Shown piece by piece: positions 1 through 64,000 of a stretch of 64,000 bases of DNA. The notes beneath the pieces were generated by a model, which did no database searches, was not told the origin of the DNA, and saw only the letters and a program-made list of their open reading frames with translations. The position numbers and the translations under genes were made by a program. Source of the DNA: Escherichia coli. Lineage in GTDB: Bacteria; Pseudomonadota; Gammaproteobacteria; Enterobacterales; Enterobacteriaceae. The stretch is taken from assembly GCF_022846255.1 (NCBI RefSeq), contig NZ_AP025682.1. One strand, given 5' to 3'. Positions within the stretch are counted from its first letter, which is position 1, and every line of letters begins with the position of its first letter.

Positions 1-893
1 GCAAACAACAGGGGTGGTATAAACAATAAGAGAAAAAGTTCAGGATTGAATTCCACATGCAGACCAAATATAGGCTGGGCCAGTACTGCACCAGCGGCAA
101 TCTGGATTAAAGGAAGTGGTATCTGGACAGGAGACAGACGTGTAAGCACGCTGGTTAATGATACTACCAACGTAAGAATTAAAATTGTTAAAAGTATTTC
201 CATATAATAAACAGGCTTCCTCATTCATAAATAATGGATATTATTAATTTAATTTCATAAAAAGCGCTCTGGTTAGCACTTAACGTTAATCATTAATCAC
301 TGCGTTCACTCACATGATCAGAAGGAACCCAGTAAAATAAGTTTTCAAGTTGATAACAAATTCACCATGTGAATATTTACTGCCTTTCCCCGTTGTAACG
401 AATCGTCCGTTACTCTCTGATTTCCTTGCCGAACAAGTTATTTAGTGAATGACGGCTTTCTTTTAATATCAGCATGAATTATACGTTCAGCAAATGTATT
501 AAATCAGCACTAAATAAATTTAATGGATACCACCATTCTGCGTCAACACTTAGTTTTTATCTGTATTGACAATTTAAAATGGCCGCAGCCAAATTAATGA
601 TTTTATTTTTAATAAATCATCAACAGAATAAGAGATCTTATCAGCGGTAACTAAACTCATCAGAGGGTGTTCCTTGTAACGTCATGCATTACATAACTTT
701 AAAATATACAATCAAAAAATGCATTAAAAACCGATTAAAAGCAGCAAAGTATTACCCGGTGCACGAATTTATGATACATCTGCAGCCATTCTGCTATTCG
801 CTGACTACTTTTCAGTAATGACTGCTTTTTCATAAGGTTTCACTCCCGACAACAATGTTGGAGTTTTATTTTCTTAGCATGGAGTAAGTAAAG

Positions 894-1865
894 ATGAGCA
901 AAATAATAGCGATGCTAATTACTGTCAGTACCTTTTTTTTACCGTCAATAATCCAGGCAAAACCTATTTCAATAAAAGTTGCCTATGAAAATAACCCTGG
1001 AGAACCCCTGGATGTAGTCATGCGTTACTGGGCAGACCTATTAAATAAAAAAAGTAATGGCGAAATAACACTTGCGCTCTATCCCAGCTCCCAATTGGGA
1101 TCAAAACAGGATGTCACCGAGCAAGCCATGATGGGCATGAATGTCATAACCTTGAGTGATGTGGCCTTTCTTGCCGATTATGAACCCGATTTGGGGATTT
1201 TGTTTGGACCGTATCTGACTGACGATCCGCAAAAACTGTTCAAAATATATGAAAGCGACTGGTTTAAACAAAAAAATGAAAGTCTGAAGAAAAAGGGAAT
1301 TCATGTGGTAATGAATAATTATCTCTATGGCACTCGACAGATTATTTCGAAAAAACCCATTCGCACCGTTGACGATCTCGCAGGTTTAAAAATTCGCGTT
1401 CCTAATAACGTCATGCAAATAAAAGCCATTCAGGCGATGGGGGCAACACCAACTCCCATGCCATTAGGCGAAGTTTATCCCGCATTAACCCAGGGCGTTA
1501 TTGACGGCGTAGAAAACCCAATTTCAGTGCTGCAAGGGCAAAAACTGTATGAGCAGGCAAGATATCTGACAATGGTTAACTACCTGACAAATACCTCAGT
1601 GTGGATAGGTGGTGAAGCCTTCTTTAGCACCCTTTCACCAGAACAACTGGAGATGATCCACCAGACCGGCTATGAAGCGGGTGTCTATAGCCAGAAACTC
1701 ACTCTTGAGCGTGATGCCGAAATGTTGAAAACCATGCAGGCAGCCGGCGTCGAAGTGATCTATCCCGATACTGGACCATTCCAGAAGAAAGCACGCGAAG
1801 TTTACTCTCAATTCCCGGAATGGACACCAGGTCTGTACGAAACCATTCAACAGCAACTGCAATAA
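894..1865 (+). CDS. TRAP transporter periplasmic substrate-binding protein (DctP family)
   Basis: 323 aa ORF with N-terminal signal-peptide-like segment; GGAG RBS upstream; followed by small and large TRAP permease genes in canonical P-Q-M order. Confidence 0.75.
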   Translation: MSKIIAMLITVSTFFLPSIIQAKPISIKVAYENNPGEPLDVVMRYWADLLNKKSNGEITLALYPSSQLGSKQDVTEQAMMGMNVITLSDVAFLADYEPDLGILFGPYLTDDPQKLFKIYESDWFKQKNESLKKKGIHVVMNNYLYGTRQIISKKPIRTVDDLAGLKIRVPNNVMQIKAIQAMGATPTPMPLGEVYPALTQGVIDGVENPISVLQGQKLYEQARYLTMVNYLTNTSVWIGGEAFFSTLSPEQLEMIHQTGYEAGVYSQKLTLERDAEMLKTMQAAGVEVIYPDTGPFQKKAREVYSQFPEWTPGLYETIQQQLQ

Positions 1866-1928
1866 GCATTAATGCTCAGCGTCCTGCCTCATCTCTCTTA
1901 GGCAGGACACGCACTAACAGGAGGTTTC

Positions 1929-2402
1929 ATGCGTCTTTTTGGCAAAGTGGCAGAATTTAGTGCTGCCTTTGCGCTATTCGTTCTGGTTGTGGTGACAATT
2001 GGAGCGGTATTTATGCGTTATTTCATCGGCCAACCGCTTCAATGGACAGAAGAAATGTCGGGAATGCTGATGATTTGGGTGGTGATGTTAGGTGGAGTGG
2101 TGGCGGAACGTGACAGGGCGCACCTGACCATTCCCTTCCTGATGGAGATGCTTCCAGGCAAACTCAGGCGTGTTATTGCAGTACTGGTCGCCCTTCTCTC
2201 CATCGCACTGCTGCTTTATATGGCCTGGCTGGGCTACCGACTAGCCGAAATGGCGCAGTTTAAAGTGACACAAATTCTGAAGGTTTCCTGGTTCTGGATC
2301 GATCTGGCGGTCCCTGTCGGCGCACTGGCAACGGCTATTTATACCCTCTACTGGTTAATAAACGATACAAAACAATCCGATAGCGGAGACAAAATGCAAT
2401 GA
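1929..2402 (+). CDS. TRAP transporter small permease (DctQ family)
   Basis: 157 aa hydrophobic protein with about 4 TM segments; AGGAGG RBS; stop overlaps start of downstream large permease. Confidence 0.7.
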   Translation: MRLFGKVAEFSAAFALFVLVVVTIGAVFMRYFIGQPLQWTEEMSGMLMIWVVMLGGVVAERDRAHLTIPFLMEMLPGKLRRVIAVLVALLSIALLLYMAWLGYRLAEMAQFKVTQILKVSWFWIDLAVPVGALATAIYTLYWLINDTKQSDSGDKMQ

Positions 2403-3670
2403 GTTGGTTATTGATTATTCCGCTAATGATCGTCTGTTTGTTTCTCAACATTCGGGTCTATCTGGCGATGTTTATTGGCATCATCGCTTACTTTTTATTC
2501 TTCTCCAGCGTACCGATTGAAATTGCCGTGCAAAGACTAATCGCGCCAACGCAAAGCCCATCATTGCTGGCCATTCCGTTTTTTATCTTGCTAGGCACAC
2601 TAATGAGCTACACCGGCATTGCCGAACGCATCCTGCACATTGCCAACGTTCTGGTGGGGAAAATGCGCGGCGGACTGGGCGTGGCAAACATTCTCGTCAG
2701 CACCATGATGGGCGGCGTCAGCGCCTCTAACCTTGCTGACGCGGCGATGCTGTCGCGCATGATGGTGCCGGAGATGGAGCGTAAAGGCTACAATCGCGCG
2801 TTTGCCGCCGCCATTACCGCTGGTGGCTCGTTAGTCACCCCGATCATACCGCCTGGAATAGCCCTGATTATTTACGGTCTGGTTGCCGACGTCTCTATCG
2901 GAAAAATGTTTATCGCCGGACTGGTACCTGGTTTGCTATGCGCAGTCGTACTGATGTTTACCGTCTACCTTGTCGCCCGCAAAACTAACGCTAAACCCTC
3001 GCGTGAAAGCTGGCCTACGGGCAAAGAGGTGGTGTTCTCGCTGGGACAGGCCTGGCCTGCGCTGTTCCTCATTTTTGCTGTGGTGGGTGGTATTCGCGCT
3101 AACATTTTCACCCCAACAGAAGCAGGTGCAGTAGCGGTGCTAATCGTGCTGGCGATTGGCTTTTTTATCTATCGTGAAATGCGGATTTCTCATGTCGTCA
3201 AAGCATTGGGCGAAACGGCACGCGCAACCGCATCGGTGATGCTGGTAATCATGGCCAGCGCCGCATTGGGATGGATTTTCTCAATGGAACATGCTGGTGT
3301 CGCAGTGGCGAATTTTGTGACTTCGCTGACCGAAAACAAATACATGTTCCTGTTGATTATCAACATATTGCTGCTGACGCTGGGGATGTTTCTGGAAGGA
3401 AACGCCATTTTGCTGATCCTGGTACCACTATTAAAACCGGTGGTCGAACACTTTGGCATCGATCCGGTGCATTTTGGCATCATCATGATCTTCAACCTGT
3501 CGATTGGCGCATTCACGCCACCGGTAGGTACCGTGATGCTGCTGGTATGTAATATCACGCAAGTTTCGGTGGGAAATTTCTTTAAACAATCCCTGCCCCT
3601 ACTGGCGGCTCTACTGTTAATGCTAATGCTGGTGACATATATCCCGGCGATTTCACTGTTCCTGGTTTAA
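2399..3670 (+). CDS. TRAP transporter large permease (DctM family)
   Basis: 423 aa polytopic membrane protein; ATGA start/stop overlap with DctQ-like gene indicates translational coupling. Confidence 0.8.
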   Translation: MSWLLIIPLMIVCLFLNIRVYLAMFIGIIAYFLFFSSVPIEIAVQRLIAPTQSPSLLAIPFFILLGTLMSYTGIAERILHIANVLVGKMRGGLGVANILVSTMMGGVSASNLADAAMLSRMMVPEMERKGYNRAFAAAITAGGSLVTPIIPPGIALIIYGLVADVSIGKMFIAGLVPGLLCAVVLMFTVYLVARKTNAKPSRESWPTGKEVVFSLGQAWPALFLIFAVVGGIRANIFTPTEAGAVAVLIVLAIGFFIYREMRISHVVKALGETARATASVMLVIMASAALGWIFSMEHAGVAVANFVTSLTENKYMFLLIINILLLTLGMFLEGNAILLILVPLLKPVVEHFGIDPVHFGIIMIFNLSIGAFTPPVGTVMLLVCNITQVSVGNFFKQSLPLLAALLLMLMLVTYIPAISLFLV

Positions 3671-3680
3671 TAATAAAAAC

Positions 3681-3703
3681 GCCGGATGAAATACTCATCC
3701 GGC
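3681..3703. terminator. Stem-loop between convergent dctM-like and tsr genes (GCCGGATGA / TCATCCGGC, 9-bp stem)
   Basis: Perfect 9-bp inverted repeat with 5-nt loop sitting between two convergent stop codons; flanks only moderately A/T rich. Confidence 0.45.
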
Positions 3704-3712
3704 ATCATTACG

Positions 3713-5377
3713 TTAAAACGTTTCCCAGTTCTCCTCGCTATCTGCCACGGCCATTTTGCGCGGCGTAGCTGGCGTCACGGTTTTTACCACAGCCGATGCT
3801 TCACGCTGCTGTTGCTGCTGTTGCTGAATCCGGAACACTGCCACTGCTTCGGTCAGGCGACTGGCCTGCTCTTCCAGCGCGGCGGCGGCGGCGGCAGATT
3901 CTTCCACCAGCGCGGCGTTCTGTTGAGTTACCCGGTCCATCTCAGCAACCGCTAAGCCAACCTGATCGATACCACGGCTCTGCTCATCAGAAGCAGAAGC
4001 AATTTCGCCCATAATGTCCGTCACGCGGGTCACGGCACTGACAATCTCCGCCATTGTTTCCCCTGCGCTTTCGACCAGCGTAGAGCCAACATCTACTTTC
4101 CCCACCGAGTCTTCAATCAGGCTTTTAATTTCACGAGCCGCCTGAGCGCTGCGCTGGGCCAGATTACGCACTTCACCCGCGACCACCGCAAAACCGCGCC
4201 CTTGCTCACCCGCGCGCGCTGCTTCAACCGCCGCGTTCAAAGCCAGAATATTGGTCTGGAAGGCAATGCCGTCAATTACGCTGATAATATCGGCGATTTT
4301 CTGCGAACTGGTGGAGATATCGCGCATAGTCTGCACCACGTTATCTACCACTTTGCCGCCGCGTTGCGCCGTTTCAGAAGCACTTAACGCCAGGTGGCTG
4401 GCCTGGCGCGCATTTTCGGCGTTCTGCTTCACCGTTGCGGTCAGTTGCTCCATGCTGGCTGCCGTCTCTTCCAGCGAAGCGGCCTGTTGCTCGGTGCGCG
4501 AAGAGAGATCGTTATTGCCGGTAGCGATTTCGCTGGCACCGCTATAGATGGCATTGGCCCCGTTGCGCACATCACCGACGGTACGCATCAGCTCTCCCTG
4601 CATATGGCGCAAACTCTCAGCCAGTTGCCCCATCTCATTAGAGCCATCCACCTCAATCGGTTTCACCAGATCGCCGCCTGCAATATGACGAATGCTGTCA
4701 ATCAGGCGATTCATTGGCGCTACCAACGAGGCTTTAATACCGAACCAGACGGCGAAGATGACCGCCAGTACGACGATCATCACGCCCACCAGAATCCACA
4801 TCGCCTGGCTGTAGGAGGCATTGTTATCGCTGACGGCGATATCATAGAGCCGATCGTTTTGCTCCATGTAAGCCACATACTGCTTCTCGAAACCGTCCTG
4901 ATATCCCTGGGTCGGCTGATCAAAGAACTCGTTGATTTTGCCTGCACCTAACAGTTGGATCAGCTCCGCCAGCGCATTGTGATAAATATCGTAATTACGT
5001 TTGATCTCTGCCGCTGCGGCGGTGCTCTGACGCGGGTCACGCGGCAACGCTTCGTAATCCGCCCAGTTTTTTTCCGCCTGTTTCAGCGAAATACTGGCAC
5101 TCTGCATCAGCTCAGCAACGGTTGAACCGCTACCAATATTATTCTGATCCATCATGTAGCGGATACCCGCGCGGTTGAGGGTGTTACGCGTCTGCAACAA
5201 CGCGACCCAGCTGCCATTCAGCGTGGATTGCTGCTGGCGAATGGTTTGTAAAACAGTGAAATTTTCTTTGTCATTCTTTAAGGCATTAAAGAACAGACCG
5301 CCTGATGTCAGTTGTAAAAGGCCAAAAACGGCCAAAACCAGCAGTAAGCTGGTCACGATCTTGATACGTTTTAACAT
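3713..5377 (-). CDS. tsr: Methyl-accepting chemotaxis protein I (serine chemoreceptor)
   Basis: 554 aa; matches recalled Tsr sequence essentially throughout, including 2 TM segments, HAMP, methylation helices and C-terminal NWETF pentapeptide. Confidence 0.95.
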
Positions 5378-5407
5378 GGTTTCTCTTTCCTGTGGACCGA
5401 TGCAAGA

Positions 5408-5434
5408 TTTTCGGCCTGGAAAGGAAAAACTTTA
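5408..5434 (-). promoter_or_regulatory. Candidate sigma-28 (FliA) promoter for tsr
   Basis: Minus-strand reads TAAAGTTT-N11-GCCGAAAA, close to the FliA consensus TAAAGTTT-N11-GCCGATAA, about 30 bp upstream of the tsr ATG; tsr is a class III flagellar-regulon gene. Confidence 0.55.
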
Positions 5435-5495
5435 TGAAAAGGTGTAACCCGCCATCCATGGAAAAACCAGGCGCTGGTTATCAGATATTAAAAAG

Positions 5496-5942
5496 TTATT
5501 CATTATCGCCCGGAATGTCTTCTTGTCGGGAATTACCCAGAGCAATAAATTCCTCTAACAGATGGGTTAACTGTTGCATTTTCTCGGCAGTAAACTGAGC
5601 TTCAATCTGCCGATAGGCTTCTTCAATCTGTGTCTGAGCGCGGTTATACAGGGCCTGCCCCTCTTTGGTCAGCGAGATATAGAGCTTCCGCTGATCATTG
5701 ATCGGCTTTAATCGCAACACTAAACCGTCGCGTTCCATCCTCGTGAGGATCCCGGTCAGGCTTGGGCGCAAAATGCAGGCGCGATACGCCAGATCGTGAA
5801 AATCCATTGATGGGCTTTCCGCCAGAATACGCACGATGCGCCACTGTTGCTCAGTCAAATTATGCCGTTTAACGATTGGGCGAAAATAACTCATCGCCGC
5901 TTCTCGCGCCTGGAGCAACGCAATGGTTAGTGAGTCGTGCAT
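5496..5942 (-). CDS. hpaR: MarR-family repressor of the hpa meta-cleavage operon
   Basis: About 148 aa from internal Met MHDSLTIALLQ of the ORF; MarR-like winged helix; divergent from hpaG as in the E. coli W/B/C hpa cluster. Confidence 0.8.
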   Translation of the reverse strand: MHDSLTIALLQAREAAMSYFRPIVKRHNLTEQQWRIVRILAESPSMDFHDLAYRACILRPSLTGILTRMERDGLVLRLKPINDQRKLYISLTKEGQALYNRAQTQIEEAYRQIEAQFTAEKMQQLTHLLEEFIALGNSRQEDIPGDNE

Positions 5943-6091
5943 TATCTTTCCCCTGAAAAATTCAAAATCATTAATATAGAAACAGTTAATCGTCACGTTA
6001 CCGGGACTGAGCTATCCCCGCAATTCCTCATTTTATCAAAATTGAGCATACTTTATTAACTTACTGATATTTAGTATTTTATTACCTGCAA

Positions 6092-6126
6092 ATGTAAATA
6101 GTTTGTTAATTAGATCACATTTACAT
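6092..6126. promoter_or_regulatory. Inverted repeat ATGTAAAT...ATTTACAT in hpaR-hpaG divergent promoter region (candidate HpaR operator)
   Basis: 8-bp arms in inverted orientation separated by about 19 bp inside the AT-rich intergenic region between divergent hpaR and hpaG. Confidence 0.3.
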
Positions 6127-6213
6127 CACTTACTTTTGCCAAACTACGCAATCGGGAATAAAAGTAATCATTAACATATTAATGATTAAAATGATCGAAT
6201 CCGAGGAGTGGTA

Positions 6214-7503
6214 ATGAAAGGCACTATCTTCGCCGTAGCGTTGAACCATCGCAGCCAGCTTGATGCATGGCAGGAAGCGTTCCAGCAATCCCCCTACAAA
6301 GCCCCGCCTAAAACTGCGGTCTGGTTTATTAAACCGCGCAATACGGTGATTGGTTGCGGTGAACCGATTCCCTTTCCACAGGGTGAAAAGGTACTGAGCG
6401 GTGCGACAGTTGCGCTGATTGTGGGAAAAACGGCGACGAAAGTACGTGAAGAAGATGCGGCAGAGTACATCGCCGGATATGCGCTGGCTAACGACGTCAG
6501 CCTGCCGGAAGAGAGCTTTTACCGCCCGGCAATCAAAGCAAAATGTCGTGATGGATTCTGCCCCATTGGCGAAACCGTGGCTCTCAGCAATGTCGATAAT
6601 CTGACCATCTATACCGAGATCAACGGGCGTCCTGCCGATCACTGGAACACCGCCGATTTACAACGTAATGCCGCGCAGTTGCTGAGCGCCCTGAGCGAAT
6701 TTGCCACGCTGAATCCAGGCGATGCCATTCTGCTCGGCACGCCACAGGCGCGCGTGGAAATACAGCCAGGCGATCGCGTTCGTGTTCTCGCAGAAGGTTT
6801 CCCGCCACTGGAAAATCCGGTAGTGGACGAACGTGAAGTGACCACGCGCAAGAGCTTCCCAACGCAGCCACACCCGCACGGCACGCTGTTTGCCCTCGGC
6901 CTGAACTACGCCGACCACGCCAGCGAACTGGAATTTAAGCCACCGGAAGAACCGCTGGTGTTCCTGAAAGCGCCGAATACCCTCACGGGCGATAACCAGA
7001 CCTCCGTGCGCCCGAACAATATTGAATACATGCACTACGAAGCGGAGCTGGTGGTAGTTATTGGCAAGCAGGCGCGTAACGTCAGCGAAGCCGATGCCAT
7101 GGATTATGTCGCGGGCTACACCGTGTGTAACGACTACGCCATTCGCGACTATCTGGAAAACTACTACCGCCCTAACCTGCGGGTAAAAAGCCGCGACGGA
7201 CTGACGCCGATGCTTTTAACCATCGTGCCGAAAGAGGCGATCCCGGACCCGCATAATCTGACCCTTCGCACCTTCGTCAACGGCGAGTTACGCCAGCAAG
7301 GCACCACCGCCGATCTGAACTTCAGCGTGCCCTTCCTGATCGCCTACTTAAGCGAATTTATGACCCTGAATCCGGGCGACATGATCGCCACCGGCACACC
7401 AAAAGGCTTATCTGACGTGGTGCCTGGCGATGAAGTAGTGGTGGAAGTCGAAGGCGTGGGCCGCCTGGTGAACCGAATTGTGAGTGAGGAAACAGCGAAA
7501 TGA
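6214..7503 (+). CDS. hpaG: Bifunctional 5-oxopent-3-ene-1,2,5-tricarboxylate decarboxylase / 2-hydroxyhepta-2,4-diene-1,7-dioate isomerase (tandem FAH domains)
   Basis: About 429 aa from ATG at 6214 preceded by GAGGAG RBS; two tandem FAH-like halves; first gene of hpaGEDFHI order. Confidence 0.85.
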   Translation: MKGTIFAVALNHRSQLDAWQEAFQQSPYKAPPKTAVWFIKPRNTVIGCGEPIPFPQGEKVLSGATVALIVGKTATKVREEDAAEYIAGYALANDVSLPEESFYRPAIKAKCRDGFCPIGETVALSNVDNLTIYTEINGRPADHWNTADLQRNAAQLLSALSEFATLNPGDAILLGTPQARVEIQPGDRVRVLAEGFPPLENPVVDEREVTTRKSFPTQPHPHGTLFALGLNYADHASELEFKPPEEPLVFLKAPNTLTGDNQTSVRPNNIEYMHYEAELVVVIGKQARNVSEADAMDYVAGYTVCNDYAIRDYLENYYRPNLRVKSRDGLTPMLLTIVPKEAIPDPHNLTLRTFVNGELRQQGTTADLNFSVPFLIAYLSEFMTLNPGDMIATGTPKGLSDVVPGDEVVVEVEGVGRLVNRIVSEETAK

Positions 7504-8966
7504 AAAAAGTAAATCATTGGATCAACGGCAAAAATGTTGCAGGTAACGACTACTTCCAGACTACCAATCCGGCAACGGGTGAAGTGCTGGCGGATGTGGC
7601 CTCTGGCGGTGAAGCGGAGATCAATCAGGCGGTAGCGGCAGCGAAAGAGGCGTTCCCGAAATGGGCCAATCTGCCGATGAAAGAGCGTGCGCGCCTGATG
7701 CGCCGTCTGGGCGATTTGATCGACCAGAACGTGCCTGAGATCGCCGCGATGGAAACCGCGGACACGGGCCTGCCGATCCATCAGACCAAAAATGTGTTGA
7801 TCCCACGCGCTTCTCACAACTTTGAATTTTTCGCGGAAGTCTGCCAGCAGATGAACGGCAAGACCTATCCGGTTGACGACAAGATGCTCAACTACACGCT
7901 GGTGCAACCGGTAGGCGTTTGTGCGCTGGTGTCACCGTGGAACGTGCCGTTTATGACCGCCACATGGAAGGTCGCGCCGTGTCTTGCGCTGGGCAATACC
8001 GCGGTGCTGAAGATGTCGGAACTCTCCCCGCTGACCGCTGACCGCCTGGGTGAGCTGGCGCTGGAAGCCGGTATTCCGGCAGGCGTGCTGAACGTGGTAC
8101 AGGGCTACGGCGCAACCGCAGGGGATGCGCTGGTTCGTCATCATGACGTACGTGCCGTGTCGTTCACCGGCGGTACGGCCACCGGGCGCAACATCATGAA
8201 AAAAGCCGGGCTGAAAAAATACTCCATGGAACTGGGCGGTAAATCGCCGGTGCTGATTTTTGAAGATGCTGATATTGAACGCGCGCTGGACGCCGCCCTG
8301 TTCACCATCTTCTCGATCAACGGCGAGCGCTGCACCGCCGGTTCGCGCATCTTTATTCAGCAAAGCATCTACCCGGAATTCGTTAAACGCTTTGCCGAAC
8401 GCGCCAACCGTCTGCGCGTGGGCGATCCGAATGATCCGAATACCCAGGTTGGGGCGCTTATCAGCCAGCAACACTGGGAAAAAGTCTCCGGCTATATCCG
8501 TCTCGGCATTGAAGAAGGCGCAACCCTGCTGGCGGGCGGTCCGGATAAACCGTCCGACCTGCCTGCGCACCTGAAAGGCGGCAACTTCCTGCGCCCAACG
8601 GTGCTGGCTGACGTTGATAACCGTATGCGCGTCGCCCAGGAAGAGATTTTCGGGCCGGTCGCCTGCCTGCTGCCGTTTAAAGATGAAGCCGAAGGCTTAC
8701 GCCTGGCAAACGACGTGGAGTACGGCCTCGCGTCGTACATCTGGACGCAGGATGTCAGCAAAGTGTTACGCCTGGCGCGTGGCATTGAAGCAGGCATGGT
8801 GTTCGTCAACACCCAGAACGTGCGCGACCTGCGCCAGCCGTTTGGCGGCGTAAAAGCCTCCGGCACCGGGCGTGAAGGCGGTGAGTACAGCTTCGAAGTG
8901 TTCGCGGAAATGAAGAACGTCTGCATTTCCATGGGCGACCATCCAATTCCGAAATGGGGAGTCTGA
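7500..8966 (+). CDS. hpaE: 5-carboxymethyl-2-hydroxymuconate semialdehyde dehydrogenase (aldehyde dehydrogenase family)
   Basis: 488 aa; aldehyde dehydrogenase hallmarks (ELGGKSP, cysteine active-site region); ATGA overlap with hpaG. Confidence 0.9.
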   Translation: MKKVNHWINGKNVAGNDYFQTTNPATGEVLADVASGGEAEINQAVAAAKEAFPKWANLPMKERARLMRRLGDLIDQNVPEIAAMETADTGLPIHQTKNVLIPRASHNFEFFAEVCQQMNGKTYPVDDKMLNYTLVQPVGVCALVSPWNVPFMTATWKVAPCLALGNTAVLKMSELSPLTADRLGELALEAGIPAGVLNVVQGYGATAGDALVRHHDVRAVSFTGGTATGRNIMKKAGLKKYSMELGGKSPVLIFEDADIERALDAALFTIFSINGERCTAGSRIFIQQSIYPEFVKRFAERANRLRVGDPNDPNTQVGALISQQHWEKVSGYIRLGIEEGATLLAGGPDKPSDLPAHLKGGNFLRPTVLADVDNRMRVAQEEIFGPVACLLPFKDEAEGLRLANDVEYGLASYIWTQDVSKVLRLARGIEAGMVFVNTQNVRDLRQPFGGVKASGTGREGGEYSFEVFAEMKNVCISMGDHPIPKWGV

Positions 8967-8967
8967 T

Positions 8968-9819
8968 ATGGGTAAGTTAGCGTTAGCCGCCAAGATCACG
9001 CACGTACCGTCGATGTATCTCTCTGAACTGCCAGGGAAAAACCACGGTTGCCGCCAGGGCGCGATCGACGGGCATAAAGAGATCAGCAAGCGTTGCCGGG
9101 AAATGGGCGTCGATACCATTATCGTTTTCGATACTCACTGGCTGGTCAACAGTGCTTATCACATCAACTGTGCAGACCATTTTGAAGGCGTCTACACCAG
9201 CAACGAGCTGCCGCATTTTATTCGTGACATGACCTACAACTACGAGGGCAACCCGGAGTTGGGGCAGCTAATTGCCGATGAAGCGATAAAACTCGGCGTG
9301 CGGGCGAAAGCGCACAACATTCCCAGCCTGAAACTGGAATACGGCACGCTGGTGCCAATGCGCTACATGAATGAAGACAAGCACTTCAAAGTGGTTTCCA
9401 TTTCGGCTTTCTGCACGGTTCACGATTTTGCCGACAGCCGCAAGCTGGGCGAAGCGATTCTGAAAGCGATCGAACAGTACGACGGCACCGTGGCGGTCCT
9501 TGCCAGCGGTTCGTTATCGCACCGCTTTATTGACGATCAGCGTGCGGAAGAAGGGATGAACAGCTACACCCGCGAGTTCGACCGCCAGATGGACGAGCGC
9601 GTGGTGAAGCTGTGGCGCGAAGGCCAGTTCAAAGAGTTCTGCAATATGCTGCCGGAGTACGCCGACTACTGCTACGGCGAAGGCAATATGCACGACACGG
9701 TGATGCTGCTGGGGATGCTCGGCTGGGATAAATACGACGGCAAGGTGGAGTTTATCACCGAGCTGTTCCCAAGCTCCGGTACTGGTCAGGTTAACGCTGT
9801 TTTCCCGCTTCCCGCGTAA
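8968..9819 (+). CDS. hpaD: 3,4-dihydroxyphenylacetate 2,3-dioxygenase (extradiol dioxygenase)
   Basis: 283 aa; position and size match hpaD in the hpa meta-cleavage operon. Confidence 0.85.
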   Translation: MGKLALAAKITHVPSMYLSELPGKNHGCRQGAIDGHKEISKRCREMGVDTIIVFDTHWLVNSAYHINCADHFEGVYTSNELPHFIRDMTYNYEGNPELGQLIADEAIKLGVRAKAHNIPSLKLEYGTLVPMRYMNEDKHFKVVSISAFCTVHDFADSRKLGEAILKAIEQYDGTVAVLASGSLSHRFIDDQRAEEGMNSYTREFDRQMDERVVKLWREGQFKEFCNMLPEYADYCYGEGNMHDTVMLLGMLGWDKYDGKVEFITELFPSSGTGQVNAVFPLPA

Positions 9820-9828
9820 GGAACCACC

Positions 9829-10209
9829 ATGCCGCACTTTATCGTGGAATGTACTGAAAATATTCGTCAAGAAGCCCGCTTACCTGAGCTGTTTGCCAGT
9901 GTTAACACCGCACTGGCAGCGACGGGGATTTTTCCGCTTGGGGGAATACGTAGCCGGGCACACTGGATCGATACCTGGCAAATGGCTGATGGCAAGCACG
10001 ATTACGCCTTTGTGCATATGACGCTAAAAATCGGCAGCGGGCGCAGTCTGGAAAGCCGTCAGGAAGTGGGCGAAATGCTGTTTGATCTGATTAAAACGCA
10101 CTTCGCCTCACTGATGGAGAGCCGTTACCTGGCGCTTTCATTTGAGATTGCAGAGCTGCACCCGACGTTGAATTTCAAACAGAACAACGTACACGCGTTG
10201 TTTAAATAA
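9829..10209 (+). CDS. hpaF: 5-carboxymethyl-2-hydroxymuconate isomerase
   Basis: 126 aa starting [12 protein letters not shown]; size and operon position consistent with HpaF. Confidence 0.85.
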
Positions 10210-10227
10210 ATTTGCACCAGCTTCCAG

Positions 10228-10257
10228 GCCGGATGATAAGGCGCAGCCGCATCCGGC
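10228..10257. repeat. REP-like palindrome (GCCGGATG...CATCCGGC) between hpaF and hpaH
   Basis: Inverted repeat of GCCGGATG arms resembling enterobacterial REP elements. Confidence 0.4.
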
Positions 10258-10276
10258 AATGCCACAGGATATCGCT

Positions 10277-11080
10277 ATGTTCGATAAACATACCCACACC
10301 CTGATCGCCCAGCGTCTGGATCAGGCAGAAAAACAGCGCGAACAGATCCGCGCGATCTCCCTGGATTACCCGGAGATCACCATCGAAGACGCTTACGCGG
10401 TGCAGCGCGAATGGGTTCGCCTGAAAATCGCCGAAGGCCGTACGCTGAAAGGCCACAAAATCGGACTGACCTCGAAAGCGATGCAGGCCAGCTCACAAAT
10501 CAGCGAACCAGATTACGGTGCACTGCTGGACGACATGTTCTTCCACGACGGCAGCGATATCCCGACCGATCGCTTTATCGTGCCGCGCATTGAAGTGGAG
10601 CTGGCTTTCGTGCTGGCAAAACCGCTGCGTGGGCCAAACTGCACGCTGTTCGACGTCTACAACGCCACGGACTATGTGATCCCGGCGCTGGAGCTGATCG
10701 ACGCTCGCTGCCACAACATCGATCCGGAAACCCAGCGCCCGCGTAAAGTGTTCGACACCATTTCTGATAACGCCGCCAATGCCGGGGTGATCCTCGGTGG
10801 TCGTCCCATTAAGCCCGATGAGTTGGATCTACGTTGGATCTCCGCCCTGATGTATCGCAATGGCGTGATTGAAGAAACCGGCGTCGCCGCTGGCGTGCTG
10901 AATCACCCGGCAAACGGCGTGGCCTGGCTGGCGAACAAACTCGCACCGTATGACGTACAACTGGAAGCCGGGCAAATCATTCTCGGTGGTTCGTTCACCC
11001 GCCCGGTTCCGGCGCGTAAGGGCGACACCTTCCACGTCGATTACGGCAACATGGGCTCCATTAGCTGCCGCTTTGTTTAA
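10277..11080 (+). CDS. hpaH: 2-oxo-hept-4-ene-1,7-dioate hydratase
   Basis: About 267 aa from MFDKHTHT; hydratase of the hpa pathway by position and size. Confidence 0.85.
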
Positions 11081-11090
11081 GGAGAGAACG

Positions 11091-11879
11091 ATGGAAAACA
11101 GTTTTAAAGCGGCGCTGAAAGCAGGCCGCCCGCAGATCGGATTATGGCTGGGGCTAAGTAGCAGCTACAGCGCAGAGTTACTGGCCGGAGCAGGATTCGA
11201 CTGGTTATTGATCGACGGTGAGCACGCGCCGAACAACGTGCAAACCGTGCTCACCCAGCTACAGGCGATTGCGCCCTACCCCAGCCAGCCGGTAGTGCGC
11301 CCATCCTGGAACGATCCGGTGCAAATCAAACAACTGCTGGATGTCGGTACACAAACCTTACTGGTGCCGATGGTACAAAACGCCGACGAAGCCCGTGAAG
11401 CGGTACGCGCCACCCGTTATCCCCCCGCCGGTATTCGTGGTGTGGGCAGTGCGCTGGCCCGCGCCTCGCGCTGGAACCGTATTCCGGATTACCTGCAAAA
11501 AGCCAACGATCAAATGTGCGTGCTGGTGCAGATCGAAACTCGTGAGGCAATGAAGAACCTACCGCAGATTCTGGACGTGGAAGGGGTAGACGGCGTGTTT
11601 ATCGGCCCGGCGGATCTGAGCGCCGATATGGGTTATGCCGGTAATCCGCAGCACCCGGAAGTGCAGGCCGCCATTGAACAGGCGATCGTGCAGATCCGTG
11701 AAGCGGGCAAAGCTCCGGGGATCCTGATCGCCAATGAGCAACTGGCAAAACGCTACCTGGAACTGGGCGCGCTATTTGTCGCCGTCGGCGTTGACACCAC
11801 CCTGCTCGCCCGCGCCGCCGAAGCGCTGGCAGCACGGTTTGGTGCTCAGGCCACCGCCGTGAAGCCCGGCGTGTATTAA
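11091..11879 (+). CDS. hpaI: 4-hydroxy-2-oxo-heptane-1,7-dioate aldolase (HpcH/HpaI aldolase family)
   Basis: 262 aa from [19 protein letters not shown] with GGAGAG RBS; class II aldolase family pattern. Confidence 0.85.
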
Positions 11880-11952
11880 TGCCGGATGCGCTTATCCGGT
11901 TTACAGCAGTACCAAATTGTAGCCGGATAAGGCGTTTGTGCTGCATCCGCCA
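11880..11952. repeat. REP element cluster (BIME-like) downstream of hpaI
   Basis: GCCGGATGCGCTTATCCGG and TAGCCGGATAAGGCG...GCATCCGCC palindromic units typical of REP sequences. Confidence 0.5.
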
Positions 11953-11996
11953 TAAACCTTGTCGTACCCTACAAAAATCCCATTAGAGGAAGAAAA

Positions 11997-13373
11997 ATGA
12001 GCGACACCTCACCTGCCATACCGGAGAGTATCGATCCGGCGAATCAGCATAAAGCGCTGACTGCCGGACAACAGGCGGTTATTAAGAAGTTGTTTCGCCG
12101 CCTGATCGTCTTTCTGTTCGTGCTGTTTATCTTCTCGTTCCTTGATCGCATCAACATTGGTTTTGCTGGACTAACGATGGGACGCGACCTCGGTCTGAGC
12201 GCCACCATGTTTGGCCTCGCTACCACCCTGTTCTACGCCGCTTATGTCATCTTCGGCATTCCCAGCAACATTATGCTGAGTATTGTCGGTGCGCGGCGCT
12301 GGATCGCCACCATCATGGTGCTCTGGGGCATCGCCTCTACGGCCACCATGTTTGCCACTGGCCCCACCAGCTTATACGTACTGCGTATACTGGTTGGCAT
12401 TACCGAAGCCGGCTTTCTGCCTGGTATTCTGCTGTATTTAACCTTCTGGTTTCCGGCCTATTTCCGCGCCCGTGCCAACGCCTTGTTTATGGTAGCAATG
12501 CCGGTAACGACAGCGCTGGGATCTATCGTTTCCGGCTACATTTTGTCGCTGGATGGCGTAATGGCATTAAAAGGCTGGCAGTGGCTGTTTTTGCTGGAAG
12601 GCTTCCCGTCGGTATTACTCGGCGTCATGGTGTGGTTCTGGCTTGATGACTCACCGGACAAAGCTAAGTGGCTGACGAAAGAAGACAAAAAATGCCTGCA
12701 AGAGATGATGGATAACGATCGTCTGACGCTGGTTCAGCCAGAGGGAGCCATCAGTCACCACGCCATGCAACAACGCAGCATGTGGCGGGAGATCTTCACT
12801 CCGGTGGTGATGATGTATACCCTGGCGTATTTCTGCCTGACCAACACACTTAGTGCAATCAGCATCTGGACACCGCAGATCCTGCAAAGCTTTAATCAGG
12901 GTAGCAGTAATATCACCATCGGCCTGCTGGCCGCCGTACCGCAGATTTGTACCATTCTCGGGATGATCTACTGGAGCCGTCACTCAGATCGCCGCCAGGA
13001 ACGAAGGCATCACACCGCCCTTCCTTATTTGTTCGCTGCCGCTGGTTGGTTACTGGCTTCGGCAACTGATCACAACATGATCCAGATGCTGGGGATCATT
13101 ATGGCTTCGACCGGATCATTCAGCGCAATGGCGATTTTCTGGACAACACCGGATCAGTCCATCAGCCTGCGGGCACGAGCGATCGGTATTGCGGTGATCA
13201 ACGCCACTGGCAACATTGGTTCAGCGTTAAGTCCGTTTATGATCGGCTGGTTGAAAGATCTGACCGGCAGCTTTAACAGTGGATTGTGGTTTGTTGCCGC
13301 GCTGCTGGTGATTGGTGCGGGGATTATCTGGGCAATTCCAATGCAGTCCTCCCGTCCGCGAGCGACCCCGTAA
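11997..13373 (+). CDS. hpaX: 4-hydroxyphenylacetate permease (MFS transporter)
   Basis: 458 aa 12-TM MFS-like protein located between hpaI and hpaA as in the described hpa cluster. Confidence 0.85.
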   Translation: MSDTSPAIPESIDPANQHKALTAGQQAVIKKLFRRLIVFLFVLFIFSFLDRINIGFAGLTMGRDLGLSATMFGLATTLFYAAYVIFGIPSNIMLSIVGARRWIATIMVLWGIASTATMFATGPTSLYVLRILVGITEAGFLPGILLYLTFWFPAYFRARANALFMVAMPVTTALGSIVSGYILSLDGVMALKGWQWLFLLEGFPSVLLGVMVWFWLDDSPDKAKWLTKEDKKCLQEMMDNDRLTLVQPEGAISHHAMQQRSMWREIFTPVVMMYTLAYFCLTNTLSAISIWTPQILQSFNQGSSNITIGLLAAVPQICTILGMIYWSRHSDRRQERRHHTALPYLFAAAGWLLASATDHNMIQMLGIIMASTGSFSAMAIFWTTPDQSISLRARAIGIAVINATGNIGSALSPFMIGWLKDLTGSFNSGLWFVAALLVIGAGIIWAIPMQSSRPRATP

Positions 13374-13382
13374 GGAACGACG

Positions 13383-14273
13383 ATGTGCGATAGTCAGATT
13401 GCCAATATTGATATCAGCAAAGAGTACGATGAAAGCCTGGGCACGGACGATGTGCATTATCAGTCCTTCGCCCGCATGGCGGCCTTTTTTGGCCGCCATA
13501 TGCTGCCACATCGCCACGAACAGTACTTTCAGATGCATTTCCTCAATAGCGGACAGATTGAGCTACAGCTTGACGATCATCGCTACTCGGTGGAAGCGCC
13601 CCTGTTTGTCCTGACGCCGCCGTCAGTACCTCATGCGTTTATTACGGAGTCTGACGCCGACGGTCATGTGTTGACGGTACGGGAAGATCTGATCTGGCCC
13701 CTGCTGGAAGTTCTTTATCCGGGCACTCGGGAAACCTTCGGCCTGCCGGGGATTTGCCTGTCACTGGCAGATAAACCCGACGAACTGGCAGCGCTGGAAC
13801 ACTATTGGCAACTGATAGAGCGGGAATCGGTAGAACAACTGCCTGGACGGGAACACACCCTGACGCTACTAGCACAGGCAGTATTCACCCTACTGCTGCG
13901 TAATGCAAAACTCGACGACCATGCCGCCAGCGGGATGCGCGGAGAATTAAAACTGTTCCAGCGTTTTAATATGCTGATTGAAAGCCATTTTCATCAGCAC
14001 TGGACGGTACCGGATTACGCTAACGAACTGCATATCACCGAATCACGACTCACCGACATCTGCCGCCGCTTTGCCAACCGTCCGCCAAAACGGTTGATTT
14101 TCGACAGGCAGCTACGAGAAGCCAAGCGGCTGCTGCTGTTTTCTGATAACGCCGTGAACAATATTGCCTGGCAACTCGGTTTTAAGGATCCGGCTTATTT
14201 TGCGCGCTTTTTTAATCGCTTAGTCGGTTGCTCGCCCAGTGCTTATCGCGCCAAAAAAGTACCTGTGACGTGA
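13383..14273 (+). CDS. hpaA: AraC/XylS-family activator of hpaBC
   Basis: 296 aa; C-terminal AraC-type HTH region; immediately upstream of hpaBC. Confidence 0.85.
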   Translation: MCDSQIANIDISKEYDESLGTDDVHYQSFARMAAFFGRHMLPHRHEQYFQMHFLNSGQIELQLDDHRYSVEAPLFVLTPPSVPHAFITESDADGHVLTVREDLIWPLLEVLYPGTRETFGLPGICLSLADKPDELAALEHYWQLIERESVEQLPGREHTLTLLAQAVFTLLLRNAKLDDHAASGMRGELKLFQRFNMLIESHFHQHWTVPDYANELHITESRLTDICRRFANRPPKRLIFDRQLREAKRLLLFSDNAVNNIAWQLGFKDPAYFARFFNRLVGCSPSAYRAKKVPVT

Positions 14274-14523
14274 AAATCCCTTAGCCTTAACGGGAAACCA
14301 GGCACCACCTGCTATTCCCCTTTCTCCGCCTGGAGCAAGGGGATTTAGTAACGTTAAAAATCGCGAAAAGCGACCTCGATCACAAAACCGTACCCGACCT
14401 GAAAAGTACCAGCCATTGTCCCAAAAGTGTCTTCCCGTAATCGCCCCTGCAAGCTTCAATTGAATAACAAAAACAACACACAAAATTAACAATCATATTC
14501 CGATTAATACTGTAGAGGTCGAT

Positions 14524-16086
14524 ATGAAACCAGAAGATTTCCGCGCCAGTACCCAACGTCCGTTCACCGGGGAAGAGTATCTGAAAAGCCTGCAGGATGG
14601 TCGCGAGATCTATATCTATGGCGAGCGAGTGAAAGACGTCACCACTCATCCGGCATTTCGTAATGCGGCAGCGTCTGTTGCCCAACTGTACGACGCGCTG
14701 CACAAACCGGAGATGCAGGACTCTCTGTGTTGGAACACCGACACCGGCAGCGGCGGCTATACCCATAAATTCTTCCGCGTGGCGAAAAGTGCCGACGACC
14801 TGCGCCAGCAACGCGACGCCATCGCTGAATGGTCACGCCTGAGCTATGGCTGGATGGGCCGTACCCCAGACTACAAAGCCGCTTTCGGTTGCGCACTGGG
14901 CGCAAATCCGGGCTTTTACGGTCAGTTCGAGCAGAACGCCCGTAACTGGTACACCCGTATTCAGGAAACTGGCCTCTACTTTAACCACGCGATTGTTAAC
15001 CCACCGATTGATCGTCATTTGCCGACCGATAAAGTGAAAGACGTTTACATCAAGCTGGAAAAAGAGACTGACGCCGGGATTATCGTCAGCGGTGCGAAAG
15101 TGGTTGCCACCAACTCGGCGCTGACTCACTACAACATGATTGGCTTCGGCTCGGCACAAGTGATGGGCGAAAACCCGGACTTCGCACTGATGTTCGTTGC
15201 GCCAATGGATGCCGATGGCGTGAAATTAATCTCCCGCGCCTCTTATGAGATGGTCGCGGGTGCTACCGGCTCGCCATACGACTACCCGCTCTCCAGCCGC
15301 TTCGATGAGAACGATGCGATCCTGGTGATGGATAACGTACTGATCCCGTGGGAAAACGTGTTGATCTACCGCGATTTCGATCGCTGCCGTCGCTGGACGA
15401 TGGAAGGCGGTTTCGCCCGTATGTATCCGCTGCAAGCCTGTGTGCGCCTGGCAGTGAAATTAGACTTCATTACGGCACTGCTGAAAAAATCACTCGAATG
15501 TACCGGCACCCTGGAGTTCCGTGGCGTGCAGGCCGATCTCGGTGAAGTGGTGGCGTGGCGCAACACCTTCTGGGCATTGAGTGACTCGATGTGTTCAGAA
15601 GCAACGCCGTGGGTCAACGGGGCTTATTTACCGGATCATGCCGCACTGCAAACCTATCGCGTACTGGCACCAATGGCCTACGCGAAGATCAAAAACATTA
15701 TCGAACGCAACGTTACCAGTGGCCTGATCTATCTCCCTTCCAGTGCCCGTGACCTGAACAATCCGCAGATCGACCAGTATCTGGCGAAGTATGTGCGCGG
15801 TTCGAACGGTATGGATCACGTCCAGCGCATCAAGATCCTCAAACTGATGTGGGATGCTATTGGCAGCGAATTTGGTGGTCGTCACGAGCTGTATGAAATC
15901 AACTACTCCGGTAGCCAGGATGAGATTCGCCTGCAGTGTCTGCGTCAGGCACAAAGCTCCGGCAATATGGACAAGATGATGGCGATGGTTGATCGCTGCC
16001 TGTCGGAATACGACCAGAACGGCTGGACTGTGCCGCACCTGCACAACAACGACGATATCAACATGCTGGATAAGCTGCTGAAATAA
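14524..16086 (+). CDS. hpaB: 4-hydroxyphenylacetate 3-monooxygenase, oxygenase component
   Basis: 520 aa; matches the two-component flavin-dependent HpaB family in size and operon context. Confidence 0.9.
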   Translation: MKPEDFRASTQRPFTGEEYLKSLQDGREIYIYGERVKDVTTHPAFRNAAASVAQLYDALHKPEMQDSLCWNTDTGSGGYTHKFFRVAKSADDLRQQRDAIAEWSRLSYGWMGRTPDYKAAFGCALGANPGFYGQFEQNARNWYTRIQETGLYFNHAIVNPPIDRHLPTDKVKDVYIKLEKETDAGIIVSGAKVVATNSALTHYNMIGFGSAQVMGENPDFALMFVAPMDADGVKLISRASYEMVAGATGSPYDYPLSSRFDENDAILVMDNVLIPWENVLIYRDFDRCRRWTMEGGFARMYPLQACVRLAVKLDFITALLKKSLECTGTLEFRGVQADLGEVVAWRNTFWALSDSMCSEATPWVNGAYLPDHAALQTYRVLAPMAYAKIKNIIERNVTSGLIYLPSSARDLNNPQIDQYLAKYVRGSNGMDHVQRIKILKLMWDAIGSEFGGRHELYEINYSGSQDEIRLQCLRQAQSSGNMDKMMAMVDRCLSEYDQNGWTVPHLHNNDDINMLDKLLK

Positions 16087-16103
16087 CGCAGCAGGAGGTT
16101 AAG

Positions 16104-16616
16104 ATGCAATTAGATGAACAACGCCTGCGCTTTCGTGACGCAATGGCCAGCCTGTCGGCAGCGGTAAATATTATCACCACCGAGGGCGACGCCGGGCAAT
16201 GCGGGATTACGGCAACGGCTGTCTGCTCGGTCACGGATACACCACCGTCGCTGATGGTGTGCATTAACGCCAACAGTGCGATGAACCCGGTTTTTCAGGG
16301 CAACGGTAAGTTGTGCGTCAACGTCCTCAACCATGAGCAGGAACTGATGGCACGCCACTTCGCGGGCATGACAGGCATGGCGATGGAAGAGCGTTTTAGC
16401 CTCTCATGCTGGCAAAAAGGTCCGCTGGCGCAGCCGGTGCTGAAAGGTTCGCTGGCCAGTCTTGAAGGTGAGATCCGCGATGTGCAGGCGATTGGCACAC
16501 ATCTGGTGTATCTGGTGGAGATTAAAAACATCATCCTCAGTGCAGAAGGTCACGGACTTATCTACTTTAAACGCCGTTTCCATCCGGTGATGCTGGAAAT
16601 GGAAGCTGCGATTTAA
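16104..16616 (+). CDS. hpaC: 4-hydroxyphenylacetate 3-monooxygenase, flavin reductase component
   Basis: 170 aa flavin reductase-like protein directly downstream of hpaB with AGGAGG RBS. Confidence 0.9.
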   Translation: MQLDEQRLRFRDAMASLSAAVNIITTEGDAGQCGITATAVCSVTDTPPSLMVCINANSAMNPVFQGNGKLCVNVLNHEQELMARHFAGMTGMAMEERFSLSCWQKGPLAQPVLKGSLASLEGEIRDVQAIGTHLVYLVEIKNIILSAEGHGLIYFKRRFHPVMLEMEAAI

Positions 16617-16622
16617 GCTCCA

Positions 16623-16658
16623 GCCCCTTCACGTATTCGTCGAAGGGGCATTTTTATT
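16623..16658 (+). terminator. Rho-independent terminator after hpaC
   Basis: GCCCCTTC...GAAGGGGC stem followed by ATTTTTATT run. Confidence 0.6.
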
Positions 16659-16701
16659 GTGATCTCAATCACATATCCACCCGATGAATAATTCTTGCCC
16701 A

Positions 16702-16750
16702 ACCGCTCACCGCCATTCCTGACCGCTTACATCCCTAAAATAACCACTCA
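16702..16750 (+). promoter_or_regulatory. Three direct repeats ACC(G/A)CT(C/T)A spaced about 21 bp upstream of btsT (LytTR-type BtsR/YehT binding motif)
   Basis: ACCGCTCA (16702), ACCGCTTA (16722), ACCACTCA (16743); matches the described YehT/BtsR recognition motif of direct repeats with 13-bp spacer. Confidence 0.55.
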
Positions 16751-16885
16751 GTTATTTACCTTACTTTACGCGCGCGTAACTCTGGCAACATCACTGCAGG
16801 ATAGCGGTCAATTTACCTCCTCAAACGCAACGCAAACCTAGAACGGCTTCGGCCAACTATTAATCAATACATGCCAGGTTTTACT

Positions 16886-19036
16886 ATGGATACTAAAAAG
16901 ATATTCAAGCACATACCCTGGGTGATTCTTGGAATCATCGGTGCATTCTGCCTAGCGGTAGTTGCATTACGTCGGGGGGAGCACGTCAGTGCCCTGTGGA
17001 TCGTGGTCGCCTCTGTGTCAGTGTATCTGGTGGCTTATCGCTACTACAGTCTGTACATCGCCCAGAAGGTAATGAAACTCGACCCCACGCGCGCGACGCC
17101 TGCGGTTATTAACAACGACGGTCTGAACTATGTTCCGACCAACCGTTACGTGTTGTTTGGTCACCACTTCGCCGCTATCGCCGGTGCTGGTCCGCTGGTT
17201 GGTCCGGTTCTCGCCGCGCAGATGGGCTACCTGCCAGGTACGCTGTGGCTGCTGGCGGGGGTAGTGCTGGCCGGTGCGGTACAGGACTTTATGGTGCTGT
17301 TTATCTCCTCTCGCCGTAATGGCGCATCTCTTGGTGAGATGATCAAAGAAGAGATGGGGCCAGTACCGGGGACTATCGCGCTGTTTGGCTGTTTCTTAAT
17401 CATGATCATCATCCTCGCCGTCCTGGCGCTGATTGTGGTTAAAGCCCTGGCCGAAAGTCCGTGGGGTGTCTTCACCGTTTGCTCAACCGTACCGATTGCG
17501 CTGTTTATGGGTATCTACATGCGCTTTATTCGTCCGGGGCGTGTGGGTGAAGTCTCTGTCATTGGTATCGTGCTGCTGGTTGCCTCTATCTACTTCGGTG
17601 GCGTGATTGCTCACGATCCGTACTGGGGTCCGGCACTGACCTTTAAAGACACCACCATTACCTTCGCGCTGATTGGCTATGCGTTTGTTTCCGCACTGCT
17701 GCCAGTGTGGCTGATCCTCGCACCACGCGACTATCTGGCAACCTTCCTGAAAATCGGCGTTATCGTCGGCCTGGCGCTGGGTATCGTGGTGCTGAACCCG
17801 GAACTGAAAATGCCTGCGATGACCCAGTACATTGACGGTACTGGCCCGCTGTGGAAAGGCGCTCTGTTCCCGTTCCTGTTCATCACCATCGCCTGTGGTG
17901 CGGTATCTGGCTTCCACGCGCTGATCTCTTCCGGTACGACGCCGAAACTGCTGGCTAACGAAACCGACGCGCGTTTCATTGGCTACGGCGCAATGCTGAT
18001 GGAGTCCTTCGTGGCGATTATGGCGCTGGTTGCTGCGTCCATCATCGAACCGGGTCTTTACTTCGCGATGAATACCCCGCCTGCGGGCCTTGGCATCACC
18101 ATGCCTAACCTGCATGAAATGGGTGGCGAGAACGCGCCGATCATCATGGCGCAGCTGAAAGACGTTACCGCACACGCGGCAGCGACTGTCAGCTCCTGGG
18201 GCTTCGTGATTTCGCCAGAGCAGATCCTGCAAACCGCGAAAGACATTGGTGAGCCTTCTGTCCTGAACCGTGCAGGTGGTGCGCCGACGCTGGCGGTAGG
18301 TATCGCTCACGTGTTCCACAAAGTGCTGCCGATGGCTGACATGGGCTTCTGGTATCACTTCGGTATTCTGTTCGAAGCCCTGTTCATCCTGACCGCGCTG
18401 GATGCGGGTACCCGTTCTGGCCGCTTTATGCTGCAAGACCTGTTGGGTAACTTCGTGCCGTTCCTGAAAAAAACCGACTCTCTGGTTGCCGGTATCATCG
18501 GTACTGCGGGCTGTGTGGGTCTGTGGGGCTACCTGCTGTATCAGGGCGTGGTCGATCCGCTGGGCGGCGTTAAGAGCCTGTGGCCGCTGTTCGGTATCTC
18601 CAACCAGATGCTGGCAGCCGTAGCGCTGGTACTGGGCACCGTTGTGCTGATTAAGATGAAGCGCACCCAATACATCTGGGTAACTGTTGTTCCGGCTGTA
18701 TGGCTGCTTATCTGCACCACCTGGGCGCTGGGCCTGAAACTGTTCAGTACCAACCCGCAGATGGAAGGCTTCTTCTACATGGCAAGCCAGTACAAAGAGA
18801 AGATTGCTAACGGTACTGACCTGACGGCGCAGCAGATTGCCAACATGAACCACATCGTTGTGAACAACTACACCAACGCAGGCCTGAGTATTCTGTTCCT
18901 GATTGTGGTGTACAGTATCATCTTCTACGGTTTCAAAACCTGGCTGAAGGTGCGTAACAGCGACAAACGTACTGACAAAGAAACTCCGTACGTTCCAATC
19001 CCGGAAGGCGGCGTGAAGATCTCTTCGCACCACTAA
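16886..19036 (+). CDS. btsT: CstA-family pyruvate/H+ symporter
   Basis: About 716 aa from MDTKKIFKHIPWVILG; polytopic CstA-like transporter; followed by yjiX-yjiA as in E. coli. Confidence 0.9.
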   Translation: MDTKKIFKHIPWVILGIIGAFCLAVVALRRGEHVSALWIVVASVSVYLVAYRYYSLYIAQKVMKLDPTRATPAVINNDGLNYVPTNRYVLFGHHFAAIAGAGPLVGPVLAAQMGYLPGTLWLLAGVVLAGAVQDFMVLFISSRRNGASLGEMIKEEMGPVPGTIALFGCFLIMIIILAVLALIVVKALAESPWGVFTVCSTVPIALFMGIYMRFIRPGRVGEVSVIGIVLLVASIYFGGVIAHDPYWGPALTFKDTTITFALIGYAFVSALLPVWLILAPRDYLATFLKIGVIVGLALGIVVLNPELKMPAMTQYIDGTGPLWKGALFPFLFITIACGAVSGFHALISSGTTPKLLANETDARFIGYGAMLMESFVAIMALVAASIIEPGLYFAMNTPPAGLGITMPNLHEMGGENAPIIMAQLKDVTAHAAATVSSWGFVISPEQILQTAKDIGEPSVLNRAGGAPTLAVGIAHVFHKVLPMADMGFWYHFGILFEALFILTALDAGTRSGRFMLQDLLGNFVPFLKKTDSLVAGIIGTAGCVGLWGYLLYQGVVDPLGGVKSLWPLFGISNQMLAAVALVLGTVVLIKMKRTQYIWVTVVPAVWLLICTTWALGLKLFSTNPQMEGFFYMASQYKEKIANGTDLTAQQIANMNHIVVNNYTNAGLSILFLIVVYSIIFYGFKTWLKVRNSDKRTDKETPYVPIPEGGVKISSHH

Positions 19037-19044
19037 CCGTGTTT

Positions 19045-19072
19045 AGCCCCGCTTCGGCGGGGCTTTGTTCTT
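19045..19072 (+). terminator. Hairpin plus T-tract after btsT (terminator/attenuator before yjiX)
   Basis: AGCCCCGC-TTCG-GCGGGGCT stem-loop followed by TTGTTCTTAT. Confidence 0.45.
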
Positions 19073-19085
19073 ATCAGAGTGAACT

Positions 19086-19289
19086 ATGTTTGGTAACTTA
19101 GGACAGGCAAAAAAATATCTCGGCCAGGCGGCGAAGATGTTGATTGGCATTCCAGACTACGACAACTACGTCGAGCATATGAAGACCAACCATCCCGACA
19201 AGCCGTACATGAGCTATGAAGAATTCTTCCGCGAACGCCAGAACGCGCGCTACGGCGGCGATGGTAAAGGCGGTATGCGCTGTTGTTAA
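19086..19289 (+). CDS. yjiX: Small DUF466-family protein accompanying CstA-like transporters
   Basis: 67 aa; conserved partner gene immediately downstream of btsT. Confidence 0.75.
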
Positions 19290-19299
19290 TGGAGAGAGC

Positions 19300-20256
19300 A
19301 TGAACCCGATTGCAGTTACCCTACTCACCGGTTTTTTAGGCGCGGGCAAAACTACCCTGCTGCGCCATATTCTTAACGAACAACACGGCTACAAGATCGC
19401 CGTGATTGAAAACGAATTCGGCGAAGTCTCCGTTGATGATCAACTGATTGGCGACCGCGCCACGCAGATCAAAACGCTGACCAACGGCTGCATCTGCTGT
19501 TCGCGCTCCAACGAGCTGGAGGACGCACTACTCGACCTGCTGGATAATCTCGACAAGGGCAATATTCAGTTCGACCGTCTGGTCATTGAATGCACCGGCA
19601 TGGCCGATCCTGGCCCGATTATTCAGACCTTTTTCTCCCATGAGATTTTATGCCAGCGCTACCTGCTGGACGGGGTGATTGCACTGGTGGATGCGGTACA
19701 TGCCGATGAGCAGATGAACCAGTTCACCATCGCCCAGTCACAGGTTGGCTACGCCGACCGCATTCTGCTGACCAAAACCGACGTCGCAGGCGAAGCAGAA
19801 AAACTGCGTGAACGCCTGGCGCGCATCAACGCCCGTGCACCGGTCTACACGGTTACCCACGGCGATATCGACCTGGGCCTGCTATTCAACACCAACGGTT
19901 TTATGCTGGAAGAGAACGTGGTCAGCACCAAACCGCGTTTCCACTTTATCGCGGATAAACAAAACGATATTTCGTCGATTGTGGTGGAACTGGATTACCC
20001 GGTAGATATCAGCGAAGTTTCTCGGGTGATGGAAAACCTGCTGCTGGAATCGGCAGATAAACTACTGCGTTACAAAGGGATGCTGTGGATTGACGGCGAA
20101 CCTAACCGCCTGCTGTTCCAGGGCGTTCAGCGCCTCTACAGCGCCGACTGGGACCGCCCGTGGGGCGATGAAAAACCGCATAGCACGATGGTGTTTATCG
20201 GGATTCAGTTGCCAGAGGATGAGATTCGGGCAGCGTTTGCGGGGTTGAGGAAGTAA
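19300..20256 (+). CDS. yjiA: CobW/P47K-family GTPase (zinc-associated)
   Basis: 318 aa from MNPIAVTLLTGFLGAGKTTLL (P-loop) with CICC motif; ATG at 19300 in frame with the longer ORF. Confidence 0.9.
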   Translation: MNPIAVTLLTGFLGAGKTTLLRHILNEQHGYKIAVIENEFGEVSVDDQLIGDRATQIKTLTNGCICCSRSNELEDALLDLLDNLDKGNIQFDRLVIECTGMADPGPIIQTFFSHEILCQRYLLDGVIALVDAVHADEQMNQFTIAQSQVGYADRILLTKTDVAGEAEKLRERLARINARAPVYTVTHGDIDLGLLFNTNGFMLEENVVSTKPRFHFIADKQNDISSIVVELDYPVDISEVSRVMENLLLESADKLLRYKGMLWIDGEPNRLLFQGVQRLYSADWDRPWGDEKPHSTMVFIGIQLPEDEIRAAFAGLRK

Positions 20257-20267
20257 TTTTAGATGAT

Positions 20268-20285
20268 GGCCGCCATGTGGCGGCC
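20268..20285. terminator. Hairpin between convergent yjiA and DUF4415 gene (GGCCGCC-ATGT-GGCGGCC)
   Basis: 7-bp GC stem followed on plus strand by a T-rich run; sits between two convergent stop codons. Confidence 0.5.
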
Positions 20286-20289
20286 TGAA

Positions 20290-20592
20290 TTATTTTTTAT
20301 TCTGATCGCGCAGCATCGCTTCACGTAAAATTGCGTTCAGGCGAGTTTGATAGCCTTTACCTGGTCGCTTCAACCATTCCATCACATCAGAATCAATACG
20401 CACCGAGGCCTGAGTTTTCAATGGCCGATAAAACTTACCGCGTTCTGCGTTAGACCATTGCTCATCGCTGGAAGGAGGGATATCACTGTAATCAATCTCT
20501 TCGTCGGATTTATTCGCCAGCGCCTTCAGTTCGGCCTCATGCTGCACATCGAGTGTAGAGGAGGTCCCTCGTTTATGTTTAACCATGCTCAT
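20290..20592 (-). CDS. DUF4415-family protein (BrnA-like putative antitoxin / RHH-like)
   Basis: About 100 aa from MSMVKHKRG with AGAGGAG RBS; sequence SDEEIDYSDIP...VRIDSDVMEWLKRPGKGYQTRLNAILREA matches the DUF4415 pattern as recalled. Confidence 0.65.
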   Translation of the reverse strand: MSMVKHKRGTSSTLDVQHEAELKALANKSDEEIDYSDIPPSSDEQWSNAERGKFYRPLKTQASVRIDSDVMEWLKRPGKGYQTRLNAILREAMLRDQNKK

Positions 20593-20730
20593 AGCGACTC
20601 CTCTCTTTACGATCTGCTTTTCGTGCACTGATGATTCGAATGTTGGAAATAGCATCACGTTTTAGGAAAAGATAGGGAAGTTGATATGAAGGGGCTGGAT
20701 GGCAGCATTGGGACACCATCCAGCACTTAT

Positions 20731-21465
20731 TCAAACCTGATAGCAATCCACCAAAAATGCCATCATTTCACTGGCATCTTTGCTGTGATAAAAGCGCACC
20801 ATTTTGCTGTTGAACTCCAGCGCACGAGCTGCGGGTACACTAATGGGATTGTAACCGTGGCGCATTAACCAGCCGTTCATCATATGGCGACTGGTACGCT
20901 TGTTGCCATCAAAGAAAAACTGAAAATAAGCACCAAATAAAAACATTGCCAGCGCCCCTTCGAATGGTGGCATCTCTTTTATTTGTGCCACACCTGCGGC
21001 GAATATTCGATTCAGTTCAGGTGCACCTGCTTCAGTGGCTGGTGGAAAATGAGCGCCCAGTTCACCGAGATGAACGCGCGCATTGTAATGTAACTCTTCA
21101 CCTTCGCCGCGAAAAACGCCCCACTCCAGCGCCTCATTACGCGCAATAATGCCGTTAAGTAACGTGAACGTTTTCTTATCAAGGTCAAAACGCCCGAATT
21201 GCACAAGTTCAATCAGTTTTTTTGCGCTATCTGCCAGGTTCAACACCTGCTCAGTATCACTGACCTTATGCCCGCCAACAGTGACGCCATCGAGCAACGT
21301 TTTAACTTCAACAAAGGTATAGGGGTTATTTTCCAGTTGCGCGGCATCCCAGACAAACCCAGCCATATGCGTTTTGAAGGTAAATAAGGCTGCGCGCGTA
21401 CCGACAATTTGCATCGCCGGGATGGCATTTGCATTCCAGCTCAGGTCCAGTAGTTTGGTTGTCAT
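20731..21465 (-). CDS. Fic/Doc-fold protein with degenerate active-site motif
   Basis: 244 aa; region FQFFFDGNKRTSRHMMNGWLMRHGY aligns to the Fic motif HPFx(D/E)GNGRxxR but has Gln in place of the invariant His and the Doc-type NKR; AAGGA RBS; 43 bp downstream of GmrSD-like gene. Confidence 0.55.
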   Translation of the reverse strand: MTTKLLDLSWNANAIPAMQIVGTRAALFTFKTHMAGFVWDAAQLENNPYTFVEVKTLLDGVTVGGHKVSDTEQVLNLADSAKKLIELVQFGRFDLDKKTFTLLNGIIARNEALEWGVFRGEGEELHYNARVHLGELGAHFPPATEAGAPELNRIFAAGVAQIKEMPPFEGALAMFLFGAYFQFFFDGNKRTSRHMMNGWLMRHGYNPISVPAARALEFNSKMVRFYHSKDASEMMAFLVDCYQV

Positions 21466-21508
21466 TAGAGGATCCTTGATTGCATGGTAAAGTGGATATT
21501 ATTCCATA

Positions 21509-23608
21509 TTAAACCATCGCGTTATCCATCTGCTTTTCAAATGCCTGACGAATTAATCCCATCACATAAGGAAGCTCAGAAAGATCGCTGAAACCTATTT
21601 CAACATCGCCATTGCCCCAACGGCCTATATCTGTGACATCTTTAGCCATACATTTTGGGTCAACCAGTTCATGGAATGGCATATTTAGTGATAAACGTAA
21701 GCGACTTTTTTGCGGCACCACATCAACAAAATTCGTCTCCGCTTTGAAGGCAACATAGAGCTTCAATATTTCTCGCGTAACCCCAGCGTCCAGCGTCATA
21801 ACGGCATCAGAAAGGCTGTCAAAAAGTACGCGGATGTGCGTACCTTCTTCAAGTTGCGGGAAATCAGCAAGGACATATCCCGTTCCTCGTTCAACGACAG
21901 TGCGATAACGAGCCAACACGTCTTCCGAAAGTTTGGGGATCGCCCAGACGTCTATTGCCAGCTCGGACAGACGTTCCGCTCTCTTTTGTATCGCTGCACG
22001 ATCCCATATTTCACATTGCCCTAACCCCGTGTTCAGGCGTAATGGACTTTCCTTAAAGCCACCTTTTATATCTCGTTTCTTCGCAAATGGACGGTCGCTG
22101 TAGCTTGAGTTATAGCCAGTTAACGTTAAATTACCCAACGTATGGAGCCACTTTTTATGGATACGCTTCCATTCCGGACCAAGGTCATCGCGCCACTTCA
22201 CCGATAAATTAGGGTTCTGCGGCATGATATGTTCAATCGTATAAGTGTCAACATAGACCCGTTCTTTACGATCGTGGTTTTCAAATCTGCGTAGCCAATA
22301 GCTGCGATTACGGAAGTTGTAGAGATCGCGAGTTTTCAGTTCACGTTGAAATTCATCATCATCCGGGAAACGACGGTAGGAAGGCAGATCCAGCAAATGC
22401 GCCGCAATGCTCTCCAGATAACGCTCTTTATCCAGCACTTTGTAAAACGTAGCGAAGGTTTTAGTAAATGAGTTGGTGGGAATTGCACAGACTGCGCGCC
22501 GGAAGATATACGACTCAATTAAACGCGTGGCACCTAAAAAATCCGCGGCAGAAAGGATCCCCTGTTTATAGTCGTGATAAAGCACCAACAGGAACGGCCA
22601 TGCAGCATCAACTTTCAGTTCCCGCAGATCCTGAAACGCCATCTTTAAGGTTTTATCCTTTTCGCTATCCAGCGCCATCGCACAAAAATAGTCAGCAAAC
22701 GTACGAATATCCGCAACCAGCGCCTCCATCCCGCTATCTATTACGCCAGGTTTTCGCGCATAGCGTTTAAAGGCTTCATAGACATCACCAATTCGCGGAA
22801 TCTCACCTGTTTTTACCGTCAGGTAATTACGCATAAAACTGTCGAAATAGTCAGTGTATCCCTTCTGACCAAACGCCAGCTCCATGGGCCGCCAGTAATC
22901 GTCGTACAGTTGGCTTTGATGTTCTGGCTCCAGCCCCATCAAAACATAGTTGCGTACTAGATCCGCCTGACTCAGCGCTTTTCCTGTAGAGTTCATGCTT
23001 TCGAAGATAAGTTGCGGATTATCCTGACCGCGATTCAAGGCGACATCCACAATCAGCAGTTTTGAAAGGCCCTGACATAACGCGGTGAAATTGCCGTGGA
23101 GTTTGCCTATTTGCTCATGGAAAAACTCAAAATTCTCTTTCACGCGTAGAGAGCAATTTTCTGCCAGCGGTTTTTGTCTAATCAATGCCAGCAGGCTTTC
23201 TCTGTCCGTTTGCGTAAGCAGTAACTTAAAACCACGCTCGCCTGATTCATACGGATTGAGCAGATAATAGTTTCGTAATTTCATGGCGGAGAAACCATCC
23301 ATCACCTCGTCATCGCCAAGATGTCTGGACAACGCTTCCAGCAATAACATCGCCGTTGTCAGGCGTTGCTGACCGTCAATCACCAGTAATGGCGAAATCC
23401 CCGAAACCTGATATAGGCCCTGTTCGATATACACCACCGAGCCGATGAAATGCGCCGGGATATCATCACGCTGCCCGGCACGTATTACATCGTCCCAGAG
23501 CTGGCGGCACTGTTCCTCTGACCATGAGTAAGTACGCTGATAAATGGGAATAACGAATTGCTGAGAGCGTTTTAGAAAATCGAGTAATCGGGCTTCGGTG
23601 GCTTTCAT
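21509..23608 (-). CDS. GmrSD-like Type IV restriction endonuclease candidate (DUF262 ParB-like NTPase + DUF1524 His-Me finger nuclease)
   Basis: 699 aa; N-terminal IPIYQRTYSW and DGQQRLT motifs (DUF262); C-terminal EHIMPQ...GNLTLTGYNSSYS motif (DUF1524); AGGAG RBS. Confidence 0.75.
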   Translation of the reverse strand: MKATEARLLDFLKRSQQFVIPIYQRTYSWSEEQCRQLWDDVIRAGQRDDIPAHFIGSVVYIEQGLYQVSGISPLLVIDGQQRLTTAMLLLEALSRHLGDDEVMDGFSAMKLRNYYLLNPYESGERGFKLLLTQTDRESLLALIRQKPLAENCSLRVKENFEFFHEQIGKLHGNFTALCQGLSKLLIVDVALNRGQDNPQLIFESMNSTGKALSQADLVRNYVLMGLEPEHQSQLYDDYWRPMELAFGQKGYTDYFDSFMRNYLTVKTGEIPRIGDVYEAFKRYARKPGVIDSGMEALVADIRTFADYFCAMALDSEKDKTLKMAFQDLRELKVDAAWPFLLVLYHDYKQGILSAADFLGATRLIESYIFRRAVCAIPTNSFTKTFATFYKVLDKERYLESIAAHLLDLPSYRRFPDDDEFQRELKTRDLYNFRNRSYWLRRFENHDRKERVYVDTYTIEHIMPQNPNLSVKWRDDLGPEWKRIHKKWLHTLGNLTLTGYNSSYSDRPFAKKRDIKGGFKESPLRLNTGLGQCEIWDRAAIQKRAERLSELAIDVWAIPKLSEDVLARYRTVVERGTGYVLADFPQLEEGTHIRVLFDSLSDAVMTLDAGVTREILKLYVAFKAETNFVDVVPQKSRLRLSLNMPFHELVDPKCMAKDVTDIGRWGNGDVEIGFSDLSELPYVMGLIRQAFEKQMDNAMV

Positions 23609-23892
23609 GAATGACTCCTGTCAAATTGCGCTGGCAAACGGCGTCATTATGCTGCGAATAAAAAATAAAAGTTAGCGTCTTTGTTTCTGCAAAAATACCA
23701 TTCCAGGATAAATCAAAATATATTAAGAAACACCTCAAAACACATTCATTAGAACAATTAATGCTTCCAATATATATTAATAACGCATTGAAAATGATCA
23801 TGTTTTTGATCATCACAACGATAGTTTGATATAACAAAGCATTCACTTCACATTGAATATCCCCCTCTTTTTCAGGGCAAGGAATGCTTTTT

Positions 23893-26238
23893 ATGTCATC
23901 AACTAATTTCAGCCAGATTGCAGCCTTCCTGTGGTCTGTCGCCGACCTGTTACGCGGCGATTTTAAACAATCACAATATGGGCGAATTATTCTCCCTTTC
24001 ACTCTTCTTCGTCGTCTGGAATGCGTACTCGAAACAACGAAAGACGCGGTCATTGCTGAGGCGCAAAAAGTAAAAGCCATGAAACTACCAGAGGACGCTC
24101 AGGAGAAAATGATCCTGCGGGCGACCAATGGCCTCACGTTCTTTAACGCCTCAGCGATGGACCTCAGCAAAATGGGGCAAAATGGCATACAGGACAACCT
24201 GGAAAACTATATCCAGTCGTTCTCTTCGGATGCCCGAGAAATTTTCGAACACTTCAAGTTCAGCGAATTTGTCGGGCAGCTCGCTGATGCGAACTTACTG
24301 TTCAAAGTGGTGCAAATATTCGCTAAAGCAGATTTATACCCCGGGCGCGTCACCAACCACGACATGGGGCTGGTGTTTGAGGAGCTGATCCGACGTTTTG
24401 CAGAGAGTTCTAACGAAACCGCCGGGGAACACTTTACCCCGCGTGATATAGTCAATCTGACCACCTCGCTGGTGTTTTTCGATGATGATGATGCACTCAA
24501 TAAAGACGGCATCATCCGCACCATTTACGACCCAACAGCAGGAACCGGCGGCTTTCTCTCTTCCGGCATGGAGTACGTCCACAAACAAAACCCCAATGCC
24601 GTGATGCGCGCGTTTGGTCAGGAGTTAAACCCGGAATCCTACGCCATCTGCAAAGCCGACATGCTGATTAAGGGCCAGGACGTCAGCCTTATCAAACTCG
24701 GCAACACCCTTTCCAACGATCAACTCCCCACAGAAAAATTCGATTACATGCTCTCTAACCCACCTTTCGGCGTGGACTGGAAAAAGATCGAAGGCGACAT
24801 CAACGACGAGCACAAACTCAAAGGTGCTGATGGCCGCTTTGGCCCCGGCCTGCCCCGCGTCTCCGACGGTTCGTTGCTGTTTCTGCTGCACCTGATCAGC
24901 AAAATGCGCGATGCCAAAAGCGGTGGTGGGCGGATCGGCATCATTCTTAATGGCTCTCCGTTATTCACCGGCGGCGCGGGCAGCGGTGAAAGCGAGATCC
25001 GCCGCTACATTCTGGAAGCGGATTTGCTGGAAGGCATTATCGCCCTGCCCACCGACATGTTTTACAACACCGGTATCGCTACCTATGTGTGGATTTTGTC
25101 GAATAAAAAAGCGCCAGAGCGCAAGGGCAAAGTCCAGCTTATCGACGCTAGCAACCTGTGCGGCAAGATGCGTAAATCGCTGGGGTCAAAACGCAATATT
25201 CTCGGGGAGGAGGATATTGGTTTAATCACCCGCACGTTTGGCGATTTCGAATTCGTTGCCACCACCACGCTTGCGGCGTTAGGCCTGGAGAAAGCACCCG
25301 AACAAAAATCCAGCCGGGGACGCCAGCCCGCAACAACCAAAACCGAGGCGGCAAAAACCTTTGCCAGCAAAGTCTTTCACAGCACCGAGTTTGGCTATCG
25401 TCGCATCACCGTTGAACGCCCGTTACGCCTGTCGGCTCAGATCACCGATGACGCCATTGCCACATTGCTCTTTGCGCCGAAGCCGTTTAACGCTCCGATG
25501 GCGCAACTGTATGACGCCTTTGCTTTCCAGTGGCAGGACGGTAATTACGGCGACTTAACAGAGATAGAAAGTGAAGCCCGCGCCATTCTTAAAGCCGATT
25601 TTAGCGAGCTGAAAGAGAAGCAAATTAAAGATCTGCTCGACAGCAAATTATGGCTGGTCCAGCGCGGATTAATGGAAAAAGCGCGGCGTATTCAGGCGGC
25701 GATGGGTATGCAGGCGGGCGGCAAAGATACCGTTAGCAATGACTTTAATCAGTTCCAGTTGACGCTGAAAGAGGCGTTCAAAACCGCAGGCGTGAAGCTG
25801 GATGCGAAAGAGAACAAGCAGTTTATTGATGCCATTACCCGCAAAAACCCGGACGCCGAGCCGGTAGTCAGCAAGGTACTGAAAGAAGCGGCCCAACCGC
25901 TGTATGGCGCGTGTGAGTACAACGGAAAGGTTGTGGAGTTTGAGCCGGATGGCGACCTGCGTGATAACGAGAATGTGCCGTTAAATCCGGCGGTATCTAC
26001 CAGCGAGTTGATCGAGGGTTACTTCAAAGCAGAAGTGTTACCGCACGCCGCGGATGCGTGGATTAACGCCGATAAACGCGATGCGAAAGATGGGGATATC
26101 GGGATTGTGGGGTATGAAATTCCGTTTAATCGCCATTTTTATGTTTATACACCGCCGCGACCGTTGGAGGAGATTGATGCTGATTTGGATGCGGTAAGCG
26201 CTGAGATTATGAAACTGTTGCAGGAGGTACATTCCTGA
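23893..26238 (+). CDS. hsdM: Type I restriction-modification DNA methyltransferase subunit M (with long C-terminal extension)
   Basis: About 781 aa; motif [11 protein letters not shown] and motif IV NPPFG present; start taken at second ATG (23893) with AAGGA RBS; stop overlaps hsdS start. Confidence 0.9.
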
Positions 26239-27503
26239 TGGCGGGGTTAAATAAGTATCGGGCGTATCCGGAGTACAAGGATTCTGGGGTGGAGTGGTTG
26301 GGGGAGATACCAGTCCATTGGAATATAAATCGGTTAGGACATTTTTTTGAGGAACGTAGAGAAAAGGTTAGTGATAAGGATTTCCCAGCATTATCAGTCA
26401 CAATGCAAGGGATTGTTCCTCAGCTTGAAACAGCAGCTAAAACGGATGCTGGAGACAATCGTAAATTAGTTTTAAAAGATGATTTTGTAATAAATAGTCG
26501 TTCTGACAGAAAAGGTTCAGCCGGTGTATCTCGGTTAAATGGCTCTGTTTCATTAATTAGCATAGTCATGCAACCAAAAAAAATAAATGTCAATTTTGCC
26601 CATCACCTACTCCGAAGCTATCCCTTCCAGGAAGAGTTTTATCGCTATGGGAAAGGAATCGTAGCAGATCTGTGGAGCACTAATGCCTCCGAGATGAAAA
26701 ATATACTACTCCCTGAAATTCCTGGCAGCGAAAGTGAAAATATTGCAAATTTTCTCAACTATGAAACCGCAAAAATCGATATCCTGATCGAGAAACAACA
26801 ACAACTTATTGAACTGCTGAAAGAAAAACGTCAGGCCGTGATTAGCCATGCGGTGACCAAAGGGCTAAATCCTGATGTGCCGATGAAAGATTCTGGGGTT
26901 GAGTGGTTGGACGAAATCCCTGAACACTGGAGGATATGCAAATTAAAAAACCTAGCTAAAATATGTAATGGACAGGATTATAAACTCGTTCAAGCAGAAA
27001 CCGGTTATCCAGTAATAGGCTTCGGGGGGCAGTTTGCATGGGCGAATACTTTTCTATATGATAAACCATCAGTCCTCTTGGGTAGAAAGGGTACAATTGA
27101 TAAACCATTGTATATAGACAAGGCATTTTGGACCGTCGATACAATGTATTACACGGAAGTATTTGATTGCATTATAGAGAAATATTTATATTATTTAGCA
27201 CTGACAATTCAGTTTAATCGTTATGCAACTAATACCGCACTGCCTAGTATGACTCAAGAACACTTAGGTAATTACTCATTTTCATTGTCATTCAACCTCA
27301 GTGAGCAAAAACTAATAATTAATAGCATTGAAAAATCATTAATTAAAATAGATGCCCTAACCGAAAAACAGTTAAAACAAATCGAACTCCTCAAAGAACG
27401 CCGCACCGCCCTTATCTCCGCCGCCGTCACCGGCAAAATAGATCTCCGCAACTGGACCGCCCCCATCGCCAAAACGGAAGCACCCACGGAGGCCAGCGCA
27501 TGA
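26238..27503 (+). CDS. hsdS: Type I restriction-modification specificity subunit S
   Basis: 421 aa; two AT-rich target-recognition domains separated by conserved repeats (KDSGVEWLGEIPVHW / KDSGVEWLDEIPEHW; LLKEKRQAVIS / LLKERRTALIS); TGATG overlap with hsdM. Confidence 0.85.
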   Translation: MAGLNKYRAYPEYKDSGVEWLGEIPVHWNINRLGHFFEERREKVSDKDFPALSVTMQGIVPQLETAAKTDAGDNRKLVLKDDFVINSRSDRKGSAGVSRLNGSVSLISIVMQPKKINVNFAHHLLRSYPFQEEFYRYGKGIVADLWSTNASEMKNILLPEIPGSESENIANFLNYETAKIDILIEKQQQLIELLKEKRQAVISHAVTKGLNPDVPMKDSGVEWLDEIPEHWRICKLKNLAKICNGQDYKLVQAETGYPVIGFGGQFAWANTFLYDKPSVLLGRKGTIDKPLYIDKAFWTVDTMYYTEVFDCIIEKYLYYLALTIQFNRYATNTALPSMTQEHLGNYSFSLSFNLSEQKLIINSIEKSLIKIDALTEKQLKQIELLKERRTALISAAVTGKIDLRNWTAPIAKTEAPTEASA

Positions 27504-30500
27504 GCAACGACATTACAAAAGAGCTCAACCTGCAAAACGACATCATCGCCCAGATGGTGGAAAAAGGCTGGATTGTCGGCAAAGGTGACGGCTACGACCG
27601 GGAACGTGCGCTATACGCACAAGACGTTCTGCACTTTGTGCAAACCACCCAACCGCAAGAGTGGGAGAAATTCGCCCGCGTTTACCCCAACGACAACGAA
27701 CGCCATTTCCTCGACGCGCTGGTTGCGCAGTTAAAAAAAGCCGACAGCAACGCCACCGACATCCAGACGCGCACCTGGGGTACGCTCGGCGTACTTCGCC
27801 ACGGACTGAAAATCCGCAATGCCCGTTTTTCGCTGTGTCAGTTTAAACCGGAACATAATCTCAACCCGGAAACGCTGGCGCGCTATCAGCAGAATATCTG
27901 CCGTATCGTGCCGGAACTGGTCTACAGCCCATATGCCTCAAATAGCGTCTTTGCAGAAACGGGCGTGAAAGCCAAAAAATGGCGCATCGACCTGGTGCTG
28001 TTTATCAACGGCCTGCCAATTGCCACGCTGGAGCTGAAATCCGAATTCAAACAGGCGGTGCAGAACGCCATTGCGCAGTACAAAAAGACCCGCCTGCCGA
28101 AAGATCCCGCCACCAATAAACCGGAACCGCTGCTGACCTTTAAGCGCGGCGCGCTGGTGCATTTTGCCGTCAGCCAGTATGACGTCTTTATGACCACCAA
28201 ACTCGCGGGTGACAGCACCTTCTTCCTGCCGTTTAACAAAGGCACCAAAGACGGAGGCGCAGGCAACGAGATCCCCGAAGATACCCACCGCTACGCCACC
28301 GATTATCTGTGGAATGAAGTGCTGCTGCCGGACAACTTATTAAAAATCCTCGCCAGTTTTGTCCATTTGCAGATTGAAGAAAAAGAGGACTGGAACGGGC
28401 TGAAAGCGAAGAAAGAGAGCCTGATTTTCCCGCGTTATCACCAGTGGGATGTGGTCAACAAACTGCTGGAGGCCGCAACGGTCGAAGGCACCGGCCATAA
28501 ATACCTGATCCAGCACAGCGCCGGTTCCGGTAAATCGAACTCCATTGCCTGGACCGCCCACCAGCTTTCTCGTCTGTACGACGTGAACGGGGAAAAACAG
28601 TTCCACTCCGTTATCGTGGTGACGGACCGCACGGTGCTGGACGACCAGCTTCAGGACACCATCTGGCAGTTCGAACATGCCGACGGCGTGGTCGGGCGCA
28701 TCAATAACAGAGAGGGCGACGGCTCTAAATCGGAAAAGCTCGCCAACGCGCTGGAAAACTCGCAGCCGATAATCATCGTCACCATCCAGACATTCCCGTT
28801 CGTGCTGAAAGCCATCGAAAACAGCGTCAGCCTGAAGCAGCGTAAATACGCGGTGATTGCCGACGAAGCACACTCCTCGCAGAGCGGTTCTACCGCCCGT
28901 CAGCTTAAAGAAGTGCTGATGAGCGAAGAAATGGATGATGACGTGGTACTGTCGTCAGAAGATATCCTGGATGCGACCATTGCCGCCCGGAAAGGCAGCA
29001 GTAACCTGAACTACTACGCCTTTACCGCCACGCCAAAATCCAAAACCCTCGAACTTTTTGGTCGCCGCCCACGTCCCGATGAACCGGCGTCAAAAACCAA
29101 TAAACCTGAGGCCTTCCACGTCTACTCCATGCGCCAGGCAATCGAAGAAGGCTTTATCCTCGATGTGCTGAAAAACTACACCAACTACAAAGTGGCGTAT
29201 CAGTTGTTGCAAAAGCTGGAAGACAAAGACCGCGAGGTCGATAGCAAACGGGCGAAGATTAAGCTCAACCAGTGGGTGACACTGCACGACCACAATATCT
29301 CGCAGAAGGTGAAGGTGATTGTGGATCACTTCCGCAAACATGTGATGCACCTGCTTGGTGGCCAGGCCAAAGCGATGGTGGTCACCAGTTCACGCAAAGC
29401 CGCTGTGCGCTACAAGCTGGCGTTTGATAAATACATTAGCGAGAACAATTACCAGAAAATCAGCGCGATGGTGGCATTTTCCGGGGAAGTTGAATTCCAG
29501 GAAGGCGACCATAACAGCCTGGCATTGTTAAACCAGAAATTTACTGAAATAAACATGAACCCCGGCCTGAAAGGGCGGGATATGCGCAAAGCCTTCGACA
29601 GCGACGATTATCAGGTGATGTTGGTCGCCAATAAATTCCAGACCGGTTTTGACCAGCCAAAGCTGTGCGCAATGTACGTGGATAAACCCCTCGGTGGCGT
29701 CGAGTGTGTCCAGACGCTTTCCCGCCTGAACCGCACCTATCCGGGCAAAGCGGAATCAGGCACTTTTGTCCTCGATTTTATCAACGATCCGGGCGAGATC
29801 CTCAAGGCATTCCAGCCCTATTACCAGACGGCGGAACTGACCGATGTCAGCGATCCGCAGCAGGTATTCGATCTGTTTGAAAAACTGCGCGCCACGCAGA
29901 TTTTCCAGTGGCATGAAGTCGAGCAGTTCTGCGAGGCATACTTCATCAAAAATAAATCGAATGCGGCGATCAGTAATATCTGCAAACCGGCGGTAGAACG
30001 CTGGAAAAAGCGTTATCTGATGGCGATAGACGCCTATTTGACCGCCAAAGAGATGTTCGAGCGCACCAAAAAAACGGGCGATACGGTGTTAATCACCAAT
30101 GCGGAAAACAGTTTTAAAGCCTGTAAGCAGGAGAAAGATCGCCTGGAAATATTCAAAAAGGATCTCGGCAGCTTTGTTCGCTTTTATGAATTTATGTCGC
30201 AGATCGTCGAGTACGATGACAAAGATCTGGAAAAACTGAGCCTGTTTGCCCGCCATTTGCGTCCGCTGCTGCATGAACAACGTCTGGAAGAGGATGAGGT
30301 TGATCTCAGTAACGTGGAGATCAGTCACTATCGCTTATCGAAAATCCATGAACAAGATTTACGCTTACAGGAAGAAACACCTGACTATACGCTGGATGCA
30401 AGTAATGATATTGGTACGGCAAAAGCGAAAGATAAAAAAGAGGAGTTTTTATCGCAGGTGCTTTCTCGGATGAATGAATTATTCATTAGCGACCATTTGA

Positions 30501-30763
30501 CCGACAAAGATATGATCAGCAATGCTTTTTCGGTGTATAACAAAATAACTGAAAATGAAAATGTTATGACACAAATTAATAATAATCCGCCAGAACAAGC
30601 TATTCTTGGTGATTTCCTCCAGGCAGTTGATAATGCTGTAATGGACAGTAATGACGCTCGACAAGAATTTATGTTGCAATATTTATCCGATCCAGTTCGG
30701 GCAAAGGGCTTTGCTTATCTGATGTTTGATATGCTAACGGGGAAAATTGCTTTGCCAACATGA
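27500..30763 (+). CDS. hsdR: Type I restriction enzyme R subunit (endonuclease/helicase)
   Basis: 1087 aa; N-terminal PD-(D/E)xK-like LELKSE region, Walker A GSGKS, DEAH box VIADEAHSSQ; ATGA overlap with hsdS. Confidence 0.9.
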   Translation: MSNDITKELNLQNDIIAQMVEKGWIVGKGDGYDRERALYAQDVLHFVQTTQPQEWEKFARVYPNDNERHFLDALVAQLKKADSNATDIQTRTWGTLGVLRHGLKIRNARFSLCQFKPEHNLNPETLARYQQNICRIVPELVYSPYASNSVFAETGVKAKKWRIDLVLFINGLPIATLELKSEFKQAVQNAIAQYKKTRLPKDPATNKPEPLLTFKRGALVHFAVSQYDVFMTTKLAGDSTFFLPFNKGTKDGGAGNEIPEDTHRYATDYLWNEVLLPDNLLKILASFVHLQIEEKEDWNGLKAKKESLIFPRYHQWDVVNKLLEAATVEGTGHKYLIQHSAGSGKSNSIAWTAHQLSRLYDVNGEKQFHSVIVVTDRTVLDDQLQDTIWQFEHADGVVGRINNREGDGSKSEKLANALENSQPIIIVTIQTFPFVLKAIENSVSLKQRKYAVIADEAHSSQSGSTARQLKEVLMSEEMDDDVVLSSEDILDATIAARKGSSNLNYYAFTATPKSKTLELFGRRPRPDEPASKTNKPEAFHVYSMRQAIEEGFILDVLKNYTNYKVAYQLLQKLEDKDREVDSKRAKIKLNQWVTLHDHNISQKVKVIVDHFRKHVMHLLGGQAKAMVVTSSRKAAVRYKLAFDKYISENNYQKISAMVAFSGEVEFQEGDHNSLALLNQKFTEINMNPGLKGRDMRKAFDSDDYQVMLVANKFQTGFDQPKLCAMYVDKPLGGVECVQTLSRLNRTYPGKAESGTFVLDFINDPGEILKAFQPYYQTAELTDVSDPQQVFDLFEKLRATQIFQWHEVEQFCEAYFIKNKSNAAISNICKPAVERWKKRYLMAIDAYLTAKEMFERTKKTGDTVLITNAENSFKACKQEKDRLEIFKKDLGSFVRFYEFMSQIVEYDDKDLEKLSLFARHLRPLLHEQRLEEDEVDLSNVEISHYRLSKIHEQDLRLQEETPDYTLDASNDIGTAKAKDKKEEFLSQVLSRMNELFISDHLTDKDMISNAFSVYNKITENENVMTQINNNPPEQAILGDFLQAVDNAVMDSNDARQEFMLQYLSDPVRAKGFAYLMFDMLTGKIALPT

Positions 30764-30828
30764 AAATACGTTGATAGCCGGGGTCGCACTTTCTACCCCG
30801 GCCATATTATTTGCAATAAGGAATAGCT

Positions 30829-31542
30829 ATGCTGAAGATGATTAAAGATTTTAAATTCAAAAAATACATTAAAAAATTACGTGAAGAAGGTTTGTTTTTT
30901 TATGTTTCTTTCGGGTTTATATTAACATTGTTAATGGAAGTTGATGACCGATTACCGTACTATCTTCAACAAGACTTCTTTTTTGATACACTTATAGGAT
31001 TTATGCCAATCAATATACTCTTTGTTTTGATTTGCATAAATGCATTTTTCATTTTCGTCCACACACTTATTTCACCTTATAAAGGTCAAAGAGTTGGTGA
31101 GAAATTTCTCTCTGAACTTGATAAAAGAACGCAACAAATTGGCTTTATTATTTCATTCATATGTTTTGGCATGACATTGTTTTGTGCTCTGGCGTGGTTG
31201 CTGTTTTTTGAGATGAATACTGAAAGTTACTACGCAAAATATACATTAGATTTTTTGGCTGTTTTTATCATTATGATTATGTTTTCTTCAGCAGTTAATC
31301 CAGTCATGAGAAGAATATTCCAAAAAATGAAGGAATCGGACTCACATGGAAATTCAAAAATAATTCTTATAATTATAATCATTACATTATTGCTACTATT
31401 ACCAATTGCGTGCATTATCAATAAAAATAAAACAATTGAAATCAATATTAAGAAAGAAACTTATCAGCAAATAAAAGAAAAAACAAAGATGAAACCAGAA
31501 GATTATATCAAAAAATTGATTGCTGATATTAAATTCAACTAA
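30829..31542 (+). CDS. Hypothetical polytopic membrane protein (AT-rich, orphan)
   Basis: 237 aa; about 5 predicted TM helices; very AT-rich with atypical codon usage; AAGGAA RBS; no similarity recognised to any named family. Confidence 0.55.
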   Translation: MLKMIKDFKFKKYIKKLREEGLFFYVSFGFILTLLMEVDDRLPYYLQQDFFFDTLIGFMPINILFVLICINAFFIFVHTLISPYKGQRVGEKFLSELDKRTQQIGFIISFICFGMTLFCALAWLLFFEMNTESYYAKYTLDFLAVFIIMIMFSSAVNPVMRRIFQKMKESDSHGNSKIILIIIIITLLLLLPIACIINKNKTIEINIKKETYQQIKEKTKMKPEDYIKKLIADIKFN

Positions 31543-31545
31543 TAT

Positions 31546-31572
31546 CTATATGTACCCTAGTTTCTTCCTAGG
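31546..31572. repeat. AT-rich near-perfect inverted repeat (TATATGTACCCTAG-N7-CTAGGTACATATA)
   Basis: 13-14 bp arms with one-base bulge immediately after the membrane-protein stop; not followed by a T-run on the plus strand. Confidence 0.4.
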
Positions 31573-31617
31573 TACATATAAAAAGTTAATATCCTGATTT
31601 ATTCTCAACATCCCCCC

Positions 31618-31782
31618 TCACTCCACATCTTCCCTGCGTAACCCAATATCCCTCAACCGCTCATCACTCATCTGCTGTAACACCCGCCGGGCCTGCATTT
31701 GCCGCCGCCAACGCCTCACTGCCTGCCAGAGTTGTACGATGCCAGTAAACGGCGCTTTGGCTTTGTTTTCGTGAAATTCCAT
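31618..31782 (-). CDS. yjiS: DUF1127-family small protein
   Basis: 54 aa (MEFHENKAKAPFTGIVQLWQAVRRWRRQMQARRVLQQMSDERLRDIGLRREDVE) with GAGGAGG RBS; below the 60-aa cutoff of the ORF track; divergent from yjiR. Confidence 0.7.
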   Translation of the reverse strand: MEFHENKAKAPFTGIVQLWQAVRRWRRQMQARRVLQQMSDERLRDIGLRREDVE

Positions 31783-31958
31783 CTGCTGCCTCCTCATCTT
31801 TCAGAGGCTTCATCATCCGTCTTCTGGCAGTTCACAATACAGATGCAAATATTAGTTTTATTTAACATACAGACAGGTTAAAACAGCATCTGCATCCGGT
31901 TTTTTAGCCTCATCTGTACCGGTTTTTCTCTCTGTATGGTCCAAATAAGGAATACAGC

Positions 31959-33371
31959 ATGACGCGTTATCAACATCTGGCGACTCTACTTGCCGAGCGG
32001 ATTGAGCAAGGGCTGTATCGTCACGGGGAGAAATTGCCGTCGGTGCGCAGCTTAAGTCAGGAGCACGGCGTCAGTATTAGCACCGTGCAGCAGGCGTACC
32101 AGACGCTGGAGACGATGAAGCTCATCACTCCGCAGCCGCGTTCGGGTTATTTTGTCGCACAACGTAAAGCCCAGCCGCCAGTACCGCCGATGACGCGTCC
32201 GGTGCAGCGCCCGGTGGAAATTACCCAGTGGGATCAAGTGCTGGATATGCTGGAGGCGCATAGCGACAGTTCCATTGTTCCGTTAAGTAAAAGCACGCCG
32301 GATGTCGAAACGCCCAGCCTGAAACCGCTGTGGCGGGAGCTAAGCCGGGTGGTGCAGCATAATCTGCAAACCGTTCTCGGTTATGACTTGTTAGCCGGTC
32401 AGCGAGTGTTGCGAGAGCAGATTGCCCGCCTGATGCTCGACAGCGGCTCGGTGGTCACCGCCGATGACATCATTATCACCAGCGGCTGCCATAACTCGAT
32501 GTCGCTGGCGTTAATGGCGGTATGTAAACCGGGCGATATTGTCGCAGTCGAATCCCCCTGTTATTACGGTTCAATGCAGATGCTGCGCGGTATGGGCGTG
32601 AAAGTGATTGAAATCCCAACCGATCCAGAAACTGGCATCAGCGTTGAAGCGCTGGAACTGGCGCTGGAACAGTGGCCGATTAAAGGCATCATTCTGGTGC
32701 CAAACTGTAATAATCCGCTGGGATTTATTATGCCGGACGCACGCAAACGGGCCGTTCTCTCTCTCGCTCAGCGTCATGATATTGTGATTTTTGAAGATGA
32801 TGTCTACGGCGAACTGGCGACGGAGTATCCGCGCCCGCGGACCATTCATTCCTGGGATATCGACGGGCGAGTGCTGCTGTGCAGCTCGTTCAGTAAAAGT
32901 ATTGCACCTGGCCTGCGCGTGGGTTGGGTCGCACCGGGGCGTTATCACGATAAACTGATGCATATGAAATACGCCATCAGCAGCTTTAATGTGCCGTCCA
33001 CGCAAATGGCGGCGGCAACGTTTGTGCTGGAAGGTCACTATCATCGCCATATCCGGCGGATGCGGCAGATCTATCAGCGCAATCTGGCACTTTATACCTG
33101 CTGGATACGGGAATATTTTCCCTGCGAAATCTGTATTACGCGCCCGAAAGGCGGATTTTTACTGTGGATAGAATTGCCTGAACAGGTCGATATGGTCTGC
33201 GTCGCGCGGCAGCTGTGCCGCATGAAAATCCAGGTGGCAGCAGGCTCGATTTTCTCAGCTTCCGGCAAATACCGTAATTGTCTGCGCATCAACTGCGCTT
33301 TGCCGCTCAGCGAAACCTATCGCGAAGCACTGAAGCAAATTGGCGAAGCCGTGTATCGGGCAATGGAATGA
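31959..33371 (+). CDS. yjiR: MocR-family transcriptional regulator (GntR HTH + PLP-dependent aminotransferase-like domain)
   Basis: 470 aa; N-terminal GntR-type HTH, C-terminal fold-type I aminotransferase-like region. Confidence 0.85.
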   Translation: MTRYQHLATLLAERIEQGLYRHGEKLPSVRSLSQEHGVSISTVQQAYQTLETMKLITPQPRSGYFVAQRKAQPPVPPMTRPVQRPVEITQWDQVLDMLEAHSDSSIVPLSKSTPDVETPSLKPLWRELSRVVQHNLQTVLGYDLLAGQRVLREQIARLMLDSGSVVTADDIIITSGCHNSMSLALMAVCKPGDIVAVESPCYYGSMQMLRGMGVKVIEIPTDPETGISVEALELALEQWPIKGIILVPNCNNPLGFIMPDARKRAVLSLAQRHDIVIFEDDVYGELATEYPRPRTIHSWDIDGRVLLCSSFSKSIAPGLRVGWVAPGRYHDKLMHMKYAISSFNVPSTQMAAATFVLEGHYHRHIRRMRQIYQRNLALYTCWIREYFPCEICITRPKGGFLLWIELPEQVDMVCVARQLCRMKIQVAAGSIFSASGKYRNCLRINCALPLSETYREALKQIGEAVYRAME

Positions 33372-33485
33372 ATTCAAAATAGTGGCGAGCCCCCTGATTT
33401 CCTCTCACGAATAGCGTGTGACTCGTTTTATCTTTGCAGGGTCATCTCCACGTTCCAGCATGGCTTAGGCAAAATGCGCTTCGTT

Positions 33486-33586
33486 CATGCCGGATGCCAT
33501 GTGAACGCCTTACCAGGTCTACAAAATTTTTAAAGTTCAATATATTAAATGGGTTATGTAGACCTGATAAGCGTAGCGCATCAGGG
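33486..33586. repeat. Pair of inverted REP elements (BIME-like)
   Basis: GCCGGATGCCATGTGAACGCCTTACCAGGTCTAC and GTAGACCTGATAAGCGTAGCGCATCAGG units in opposite orientation. Confidence 0.5.
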
Positions 33587-33613
33587 TGCTTTGCGTTTGT
33601 CATCAGTCTCTGA

Positions 33614-34570
33614 TTAGTACTCGATCCATGGATCGCGCTTGCTTTCAGGCAAGGGCTGATCTAATGCCTGCATTTGCTCTGCCGAAAGTCCGGTATATCG
33701 TTGTATCCATTCAGGATCCGCCCCATTCTGCAACAACAATCGGAGGAGGCTCTTTTCCCCTTCTTCTTTCCCTTCTTTCCTCCCCCTCTCCCTTCCCAAT
33801 AGCCATCCATCATTATGAATTCGCTCTGCAATCGTCATTATTCGCTCCCTGTGTTGTGGCATTCGACTGGTTAGTTCGCTGATAAACTCTTTAAAACTCG
33901 CTTCATCGCCAGCCAGTAAAATGTAATTTAACAGCGCAGTTATCTGGCTGTCATTAGCACACTCTGTAACCAGTAATACTACCAGTTGGTCAATAAGCCC
34001 CATCAGATCGCGCTGGCGAATATGCTTTTGGATCAACTCCAACAGGGCGACTCTGCGATGCTGCACAATCTCGTCGTCTGGCACGACAGTGATATCCACC
34101 AGCGGGAACGCGGCGGTATAAAGCTTCCGTGCGGTAGTTGGGTCGGCAAATTCGTCCAGCCAGCACAAAGACCAGGGATAAGGGCTACGGCTACCGTGAT
34201 AAAACAGCATCGGGATGACCAGCGGTAGCTGCCGGCGTTTATCATGTTCGATATGGCGCTGCATCACCGCCATGGAATATCGCATCAGACGAAAGGCCAT
34301 ATGAATATCCTCACGGCTCTGATGTTCAATCACTACATAAATATAGCCATCGCCTTCACGGGTCTTTACCGACCACAGAATATCGGAATGTAGCGCCCGC
34401 AATTTTTCATCGACAAAGCTGGCGGATTCCAGTTTTAAGCTATCGAGATCGCACAGTTCACGTAAATCTTTGGGTAAGTGGATCTCCATAAAATCCCGCG
34501 CGGTGTCAGAGTGTGTGAGAAAGGATTTAAATAATGCGTCATGCGGCGTGCTGGTCGTAAAGTTTGTCAT
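33614..34570 (-). CDS. rpnD: Rpn-family recombination-promoting nuclease (PD-(D/E)xK, transposase_31-like)
   Basis: 318 aa starting [18 protein letters not shown] typical of YhgA/Rpn proteins; position corresponds to yjiP/yjiQ of E. coli K-12. Confidence 0.75.
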
Positions 34571-35036
34571 GGCGATCCGTCACCTGTAGATAAGATGGCC
34601 CAACTTTAGCGACTAACAAAGCCATTCACACCTGGCTATTTCCTATTCCCCGAGGCGGTTTCCAGGCTATTTTTATTCTTCTGCAAACGATACATTTTTC
34701 CGGAAACAGGCTCGCATTTTACATTTCCTGTACCCGGCAGATATTCCCCTTTCCACCGCACTCTTTTGATTAACCGCAAATTTTAATTACACTTAAGGTG
34801 TATATTTTCTATGCAACCCATCAATTCAAGAGGTGTAATGTGCTGATGACTATTTGTAATCGTTATACATTCTGACCCGAAGTCAGAAGGTATTTCTCTG
34901 TCTGTGTGTTCACAGGCAGTGTGGTTGATTACATGAAATTCAGTACATTTGTCCTTCTCGCCTGCCTTTCGTCATTACCGACGGTATTGAATTTCGTTTT
35001 CCCCATTGGGGTTCTCCGGACAAGGAGTAGTTTGTT

Positions 35037-36269
35037 ATGCCACGTTTTTTTGCCCGCCATGCCGCCACGCTGTTTTTCCCGATGGCGTTGATTTTGTATG
35101 ACTTTGCTGCGTATCTGTCGACGGACCTGATCCAGCCAGGGATCATTAATGTGGTCCGTGATTTTAATGCCGATGTCAGTCTGGCCCCGGCTGCCGTCAG
35201 TCTCTATCTCGCTGGAGGCATGGCATTGCAGTGGCTGCTGGGGCCGCTTTCCGACAGGATTGGCCGCAGGCCGGTGCTGATTAACGGGGCGTTAATTTTT
35301 ACCCTTGCCTGCGCCGCGACAATGTTCACCACGTCAATGACACAATTTCTTATCGCGCGTGCAATTCAGGGCACCAGTATCTGTTTTATTGCCACCGTTG
35401 GTTATGTCACGGTGCAGGAGGCGTTCGGACAGACAAAAGGGATCAAGTTGATGGCGATTATCACCTCCATCGTACTGATTGCGCCGATTATCGGCCCGCT
35501 TTCCGGCGCAGCTCTGATGCACTTTATGCACTGGAAAGTCCTTTTTGCCATCATTGCGGTTATGGGTTTTATCTCATTTGTCGGCTTGCTGCTGGCGATG
35601 CCAGAGACGGTGAAGCGCGGCGCGGTTCCGTTTAGCGCCAAAAGCGTCTTGCGCGATTTTCGTAATGTCTTTTGCAATCGGCTGTTCCTCTTTGGCGCAG
35701 CAACCATCTCTTTAAGCTATATCCCGATGATGAGCTGGGTGGCTGTCTCGCCGGTGATCCTTATCGATGCAGGCGGCTTAACAACTTCGCAGTTCGCCTG
35801 GACACAGGTTCCGGTGTTCGGCGCGGTGATTGTCGCGAATGCCATCGTGGCGCGTTTCGTTAAAGATCCGACCGAACCGCGGTTTATCTGGCGTGCCGTA
35901 CCCCTTCAACTGGTCGGCCTCTCGCTGTTGATTATCGGCAATCTGCTGTCGCCGCACGTCTGGCTGTGGTCGGTGCTGGGCACCAGTCTGTATGCTTTCG
36001 GGATTGGTTTGATTTTCCCGACCTTATTCCGCTTTACGCTGTTTTCCAATAACTTACCGAAAGGGACCGTCTCCGCATCGCTAAATATGGTGATCCTGAT
36101 GGTGATGTCTGTCTCGGTCGAAATCGGCCGCTGGCTGTGGTTTAACGGCGGTCGCTTGCCGTTTCATCTGTTAGCCGTTTTAGCGGGCGTTATCGTCGTT
36201 TTCACCCTGGCGGGATTGCTCAATCGCGTGCGCCAGCATCAGGCAGCCGAGCTAGTGGAGGAGCAGTGA
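35037..36269 (+). CDS. mdtM: MFS multidrug efflux transporter
   Basis: 410 aa 12-TM MFS protein; sequence matches MdtM (YjiO) as recalled. Confidence 0.9.
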
Positions 36270-36309
36270 TTTTTGCGCGATCCTGCCGTCAGGCTCTATT
36301 CTTAACGTT

Positions 36310-37590
36310 ATGAATAAACTCATTGAACTCAGACGCGCCAAAATGTTGGCGCTCTCTTTACTGCTTATCGCCGCTGCTACCTTTGTCGTTACGCTGTTTT
36401 TGCCGCCCAATTTTTGGGTGAGCGGCGTGAAGGCGATTGCTGAAGCGGCGATGGTCGGCGCGCTGGCGGACTGGTTTGCGGTGGTGGCGCTGTTTCGCCG
36501 CGTGCCGATTCCGATCATTTCTCGTCATACGGCGATTATCCCGCGTAATAAAGACCGGATTGGCGAAAATCTCGGTCAGTTCGTGCAGGAAAAATTTCTC
36601 GATACCCAATCGCTGGTGGCATTGATTCGACGTCACGAACCGGCGTTGTTGATTGGCAACTGGTTTAGTCAGCCGGAAAACGCCTGCCGCGTTGGTCAGC
36701 ATCTGTTGCAGATCATGAGCGGTTTTCTTGAACTGACCGATGATGCGCGTATTCAGCGCCTGCTTAAGCGCGCAGTCCATCGGGCGATTGATAAGGTCGA
36801 TCTCTCCGGCACCAGTGCGTTGATGCTGGAGAGTATGACCAAAAACGATCGTCATCAGGTGCTGCTCGATACGCTGATCGCACAGTTGATCGCCCTTCTC
36901 CAGCGCGATAAATCGCGCAAGTTTATTGCCCAGCAGATTGTTCGCTGGCTGGAGAGCGAGCATCCGCTAAAAGCCAAAATTTTGCCCACTGAATGGCTGG
37001 GCGAACATAGCGCGGAGTTAGTTTCTGACGCGGTGAATTCTTTGCTTGATGATATTAGTCGCGATCGTGCGCATCAGATCCGCCATGCGTTTGATCGCGC
37101 CACCTTTGCCCTGATCGACAAGCTGAAAAACGATCCTGAAATGGCAGCGCGAGCCGATGCCGTAAAAAGCTATCTGAAAGAAGATGAAGCTTTTAACCGC
37201 TATCTCAGTGAATTGTGGGGGGATTTACGGGAATGGCTGAAAGCGGATATCAACAGTGAAGATTCTCGTGTGAAAGAACGTATCGCACGAGCGGGTCAAT
37301 GGTTTGGCGAAACGTTAATTGCCGATGATGCCTTGCGGGCGTCGTTAAATGGTCATCTGGAACAAGCCGCGCACCGCGTTGCGCCTGAGTTTTCCGCATT
37401 CCTGACGCGCCACATCAGCGATACGGTAAAAAGCTGGGATGCGCAGGATATGTCGCGGCAAATCGAGTTAAATATCGGCAAAGATCTGCAGTTTATCCGT
37501 GTCAACGGTACGCTGGTTGGCGGTTGTATTGGGCTAATTTTGTATTTGCTTTCGCAGCTCCCGGCCTTGTTCCCCCTCGGCAATTTTTAG
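36310..37590 (+). CDS. yjiN: DUF445-family inner membrane protein
   Basis: 426 aa; conserved position between mdtM and yjiM. Confidence 0.8.
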
Positions 37591-37705
37591 AAATCCATGA
37601 AAAACTAAGTGGCTAACCGCGAGAGAGATCAAATAAACCACACTAAAAGAATGGTAATAATGTGGCCTCTTTTCATTATCTCCCGTGGTACGGGGAAGGA
37701 AAATC

Positions 37706-38857
37706 ATGTCACTTGTCACCGATCTACCCGCCATTTTCGATCAGTTCTCTGAAGCTCGCCAGAAAGGCTTTCTCACCGTCATGGATCTCAAGGAGCGCGG
37801 CATTCCGCTGGTTGGCACTTACTGCACCTTTATGCCGCAAGAGATCCCGATGGCAGCCGGTGCGGTTGTGGTTTCGCTCTGTTCCACCTCTGATGAAACC
37901 ATTGAAGAAGCCGAGAAAGATCTGCCGCGCAACCTCTGCCCGCTGATTAAAAGCAGCTACGGCTTTGGCAAAACCGATAAATGCCCCTACTTCTACTTTT
38001 CGGATCTGGTGGTCGGTGAAACCACCTGCGACGGCAAAAAGAAAATGTATGAATACATGGCGGAGTTTAAGCCTGTTCATGTGATGCAGCTGCCGAACAG
38101 CGTTAAGGACGATGCCTCGCGTGCATTGTGGAAAGCCGAGATGCTGCGCTTGCAAAAAACGGTAGAAGAACGTTTTGGGCACGAGATTAGCGAAGATGCT
38201 CTGCGCGATGCCATTGTGCTGAAAAACCGCGAACGTCGCGCACTGGCCAACTTTTATCATTTGGGGCAGTTAAATCCTCCAGCGCTTAGCGGCAGCGACA
38301 TTCTGAAAGTGGTCTACGGCGCAACCTTCCGGTTCGATAAAGAGGCGTTGGTTGACGAACTGGATGCAATGACCGCCCGCGTTCGTCAGCAGTGGGAAGA
38401 AGGCCAGCGACTGGACCCGCGTCCACGCATTTTAATCACCGGCTGCCCAATTGGCGGCGCAGCAGAGAAAGTGGTGCGCGCGATTGAAGAGAATGGCGGC
38501 TGGGTTGTCGGTTATGAAAACTGCACCGGGGCGAAAGCGACCGAGCAATGCGTGGCAGAAACGGGCGATGTCTACGACGCGCTGGCGGATAAATATCTGG
38601 CGATTGGCTGCTCCTGTGTTTCGCCGAACGATCAGCGCCTGCAAATGCTCAGCCAGATGGTTGAAGAATATCAGGTCGATGGCGTAGTTGATGTGATTTT
38701 GCAGGCGTGCCATACCTACGCGGTGGAATCGCTGGCGATTAAACGTCATGTGCGTCAGCAGCACAACATTCCTTATATCGCTATTGAAACAGACTACTCC
38801 ACCTCAGATGTCGGGCAGCTCAGCACCCGTGTCGCGGCCTTTATTGAGATGCTGTAA
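37706..38857 (+). CDS. yjiM: 2-hydroxyglutaryl-CoA dehydratase D-component-like protein
   Basis: About 383 aa from MSLVTDLPAIFDQ with AGGAA RBS; cysteine-containing HgdB-like family. Confidence 0.8.
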   Translation: MSLVTDLPAIFDQFSEARQKGFLTVMDLKERGIPLVGTYCTFMPQEIPMAAGAVVVSLCSTSDETIEEAEKDLPRNLCPLIKSSYGFGKTDKCPYFYFSDLVVGETTCDGKKKMYEYMAEFKPVHVMQLPNSVKDDASRALWKAEMLRLQKTVEERFGHEISEDALRDAIVLKNRERRALANFYHLGQLNPPALSGSDILKVVYGATFRFDKEALVDELDAMTARVRQQWEEGQRLDPRPRILITGCPIGGAAEKVVRAIEENGGWVVGYENCTGAKATEQCVAETGDVYDALADKYLAIGCSCVSPNDQRLQMLSQMVEEYQVDGVVDVILQACHTYAVESLAIKRHVRQQHNIPYIAIETDYSTSDVGQLSTRVAAFIEML

Positions 38858-38860
38858 GGA

Positions 38861-40813
<1,953 letters not shown>

Positions 40814-40880
40814 CAGGCTGGCATGTTTCACCTTTTTGTTATTAACTTGTTAACAGCAAAAATGACAAACAAGGTTAAAC

Positions 40881-42059
40881 ATGCCTTCGCCCTCGCATCC
40901 CGTAGAACGCTTTTCTTTCAGCACCGCGCTTTTCGGGATGCTGGTTCTGACCTTAGGTATGGGTTTAGGCCGCTTCCTTTATACACCTATGTTGCCCGTC
41001 ATGATGGCGGAAGGATCGTTCTCATTTAGCCAGCTCTCGTGGATTGCCAGCGGCAACTATGCGGGGTATCTGGCTGGCAGTCTGCTATTTTCTTTTGGCG
41101 CATTTCACCAGCCATCGCGCCTGCGCCCATTTCTGTTGGCTTCTGCCCTGGCGAGCGGGTTGTTGATCCTCGCAATGGCATGGTTGCCGCCATTTATTCT
41201 GGTGTTATTGATTCGCGTCCTGGCGGGTGTCGCCAGCGCCGGAATGCTGATTTTTGGTTCGACGCTGATTATGCAGCACACGCGCCATCCTTTTGTGCTG
41301 GCAGCTTTGTTTTCTGGCGTTGGCATTGGCATCGCACTGGGCAATGAATATGTTCTGGCAGGCCTGCATTTTGACCTCTCCTCGCAAACGTTATGGCAAG
41401 GCGCCGGGGCGCTTTCTGGCATGATGCTGATTGCACTTACGCTTTTAATGCCCTCGAAAAAACACGCCATCACACCAATGCCATTGGCAAAAACGGAGCA
41501 ACAGATAATGAGCTGGTGGTTACTGGCTATTCTGTACGGCCTGGCGGGATTTGGTTATATCATCGTCGCAACTTACCTGCCGCTCATGGCGAAAGATGCA
41601 GGCTCACCATTGTTAACCGCCCATCTCTGGACGTTAGTCGGCTTATCAATTGTGCCTGGTTGCTTTGGCTGGCTATGGGCAGCAAAACGTTGGGGGGCTT
41701 TGCCCTGCCTGACGGCGAATTTGCTGGTGCAGGCTATTAGTGTGTTGCTTACTCTCGCCAGCGACTCGCCTCTCTTGCTTATCATCAGCAGTCTTGGTTT
41801 TGGCGGTACCTTTATGGGCACGACATCTCTGGTGATGACTATCGCCCGCCAACTGAGCGTACCGGGAAATCTCAATCTTTTAGGCTTTGTGACGCTCATT
41901 TACGGCATTGGGCAAATTCTTGGCCCGGCGCTGACCAGTATGCTTGGCAATGGAACATCGGCGCTTGCCTGCGCCACTCTCTGCGGCGCGGCGGCGTTGT
42001 TTATTGCTGCGCTTATCAGCACAGCGCAATTATTTAAGCTGCAAGTGGTCACTTCATGA
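40881..42059 (+). CDS. yjiJ: MFS-family transporter
   Basis: 392 aa, about 12 TM helices. Confidence 0.8.
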
Positions 42060-42071
42060 GGGAAGTTTCCC

Positions 42072-42626
42072 TTACCACTCAAGAAACTCAACCGCAACCG
42101 TTGATGTCAGCCAGACCCCGTTTTCCGCTTGCCAAAAAGGGATGCCTCGTTTCGCCATTTCCTGTGCTTTGACGGTTAAAATAACTGGCGATCCGTGTCT
42201 TGCTCCCACTTTGCGTGCCGTTGCTTCATCAGCAGAGAGATGCACGTAATGGCGCTCCCCTGCAATCAGCCCTTGTTTTTTTATCTCGTCAAGAAAACGG
42301 CTTGCCGTACCATGGTAGAGAAATTGTGGCGGTGTTTTTTCGATGAAGCCAATGGCGACCTGCGAAGTCGAATGCCCCTGAACGGCGCGAATACACGTAC
42401 CATCACTGGAATAACTAAAGCGCTTTTTATCGCTGGTAGCGACAACGATATCCAGTAATGCGCGGGTTAACCGCTTGCCCGCTTTTTGGGCACAGAGTAT
42501 GAGCTTATCGATATCCGCCCATCCTTCACGGTCCAGCACGATACCAATCGCCTCTGGTTTATGTCGGAGGACAAAACTTAAAAACTTGCTCGTCTCTGCC
42601 AGCTCTTTGTCGTTGTATTTTGCCAT
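42072..42626 (-). CDS. kptA: RNA 2'-phosphotransferase (Tpt1/KptA family)
   Basis: 184 aa from [25 protein letters not shown]; conserved Tpt1 HxT and R residues. Confidence 0.85.
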
Positions 42627-42863
42627 CGCGTTTTCGTCCCTGGATTTTCTGTTTTTATTTACTGATGTCATTGTCACTGGGTTTATGAATTTTCTGCAAC
42701 TCAATCCTGCGCAGAACCTTTGCCACACAGCGTCATTTTTCCGCTATGCAAAAAACGCATAGCAAGAAACATACTTGCATTTTCCCCATACCCACATGAC
42801 TGATAAGGTTTTTCAGCTCCAGGAATTTTCCTGGCTCAAGCAACACACATACACAAAAAAACA

Positions 42864-43559
42864 ATGGGGATTGTTATGACACAACAAGGGGATGCTGTAG
42901 CTGGGGAGCTGGCGACAGAAAAAGTGGGTGTTAAAGGGTATCTGGCCTTTTTTCTCACGATTATCTTTTTTTCCGGAGTTTTTTCCGGGACAGACAGTTG
43001 GTGGCGCGTTTTTGACTTTTCCGTTCTGAACGGATCGTTTGGGCAACTGCCTGGTGCGAATGGCGCTACCACCTCGTTTCGCGGCGCAGGTGGCACAGGA
43101 GCTAAAGATGGCTTTCTCTTCGCACTGGAACTGGCTCCGTCAGTGATTCTCTCTCTGGGAATTATCTCGATTACCGATGGTCTTGGCGGATTGCGCGCCG
43201 CGCAGCAGTTAATGACGCCCGTGCTAAAACCGTTGTTGGGCATTCCAGGCATCTGTTCACTGGCGCTGATTGCTAACCTGCAAAACACCGATGCCGCCGC
43301 AGGTATGACCAAAGAACTGGCGCAGGAAGGGGAAATTACCGAACGTGATAAAGTGATATTCGCCGCCTATCAAACCAGCGGTAGCGCCATCATCACCAAC
43401 TACTTCTCTTCCGGCGTCGCGGTGTTTGCCTTTCTGGGCACGTCCGTAATCGTACCTTTAGCCGTCATCCTGGTGTTTAAATTTGTCGGAGCCAACATTT
43501 TGCGCGTCTGGCTTAACTTCGAAGAACGTCGCAACCCAACGCAAGGAGCGCAAGCATGA
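42864..43559 (+). CDS. yjiH: Nucleoside-recognition-domain membrane protein
   Basis: 231 aa (start may be a few codons downstream); stop overlaps yjiG start. Confidence 0.7.
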   Translation: MGIVMTQQGDAVAGELATEKVGVKGYLAFFLTIIFFSGVFSGTDSWWRVFDFSVLNGSFGQLPGANGATTSFRGAGGTGAKDGFLFALELAPSVILSLGIISITDGLGGLRAAQQLMTPVLKPLLGIPGICSLALIANLQNTDAAAGMTKELAQEGEITERDKVIFAAYQTSGSAIITNYFSSGVAVFAFLGTSVIVPLAVILVFKFVGANILRVWLNFEERRNPTQGAQA

Positions 43560-44017
43560 CAACTCAGGTCCGCAAAAACGTCATGGATATGTTTATTGAT
43601 GGCGCGCGCCGTGGCTTTACTATCGCTACCACCAACCTGCTGCCAAACGTGGTGATGGCCTTTGTCATCATCCAGGCGCTGAAAATTACTGGCCTGCTCG
43701 ACTGGGTGGGACATATCTGTGAACCCGTAATGGCGCTGTGGGGATTGCCCGGTGAAGCGGCAACCGTCCTTTTAGCCGCATTGATGAGCATGGGCGGCGC
43801 AGTCGGTGTTGCCGCCAGTCTGGCAACCGCTGGCGCATTAACCGGCCACGATGTCACCGTTTTACTGCCCGCGATGTATTTAATGGGCAACCCGGTGCAA
43901 AATGTCGGTCGCTGCCTGGGAACAGCCGAAGTGAATGCCAAATATTACCCGCATATCATTACGGTCTGCGTGATTAACGCATTGCTGTCGATCTGGGTTA
44001 TGCAGCTTATTGTTTAA
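43556..44017 (+). CDS. yjiG: SpmB-like inner membrane protein
   Basis: 153 aa; ATGA coupling with yjiH. Confidence 0.7.
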   Translation: MTTQVRKNVMDMFIDGARRGFTIATTNLLPNVVMAFVIIQALKITGLLDWVGHICEPVMALWGLPGEAATVLLAALMSMGGAVGVAASLATAGALTGHDVTVLLPAMYLMGNPVQNVGRCLGTAEVNAKYYPHIITVCVINALLSIWVMQLIV

Positions 44018-44029
44018 CAAGGAGTTACC

Positions 44030-45202
44030 ATGATTGATTATTCCGCAGCCGGTTTTACCCTGCTGCAGGGAGCGCATTTGTATGCGCCGGAAGATCGGGG
44101 AATTTGCGATGTCCTCATCGCTAACGGCAAAATTATTGCCGTTGCCAGCAACATCCCTTCTGACATCGTACCGGACTGCACGGTTGTCGATCTCAGCGGG
44201 CAGATCCTCTGCCCAGGTTTTATTGATCAACACGTCCATTTGATTGGTGGTGGCGGCGAAGCAGGTCCCACGACACGCACGCCAGAAGTGGCGTTAAGTC
44301 GTCTGACGGAAGCGGGCGTCACGTCAGTGGTTGGTCTGCTGGGCACCGACTCTATCTCTCGCCACCCGGAATCCCTGCTCGCCAAGACCCGTGCGCTCAA
44401 TGAAGAAGGCATCAGCGCCTGGATGCTGACCGGCGCTTATCATGTCCCTTCCCGCACTATTACGGGTTCCGTGGAAAAAGACGTGGCGATTATCGATCGC
44501 GTGATTGGTGTGAAATGCGCCATCTCTGATCACCGTTCTGCCGCACCGGACGTTTATCACCTGGCTAATATGGCGGCGGAATCCCGCGTTGGCGGTTTGC
44601 TTGGCGGTAAACCTGGCGTCACCGTGTTCCACATGGGCGACAGTAAAAAGGCGTTACAGCCTGTCTATGACCTGCTGGAAAACTGCGATGTGCCGATCAG
44701 CAAGCTGCTGCCGACCCACGTTAACCGCAACGTACCGTTGTTTGAGCAGGCGCTGGAGTTCGCGCGCAAAGGCGGCACTATCGACATCACCAGCAGCATT
44801 GACGAACCGGTCGCCCCTGCCGAAGGTATTGCCCGCGCCGTTCAGGCGGGTATTCCGCTGGCACGCGTCACCCTCAGCTCTGACGGCAACGGTAGCCAGC
44901 CGTTCTTCGATGACGAAGGGAATTTAACCCATATCGGTGTTGCAGGTTTTGAAACGTTGCTGGAAACCGTGCAGGTGCTGGTCAAAGACTATGATTTCAG
45001 TATCAGCGATGCCCTGCGCCCGCTCACCAGTAGCGTAGCCGGTTTCCTTAACCTGAGCGGGAAAGGCGAAATTCTGCCAGGCAATGACGCAGACTTACTG
45101 GTCATGACGCCAGAATTGCGCATTGAGCAGGTATACGCTCGCGGCAAACTGATGGTCAAAGACGGCAAAGCCTGCGTGAAAGGAACGTTTGAAACGGCTT
45201 AA
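44030..45202 (+). CDS. iadA: Isoaspartyl dipeptidase (amidohydrolase superfamily)
   Basis: 390 aa; metal-binding HxH near N-terminus (IDQHVHLIGGGGE). Confidence 0.85.
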   Translation: MIDYSAAGFTLLQGAHLYAPEDRGICDVLIANGKIIAVASNIPSDIVPDCTVVDLSGQILCPGFIDQHVHLIGGGGEAGPTTRTPEVALSRLTEAGVTSVVGLLGTDSISRHPESLLAKTRALNEEGISAWMLTGAYHVPSRTITGSVEKDVAIIDRVIGVKCAISDHRSAAPDVYHLANMAAESRVGGLLGGKPGVTVFHMGDSKKALQPVYDLLENCDVPISKLLPTHVNRNVPLFEQALEFARKGGTIDITSSIDEPVAPAEGIARAVQAGIPLARVTLSSDGNGSQPFFDDEGNLTHIGVAGFETLLETVQVLVKDYDFSISDALRPLTSSVAGFLNLSGKGEILPGNDADLLVMTPELRIEQVYARGKLMVKDGKACVKGTFETA

Positions 45203-45266
45203 ACGGTTGTCAGCCGCCCGAATGGACGTAGAATGCCCGCAAGGGCGGCTGACAGAGTAAAACGTA

Positions 45267-46178
45267 ATGGATGACTGTGGTGCGGTTTTGCATAATATTG
45301 AAACAAAATGGCTTTATGATTTTCTGACCCTGGAAAAATGCCGCAACTTTTCCCAGGCGGCAGTCAGTCGCAACGTCTCGCAACCAGCATTCAGCCGCCG
45401 CATCCGTGCGCTGGAACAGGCGATTGGTGTTGAATTGTTTAACCGCCAGGTAACGCCGCTGCAACTCTCAGAACAAGGGAAAATCTTCCATTCGCAGATC
45501 CGCCATCTGTTGCAACAGTTAGAGAGCAATCTGGCAGAGCTGCGTGGCGGCAGCGATTACGCGCAACGTAAAATCAAGATAGCCGCTGCACACTCTCTTT
45601 CCCTCGGTCTGTTACCGTCCATTATCAGCCAGATGCCGCCGCTCTTTACCTGGGCAATTGAAGCCATTGATGTCGATGAAGCGGTCGATAAACTGCGTGA
45701 AGGGCAAAGTGACTGTATTTTTTCCTTTCACGACGAAGATTTGCTGGAAGCGCCGTTTGACCACATCCGCTTATTTGAATCTCAATTGTTCCCCGTCTGC
45801 GCCAGTGACGAACACGGAGAAGCACTTTTTAACCTCGCTCAGCCACACTTTCCGTTACTGAATTACAGCCGCAACTCCTACATGGGGCGATTGATTAATC
45901 GCACCCTGACGCGCCACAGCGAGTTAAGTTTCAGCACCTTTTTTGTCTCTTCGATGAGCGAGCTATTAAAGCAGGTTGCCCTCGACGGCTGTGGGATTGC
46001 CTGGCTGCCGGAGTATGCCATCCAACAAGAAATTCGCAGCGGGCAGCTCGTTGTACTGAATCGGGACGAACTGGTGATCACGATTCAGGCCTATGCATAC
46101 CGGATGAATACCCGCATGAATCCAGTTGCCGAACGCTTCTGGCGTGAACTGCGCGAGCTGGAGATTGTGCTTAGCTGA
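45267..46178 (+). CDS. hypT: LysR-family transcriptional regulator (hypochlorite-responsive HypT/YjiE)
   Basis: 303 aa; N-terminal LysR HTH; position after iadA as in E. coli. Confidence 0.75.
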   Translation: MDDCGAVLHNIETKWLYDFLTLEKCRNFSQAAVSRNVSQPAFSRRIRALEQAIGVELFNRQVTPLQLSEQGKIFHSQIRHLLQQLESNLAELRGGSDYAQRKIKIAAAHSLSLGLLPSIISQMPPLFTWAIEAIDVDEAVDKLREGQSDCIFSFHDEDLLEAPFDHIRLFESQLFPVCASDEHGEALFNLAQPHFPLLNYSRNSYMGRLINRTLTRHSELSFSTFFVSSMSELLKQVALDGCGIAWLPEYAIQQEIRSGQLVVLNRDELVITIQAYAYRMNTRMNPVAERFWRELRELEIVLS

Positions 46179-46264
46179 CATTATTCTGCAAAACATGGAA
46201 TTTTGACATTAACGCCGGATGGAGATTAATCCATCCGGCAAACGCATTTATTATCTTGAATAAC

Positions 46265-47668
46265 TCAGGCCTTTGCTTCGTTGAAGCGCAGTAAACGGAA
46301 ACCTGTAGAAGCATAGATCAACGCAAATATCATCGAGCAGAAACAGAATACACAGTACGGCAAGTAACTAAACGTCGGCACGCCTAGTGTTGTCGCCATA
46401 TACAATCCGGCAGCTGACCACGGAATAATTGGCGCGCTCATGGTGCCAAAATCTTCCAGCGTTCGGGCTAAGACTAACGGTGATAAATTAAGATCTTCGA
46501 ATTTCTTCATCATCAATTCAGATATAACAATCTTATTCAAACCATCAGAACCGGTAAGTAAGTTAATGATGATCGCTAAAACACCGCTTGCCAGAATAGC
46601 GCCAAAGGCACTTTTTATTTTGTTTGCCGCACTTTGTAATGTGACATCCATCATTCCTGTTCCCGTCAGGATGCCAGCAAACATCATGGCGCAGATAATA
46701 AATGACAGGAATCCGCCCTGATTATTCAGGCCGCCTTGTTCAAGCAGTTCTTTCACAGAAGGTAACAGCGTCGTTGAATCAGTGATCATCGTCAGACGGA
46801 AACCACTCATTGTGGCCTTAATACCTTCGGCCAGCGGGAAACCTTGATACAGCCATCCAACCAATACGGCCACGAACGCACTGCTTAATAATGCCGGTAC
46901 TGTAGGCAAACGCAAAAAGGTAAAGCACAGAACAATAAGCATAGGCAGTAGCGGTAACAGACCAAACTTATATAACTCTTTGAGCTGTACCAGCATCTGC
47001 ATGCTTTCTGGTGAAATAGAGCCCGTAGAAGTATGAATCATTCCCAGCCAGGTAAAAAACAGCAGGCTAATAATCGTTGATGGGATGGTCGTCCAGAGTA
47101 GATATTTAATCAGATCATAAAGTTTAGTTTTGGTTACCGCTGAAGTCAGGTTAGTGGTATCACTTAACGGTGAAAGTTTGTCGCCAAAATAAGCCCCGGT
47201 AACAATGGCTGCCGCCAGAATTGGAAGATCGGCATGTAAGCCGGAACCGATGCCCATTAATGCAACACCAATAGAAGCGACAGATCCCCATGATGCCCCG
47301 GAAACATAGGACAATACTGCGTTCAGAAAAAACGCTATGGCATAAAGCCATGCGGGCGCAACCAGTAACATACCGTAATAAACCAGCATCGGCAGTGTAC
47401 CTGCATAGCTCCATGTCGCGACCATAAAGCCAACGAAAATAACGATAAGTACTGGTGCCATCACCGCCGAAATCTTATCGATAATAAACCCCTGGATTTC
47501 ATCCCAGGTATATTTCAGCTTAGCCATTGCAATAATGCAGGAAAACGCCGCTGAAATTAATAAACAGACGCTGGCAGGCCAGCCCATAACACCGATGCCA
47601 ACAACCAACACGATCATCATAAAAATGATCGGTGTAAGCGCGACATAAAAACTGGGTTTTTCTCTCAT
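46265..47668 (-). CDS. NhaC-family transporter (Na+/H+ antiporter-like)
   Basis: 467 aa polytopic membrane protein; 12 nt upstream of the FAD-oxidoreductase stop (same operon). Confidence 0.65.
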   Translation of the reverse strand: MREKPSFYVALTPIIFMMIVLVVGIGVMGWPASVCLLISAAFSCIIAMAKLKYTWDEIQGFIIDKISAVMAPVLIVIFVGFMVATWSYAGTLPMLVYYGMLLVAPAWLYAIAFFLNAVLSYVSGASWGSVASIGVALMGIGSGLHADLPILAAAIVTGAYFGDKLSPLSDTTNLTSAVTKTKLYDLIKYLLWTTIPSTIISLLFFTWLGMIHTSTGSISPESMQMLVQLKELYKFGLLPLLPMLIVLCFTFLRLPTVPALLSSAFVAVLVGWLYQGFPLAEGIKATMSGFRLTMITDSTTLLPSVKELLEQGGLNNQGGFLSFIICAMMFAGILTGTGMMDVTLQSAANKIKSAFGAILASGVLAIIINLLTGSDGLNKIVISELMMKKFEDLNLSPLVLARTLEDFGTMSAPIIPWSAAGLYMATTLGVPTFSYLPYCVFCFCSMIFALIYASTGFRLLRFNEAKA

Positions 47669-47682
47669 AACTTTATTCCCTG

Positions 47683-49053
47683 TTAAAAGACTTTTACGCC
47701 ATTTTGCTGTAAGCGTTCCTGTACCGTCTGAATATCTACCTGTGAAACGGTAGTGTTATTTTTAATGGCAATAGCAGCGGCAGTCCCTGCACCTTCTCCA
47801 GTGACAATACAACACCCCATATTACGGATTGTCGCGTAGGCGAAATTATCTGCATCGATTGCCCGTCCGCAAACCAACAGGTTTTCAACTTGCTGCGGAA
47901 TCATTACGCCATAAGGGATTTGAAAATAGTTCGCTTCAAGAGGTAATTTAAGATGACCATTTCCATCTATAAACTCAGGGAATACCCCTATTGAATCCGC
48001 ATGACGTCCCTCATTACAAATATCATTTTCAGTTAATTGTGTTCGCCCGAGAATATGTCTTGATTCCCTTGTTCCCACCGTCATACCGAAGTTTTTTAAT
48101 TGTGCCTGTTCAAATCCTGGCTGGAATTGACGCAACGCTTCTATCGCCTGCATGGCTTGTTTGCGGCCCTCTATTTCGGCACGCGTCAGGTCAAAAACAT
48201 CTGTACAATCAACGGCAGGGATGCTGACAACGTTCAAGTAATTCGCATCACCATACTCGGTGACCGTACTCCAGGAACCGCCTAATGTCACATCTTCAGG
48301 AATAATTCCTGCCGCCTTTCCTTTCGCAAAGACTTTACCCAGATAAGGGCTAAACATATCGCGACAAGATTCATGAACATCATAAGACCAGTTTTTATTT
48401 TCTTCATCCGCCCCCCAGTCTCCATATTTAGGTTCCGTGCTCTTAATATTTTGCATGAACGCGTTTTTATTTATATTTGCGCAACTAAAAACGGTTGTCA
48501 TACACATTAGCTCTTCGCGTTCACGCTTAATAAATGGTGCTCCGGCAAACCATGCAATATCAGCATCGCCAGTACAGTCAATAATGACATTTGCCAAAAT
48601 AGCCTGACGACCAGATTTACTCTCTGTTATTACGCCGAGTAAATTATTGCCCTGCTTGATAACATCAACGGCGGTAATGTGTAGTACGCGGCGCACACCT
48701 GCCTGTTCAAGCATTGCATCCGCAACCAGTTTGAAACGCTCGGCGTTAATAGCCTGACTATTCGATTGCGGCTCAGGGCTGGACGCCCCCATTGATTTTG
48801 CCGTTTCTTCTATTTCGCGTGCCAGTCCACCTGACTCTACCGTATTTTCATGACGCCACCAGGCAATTGACTCGACGCCAGCCGTTGTCATCATTCCGCC
48901 AAAACAACCGAAACGTTCAATCAGCATAGTAGCTGCGCCTTCACGAGCGGCACTCATTGCTGCGGCAATACCCGATGGACCACCACCAACAACTAACACT
49001 TCCGTGGTTGCCAGCACAGGTATATTACGAGCGGGTTCCAGATAAAATTCCAT
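47683..49053 (-). CDS. FAD-dependent oxidoreductase
   Basis: 456 aa; N-terminal Rossmann dinucleotide motif VLVVGGGPSGIAAAM; paralogue of the gene at 58207-59571. Confidence 0.7.
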   Translation of the reverse strand: MEFYLEPARNIPVLATTEVLVVGGGPSGIAAAMSAAREGAATMLIERFGCFGGMMTTAGVESIAWWRHENTVESGGLAREIEETAKSMGASSPEPQSNSQAINAERFKLVADAMLEQAGVRRVLHITAVDVIKQGNNLLGVITESKSGRQAILANVIIDCTGDADIAWFAGAPFIKREREELMCMTTVFSCANINKNAFMQNIKSTEPKYGDWGADEENKNWSYDVHESCRDMFSPYLGKVFAKGKAAGIIPEDVTLGGSWSTVTEYGDANYLNVVSIPAVDCTDVFDLTRAEIEGRKQAMQAIEALRQFQPGFEQAQLKNFGMTVGTRESRHILGRTQLTENDICNEGRHADSIGVFPEFIDGNGHLKLPLEANYFQIPYGVMIPQQVENLLVCGRAIDADNFAYATIRNMGCCIVTGEGAGTAAAIAIKNNTTVSQVDIQTVQERLQQNGVKVF

Positions 49054-49339
49054 ACTTTATCTCCGTATTCAATAATTGAGTAAAACAATCCCCCGCGCTT
49101 ATATAAGCGCGTTGATATTTTTAATTATTAACAAGCAACATCATGCTAATACAGACATACAAGGAGATCATCTCTCTTTGCCTGTTTTTTATTATTTCAG
49201 GAGTGTAAACACATTTTCCGCCTCCCTGGCTAATAACCACATTGGCATTTATGGAGCACATCACAATATTTCAATACCATTAAAGCACTGCACCAAAGTG
49301 AAACACTGCGACATTAAAATTATTTCAATTTGAAAAGCA

Positions 49340-51289
49340 TCAATCTGCATGCTCAACATTTGGATAGAGATTATAGATTTTAAGTTTGCGCCATAATGTT
49401 GTACGACCAATTTTTAATACTTCAGCTGCTTTAGTTAGATTCCATTCGCAGACACGACATGTATGCTCAATAGCTTGCATCTCCAATTCTGCCAGTGAAG
49501 TAAGATGAGGGATATCATCGTCGCCACTACTGTTATTTTGTCGGATATCCAGAGGAATATTCTCTAACCCGAGGACAAGTCGATTGCAGTTAATAAATAC
49601 CTTCTCCATTCGATTTTTGAACTCGGAGATGTTCCCAGGCCAACGGTACTCAAGCAGAACTGAATTTGCGTCAGGCGTGATTGTCATTTTTTTTCGAGTG
49701 CGCTCCTGATACTTATCAATAATATCGTCAATCATTTGCTTGAGATCTTCACGACGTTTGCGCAATGGCGGAATTTCAATTTCATTCATGGAGATCTCAT
49801 AATATAGCTGTCGGCTAAAAGCCCCTTGTTGCACGTACTCACGTAAAGAACTACTGGTACATGTAATCAGGCGAAAGCGTACGGGGATCAAACGATGGCT
49901 GTCTGAGCGAGTAACAAGCCCCGTTTTCAATACTTTCAATAAAACACTCTGAACTTCCCCTGATAGATATTCGACTTTATCCAGATATAAGGTGCCATTA
50001 TGAGCCAGTTCAAATTTCGATGGCGAAGGGCCAACATCAGAGCCAAGAAGTTCGTGTAAGATATTTTCTGGTGATAGCATCTGACAATCTACAGAAATAA
50101 ATGGCCCATCACGTTGCTCGCTCTCATTATGTATTGCCATCGCCAAACTCAATTTTCCCACACCTTCTTCGCCATTGATCAAAATCGGAGAGATGGATTT
50201 AATTGCCCGGCGAGCGATAAGTAATACCTGCTTCATACCACCTGAAGCCGCATGTAAACTGTCAAAGGTAAAATTTGCATTAGTGCTTATTTGCTGTTGG
50301 GCTATTTTCCTGATTTTGTCTAATGGATGAAGAAAAAGCAAAAACGAACCATCGCTTAACGGGCGAAGGGTAACCATAAGTTCAATAAATTCGCCACGGC
50401 ATTCGAGGACAATTTGCTTTTGCGATAGTTTGTTTCGTTGTGTAATTGCCTCATTCAAAATCGGCGGAAATACGAATCCTTTTCGGATGTTCTGACCAAT
50501 TAAACTTTCTTTATCAATATTCAGTAATGTTTGTGCTTGAGAATTAACCATCGTAATTAAAGAATGACTATTCCAACAAATAAAACCGTCATCCATACAT
50601 TCAATCACAGCATTATGCTGGCAAAGTACTTTGTTTATTAACTTTTGTTCATTCTCAATATAGATATAATTAGCGATTTCTGTTGCACATGAATATGATG
50701 TTTTTAATTTAACAAGCTCGGCGGTGGTTTCAATTATACATACAATGTATCCATGTATATTACCATAATAATCAATGACCGGAGCTGCGCTCATCGCATA
50801 ACAATGTAGCTGTTCACTAAAATGTTCTGCTCCTTCCAGTTGTGTATATAAATTTGTTTCCCGACAAAGACTATATACATTGGTTCCAATGCCATCTTCG
50901 GCCCATGACATACCAGATTCAATTCCTAACTCTCGCAATTGACTGGAATAATCGCCTGCTGCATTCAACGATAGAACCCAGCCGTGTGGGTCAATGATCA
51001 AAAATGCCAACCGGTCGTCACCAGCCAGGGTGAAATGGTCTTCAACAACTCTTTGTGAAATTCTAATAAACTCTTCGTTACGAGAAAAAATCGTCTGCAA
51101 TGTTTGCCCGGAAGCTTTGACAGGCGTGTTCCAGTGGCGAGGGTCACAATGCTTGAGACATTTTTGCCATGACCTCAGCATCACATGATTAGTCGAATTT
51201 GTCGCGACCCAACCATGCTTAACAAACATTTTCCATTTATTTTTTAGATCATTATGATACGACTCTTTATTCATTATAATAATATCCAT
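49340..51289 (-). CDS. DhaR-like transcriptional regulator (sensing domain + AAA+ sigma-54-interaction-like domain + Fis-type HTH)
   Basis: 649 aa; LINGEEGVGK atypical Walker A, SRQLYY and C-terminal GRTTLWRKLK HTH as in DhaR; no GAFTGA motif seen. Confidence 0.7.
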   Translation of the reverse strand: MDIIIMNKESYHNDLKNKWKMFVKHGWVATNSTNHVMLRSWQKCLKHCDPRHWNTPVKASGQTLQTIFSRNEEFIRISQRVVEDHFTLAGDDRLAFLIIDPHGWVLSLNAAGDYSSQLRELGIESGMSWAEDGIGTNVYSLCRETNLYTQLEGAEHFSEQLHCYAMSAAPVIDYYGNIHGYIVCIIETTAELVKLKTSYSCATEIANYIYIENEQKLINKVLCQHNAVIECMDDGFICWNSHSLITMVNSQAQTLLNIDKESLIGQNIRKGFVFPPILNEAITQRNKLSQKQIVLECRGEFIELMVTLRPLSDGSFLLFLHPLDKIRKIAQQQISTNANFTFDSLHAASGGMKQVLLIARRAIKSISPILINGEEGVGKLSLAMAIHNESEQRDGPFISVDCQMLSPENILHELLGSDVGPSPSKFELAHNGTLYLDKVEYLSGEVQSVLLKVLKTGLVTRSDSHRLIPVRFRLITCTSSSLREYVQQGAFSRQLYYEISMNEIEIPPLRKRREDLKQMIDDIIDKYQERTRKKMTITPDANSVLLEYRWPGNISEFKNRMEKVFINCNRLVLGLENIPLDIRQNNSSGDDDIPHLTSLAELEMQAIEHTCRVCEWNLTKAAEVLKIGRTTLWRKLKIYNLYPNVEHAD

Positions 51290-51543
51290 TCAAGTCATTT
51301 TCAGAACTTGTATCAGAATGCTATGCCAGTAAGCTTGATCAAACGCAATAATATCTAGCCTGGATCATTACAAAAACAGACCTTATCAACAATGTAATCA
51401 CACATACATTAGAAATAATAACCGTTAAAGCAATAAAAAACGAATGATACATTAGATAAATTTTAAAACTGCCAACAACATCTGAAATCTTTGCGTTTGA
51501 TATTTATAATTATTCAAACTGAAACAACACAGGCATACGAGTT

Positions 51544-51558
51544 GTTTCACTGTGAAAC
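51544..51558. promoter_or_regulatory. 15-bp palindrome GTTTCAC-T-GTGAAAC upstream of gcl-like operon (candidate operator)
   Basis: Symmetric except for the centre base; located about 110 bp upstream of the gcl-like ATG in the divergent regulator/operon intergenic region. Confidence 0.35.
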
Positions 51559-51667
51559 AGTGCAGCGAAATTTGTTCTGCCCTTTTATTTCCTCAAAGAT
51601 ATTTCATCGTTAAATTCCAAAATTGACTGACTATTCAACTCAGCGTAAATATCAGGAGAAATAATGT

Positions 51668-53407
51668 ATGGCGAGGATGCGTGCAATCGAAGCTGCAGTA
51701 GAAATACTGAAAAAAGAAGGCATTAGCGTTGCTTTTGGTGTACCCGGCGCAGCAATAAACCCACTCTATGCCGCGATGAAAAAATCAGGCGGTATTGATC
51801 ATATTCTGGCCCGTCATGTTGAGGGCGCCTCGCATATGGCTGAAGGTTACACCCGCAGTCAGAATGGCAATATTGGCGTGTGTATTGGCACATCAGGCCC
51901 TGCGGGCACTGATATGATTACCGGGCTGTATTCTGCCTCTGCGGATTCCATTCCTATTCTCTGCATTACTGGTCAAGCTCCCGTAGGAAAACTTCATAAA
52001 GAAGATTTCCAGGCCGTCGATATTGAGGCTATCGCCACGCCAGTAACCAAAATGGCTCGCACAATTCTCGAAGCGGGTCAGTTGCCGGGGATATTCCAGA
52101 AAGCCTTCTGGGAAATGCGTTCAGGCCGCCCTGGCCCGGTTCTTTTAGATCTCCCTTTTGATGTTCAGATGACCGAAATTGAGTTTGATATCGATCTCTA
52201 TCAGCCACTCACTCCCTGGAAACCCCAGGCGACGCTGGCCCAGGCCGTACGCGCATTAGAAATGCTAAATGACGCCGAAAAGCCCGTCATCATCGCTGGC
52301 GGTGGCATTATTAACGCCGAAGCGAGTGAATTGTTGCGTGAGTTTGTCGAGTTAACTGGCGTTCCCGTCATTCAAACCTTACGCGGTTGGGGCGCTTTAT
52401 CAGACGATCACCCCCTAATGATTGGTCGCATGGGATGTCAGGCGGGTCATCGCTATGGTAACGCCAGTTATCTGGCCTCAGATTTTGTTTTTGGTATCGG
52501 TAACCGTTGGGCAAACCGCCATACCGGAGCCATTGAGACCTACACCGAAGGCCGCAAATTCATTCATGTTGATATCGAACCTGCACAAATTGGCCGGATA
52601 TTTGCGCCGGATCTGGGCATTGTTTCTGATGCTGAAAGCGCCTTAACGCTATTTATTCAGGTCGCCCGTGATATGAAGTCACGTGGAGAACTGAAAGACC
52701 GCAGTCGCTGGATTGCCGAATGTGCCGAGCGTAAACGCACAATGCTTCGTCGTTCAGACTTTGACTGCAATCCAATTAAACCGCAGCGCGTGTATCACGA
52801 AATGAATAAGGTTTTCGGACCGGAGACACGCTATATTTCGACAATTGGTCTGGCGCAAATCGCCGCAAACCAATTTTTACATGTTTACCGCCCACGCCAC
52901 TGGATTAATGCCTGTCAGGCTGGGCCGCTAGGCTGGACAATGCCCGCAGCACTGGGCGCGGTAAAAGCTGATCCATCTGTTCCCGTTGTGGCAATATCCG
53001 GTGATTACGATTTTCAGTTCTTGATTGAAGAATTAGCCGTCGGCGCACAATTTAATCTTCCGTATATCCATATTTTACTTAACAACGCTTATCTTGGTTT
53101 GATTCGTCAATCACAACGTGCATTTGATATTGATTATTGCGTTCAACTGTCATTTGAAAATATTAATGCTCCAGAAATTAATGGTTATGGCGTTGATCAT
53201 AAAGCTGTGGTTGAAGGATTAGGATGTAAAGCGATTCGCGTATTCGCATCACAGGATATTGCGCCTGCACTGCAAGAAGCCCAGCGTTTGCGTGACGAAT
53301 TTCACGTACCTGTTGTTGTGGAAATTATTACTGAACGCGTGACTAATATCGCTATGGGACCTGACATTAATAAAGTCACAGAATTTGAAGAAATTCTCGA
53401 TTTATAA
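51668..53407 (+). CDS. gcl: Glyoxylate carboligase (tartronate-semialdehyde synthase), TPP-dependent
   Basis: 579 aa; N-terminus [39 protein letters not shown]...[18 protein letters not shown] nearly identical in pattern to E. coli Gcl. Confidence 0.85.
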
Positions 53408-53419
53408 GGAAACAGGATT

Positions 53420-54202
53420 ATGGCAAAGTTTGCAGCAAATTTATCTATGCTCTTTACCGAGTATCCATTTATTGAACGTTTTGCACAAGCAAGTCACGCA
53501 GGATTCCACGGCGTTGAGTATCTTTTCCCCTATGACTTTTCCGCAGATGAGTTGGTTTCGCAACTGCATCAACATAATCTGACGCAGGTTCTGTTTAATC
53601 TTCCTGCGGGTAACTGGCAAGAGGGTGAACGGGGTATTGCATGTCATCCTGGTCGGGCAAAAGAATTTCAGGAGGGCGTTTCCAGGGCAATAGAGTATGC
53701 ATTGGCCCTTAATTGTTCACAAGTTAATTGCCTTGCAGGAAAACATCCAGGTGGTTATTCGCATGAACAATGTCATGAAACACTGGTCGAAAATTTGCGC
53801 TATGCAGTAGATAAATTGGCTTCTCATGGCATAAAGTTAGTTCTGGAAGCCATTAATACAAAAGATATTCCCGGTTTTTTTGTTAACAACACCAGACAAG
53901 CTCTCAATATTATTCATGATGTAAATCATCCTGATTTTCGCTATCAATACGATATTTATCATATGCAAATCATGGAAGGGAATATTGCTACAACAATCAA
54001 AAACAACCTGAATAACATTGGACATATTCAATTAGCCGATAACCCTGGGCGTCATGAACCAGGGACGGGAGAAATTAATTACCCGTGGTTGTTAAATTAT
54101 ATAGACCAGATTGGTTATCAGGGATGGATTGGTTGCGAATATGTTCCATCTACGACAACGACTGAAAGTCTACGCTGGCTAAAAAACGAGACTCAATTTT
54201 AA
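53420..54202 (+). CDS. hyi: Hydroxypyruvate isomerase
   Basis: 260 aa; N-terminus MAKFAANLSMLFTEYPFIERF matches Hyi (TIM-barrel); directly downstream of gcl. Confidence 0.8.
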   Translation: MAKFAANLSMLFTEYPFIERFAQASHAGFHGVEYLFPYDFSADELVSQLHQHNLTQVLFNLPAGNWQEGERGIACHPGRAKEFQEGVSRAIEYALALNCSQVNCLAGKHPGGYSHEQCHETLVENLRYAVDKLASHGIKLVLEAINTKDIPGFFVNNTRQALNIIHDVNHPDFRYQYDIYHMQIMEGNIATTIKNNLNNIGHIQLADNPGRHEPGTGEINYPWLLNYIDQIGYQGWIGCEYVPSTTTTESLRWLKNETQF

Positions 54203-54219
54203 TCCCTGAGGTATTTATC

Positions 54220-55107
54220 ATGAATATTGGATTTATCGGCACCGGCATAATGGGTAAGCCGATGGCTTATAATTTACAACAAGCCGGACATACTCTTTAT
54301 TTTTCAGCGCATTTTGAACCTGCACCGCAAGAGCTTATTGGTGAACGTGGCATTGTTTGCTCTACACCGCGTGAAGTCGCGCAGGAGTGTGAGGTCATCA
54401 TCACCATGCTCCCTGATACCCCACATGTTGAGGATGTTCTTTTTCATCCCAACTATGGCGTAATACACGGTTTAAGCCACGGGAAAATTGTGATTGATAT
54501 GAGTTCAATTTCCCCGGTTGCCACCAAAGCATTTGCACAACGTATTATCGCGGGAGGCGCGGAATATATCGATGCGCCCGTCTCTGGCGGTGAAGTTGGC
54601 GCGAAAGCCGGGACGCTTTCCATTATGGTTGGCGGATGTGAAGAGGTTTATTTGCAGATCAAACCGATTCTGGAATTGATGGGTAAAAATATCACTCTGG
54701 TCGGTAACGTCGGTGATGGTCAAACGTGCAAAGTCGCTAACCAAATTATTGTTGCACTGAATATTGAAGCGGTGGCTGAAGCCCTGCTCTTTGCCAGTAA
54801 ATCAGGTGCCGATCCCGCCCGCGTACGTGAAGCGCTGATGGGAGGGTTTGCCTCCTCTCGCGTGCTGGAAGTTCATGGCGAACGGATGATTAAAGGAACA
54901 TTCGAACCCGGTTTTCGTATTAGTCTGCATCAAAAAGATCTGAATCTGGCGCTGGAGAATGCCCGCCTGTTGAATACCCCGCTTCCTAACACGGCGACGA
55001 CACAGCAGTTATTTAGCGCCTGCGCCGCGCTCGGTGGTAAAGAGTGGGATCATTCTGCGTTAATTCGGGCGCTTGAAACACAAGCCAATTTCACTATCCG
55101 TAAATAA
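54220..55107 (+). CDS. glxR: Tartronate semialdehyde (2-hydroxy-3-oxopropionate) reductase
   Basis: 295 aa; NAD-binding GFIGTGIMGKPMAYNL at N-terminus; 3-hydroxyisobutyrate dehydrogenase family. Confidence 0.8.
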   Translation: MNIGFIGTGIMGKPMAYNLQQAGHTLYFSAHFEPAPQELIGERGIVCSTPREVAQECEVIITMLPDTPHVEDVLFHPNYGVIHGLSHGKIVIDMSSISPVATKAFAQRIIAGGAEYIDAPVSGGEVGAKAGTLSIMVGGCEEVYLQIKPILELMGKNITLVGNVGDGQTCKVANQIIVALNIEAVAEALLFASKSGADPARVREALMGGFASSRVLEVHGERMIKGTFEPGFRISLHQKDLNLALENARLLNTPLPNTATTQQLFSACAALGGKEWDHSALIRALETQANFTIRK

Positions 55108-55181
55108 TGAATTAAGGGAACCACCGGTTCCCTTCGTTCACTCATTGCCCTGCCCCATTCCCCTATTTTGAGAGACCTGCT

Positions 55182-56324
55182 ATGAAGATAGTTATCTCCC
55201 CCGACTCCTTTAAAGAATGCCTTCCTGCATGGAAAGTCGCCGAAGCGCTGGCAACCGGCTGGCGCAAGGTCCTGCCTGGCAGCCAACTGGTGTGTTTGCC
55301 CGTGGCTGATGGCGGCGAAGGCACGCTCGAAACACTCATTCATGCGACTGACGGTACGTTTTACACTAAAAAAGTCACCGGACCGCTTGGCGAATCAATA
55401 CATGCGCAATACGGTATTTTAGGCAACCAAACCACCGCAGTGATAGAACTGGCACAAGCTTCAGGGCTGGAACTGGTTTCTCCTGTCCAGCGTTCTCCCC
55501 TTTATACGACGTCGTTTGGCACTGGCGAACTTATTCTCGCCGCCCTGGAACACAATATTGATACCGTTATTCTATGCCTGGGTGGCAGTGCTACAAATGA
55601 TGGCGGTATTGGGTTGATGTCGGCACTTGGCGCATCGTTTACAGACGCCGAAGGGCTATCAGTCTCTGTTAATGGGATGGGGCTGGCGGCAATTCACCAC
55701 ATTGACTTACAGCACCTCGATCCACGATTGAAAAATGTGAAATTTATTGCGGCCTGTGATGTCACCAACCCACTAACCGGCGATAACGGCGCGACCCGGG
55801 TTTTTGCTCAACAAAAAGGGGCCAGTGCTAACGACCTTGAGCAACTGGAACAGGGAATGAAAAACTATGCCCGTTGCATCTACCGTTGTTGTGGTAAAGA
55901 CGTCGATACGATACCCGGTTCTGGGGCGGCTGGCGGCGTTGGCGCGGCCTTGATGGCTTTTCTCGATGCTCGCTTACAACCGGGTATTTCGCTCGTGCTG
56001 GAAGCGATTCAATATACCCAACATTTAAAATACGCAGCATTGGCCATTGTCGGTGAAGGGAAATTAGATAGTCAGAGCCTGAATGGCAAAGCGCCCGTAG
56101 GCGCAGCCAAAGTTGCCCAGATGATGGGCGTTCCGGTTATCGCAATTGCCGGGTATATCGATGATCAACTTGATCTGAATGAGTTACGCCAGTGTGGAAT
56201 AGAAGCCTGTTTTTCCGTCGTCAATGGTCCTTGTGATTTCCCCACCGCGCTGAGTCAGGGAGAAAATAATTTAATTCGTCTTGGGGAAAATCTGGCGGGA
56301 TATTTTCGTGCGATCCTGAGTTAA
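55182..56324 (+). CDS. Glycerate kinase
   Basis: 380 aa; N-terminus MKIVISPDSFKECL characteristic of GlxK/GarK glycerate kinases. Confidence 0.8.
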   Translation: MKIVISPDSFKECLPAWKVAEALATGWRKVLPGSQLVCLPVADGGEGTLETLIHATDGTFYTKKVTGPLGESIHAQYGILGNQTTAVIELAQASGLELVSPVQRSPLYTTSFGTGELILAALEHNIDTVILCLGGSATNDGGIGLMSALGASFTDAEGLSVSVNGMGLAAIHHIDLQHLDPRLKNVKFIAACDVTNPLTGDNGATRVFAQQKGASANDLEQLEQGMKNYARCIYRCCGKDVDTIPGSGAAGGVGAALMAFLDARLQPGISLVLEAIQYTQHLKYAALAIVGEGKLDSQSLNGKAPVGAAKVAQMMGVPVIAIAGYIDDQLDLNELRQCGIEACFSVVNGPCDFPTALSQGENNLIRLGENLAGYFRAILS

Positions 56325-56379
56325 TTCCCGTTCGTTAAAATGCCCGATAATGCAAATTACCGGGCATTCCTGAATATCA

Positions 56380-57906
56380 TTATTCATCTCTCGCGGTTTT
56401 CTCTTCAGCCGCAAGCTGTGTCAAAAAACTCTTCAATAAAATAAACACTACGCCGCAAAGCGGTAGTCCGGCCAGGATAGAGACCGTTTGTAGCGGCTGC
56501 AAACTCTGCGCATCAAGAAGATAGAGTGTGATGGCGACGATTCCAGTCATAATCAACCAAAATGCCACGTTCCAGAATGCCGGTTCACTCTCACTATCTG
56601 CCCGTTTTTGCGTCGCAAAACCGAGGGCATAACCCACAGTACAGTGTCCGGTAATATATGAAATTAATGCTATAGCCCCAAAAGCAACCAAAAACACCTG
56701 ACTTGCGGGTAGCTGCTCCAGTAAACGAGAAACGACAACGCCTCGCCCTTGTTCGTTAAGTATGGGAACAAAATCGATGACATGAGTTGTCTGCAACGAT
56801 AAGCCGAAATTAGCCAGTACCATGTAAAAAAACATGCATCCCAATGAACCTGCCAGAGCTCCACATACAATCAATTGCCGGATCGTCCTTCCTTTTGAAA
56901 TACGGGCGATAAATAAACCGAATGGGATGGCATACACGACCCACCATGAAAAATAAAATACGGTCCACATCTGTGGAAATCCGCTACGACCAATAGCATC
57001 GGTACTTAAACTCATCGCTACAAAATTTTGCAGCATCAGGCCGAGACCATCAATTGATTGATTAAGTATAAATGCCGTTGGTCCACAAATCAGTATTGCA
57101 AGTAGCATCAAAATGTCAGCACGAATATTCCAGTTACTGGCCCATGCCACACCTTTTTTAAGTCCAAAAAAGAGAATGAATAATGGCACTAGCGTCCAGA
57201 TAAAAATAACCATGACATTGATAAACTGCCCGGCAGGATCCAGATGAAACACATGGCAAAATACGGCAGAAATCATCGGCGTTCCCAGCGCCAGAGACGT
57301 TACCGCGCCGCCGAGCAAACCAAACATGTAGAAAAAATTCACACAATGCCCGCAAAAACCATCCGCACGCGCTCCCAAACATCCACGACATAAATCACTG
57401 ACCTTTAATGAGTTTGTTTTCTTAACATGCATAAACCAACCAATAGGAACGGCACAAATCAGATACCACGCCCATGCGGACGGCCCCCAATGGAACATGC
57501 CATAAGCAGAGGCCCAACGAGCAGCCTGAGCGCTTCCTGCTGTTGCGCCAAAAGGCGGTTGCTGAATGATCCAAATCCACTCTACAGAGGCCAGATATAA
57601 CAAGCTGCCCCCCGTTCCAGAAGTAAAAATAAGTCCAAGCCAGGTTAACAAGCTGAAGTCAGGTTTTTCTCCCGACTGACCTAACAAGATATCGCCATAA
57701 CGTGAGAAGGCCAGCCACAGACAACAAAGTACAACCAGAAAAATCCCGCCCATTTCCCAGGTTAAAAAATGATGTATTTTATTTATATACCGGCTGGTAT
57801 CTTGTGGATATATCGTCAAACACAGAATGATTACCGCAATAAATAATATTGCTGGGATAAACACATTCAGTTCAATCAAAGAAAAGCGTTTTTTTAAATA
57901 TTGCAT
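56380..57906 (-). CDS. BCCT-family transporter (betaine/carnitine/choline-type)
   Basis: About 508 aa from MQYLKKRF with AGGAG RBS; BCCT signature WTVFYFSWWVVYAIPFGLFIARISKGRTIRQL. Confidence 0.75.
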   Translation of the reverse strand: MQYLKKRFSLIELNVFIPAILFIAVIILCLTIYPQDTSRYINKIHHFLTWEMGGIFLVVLCCLWLAFSRYGDILLGQSGEKPDFSLLTWLGLIFTSGTGGSLLYLASVEWIWIIQQPPFGATAGSAQAARWASAYGMFHWGPSAWAWYLICAVPIGWFMHVKKTNSLKVSDLCRGCLGARADGFCGHCVNFFYMFGLLGGAVTSLALGTPMISAVFCHVFHLDPAGQFINVMVIFIWTLVPLFILFFGLKKGVAWASNWNIRADILMLLAILICGPTAFILNQSIDGLGLMLQNFVAMSLSTDAIGRSGFPQMWTVFYFSWWVVYAIPFGLFIARISKGRTIRQLIVCGALAGSLGCMFFYMVLANFGLSLQTTHVIDFVPILNEQGRGVVVSRLLEQLPASQVFLVAFGAIALISYITGHCTVGYALGFATQKRADSESEPAFWNVAFWLIMTGIVAITLYLLDAQSLQPLQTVSILAGLPLCGVVFILLKSFLTQLAAEEKTARDE

Positions 57907-57929
57907 TTCAGTCTCCTGAATGTTTTCAT

Positions 57930-58154
57930 TCAATGAGGACGAATATTTCGCCGTTCCTTTTTCATGTGTTGCAATTGTCGGGAAAGGCGTAAAGAAAAAA
58001 AGGCGCAAATAAGTGAAAGAGCCGCAATACAATACAGAGCTAAACCACGCTGATGCTGTTGCAGCATGAACAGGAATATCCCCAAAAAGAGGCCGCAGAG
58101 AACTGTGGTTATCCAGTAATTGGCACTTAAGTGCTCCAGGTCATCATCCCTCAT
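57930..58154 (-). CDS. Small two-TM membrane protein upstream of BCCT transporter
   Basis: 74 aa from MRDDDLEHLSANYWITTVLCGLFLGIFLF with AGGAG RBS 7 nt upstream; two hydrophobic helices. Confidence 0.45.
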   Translation of the reverse strand: MRDDDLEHLSANYWITTVLCGLFLGIFLFMLQQHQRGLALYCIAALSLICAFFSLRLSRQLQHMKKERRNIRPH

Positions 58155-58206
58155 GGTCTTTCTCCTGCAAGGCGCAGACAGGCTTTCAGCTCTCTGCGCC
58201 TTGTTG

Positions 58207-59571
58207 TTATGCCAGACGTACGCCCTGCTGTTGCAGCGTGTTTTGCAAATCAGGGATAGCAACCTGACGCACGGTGCAATTTTGCTGTAGCGAAACCACG
58301 GCGGCAGTACCTGCGGCCTCACCGGTAACGGCACAACACATCATGTTACGCATAGAAGTATGTGCAACTACGCCTGCGGAAATACAGCGACCGGCGACCA
58401 AAAGGTTCTCCACTTTTTGCGGCACCAGACAACCATAAGGGATCTGAAAGAAACGCCCGGTCGTTGGCAAAATGAGATAACCGGAACCATCAATAAATTC
58501 CGGGAAAATCCCTACACTGTCCGAACAACGCCCCTGATTAAGGACGTAATCATCAGCAATACGTATTTCCCCCTCAATAAGCCGTGATTCACGCGTCCCC
58601 AGCGTGGCACCAAAATTGCGTAACCGTACATTTTCAAAGCCCGGAACATAATGGCGTAGAGCGTCAATTGCCCATAATGCTTGCTGCCTTCCGGCAATCT
58701 CAGCTTTGGTTAAATCGAAGACATCGGTACAGTCAAAACCAAAGGCGTACACCATATTCATCTGGAAAGCCTCACCGCTTTCAGAAAAGGTCGACCAGGT
58801 TCCGGCAATCGCCTGGGCGTCACCTGGAATCACACCATCCTGTTGCGCGCGGGTAAAAATATCCTCCATATACGGGCTAAACATCGGGTCTTCTTTACCC
58901 GTGGTTTGAATCGTCCAGTTTTTGCCCCAATCCGCGTAGGTCGGCTTAAGTTCTTCCGCAACAAAACGGTTAAAGCGTGCCACATCAACACCTGCGCAAC
59001 TGAACATCACGGTGACGCCCATCAGTTGGTCCTTGCTCCGTTTCGTCCAGGGCGCGCCTGCACGAGCGGCAATATCAGCATCCCCCGTGCAATCGACGAT
59101 TCTTTTCGCCAGAATTGCCCCTCGACCTGATTTATTCTCGACGATAACACCGCATAACGTATTCCCGTCCTTGATCACGTCCACAACCCAGGAGTGATAT
59201 AACGGCTCAACGCCAGATTCCGTAATCATCTGATCGGCGACAACTTTAAATCCTTCAGTATCTATAACTTCGCTAATTGACTGAGGTTCTGGTCGTGTGA
59301 AGCCCAATGCTCGCGCGCGGCCTTCATATTCACGACAAATCCCTTCACAATCTTCCGTCCCCGGATGGCGATACCAGGCAAAACTTTCCACACCAACCTG
59401 CGTCAATACGCCGCCTAGTGAGCCGTAACGCTCAACAATCATGGTTCTGGCACCTAGCCGCCCCGCCGCTATCGCCGCCGTTAATCCTGCCGGACCGCCC
59501 CCGATAACCAGAACGTCCGTTTGTGCAATGACTGGCGTTTGCCGTGCACTTTCATTAATCATGTCCACCAT
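58207..59571 (-). CDS. FAD-dependent oxidoreductase (paralogue of 47683-49053)
   Basis: About 454 aa from MVDMINES; dinucleotide motif VLVIGGGPAGLTAAIAA; shared CTGDADIA and GVESxAW motifs with the paralogue. Confidence 0.7.
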   Translation of the reverse strand: MVDMINESARQTPVIAQTDVLVIGGGPAGLTAAIAAGRLGARTMIVERYGSLGGVLTQVGVESFAWYRHPGTEDCEGICREYEGRARALGFTRPEPQSISEVIDTEGFKVVADQMITESGVEPLYHSWVVDVIKDGNTLCGVIVENKSGRGAILAKRIVDCTGDADIAARAGAPWTKRSKDQLMGVTVMFSCAGVDVARFNRFVAEELKPTYADWGKNWTIQTTGKEDPMFSPYMEDIFTRAQQDGVIPGDAQAIAGTWSTFSESGEAFQMNMVYAFGFDCTDVFDLTKAEIAGRQQALWAIDALRHYVPGFENVRLRNFGATLGTRESRLIEGEIRIADDYVLNQGRCSDSVGIFPEFIDGSGYLILPTTGRFFQIPYGCLVPQKVENLLVAGRCISAGVVAHTSMRNMMCCAVTGEAAGTAAVVSLQQNCTVRQVAIPDLQNTLQQQGVRLA

Positions 59572-59588
59572 TGGTTCCCCCGTCAGAT

Positions 59589-60857
59589 TCAGGATGCGCA
59601 ATCCGCATTGTTTTGAGTGATTTCATTGACTTGATTTTTACTTTTACGATTCACACGCTGGAGGACCAGTGCGGCGATAAGGCCGATGAATGCGCAAACC
59701 AACATGAACAGGAAAACATCCTGATAACCGGCAATACCCGGTTTGCGGTCGACCATATTGCCCACCATCGTGTAGCAGTAGATTTCCGGGAAATAGGTCA
59801 GTAAAGAGATCAGACCCGCAGCAGTCCCTGTGACTTTTGCCGGGATCCGAACCTCATCAATAATTGAGAAGAACACGGCATTCGCAGAGTAAATAAACAC
59901 GCCCAACGCAACCATATTCGCCAGCGCAATAGTGACGTAGCGCGACTCACCGGGCAGGAAGAAATAAACGGTAGTAAAGACAATCATGCCGATAAAGGCG
60001 TAAATCATAAAACGCGTGCGTGACGCACAGCGGTCGGCCAGTTGTCCGCCAATTAATCCCCCCATCGCAAATAACACATAGGCGCGAAGAATACTGGCAA
60101 CTGCCACTTCCGATTCGCCCATATGCAGGATCTGCGTGAGATACGGCGTGACCATGCCAAAGCCGATATAAATTGACCACATACAAAAGGTCACAACACC
60201 TGCCAGCCAAACCGTCGGCATTTTCAGCACGAATGCCATATCTGCCAGACGGAAATTCGCTTTATCTTCGCTGTGCGTTTCATCCTGACAAACAAACCAG
60301 GCTAAAACACCGGCCAGAATAGTCACTACGGAATAAAAAATAATTGTCGCCCGTAAACCATCAACACCTTCGCCAAATTTGGCAAATACCGGCACGGAAA
60401 GAAATCCCAGTACAATGGAGGTTAATCCCTTACCCAGAAACCAGTAACCGTATAAGCGACCTTGTTCTTCGCTGGTTCCCAGGGTACGAATAATTCGCAC
60501 ACACACGGCCCAAAACGTAAATACGGTTGTAACAGCCCAAAGTGCATGTAACAAACAGATCATGGTATACGAGGGGAAGGTCGCATAATAAAAACCACTT
60601 ATCCCGGTGGAAATTAATGAAAAGGTCATTAATTTACGTGCAGAAAATCTATCGGCAGCCCAACCGCCAGGTAGATATAATAAAAAGTTCACCAGACCAT
60701 AGGCTGTCATTAGAAAACCAAGTTCAGCATTAGTCGCTCCTGTAGCCTGCTGCATCGCGTCGTAATAGGTTTCCCGTAAATAAGGCAATTTATATATTGC
60801 ACTTCCGGCAATACCACATAACGCCAGCGTGATCCAACGTTTCCAGTTACTGGTCAT
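59589..60857 (-). CDS. MFS-family transporter
   Basis: 422 aa, about 12 TM helices; between the glycerol-dehydrogenase-family gene and the FAD oxidoreductase. Confidence 0.75.
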   Translation of the reverse strand: MTSNWKRWITLALCGIAGSAIYKLPYLRETYYDAMQQATGATNAELGFLMTAYGLVNFLLYLPGGWAADRFSARKLMTFSLISTGISGFYYATFPSYTMICLLHALWAVTTVFTFWAVCVRIIRTLGTSEEQGRLYGYWFLGKGLTSIVLGFLSVPVFAKFGEGVDGLRATIIFYSVVTILAGVLAWFVCQDETHSEDKANFRLADMAFVLKMPTVWLAGVVTFCMWSIYIGFGMVTPYLTQILHMGESEVAVASILRAYVLFAMGGLIGGQLADRCASRTRFMIYAFIGMIVFTTVYFFLPGESRYVTIALANMVALGVFIYSANAVFFSIIDEVRIPAKVTGTAAGLISLLTYFPEIYCYTMVGNMVDRKPGIAGYQDVFLFMLVCAFIGLIAALVLQRVNRKSKNQVNEITQNNADCAS

Positions 60858-60922
60858 ATTTATTCCCGAATGAAGTATTTAAAATGACACCAACGGCCTG
60901 CTTTGCACAGGCCGTATTATTT

Positions 60923-62005
60923 TTAAAGTCCCAAATGATGTGCAGTTAAAATTGCACAAAGAACGTCCTGCGCTGTTACTACGAATGGCATATTATGGAT
61001 AGTTTCCCCTTCAGCAGTCGCGGCTTTAGCCACTGCCCGTAATTTATCTTTATTAATTTCCTTCACGCCTAACATATGAAGATTTGTCGGCAAGCCAACG
61101 CTATGGCAGAAATTGAGTACGGTTTCAATTTCCTCCTGTGGTGCGTTTTCCAGTACGAGCTGTACCAGGACGCCAAATGCCACTTTTTCACCGTGGTAGC
61201 AATGATGGCATTCCTCCAGTTGCGTCATGCCGTTATGAATGGCATGAGCTGCCGCCAGGCCGCTACTTTCAAATCCAATGCCGCTAAGATAGGTATTAGC
61301 TTCGATAATATTCTCTACCGCTTTGGTGCTAACACCTTGTTCAACCGCGACTTTTGCCTTATAGCCATCTTCCAGTAGCGTGGTATAACAGAGTCGGGCA
61401 ATAGCCAGTGCCGCCAGTGTCGACGCCCCACCTGCCATTGTGGCTTTTCCTGACGCCTGATTGGCTCTCGCCTCAAACCAGGTTGACAATGCATCTCCCA
61501 TACCGGCCACCAGCAGACGCACTGGCGCGGCTGAAATGACGCCAGTATCCATAATCACCATATCCGGGTTTTTCGGGAAAAACAGATATTCGCTAAACTG
61601 ACCTTCCGGGGTGTAAATTACCGCCAGAGAACTGGTTGGCGCATCTGTGGAAGCAATTGTCGGCACCACCACCACCGGAATTTTTTGGTAATACGCTACG
61701 GCTTTTGCCGTATCCAACGTTTTACCGCCGCCAATACCAATAACGACATTATATTTACGCTGATTAAATTTCTCACGAATTCGAGAAATTTCATTTTGCG
61801 AGCATTCACCACAAAAGATATCAAAATCTGCAGTAATATTTTCTTTTGCAAAGCTCTGGCTTACTCTGTCACCCACCAGACCGGTCACAAATTCATCTGC
61901 AATAATTAATGGTTCTGTTCCCAAACTCGCCGCATATGTAGCAATATTATCCAGAGAACCATTTCCCTGGATATATTTAGCCGGACTTATAATAATCTTA
62001 TCCAT
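60923..62005 (-). CDS. Glycerol dehydrogenase family (iron-containing/group III polyol dehydrogenase)
   Basis: 360 aa; GldA-like N-terminus MDKIIISPAKYIQG, GGGKTLDTAK NAD-binding motif; GAGGA RBS. Confidence 0.8.
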   Translation of the reverse strand: MDKIIISPAKYIQGNGSLDNIATYAASLGTEPLIIADEFVTGLVGDRVSQSFAKENITADFDIFCGECSQNEISRIREKFNQRKYNVVIGIGGGKTLDTAKAVAYYQKIPVVVVPTIASTDAPTSSLAVIYTPEGQFSEYLFFPKNPDMVIMDTGVISAAPVRLLVAGMGDALSTWFEARANQASGKATMAGGASTLAALAIARLCYTTLLEDGYKAKVAVEQGVSTKAVENIIEANTYLSGIGFESSGLAAAHAIHNGMTQLEECHHCYHGEKVAFGVLVQLVLENAPQEEIETVLNFCHSVGLPTNLHMLGVKEINKDKLRAVAKAATAEGETIHNMPFVVTAQDVLCAILTAHHLGL

Positions 62006-62117
62006 ATCATTCCTCGCGTAACTTGTTTTGCTTCACTGTTAACCTACTCGTTGCATCCAGTAGCGGCAAACATTTCATTCGCGAAAAATTATGTTTTATG
62101 ATCGCGCTGTAAAAAAC

Positions 62118-62133
62118 ATCATCTGCAGATGAT
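62118..62133. promoter_or_regulatory. 16-bp perfect palindrome ATCATCTGCAGATGAT in the divergent gldA-like/dhaK intergenic region (candidate operator)
   Basis: Exact reverse-complement symmetry, AT-rich flanks, between two divergently transcribed operons. Confidence 0.4.
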
Positions 62134-62330
62134 AATAAAAAACACTTTTCATGCCTTAATCACAATATATCAATATCCACGCTGGTCCCATTTCATTTTG
62201 GAACAACACAATGAATTAACTGTTTCATTATGAATCTTATTATCGTGCGATTTGTTTTATTGCGGCTGGAGAATTAATCTCGCAAGCATATTTAGCGCGA
62301 TTTACGTAATTTATCAGAACAGGAATGACT

Positions 62331-63395
62331 ATGAAGAAATTAATTAACCAGATTGATTCTGTTGTCACAGAACAAATGGAAGGACTCATCGCCACCTGGC
62401 CACACCTGCAGGCAAATTACGCGCCCCGATATGTGTGGTGCAAACAAACCGATAATGCAGTGGCGCTGATTTCAGGCGGCGGCTCAGGCCATGAACCACT
62501 GCATGCAGGTTTTGTCGGTATGGGAATGTTAACCGGTGCATGTCCTGGTGAAATCTTCACATCGCCCACACCAGATCAAATGATCGAATGTGCCAAAGCG
62601 GTTGATAATGGTTCTGGCGTTCTGTTTTTCATCAAAAATTACACTGGCGATATTCTGAATTTCGAAACGGCAGTCGAGATGTTACACGAAGAAGGCATCG
62701 CCGTTGGGACCGTCATTATTGATGATGATGTAGCGGTAAAAGATAGCCTGTATACAGCCGGACGTCGCGGTGTTGCGGGTACAGTTTTTGTTGAAAAGAT
62801 TGTCGGTGCGGCTGCACTTCAGGGATATAACCTGGGGCAGTGCGAGCAACTTGGCAAAGATGTTAACAATGCCACCCGTTCTTTTGGCATCGCACTGTCA
62901 GCCTGTACGGTTCCCGCCGCGGGAAAACCCTCATTTGAACTGGCTGATAATGAAATCGAATTTGGTGTCGGGATCCACGGTGAACCCGGCATTGAACGCC
63001 GCACTTTGCAAGATCTGAACACTTTAATCGACAGCGTGATAGCGCAATTACTGGATAATACCCCCTGGCGACGCACATTACGCCATTGGGATCGCCATGC
63101 GGGGGGATGGATTGACGCATCATCAATGAATGAGTCATTCGATCAAAATGCCGAATATATTGTGTTAATTAACGGACTTGGCAGCACGCCTGAATCAGAG
63201 TTATATGGTGTAGCCAGGGTATTTATGTGCGCCGCACAGCGCCAGGGAATTAAAATTAGCCGCCAGTTGGTCGGTAATTATTGTACATCATTAGATATGG
63301 CCGGATTTTCCATTAGCCTGCTGAAATGTACCCCAGAGTTTTTGCAACTTTGGGATGCCCCGGTCAATACGCCAGCGCTTCGTTGGGGATGTTAA
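62331..63395 (+). CDS. dhaK: Dihydroxyacetone kinase, DhaK subunit
   Basis: About 354 aa from MKKLINQ with AGGAA RBS; GGGSGHEP motif and strong pattern match to E. coli DhaK. Confidence 0.85.
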   Translation: MKKLINQIDSVVTEQMEGLIATWPHLQANYAPRYVWCKQTDNAVALISGGGSGHEPLHAGFVGMGMLTGACPGEIFTSPTPDQMIECAKAVDNGSGVLFFIKNYTGDILNFETAVEMLHEEGIAVGTVIIDDDVAVKDSLYTAGRRGVAGTVFVEKIVGAAALQGYNLGQCEQLGKDVNNATRSFGIALSACTVPAAGKPSFELADNEIEFGVGIHGEPGIERRTLQDLNTLIDSVIAQLLDNTPWRRTLRHWDRHAGGWIDASSMNESFDQNAEYIVLINGLGSTPESELYGVARVFMCAAQRQGIKISRQLVGNYCTSLDMAGFSISLLKCTPEFLQLWDAPVNTPALRWGC

Positions 63396-63407
63396 TAAGG
63401 ACATTAT

Positions 63408-64000
63408 ATGAAAATTCAAAACAAACATGTTATTGCCTGGCTGGAGAGTTGTGCTGCACATCTTACTGAACAACAAGATTTTCTAACCGCACTTGACAGA
63501 GATATTGGTGATGCCGACCACGGCCTCAATATGAATCGTGGTTTCAGTGCCGTGAAAGCGACGTTGCCCGACATTGAACGTCAGCATATTGGCAATATCC
63601 TTAAAAATACTGGCATGAAACTACTTTCCAGCGTTGGCGGTGCCAGTGGTCCTCTTTACGGCACATTATTTATTCGCGCTTCTGCGGCAGTGGGAGCCAG
63701 AACAGAATTAAGTCTGGAAGAGTGGCTGGCGTGTCTGGAAGAAGGGATTGCAGGCGTTATCGCACGAGGAAAAGCAGAACAAGGGGATAAAACACTGTGT
63801 GATGTCTGGGTTCCAGTCCTCCACGAAGCCAAAAAGAACCTGCAAGCCGGAATGTCGCCTTCCCTTCTGCTGAATACGATGGTGCAAGATGCGGCAACAG
63901 CCGTCGATAACACCATCAATATGCAGGCGAAAAAAGGACGTGCCAGTTATCTCGGCGCTCGCAGTGTGGGCCATCAGGATCCAGGCGCGACCTCCTCCTG
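63408..64000 (+). CDS. dhaL: Dihydroxyacetone kinase, DhaL (ADP-binding) subunit, 3'-truncated by window edge
   Basis: Starts MKIQNKHVIAWLESCA with DRDIGDADHG motif; ORF runs off the end of the window. Confidence 0.8.
   Translation, partial: MKIQNKHVIAWLESCAAHLTEQQDFLTALDRDIGDADHGLNMNRGFSAVKATLPDIERQHIGNILKNTGMKLLSSVGGASGPLYGTLFIRASAAVGARTELSLEEWLACLEEGIAGVIARGKAEQGDKTLCDVWVPVLHEAKKNLQAGMSPSLLLNTMVQDAATAVDNTINMQAKKGRASYLGARSVGHQDPGATSS

Follow-up and report, generated by a model that had tools for sequence, protein, structure and literature searches.

Putative DhaR-type operator for IbeR upstream of the gcl operon in the GimA island of Escherichia coli

The control of E. coli DhaR by DhaK and DhaL is said to go back to work of Bachler in 2005 and of Shi in 2014, and the dhaK-dhaR intergenic region of strain K-12 is presumably bound by DhaR. 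TyrR is an EBP-homologue AAA+ regulator with a C-terminal HTH, which acts at sigma-70 promoters through TGTAAA-N6-TTTACA boxes. DhaR has been described as an EBP homologue that is active at a sigma-70 promoter and under the control of DhaK and DhaL (PMC10084136), and DhaR and TyrR have been grouped in one family (PMC8743547). The operons of the GimA island were defined as ptnIPKC, cglDTEC, gcxKRCI and ibeRAT (PMC2878320). Its regulator IbeR was called an "RpoS-like regulator" with an interacting "substrate" still to be identified, and deletion of ibeR was found to raise the level of ibeA mRNA (PMC4359115). Both ibeA and GimA serve widely as virulence markers of ExPEC, NMEC and APEC, and their regulation is poorly defined. 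Our literature search, with the DhaR characterisation of Bachler 2005 outside its scope, found no paper giving a DhaR operator sequence or a link between IbeR and DhaR.

Here, we analysed a palindrome between ibeR and gcl in a 64,000-nucleotide stretch of E. coli DNA, the whole of which is referred to as the window. On the evidence of the sequences compared below, the palindrome is probably (probability about 0.78) a DhaR-type operator for IbeR, acting as a sigma-70 activator, and would have its centre near position -56 relative to the gcl operon promoter.

The palindrome and its surroundings in the GimA island

The window was identified as the GimA island of ExPEC, and the gene termed DhaR-like in the preliminary description is ibeR (49340-51274, minus strand), a dhaR paralogue and the only regulator gene of the island. 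For ibeR, an open reading frame of 649 aa beginning at 51289 is the longest possible; the ATG at 51274 (644 aa) is the start given in RefSeq and is backed by all homologues. The ibeR-gcl region was found in 246 of 5426 complete E. coli genomes with 99-100% identity. In strain A0 34/86, the island sits between hypT (yjiE) and iraD (yjiD), with an nhaC-like gene (ibeT), ibeA and "dhaR" on one strand and gcl, hyi, a reductase gene and a glycerate kinase gene on the other, followed by a BCCT gene, a small ORF, genes for an FAD oxidoreductase, an MFS transporter and a glycerol dehydrogenase, and then dhaK, dhaL and ptsP.

Three operons of the window are putative targets. The gcxCIRK operon (51668-56324, plus strand; gcl, hyi, glxR-like, glxK) encodes a glyoxylate carboligase (gcl, 51668-53407; a 579-aa ThDP enzyme), a hydroxypyruvate isomerase (53420-54202), a tartronate-semialdehyde reductase-like protein (54220-55107) and a glycerate kinase (55182-56324), all on the plus strand. 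On the minus strand lie ibeA (47683-49053), encoding an FAD-dependent oxidoreductase known as an invasion and H2O2-resistance factor, and next after it ibeT (46265-47668). The dhaK-like gene (62325-63395, plus strand) scored 460 bits on the DhaK model TIGR02363 (cut-off 406) and is the first gene of a DhaK/DhaL/DhaM-EI operon. An Rfam scan of 45-64 kb gave no RNA family.

The palindrome was originally reported as a 15-bp near-perfect repeat, GTTTCAC-T-GTGAAAC, at 51544-51558, about 110 bp upstream of the gcl-like start in the intergenic region common to that gene and the DhaR-like regulator. All of this was confirmed: the reported stretch, GTTTCACTGTGAAAC, is a perfect 7-1-7 inverted repeat, "near-perfect" referring to the unpaired centre base only, and it extends by one pair to a perfect 8-1-8 inverted repeat at 51543-51559, TGTTTCAC-T-GTGAAACA. 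The full palindrome ends 109 bp before the gcl ATG at 51668 (117 bp from its centre) and lies in a 393-bp intergenic region (51275-51667), with gcl on one side and the divergent ibeR on the other.

The window contains six perfect inverted repeats whose arms measure 8 or more and whose spacer is 0-3, compared with 3.15 in shuffles, while the specific pattern of this palindrome was matched twice with at most 2 mismatches, compared with 0.24 expected. When 3 mismatches were allowed, the other two non-coding matches both fell within one 320-bp intergenic region of the same island. Since palindromes with 8-bp arms are not rare in themselves, the significance of the site lies in the identity, recurrence and conservation of its motif and not in its palindromicity.

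Near the start of ibeR, a block at 51306-51352, CTTGTATCAGAA...AGCTTGATCAAACGCAATAAT, which includes the palindrome TTGATCAA, is shared by E. coli and P. lignolyticus and in part by Citrobacter, and may be the promoter of ibeR or an additional operator.

Spaced box pairs and the DhaR-family motif

The palindrome, box A (TGTTTCACTGTGAAACA, 51543-51559, no strand assigned), matches the repeat TGTTTCA-N3-TGAAACA at 14 of 14 positions and is the strong, gcl-proximal DhaR-type box. Its partner on the ibeR side, box B (TTATTCAAACTGAAACA, 51510-51526, no strand assigned), matches at 12 of 14 positions and lies 33 bp (about three helical turns) upstream. When the window was scanned for this repeat, nine matches of at least 11/14 were obtained compared with 2.4 expected; three were singletons inside genes and the other six formed three pairs, spaced 32-33 bp, in three GimA intergenic regions. 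Pair 1 is formed by boxes B and A in the ibeR-gcl region (starts 51510 and 51543, 33 bp apart). Pair 2, CATTTCATTTTGGAACA (62189-62205) and TGTTTCATTATGAATCT (62221-62237), 32 bp apart and without assigned strand, lies in the divergent intergenic region of the gldA-like and dhaK-like genes, with the centre of the proximal box 96 bp before the dhaK-like ATG (62325). Pair 3, TGCACCAAAGTGAAACA (49289-49305) and TATTTCAATTTGAAAAG (49321-49337), also 32 bp apart and without assigned strand, directly follows the ibeR stop codon, its box centres being 244 and 276 bp upstream of the ibeA ATG (49053). For ibeR as well as for ibeA, the nearest box centre (51518 and 49297, respectively) is exactly 244 bp from the ATG; the two upstream regions were compared for homology and their similarity was limited to the boxes, and the common distance may be a coincidence.

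A position weight matrix was then trained independently on 138 boxes from 39 non-GimA loci. Its top four matches in the 64-kb window were all GimA boxes, at 62221 (18.9 bits), 51543 (15.4 bits), 62189 (14.9 bits) and 49321 (9.0 bits), and three matches reached at least 14 bits compared with 0.07 expected. The weaker partners, box B at 51510 (6.0 bits) and the box at 49289 (2.0 bits), scored low with this matrix, so these two are credible only through their spacing and conservation.

The same repeat was found outside the island. Between dhaK and dhaR of E. coli K-12 lie ATGTTTCATAGTGAAACAT and, 31 bp off, ATGTTCCATATTGAAACTT, corresponding to the 17-bp boxes TGTTTCATAGTGAAACA and TGTTCCATATTGAAACT (NC_000913.3, 1250955-1250971 and 1250986-1251002, 31 bp apart); ATGTTTCATAGTGAAACAT differs from the GimA palindrome solely in the 3-bp spacer. 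In addition, 80 DhaR-family loci of other species were collected from one-genome-per-species contigs by means of the family-specific peptides IGRTTLWRK and an MDD motif. Sites matching TGTTTCA-N3-TGAAACA at 12 or more of 14 positions numbered 63 in the 761 kb of these loci, compared with 2.35 in shuffles. When all exact 6-N(0-8)-6 palindromes of the 80 loci were enumerated, unseeded by the GimA site, GTTTCA-N3-TGAAAC ranked first (21 loci) and GTTCCA-N3-TGGAAC ranked third. Across 84 loci, the spacing within box pairs was 31 bp in 30 cases, 32 bp in 37, 33 bp in 9 and 34 bp in 6, any other spacing of 18-60 bp occurring at most once, and shuffled loci gave about 1.4 pairs per replicate for all spacings together; because many of the loci come from closely related genera, these site and pair counts do not represent independent events. 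In about half of the 84 loci, the fetched flanks contained no box pair. The pattern of paired boxes persists from Vibrionaceae to Enterobacteriaceae. A scan restricted to the 800 bp upstream of each regulator gene missed most of the family sites, because the operators often adjoin dhaK or gldA and not the regulator gene.

Among 79 family pairs, -10-like hexamers were most frequent at a distance of exactly 44 bp from the flanking box centre (27 pairs on one flank and 29 on the other), which places the box near -56 of a sigma-70 promoter. From this comparison, the TGTTTCA-N3-TGAAACA repeats are assigned as the DhaR operator, with a cross-species definition of paired repeats 31-34 bp apart and a box centre about 44 bp away from a -10 element. 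The GimA palindrome carries the features by which such operators were recognised, namely the match to the repeat, a partner at 31-34 bp, a location beside a DhaR-family regulator gene (with sister pairs at the dhaK-like gene and ibeA), and conservation against diverging flanks.

The conservation analysis suggested in the preliminary description was carried out, and the palindrome is kept in the orthologous islands of two other genera. IbeR has relatives in Pluralibacter lignolyticus (77% identical) and Citrobacter sp. NCU1 (62% identical) that are encoded in islands of the same design, each of which carries the same three box pairs. The counterparts of box A are TGTTTCACTATGAAACA in P. lignolyticus and CGTTCCGTATTGAAACG in Citrobacter, and 12 of the 17 positions of box B are invariant across the three genera. 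The distances from the proximal box centre to the ATG in E. coli, P. lignolyticus and Citrobacter are 117, 115 and 117 bp for gcl, 96, 103 and 105 bp for dhaK, and 244, 243 and 240 bp for ibeA (in Citrobacter, a 52%-identical homologue), respectively. Positions invariant in the three genera were enriched in the boxes of all three regions: 22/34 inside versus 89/359 outside in the gcl-ibeR region (p=3.8e-6), 20/34 versus 81/272 upstream of ibeA (p=9e-4) and 25/34 versus 88/285 in the gldA-dhaK region (p=1.9e-6). Divergent E. coli alleles showed 8 intergenic substitutions with 0 in the boxes, too few for significance alone.

The island is modular. P. lignolyticus is without the gldA-like gene, and its dhaK is divergent from an MFS gene; in Citrobacter sp. 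NCU1, ibeA-ibeT are absent beside ibeR, and an IbeA homologue gene and an MFS gene lie elsewhere in the island with their own box pair. The box pairs move together with the operons across related islands.

Several further elements were observed in and near these regions. Upstream of ibeA, a perfect 18-bp palindrome, CGCGCTTATATAAGCGCG (49094-49111), is situated about 40 nt before the start codon, in the long stretch (about 190-240 nt) between the boxes and the ibeA ATG; it is partly kept in P. lignolyticus and absent in Citrobacter, and could be a leader hairpin, an attenuator or the ibeR terminator. A second hairpin is present at 49160-49180. A CRP-like site with 2 mismatches, TGTGATGTGCTCCATA (49250-49265, minus strand), lies about 40 bp downstream of the ibeA-proximal box, and a better one, TGTGA-N6-CCACA, occupies the same place in P. 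lignolyticus, which suggests a possible cAMP-CRP input to ibeA. In the gldA-like/dhaK-like region, GTTTTATGATCGCGCTGTAAAAA (62093-62114) is almost invariant in the three genera. This block differs from the DhaR boxes and might represent the leftward operon's promoter or a site for another regulator. A perfect 16-bp palindrome in the same region, ATCATCTGCAGATGAT (62118-62133), is not kept in Citrobacter or P. lignolyticus and is therefore probably fortuitous. At a distance from these regions, a perfect intergenic CRP core, TGTGATCTCAATCACA (16658-16673), lies upstream of a CstA-family gene (16871-19036) that follows hpaB/hpaC-like genes, an arrangement which we take to resemble the known CRP-dependent yjiY/btsT promoter.

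IbeR, the promoter context and competing readings

In Pfam, IbeR has the domain architecture GAF-PAS-AAA+-HTH_8, including Sigma54_activat and AAA-lid. It scored 985.8 bits on the NCBIfam DhaR equivalog NF008485 (cut-off 551), and the best PDB match of its sensor domain was DhaR (4LRX, E=5e-40), at an overall identity to K-12 DhaR of 31-33%. The HTH recognition helix, IGRTTLWRK, was invariant in 13 aligned sequences comprising IbeR, Vibrio and canonical DhaR clades. As in DhaR, the GAFTGA loop is missing from IbeR, and the DE of Walker B is replaced by DK. By domain architecture, model score, recognition helix and GAFTGA absence, IbeR is classified as a DhaR-type regulator.

A candidate weak sigma-70 promoter of the gcl operon was located at 51572-51600 (plus strand), with the -35 element TTGTTC (51572-51577), a 17-bp spacer and the -10 element AAAGAT (51595-51600). 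In this geometry, box A is near -56 and box B near -89. The -10 element is at +44 from the centre of box A; it matches the consensus at 3 of 6 positions and was not called by the promoter scanner. No convincing promoter emerged when the three GimA intergenic regions and the K-12 region were scanned for the sigma-70 consensus. ATTTG at the offset of the gcl promoter is kept in the three genera, and ATTTGTT also occurs downstream of the dhaK-like proximal box; on the dhaK side of the K-12 region, CACAAT is found at the same +44 offset.

The core-genome DhaR instead of IbeR could be the main binder of the palindrome, in which case the island would be wired into the dihydroxyacetone circuit of its host and the targets of IbeR would lie elsewhere. 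We consider this unlikely. The box pairs travel together with ibeR in three genera and flank it, the Vibrio-clade relatives of IbeR also have pairs beside their own dhaK/gldA genes, IbeR is the sole regulator that the island encodes, and exclusive control by DhaR would leave the conserved HTH of IbeR without a nearby target. On the other side, DhaR has a recognition helix identical to that of IbeR, the K-12 repeat equals the GimA palindrome except for the spacer, and 5383 of 5426 E. coli genomes contain the canonical dhaK-dhaR region, which means that essentially all GimA-positive strains have both proteins; because of the identical helix and the wide occurrence of this region, the core DhaR may still act as a second binder. 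The words TGTGA and TGAAAC/GTTTCA in the palindrome would suit a global regulator whose half-site is similar, CRP (TGTGA) or Cra/FruR (TGAAAC), and GimA-dependent invasion reportedly responds to carbon source. However, no match to TGTGA-N6-TCACA with at most 2 mismatches overlaps the palindrome, and P. lignolyticus (TATGA) and Citrobacter have kept GTTTCA/TGAAAC but not TGTGA. The Cra consensus has the opposite half-site order without spacer, TGAAAC directly followed by GTTTCA, which does not fit the arrangement GTTTCA-N3-TGAAAC. This reading is very unlikely.

The palindrome could also be a sigma-54 enhancer (UAS), where bound IbeR would use ATP-driven remodelling to activate a -24/-12 promoter as ordinary enhancer-binding proteins do. 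However, searches of the three GimA intergenic regions (ibeR-gcl, 51275-51667; ibeR-ibeA; gldA-dhaK) found no -24/-12 element, TGGCACG-N4-TTGCW, with up to 3 mismatches, and DhaR, which shares with IbeR the lack of GAFTGA and the DK for DE, is described at a sigma-70 promoter (PMC10084136). Such an enhancer is highly improbable in our view, even though IbeR carries Sigma54_activat, AAA-lid and HTH_8 domains and inverted-repeat UAS pairs about 100 bp upstream of a gene are typical of enhancer-binding proteins. Just as improbable is a palindrome without regulatory role, arisen by chance in AT-rich intergenic DNA or serving as a hairpin or terminator. Perfect 8-arm palindromes exceed the shuffle expectation only about 2-fold in the window, which favours chance, but the cross-genus conservation (p=3.8e-6), the recurrence as spaced pairs and the independent matrix score speak against chance, and a 1-nt loop cannot form an RNA hairpin, no T-run follows and no terminator-like site was found in 51200-51720. 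As a CRP site, a sigma-54 promoter and a terminator, the palindrome was examined and rejected.

The proposed IbeR regulon and its comparison with known systems

The preliminary description had proposed a regulator-binding site for the divergent DhaR-like protein that gives island-specific control. The motif match, the first rank of the motif in the 80 DhaR-family loci, the partner box, the conservation and the recognition helix, all computational, support this proposal; it was incomplete and not wrong, since the site is half of a bipartite operator and two more operator pairs exist in the island. The identity of the motif, its recurrence, pairing and conservation and the features of the protein were observed directly. 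From these we infer binding by IbeR, the direction of its effect, the transcription start site and the signal, as set out in the following model.

The palindrome would be the promoter-proximal, high-affinity half of a bipartite operator consisting of two 17-bp repeats 33 bp apart from centre to centre, each of which probably binds one Fis-type HTH dimer of IbeR. Since the boxes are three helical turns apart, the two dimers would share one face of the DNA. IbeR would activate the weak sigma-70 promoter of the gcl-hyi-glxR-glxK operon from positions of about -56 and -89, sigma-54 being uninvolved. The equivalent pairs before the dhaK-like operon and ibeA-ibeT would unite the island in a single regulon of IbeR. 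In analogy to DhaR of E. coli, the DhaK and DhaL paralogues of the island probably set the activity of IbeR, with DhaL::ADP as co-activator and DhaK as co-repressor, which would couple expression to the presence of the substrate of the kinase.

The rise of ibeA mRNA in the ibeR mutant (PMC4359115) fits repression or read-through and not simple activation, and is compatible with direct control at the ibeA pair. On a further-reaching interpretation, GimA-positive ExPEC would have two DhaR paralogues, core DhaR and IbeR, with identical helices and near-identical operators; a trigger-enzyme circuit, its DhaK/DhaL-type kinase subunits sensing a small ketose or aldehyde, would directly turn ibeA on or off; cross-talk between the dihydroxyacetone sensor of the host and the island would be possible; and IbeR would be a metabolite-gated local activator/repressor of all four GimA operons and not an "RpoS-like regulator". 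We offer this interpretation tentatively, rating it somewhat below even odds.

Reading the palindrome as a DhaR-type operator would give the island a concrete regulon with six boxes and three promoters, a likely signal path via the island DhaK/DhaL paralogues and a possible link to the host DhaR. The biology would be the extension of a known mechanism and not a new one.

Among the known systems, TyrR is similar to IbeR in its paired palindromic boxes, which begin with TGT, end with ACA and serve sigma-70 promoters, whereas its half-site and spacer are different and IbeR scored 145 bits on the TyrR model (cut-off 576). The IbeR-like DhaR regulators of Vibrionaceae are closer (41-47% identical to IbeR). 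In Vibrio sp. CAU 1672 (locus L026), for instance, pairs 33 bp apart are located upstream of the regulator gene and in a divergent dhaK/gldA-like region, while no gcl or ibeA-type operons occur in the fetched flanks, gene functions there being assigned from ORF sizes and order only.

The dhaK-dhaR region of K-12 has the same 17-bp inverted repeat (TGTTTCATAGTGAAACA versus GimA TGTTTCACTGTGAAACA) in the same two-box layout (31 versus 33 bp), with the strong box on the side of the catabolic operon that is activated and with a divergent regulator gene. Its regulator has the same domain architecture, the identical helix and no GAFTGA, and no sigma-54 promoter is present, although the two regulators are 31-33% identical overall. 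The K-12 boxes are 72-103 bp from the dhaR start and the GimA boxes 236-276 bp from the ibeR start, which makes autoregulation of ibeR less certain. Finally, the K-12 region has one operator pair, which controls dhaKLM, whereas the GimA island has three, of which the one studied here has gcl-hyi-glxR-glxK as its putative target.

Follow-up and report, generated by a model that had tools for sequence, protein, structure and literature searches.

A conserved gene for a two-helix membrane protein between cglE and cglC of the Escherichia coli GimA island

Small membrane proteins encoded beside transporters and regulators

YhdT (DUF997, PF06196), a small membrane protein of 80 aa, is encoded directly 5' of panF, which its gene overlaps, and its own role is, to our knowledge, unproven. 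In the glucitol (srl/gut) operon, the distal genes are gutM and, beside it, the DeoR-type gutR; GutM is a small protein whose N-terminal part contains a hydrophobic segment. YjcH (DUF485, PF04341) has two predicted TM helices and is encoded directly 5' of a secondary transporter in a catabolic operon (acs-yjcH-actP); two-TM DUF485/YjcH proteins are cofit with ActP-like permeases and have been proposed as a component of them (10.1101/072470). In the membrane, KdpF (29 aa), AcrZ (49 aa), and MgtS (31 aa) bind larger transporters, which they stabilise or tune (PMC12648545).

The locus considered here lies in a stretch of 64,000 nt of E. coli DNA (contig NZ_AP025682.1), hereafter the window, which encodes on its minus strand a 74-aa protein that, like YjcH, is small, has two predicted TM helices, and is encoded directly 5' of a secondary transporter in a catabolic operon. 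The two differ in several respects: YjcH has 104 aa and its gene overlaps actP by 4 nt, whereas the small gene is separated by a 23-nt spacer from cglC, which has its own RBS; the partner of YjcH is an SSS transporter, as is PanF, the partner of YhdT, while the neighbour of the small gene is a BCCT transporter (PF02028) and, elsewhere in the family, a DeoR gene, gcl, or nothing relevant; and yjcH lies by its transporter, while most members of the family are not encoded beside a transporter gene. In the comparison of the family alignment with YjcH, hhalign gave a probability of 0.3%, and PF04341 was found neither with the window protein at E ≤ 1 nor in the top 25 families of 40 members; for YhdT the probability was 1.9% over 15 columns, and PF06196 was matched neither by the window protein nor by the 40 members. 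KdpF, AcrZ, and MgtS have a single TM segment and fewer than 50 aa and are unrelated in sequence to the small protein; moreover, their interactions are experimental, whereas those of the small protein are hypothetical. The GutM/GutR pair parallels the arrangement in Vibrionaceae, in which a DeoR gene and the small gene stand at the end of a gldA-dak-MFS operon; however, GutM has 119 aa and one hydrophobic segment and is encoded 5' of gutR, while the small gene lies 3' of DeoR and overlaps its stop, and the E. coli GimA copy, unlike GutM/GutR, has no DeoR neighbour. PF06923, the GutM family, was absent from the matches of the window protein (E ≤ 1) and from the top-ranking families for the 40 members.

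The best Pfam match of the window protein was DUF4131, with 18.8 bits against a cutoff of 31.6, and the searches against NCBIfam and PHROGs returned 0 families and 0 matches, respectively; with the 40 family members, no family reached its curated cutoff. The first-pass annotation of the window had set the gene within the recurring theme of small proteins encoded upstream of transporters, as YhdT with PanF and YjcH with ActP. The gene order bears this out in six lineages, while homology to YhdT or YjcH is lacking, the transporter is of the BCCT and not of the SSS type, and the arrangement is not family-wide.

The fifth gene of the cgl operon

Studies of GimA, the island to which ibeA belongs, have concerned its role as a determinant of meningitis, of avian colibacillosis, and of invasion by adherent-invasive E. 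coli (AIEC). The window carries this island (ptn/dhaKLM, cglDTEC, gcx, and ibeRAT) at its site between yjiD (iraD) and yjiE (hypT). Its modules comprise dhaKL, gldA-MFS-FAD-BCCT, glxK-glxR-hyi-gcl, a dhaR-like gene, an IbeA paralogue, and an NhaC-like gene, followed by a LysR gene (hypT) and then by iadA; the syntenic annotation of LF82 names ibeA, iraD, and hypT. GimA has been described as 14 ORFs in four named operons (ptnIPKC, cglDTEC, gcxKRCI, and ibeRAT), with none between cglE and cglC (PMC2878320), and searches of the literature with the accession and locus tag of the small gene or with cglC/cglE found nothing relevant. The small gene is the fifth, unnamed gene of the GimA2 operon, in the order cglD-cglT-cglE-small gene-cglC.

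All genes of this operon are on the minus strand. The first is cglD (60923..62005), coding for a glycerol dehydrogenase (Fe-ADH), followed by cglT (59589..60857), an MFS transporter gene according to Pfam, whose product is homologous to the MFS of the Vibrio clusters carrying the small gene (28% identity and E 4e-52 for the L017 MFS). The gene cglE (58207..59571, with the PGAP start as in L001 and LF82) encodes an FAD-dependent oxidoreductase (PF12831, Pfam 2e-97) paralogous to IbeA with 51% identity, which has no TM segment and begins with a Rossmann FAD-binding fold. The last gene, cglC (56380..57906), encodes a CaiT-like BCCT transporter (Pfam PF02028, 3.8e-115), whose best NCBIfam match is CaiT, below the CaiT cutoff; its conserved start, the ATG at 57906, has its own AGGAGA at 57917-57912 and lies 23 nt past the stop of the small ORF. 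In the same island, the paralogous ibeA-ibeT (FAD-NhaC) pair has no such small ORF. In some strains a neighbouring gene has become a pseudogene (gldA in L001, MFS in L033, and FAD in L005), and the small ORF is intact even where cglE is broken.

The small ORF (57930..58154, minus strand) runs for 74 codons from the ATG at 58154-58152 to the TGA at 57932-57930 and codes for MRDDDLEHLSANYWITTVLCGLFLGIFLFMLQQHQRGLALYCIAALSLICAFFSLRLSRQLQHMKKERRNIRPH. A Shine-Dalgarno AGGAG (58162..58166, minus strand), read from the sequence, lies 7 nt 5' of the ATG, and an equivalent (AGGAG, GAGGAGG, or AAGGAG) is present in all four orthologous loci; the coordinates, the start, and the RBS proposed by the first-pass annotation for a two-helix ORF are thus all confirmed. 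The sole mechanical ORF in this frame is longer (57930..58334, 134 aa, GTG start), and with its 60 extra codons it reaches into the 3' part of the FAD gene. The suspicion that it was over-extended proved right, since in-frame stops fall within the extension, 5' of the ATG, in four of four other lineages, which excludes the 134-aa ORF as the true product.

The gap between the FAD stop (58207) and the conserved BCCT start is of 300 nt, with 52 nt upstream and 23 nt downstream of the small ORF, and the 170 bp given previously have to be corrected; this figure is due to an over-extended mechanical BCCT ORF starting at TTG 58032. Between the FAD stop and the RBS of the small ORF lies a predicted RNA hairpin (58168..58203, minus strand) with 14-nt arms (58168-58181 and 58190-58203), an 8-nt loop, no U-tract after it, and a ΔG of -24.8 kcal/mol (z -2.9). 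A stable hairpin is found at the equivalent place in six of six lineages of the Escherichia/Pluralibacter branch, here called clade A (-17 to -24 kcal/mol, z -2.5 to -5.3), with stem sequences that differ among them. It is unique in the window and is therefore not a REP-type repeat; a known RNA element was also rejected, since the intergenic spacers including the hairpin gave no Rfam match at E ≤ 1. Between the small ORF and the BCCT gene, nothing resembling an internal promoter or terminator rose above the shuffle expectation. The 23-nt spacer to the BCCT start recurs in three of the five full-length lineages; among the exceptions, L005 has lost the ATG, in L010 the spacer is of 34 nt and the contig ends 60 nt into the next gene, and L007 carries an insertion of ~195 nt between the small ORF and the BCCT gene, which indicates that a tight coupling of the two is dispensable.

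Frame, length, ATG, and RBS are kept in five lineages with an amino acid identity of 66-80%, and the gene is conserved in E. albertii, Pluralibacter, and two further enterobacterial lineages. The comparison of orthologues gave pN of 0.10-0.20 against pS of 0.50-0.78, and dN/dS of 0.05-0.14 with synonymous sites near saturation. In the E. coli alleles sampled, the ORF is intact and the differences are mostly synonymous; the exact 74-aa protein occurs on at least 1000 contigs, and homologues of 72-86 aa that share its two-helix layout remain recognisable down to ~30% identity. On this evidence, 58154..57930(-) is almost certainly a genuine protein-coding gene under purifying selection. The first-pass annotation had proposed a small two-helix membrane protein gene here and had named the lack of a synonymous versus nonsynonymous asymmetry as what would speak against it; the asymmetry is present, and the gene stands.

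The description of the gene as unannotated holds only for some genomes: PGAP omits it in several E. coli genomes despite the intact ORF, while RefSeq/PGAP lists the exact 74-aa CDS as a "hypothetical protein", WP_001204018.1, in LF82 and others. Within the ORF, a T7 homopolymer (57995..58001, minus strand; A7 on the plus strand) spans codons Phe52-Ser54, and the loss of one T generates a 63-aa allele without the basic tail. This allele (P0069) is recorded on 348 contigs; among 246 complete genomes, the T6 form has an exact match in 3 and the T7 form in 146, so that a widespread pseudogenisation was rejected, and a single lineage or errors in sequencing the homopolymer may account for the 348 draft contigs. 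A programmed frameshift at T7 fusing the hairpin to the BCCT protein was considered as well, the BCCT frame, which differs from that of the small ORF, running open across this ORF in the window up to TTG 58032; it was rejected because the T7 run is not conserved, being absent in three orthologues, and the openness of the upstream BCCT frame is not conserved either (11, 7, 25, and 71 codons). An antisense or type-I-toxin reading was also discarded, since the ORF contains a single promoter-like site on the plus strand (58120-58147), no better than expected by chance, and a 74-aa, two-TM, in-operon layout does not fit it.

Membrane hairpin, family, and genomic contexts

The 74-aa product is a helical-hairpin inner-membrane protein. 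Two hydrophobic helices, TM1 (~15-31) and TM2 (~39-56), are joined by a 7-residue loop and flanked by an acidic N-terminal part containing the motif H8/N12-Y13-W14/T17 and by a basic C-terminal tail (family mean net charge +3.3). A membrane hairpin is also what hydropathy and charge statistics indicate, and the AF2 model places helices at 3-32 and 38-71 with a pLDDT of 72.6. The basic tail together with the short, slightly acidic loop suggests that both termini are cytoplasmic (N-in/C-in). A Foldseek search of the AF2 hairpin against the PDB returned nothing beyond designed bundles and generic hairpins of helices, none of which had an E of 1 or below.

The small gene founds an uncurated family of Enterobacterales and Vibrionaceae. 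About 50 related clusters from Escherichia, Pluralibacter, Serratia, Vibrio, and Photobacterium, of 72-86 aa, share an invariant N-Y-W-x-x-T within the family motif H-x-x-x-N-Y-W-x-x-T at the start of TM1, and in the family alignment the conservation is strongest in TM1 and in the N-terminal interface. Two further matches of the profile search, P0017 and P0022, were rejected as translated tandem repeats. The members are usually set in catabolic clusters for glycerol, dihydroxyacetone, or glyoxylate.

The FAD-small-BCCT order is found in six lineages, one of them the P0015 locus with 39% identity, and is restricted to clade A. In Serratia, orthologues of CglC (56-62%) and CglE (80%) are encoded with the small gene in one island of ~10 kb; the BCCT gene is ~6.6 kb from the small gene, which usually overlaps the DeoR stop codon instead, and the CglE orthologue is ~8 kb off, beside the BCCT gene, with no small gene there. 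In four Vibrionaceae lineages the order is gldA-dak-MFS-ZnADH-X-DeoR-small; the Vibrio clusters have no FAD enzyme altogether, no BCCT gene was found in the examined flanks of 10 Vibrionaceae loci, and seven Vibrio/Photobacterium loci are orphans that do not adjoin any regulator. The most recurrent adjacency is DeoR-small, present in three Serratia-type lineages, in four Vibrionaceae lineages, and in Vibrio sp. ES.051, across three different wider contexts. In seven of eight of these lineages the DeoR stop overlaps the start of the small ORF (ATGA or TAATG), which points to translational coupling and roughly equimolar synthesis.

No transporter family is common to all members: MFS genes are found in clade A and in Vibrio and are missing near the Serratia gene, and BCCT genes are missing in Vibrio. 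The conservation next to BCCT genes, which had been suggested as a check, is accordingly confined to the six clade-A lineages and does not extend to Serratia or the Vibrionaceae. An accessory role at the BCCT transporter is therefore plausible locally and is not family-wide. Counting for a link with CglC are the six-lineage order, the shared RNA hairpin, the 23-nt spacer, and the shared Serratia island. Several observations count against an accessory role: BCCT adjacency is a minority pattern in the family, which includes the seven orphans; the Serratia BCCT gene is distant and no transporter family accompanies all members; the L007 insertion separates the two genes and the ibeA-ibeT pair has no small ORF; and homology to known accessory-subunit families is lacking.

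Candidate partners and functions

The small protein is an integral membrane protein of fewer than 100 aa, encoded on the same strand as cglC, 23 nt 5' of it, and with predicted co-transcription, features shared with accessory subunits of transporters. It is tentatively proposed, on the grounds of sequence and gene context and with considerable doubt, that it is an accessory membrane subunit for a larger membrane protein encoded in the same cluster. Docking via TM1 and the juxtamembrane NYW motif would stabilise this partner or tune its activity; the concentration of conserved positions in TM1 and the N-terminal interface is what is expected for an intramembrane protein-protein contact. In Escherichia/Pluralibacter the partner would most likely be the CaiT-like CglC, with which the small gene may form a distal expression unit, located 3' of the conserved RNA hairpin and with the small stop 23 nt from the cglC start. 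A different carrier could take this place outside this branch, for example a CglT-like MFS in Vibrio; alternatively, the small protein may additionally communicate with the co-translated DeoR regulator. Precedents for such a mechanism are KdpF, AcrZ, and MgtS and the proposed role of DUF485/YjcH, and the analogy with small proteins that work with transporters is a hypothesis for the Escherichia clade only.

The prevalence of the DeoR-small adjacency and of its stop/start overlap leads to a different reading, possible although rather doubtful, in which the small protein is a membrane-tethered partner of DeoR, acting as co-regulator or sensor through sequestration, for example, or by signalling the status of transporter or substrate, with a logic like that of PtsG-Mlc or GutM/GutR, and in which the Escherichia clade has lost DeoR and kept the small gene beside cglC. 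The conserved acidic N-terminal helix and the basic tail are predicted to face the cytoplasm, where a soluble regulator could reach them, and a precedent is offered by the terminal genes of a polyol operon, gutM and the DeoR-type gutR. However, the clade A island has no DeoR, its regulator being the sigma-54 DhaR-like IbeR, and the small gene is still under purifying selection there; the orphan Vibrio/Photobacterium members adjoin no regulator, stop/start overlaps are common in operons without implying a complex, and the sequence matched neither GutM nor any family of regulator partners. A stronger version is unlikely: the family would consist of membrane-embedded signalling adaptors, of a type not recognised so far, for cytosolic DeoR-type repressors, contacted through the invariant, cytoplasm-facing H...NYW..T, and would have been rewired onto CglC in the GimA of ExPEC. 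The repressor, co-translated with the hairpin, would be coupled to the state of a transporter or to a membrane-permeant C2/C3 carbonyl metabolite; if true, a metabolic island linked to virulence would contain a hidden component, the small protein, that serves regulation or transport.

That no neighbouring gene is universal and that several members are orphans would also suit a self-sufficient homo-oligomer without a dedicated partner, a pore, channel, or membrane-stress protein for glycerol, DHA, glycolaldehyde, or glyoxylate, since the sole common theme of the clusters is C2/C3 carbonyl or polyol metabolism (gldA, dhaKL/dak, and gcl-hyi-glxR). With its ~75 aa, two TMs, predicted N-in/C-in topology, and basic C-terminal end, the small protein is similar in architecture to class II holins and to other hairpin proteins that form oligomers, and Pfam 8xMP is weakly matched by 3 of the 40 members (best E 0.004, below cutoff). 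This function is nevertheless improbable: except for T16/T17 and C20, the TM helices of the E. coli protein lack polar or charged pore-lining residues, holin PHROGs are matched by just 2-3 of the 40 members at E 0.01-0.08, the Foldseek matches are generic hairpins alone, and the small gene lies in a metabolic operon without phage genes, which is not the setting of a class II holin. It is very unlikely that the small protein anchors the soluble CglE to the membrane, recruiting the flavoenzyme so that it could, for instance, transfer electrons to quinones or stand beside the transporters. The position directly 3' of cglE in six lineages, the absence of a TM segment from CglE with its Rossmann FAD-binding N-terminus, and the predicted cytoplasmic location of both tails would fit; on the other side, the conserved RNA hairpin lies between cglE and the small gene, which has a shorter spacer to cglC than to cglE, the Serratia CglE orthologue stands apart from the small gene, the Vibrio clusters lack the enzyme, the paralogue IbeA has no such partner, and no haem or quinone motif is evident, H8 being the sole conserved His and lying outside the membrane. 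Finally, a non-functional or decaying ORF, conserved by linkage in a recently transferred island, is hardly credible. The reductive evolution of GimA announced by the title of PMC2878320, the pseudogenes among the neighbours in some strains, the T6 frameshift allele, and the frequent omission by PGAP would agree with decay; against this stand a dN/dS of ~0.1 at saturated dS across genera, homologues at ~30% identity in two orders with length and motif kept, the rarity of the frameshift allele among complete genomes, and the intact ORF beside a broken cglE, so that the conservation data bring this reading close to refuted.

Nothing is overturned by these results, small accessory membrane proteins in transporter operons being an established theme. 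They flag an inconsistency in RefSeq, in which one and the same intact ORF is annotated in part of the E. coli genomes and missing from the annotation of the rest, and they define a new family of small membrane proteins, with ~50 sequence clusters in Enterobacterales and Vibrionaceae and a sharp invariant motif, for which two partner hypotheses are offered, the BCCT/MFS carrier and the DeoR regulator. In particular, a conserved fifth cgl gene corrects the parts list of GimA for knock-outs and transcript maps, and deletions of "cglE" or "cglC" and polar insertions may also affect the small gene.

The small gene and its neighbours in the GimA island

The window is GimA, an island of extraintestinal pathogenic E. 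coli whose 14 ORFs are grouped in four operons: ptnIPKC, cglDTEC, gcxKRCI, and ibeRAT (PMC2878320). It contains dhaKL(M), gldA-MFS-FAD-small-BCCT, glxK-glxR-hyi-gcl, and the gene for a sigma-54 activator similar to DhaR; next come a paralogue of the cglE product (FAD oxidoreductase, 456 aa, 51% identity), an NhaC-type transporter, and then a LysR regulator and iadA. In the syntenic island of LF82, PGAP assigns the names ibeA, nhaC, dhaR, iraD (yjiD), and hypT (yjiE). The paralogous enzyme-transporter pair ibeA-ibeT (46265-49053, minus strand), consisting of an FAD oxidoreductase and an NhaC-type transporter, has a 14-nt gap with no small ORF in it.

The small ORF, on the minus strand, consists of 74 codons from the ATG at 58154 to the TGA at 57932-57930, is preceded at 7 nt by the Shine-Dalgarno sequence AGGAG (58166-58162), and encodes MRDDDLEHLSANYWITTVLCGLFLGIFLFMLQQHQRGLALYCIAALSLICAFFSLRLSRQLQHMKKERRNIRPH. 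It is separated by 52 nt from the stop codon (58207) of cglE, whose product is an FAD-dependent oxidoreductase of 454 aa (PF12831, Pfam E 2e-97), and by 23 nt, including AGGAGA at 57917-57912, from the ATG (57906) of cglC, which encodes a BCCT transporter of 508 aa (PF02028, E 3.8e-115) whose top NCBIfam match is CaiT (386 bits vs a cutoff of 541). The two-helix ORF with its ribosome-binding site, noticed in the first-pass annotation, is confirmed in this position; the 170-bp gap reported with it is instead the distance to an over-extended BCCT ORF, and the small ORF takes up 225 nt of a true gap of 300 nt. The mechanical ORF list contains the small ORF only as a 134-aa version (GTG 58334) and the BCCT gene as a 550-aa version (TTG 58032). 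The former was rightly suspected of over-extension, as its 60-codon 5' extension holds in-frame stops in 4/4 other lineages; the latter is misleading because the BCCT frame stays open for 42 codons 5' of the real ATG (57907-58032, minus strand), running across the small ORF in a different frame. Among orthologues the open stretch is not conserved (7-71 codons).

Between the cglE stop codon and the ribosome-binding site of the small ORF lies a hairpin with 14-bp arms (58168-58203, minus strand; ΔG -24.8 kcal/mol, z -2.9), which occurs only once in the window and has no counterpart in Rfam. A stable hairpin (-17 to -24 kcal/mol) occupies the equal position in all six lineages of clade A, the Escherichia/Pluralibacter branch of the family, with stems of different sequence (e.g. 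GGGCGCC/GGCGCCC in Pluralibacter, CAGGGAAG/CTTCCCTG in the fetched locus L010) and no 3' U-tract in any of them. It is probably an mRNA processing or stability element or a weak attenuator, by which small-cglC is set apart as the operon's distal expression unit.

The cglC allele of the window lacks, after codon 58 (~57725-57735), five residues (MTFLV) present in the aligned allele of strain 2022H047. The deletion is in-frame and falls between two FLV repeats within a predicted TM segment; the E. coli matches listed (15/15) span 3416 nt vs the 3401-nt query, in agreement with the same 15-nt difference. In this strain the deletion may compromise transporter function.

Coding status and protein family

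Among 5.8 billion proteins searched, full-length orthologues came from E. albertii (81%), Pluralibacter/[Enterobacter] lignolyticus (70%), and two further enterobacterial lineages (73% and 67%), all in the order MFS-FAD-small-BCCT and with the ATG and a Shine-Dalgarno sequence retained. In codon alignments pN is 0.10-0.20 and pS 0.50-0.78, and dN/dS is 0.05-0.14, the neighbouring genes having 0.02-0.08. The asymmetry of synonymous and nonsynonymous change on which the first-pass annotation had made its claim depend is thus present, and the small ORF is a real protein-coding gene. The locus occurs in 246/5426 complete E. coli genomes; five alleles sampled over the identity range are all intact, with a total of 13 synonymous and 3 non-synonymous differences. 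Loss of one T from a T7 run (57995-58001) generates a 63-aa allele without the basic tail, recorded on 348 mostly draft contigs; it is exact in 3/246 complete genomes vs 146 for T7, and could reflect a single lineage, phase variation, or sequencing error in the homopolymer.

AlphaFold2, run with a 40-sequence alignment, predicts helices at residues 3-32 and 38-71 (mean pLDDT 72.6). The topology is probably N-in/C-in by the positive-inside rule, because the family-wide net charge is +3.3 in the C-terminal tail and -0.6 in the 7-residue loop. When 1.84 billion representatives were searched exhaustively with a HMMER profile, no more than 12 proteins reached E <= 1e-3, and two of these were discarded as translated tandem repeats; a second profile search yielded ~50 clusters (72-86 aa) in Serratia, Vibrio, Photobacterium, and the Escherichia/Pluralibacter group. 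N12, Y13, W14, and T17 are invariant, and H8, L24, and L57 nearly so. All members stay below the cutoff of every Pfam family, NCBIfam and PHROGs yield no match, and Foldseek against the PDB finds generic hairpins only. The comparison with a YhdT/YjcH-type, transporter-linked theme is supported in part, insofar as a conserved membrane-protein gene lies beside the BCCT gene in clade A; with E. coli YhdT and YjcH themselves the likeness is in architecture only, hhalign probabilities being 1.9% and 0.3%, and the small protein belongs to neither of their families.

Genomic surroundings across the family

In six clade-A lineages, which include Escherichia, Pluralibacter, two further lineages, and the 39%-identical member P0015, the order is gldA-MFS-FAD-[hairpin]-small-BCCT. 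Adjacency to BCCT genes, suggested earlier as a check, is limited to this clade. Three Serratia-type lineages have (Fe-S proteins)-DeoR-small-gcl-hyi-glxR-DhaR-like, followed in two of them by a CglC orthologue (56-62%) and, in Serratia sp. L9, by a CglE orthologue (80%) after it, the BCCT start being ~6.6 kb from the small gene. Four Vibrionaceae lineages have a divergent dhaL-dhaK and then gldA-dak-MFS-ZnADH-(274-aa unknown)-DeoR-small, with no BCCT or PF12831 gene in the fetched flanks; their MFS protein is a full-length homologue of that of GimA (28% identity, E 4e-52). The conserved 274-aa protein, without Pfam match, is encoded at 5381-6205 of the fetched locus L017 and also in L019, L022, and L023. 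Vibrio sp. ES.051 carries DeoR-small in different surroundings, and in seven more Vibrio/Photobacterium loci the small gene stands alone. In 7/8 DeoR-linked lineages the small-ORF start and the DeoR stop codon share nucleotides (ATGA or TAATG). Two themes therefore persist across these contexts: catabolic clusters for C2/C3 polyols and carbonyls, and coupling to a DeoR regulator.

In some strains, genes of the GimA2-type operon are decaying. The gldA gene is frameshifted in E. coli 2022H047 (L001, 10640-11721) and the MFS gene in Trh52 (L033, 3505-3816); the L005/L006 lineage has its FAD gene in three pieces (L005, 6584-7945) and ATA in place of the BCCT ATG (L005, 8267), the small ORF being intact. 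In one enterobacterial lineage (L007, 8226-8446) an inserted ~195-nt element, whose ends resemble an ERIC/IRU repeat, separates the small ORF from the BCCT gene, which starts with GTG and retains AGGAGA. In Serratia sp. L9 (L031, 10600-18500; CP192591.1) many island genes (gcl, glxR, dhaR-like, BCCT) appear frameshift-split, probably by homopolymer sequencing error and not biology.

Possible roles and annotation of the small protein

The small gene is conserved, translated-looking, and two-TM, and it lies close to cglC in the same orientation; protein-protein contact in or at the membrane is suggested, because conservation centres on TM1 and its cytoplasmic entrance. The favoured reading, adopted tentatively, is an accessory subunit: the hairpin protein would dock onto a larger membrane protein of its own cluster, which it would stabilise or tune, and for the GimA protein that partner would be CglC, the CaiT-like BCCT. 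Precedents are KdpF, AcrZ, and MgtS (PMC12648545) and DUF485 proteins with ActP-like permeases (10.1101/072470). Against a BCCT-specific version count the surroundings of the small gene over the whole family, the insertion that parts it from the BCCT gene in one lineage, and the ibeA-ibeT pair, which does without a small ORF.

The main rival, possible but rather doubtful, pairs the DeoR repressor with the small protein as its partner at the membrane. The recurrent stop/start overlap supports this reading; it is weakened by the retention of the small gene under selection in GimA, which has no DeoR. A self-sufficient oligomeric pore or stress protein is unlikely, a membrane anchor for CglE improbable, and a decaying ORF very improbable.

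The small ORF is absent from the named GimA genes, and no paper mentioning it or its protein was found in a literature search. It had been taken as unannotated, which applies to genomes such as Trh52 and Ecol_AZ159, where PGAP omits it despite its being intact; in LF82, whose region (336 nt) is 100% identical to the window, and in others, it is called as 'hypothetical protein' WP_001204018.1, so that among complete E. coli genomes in RefSeq the identical 74-aa ORF is annotated in some and not in others. The JGI label of the orthologue P0005, 'PTS glucose/maltose/N-acetylglucosamine-specific IIC component', is a misannotation. The gene is thus inconsistently annotated, without a name, and the founder of an uncurated family. 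Nothing in it is surprising in kind, small membrane proteins in transporter and catabolic operons being already known; its existence corrects the GimA parts list and gives a clean, testable small-protein family.
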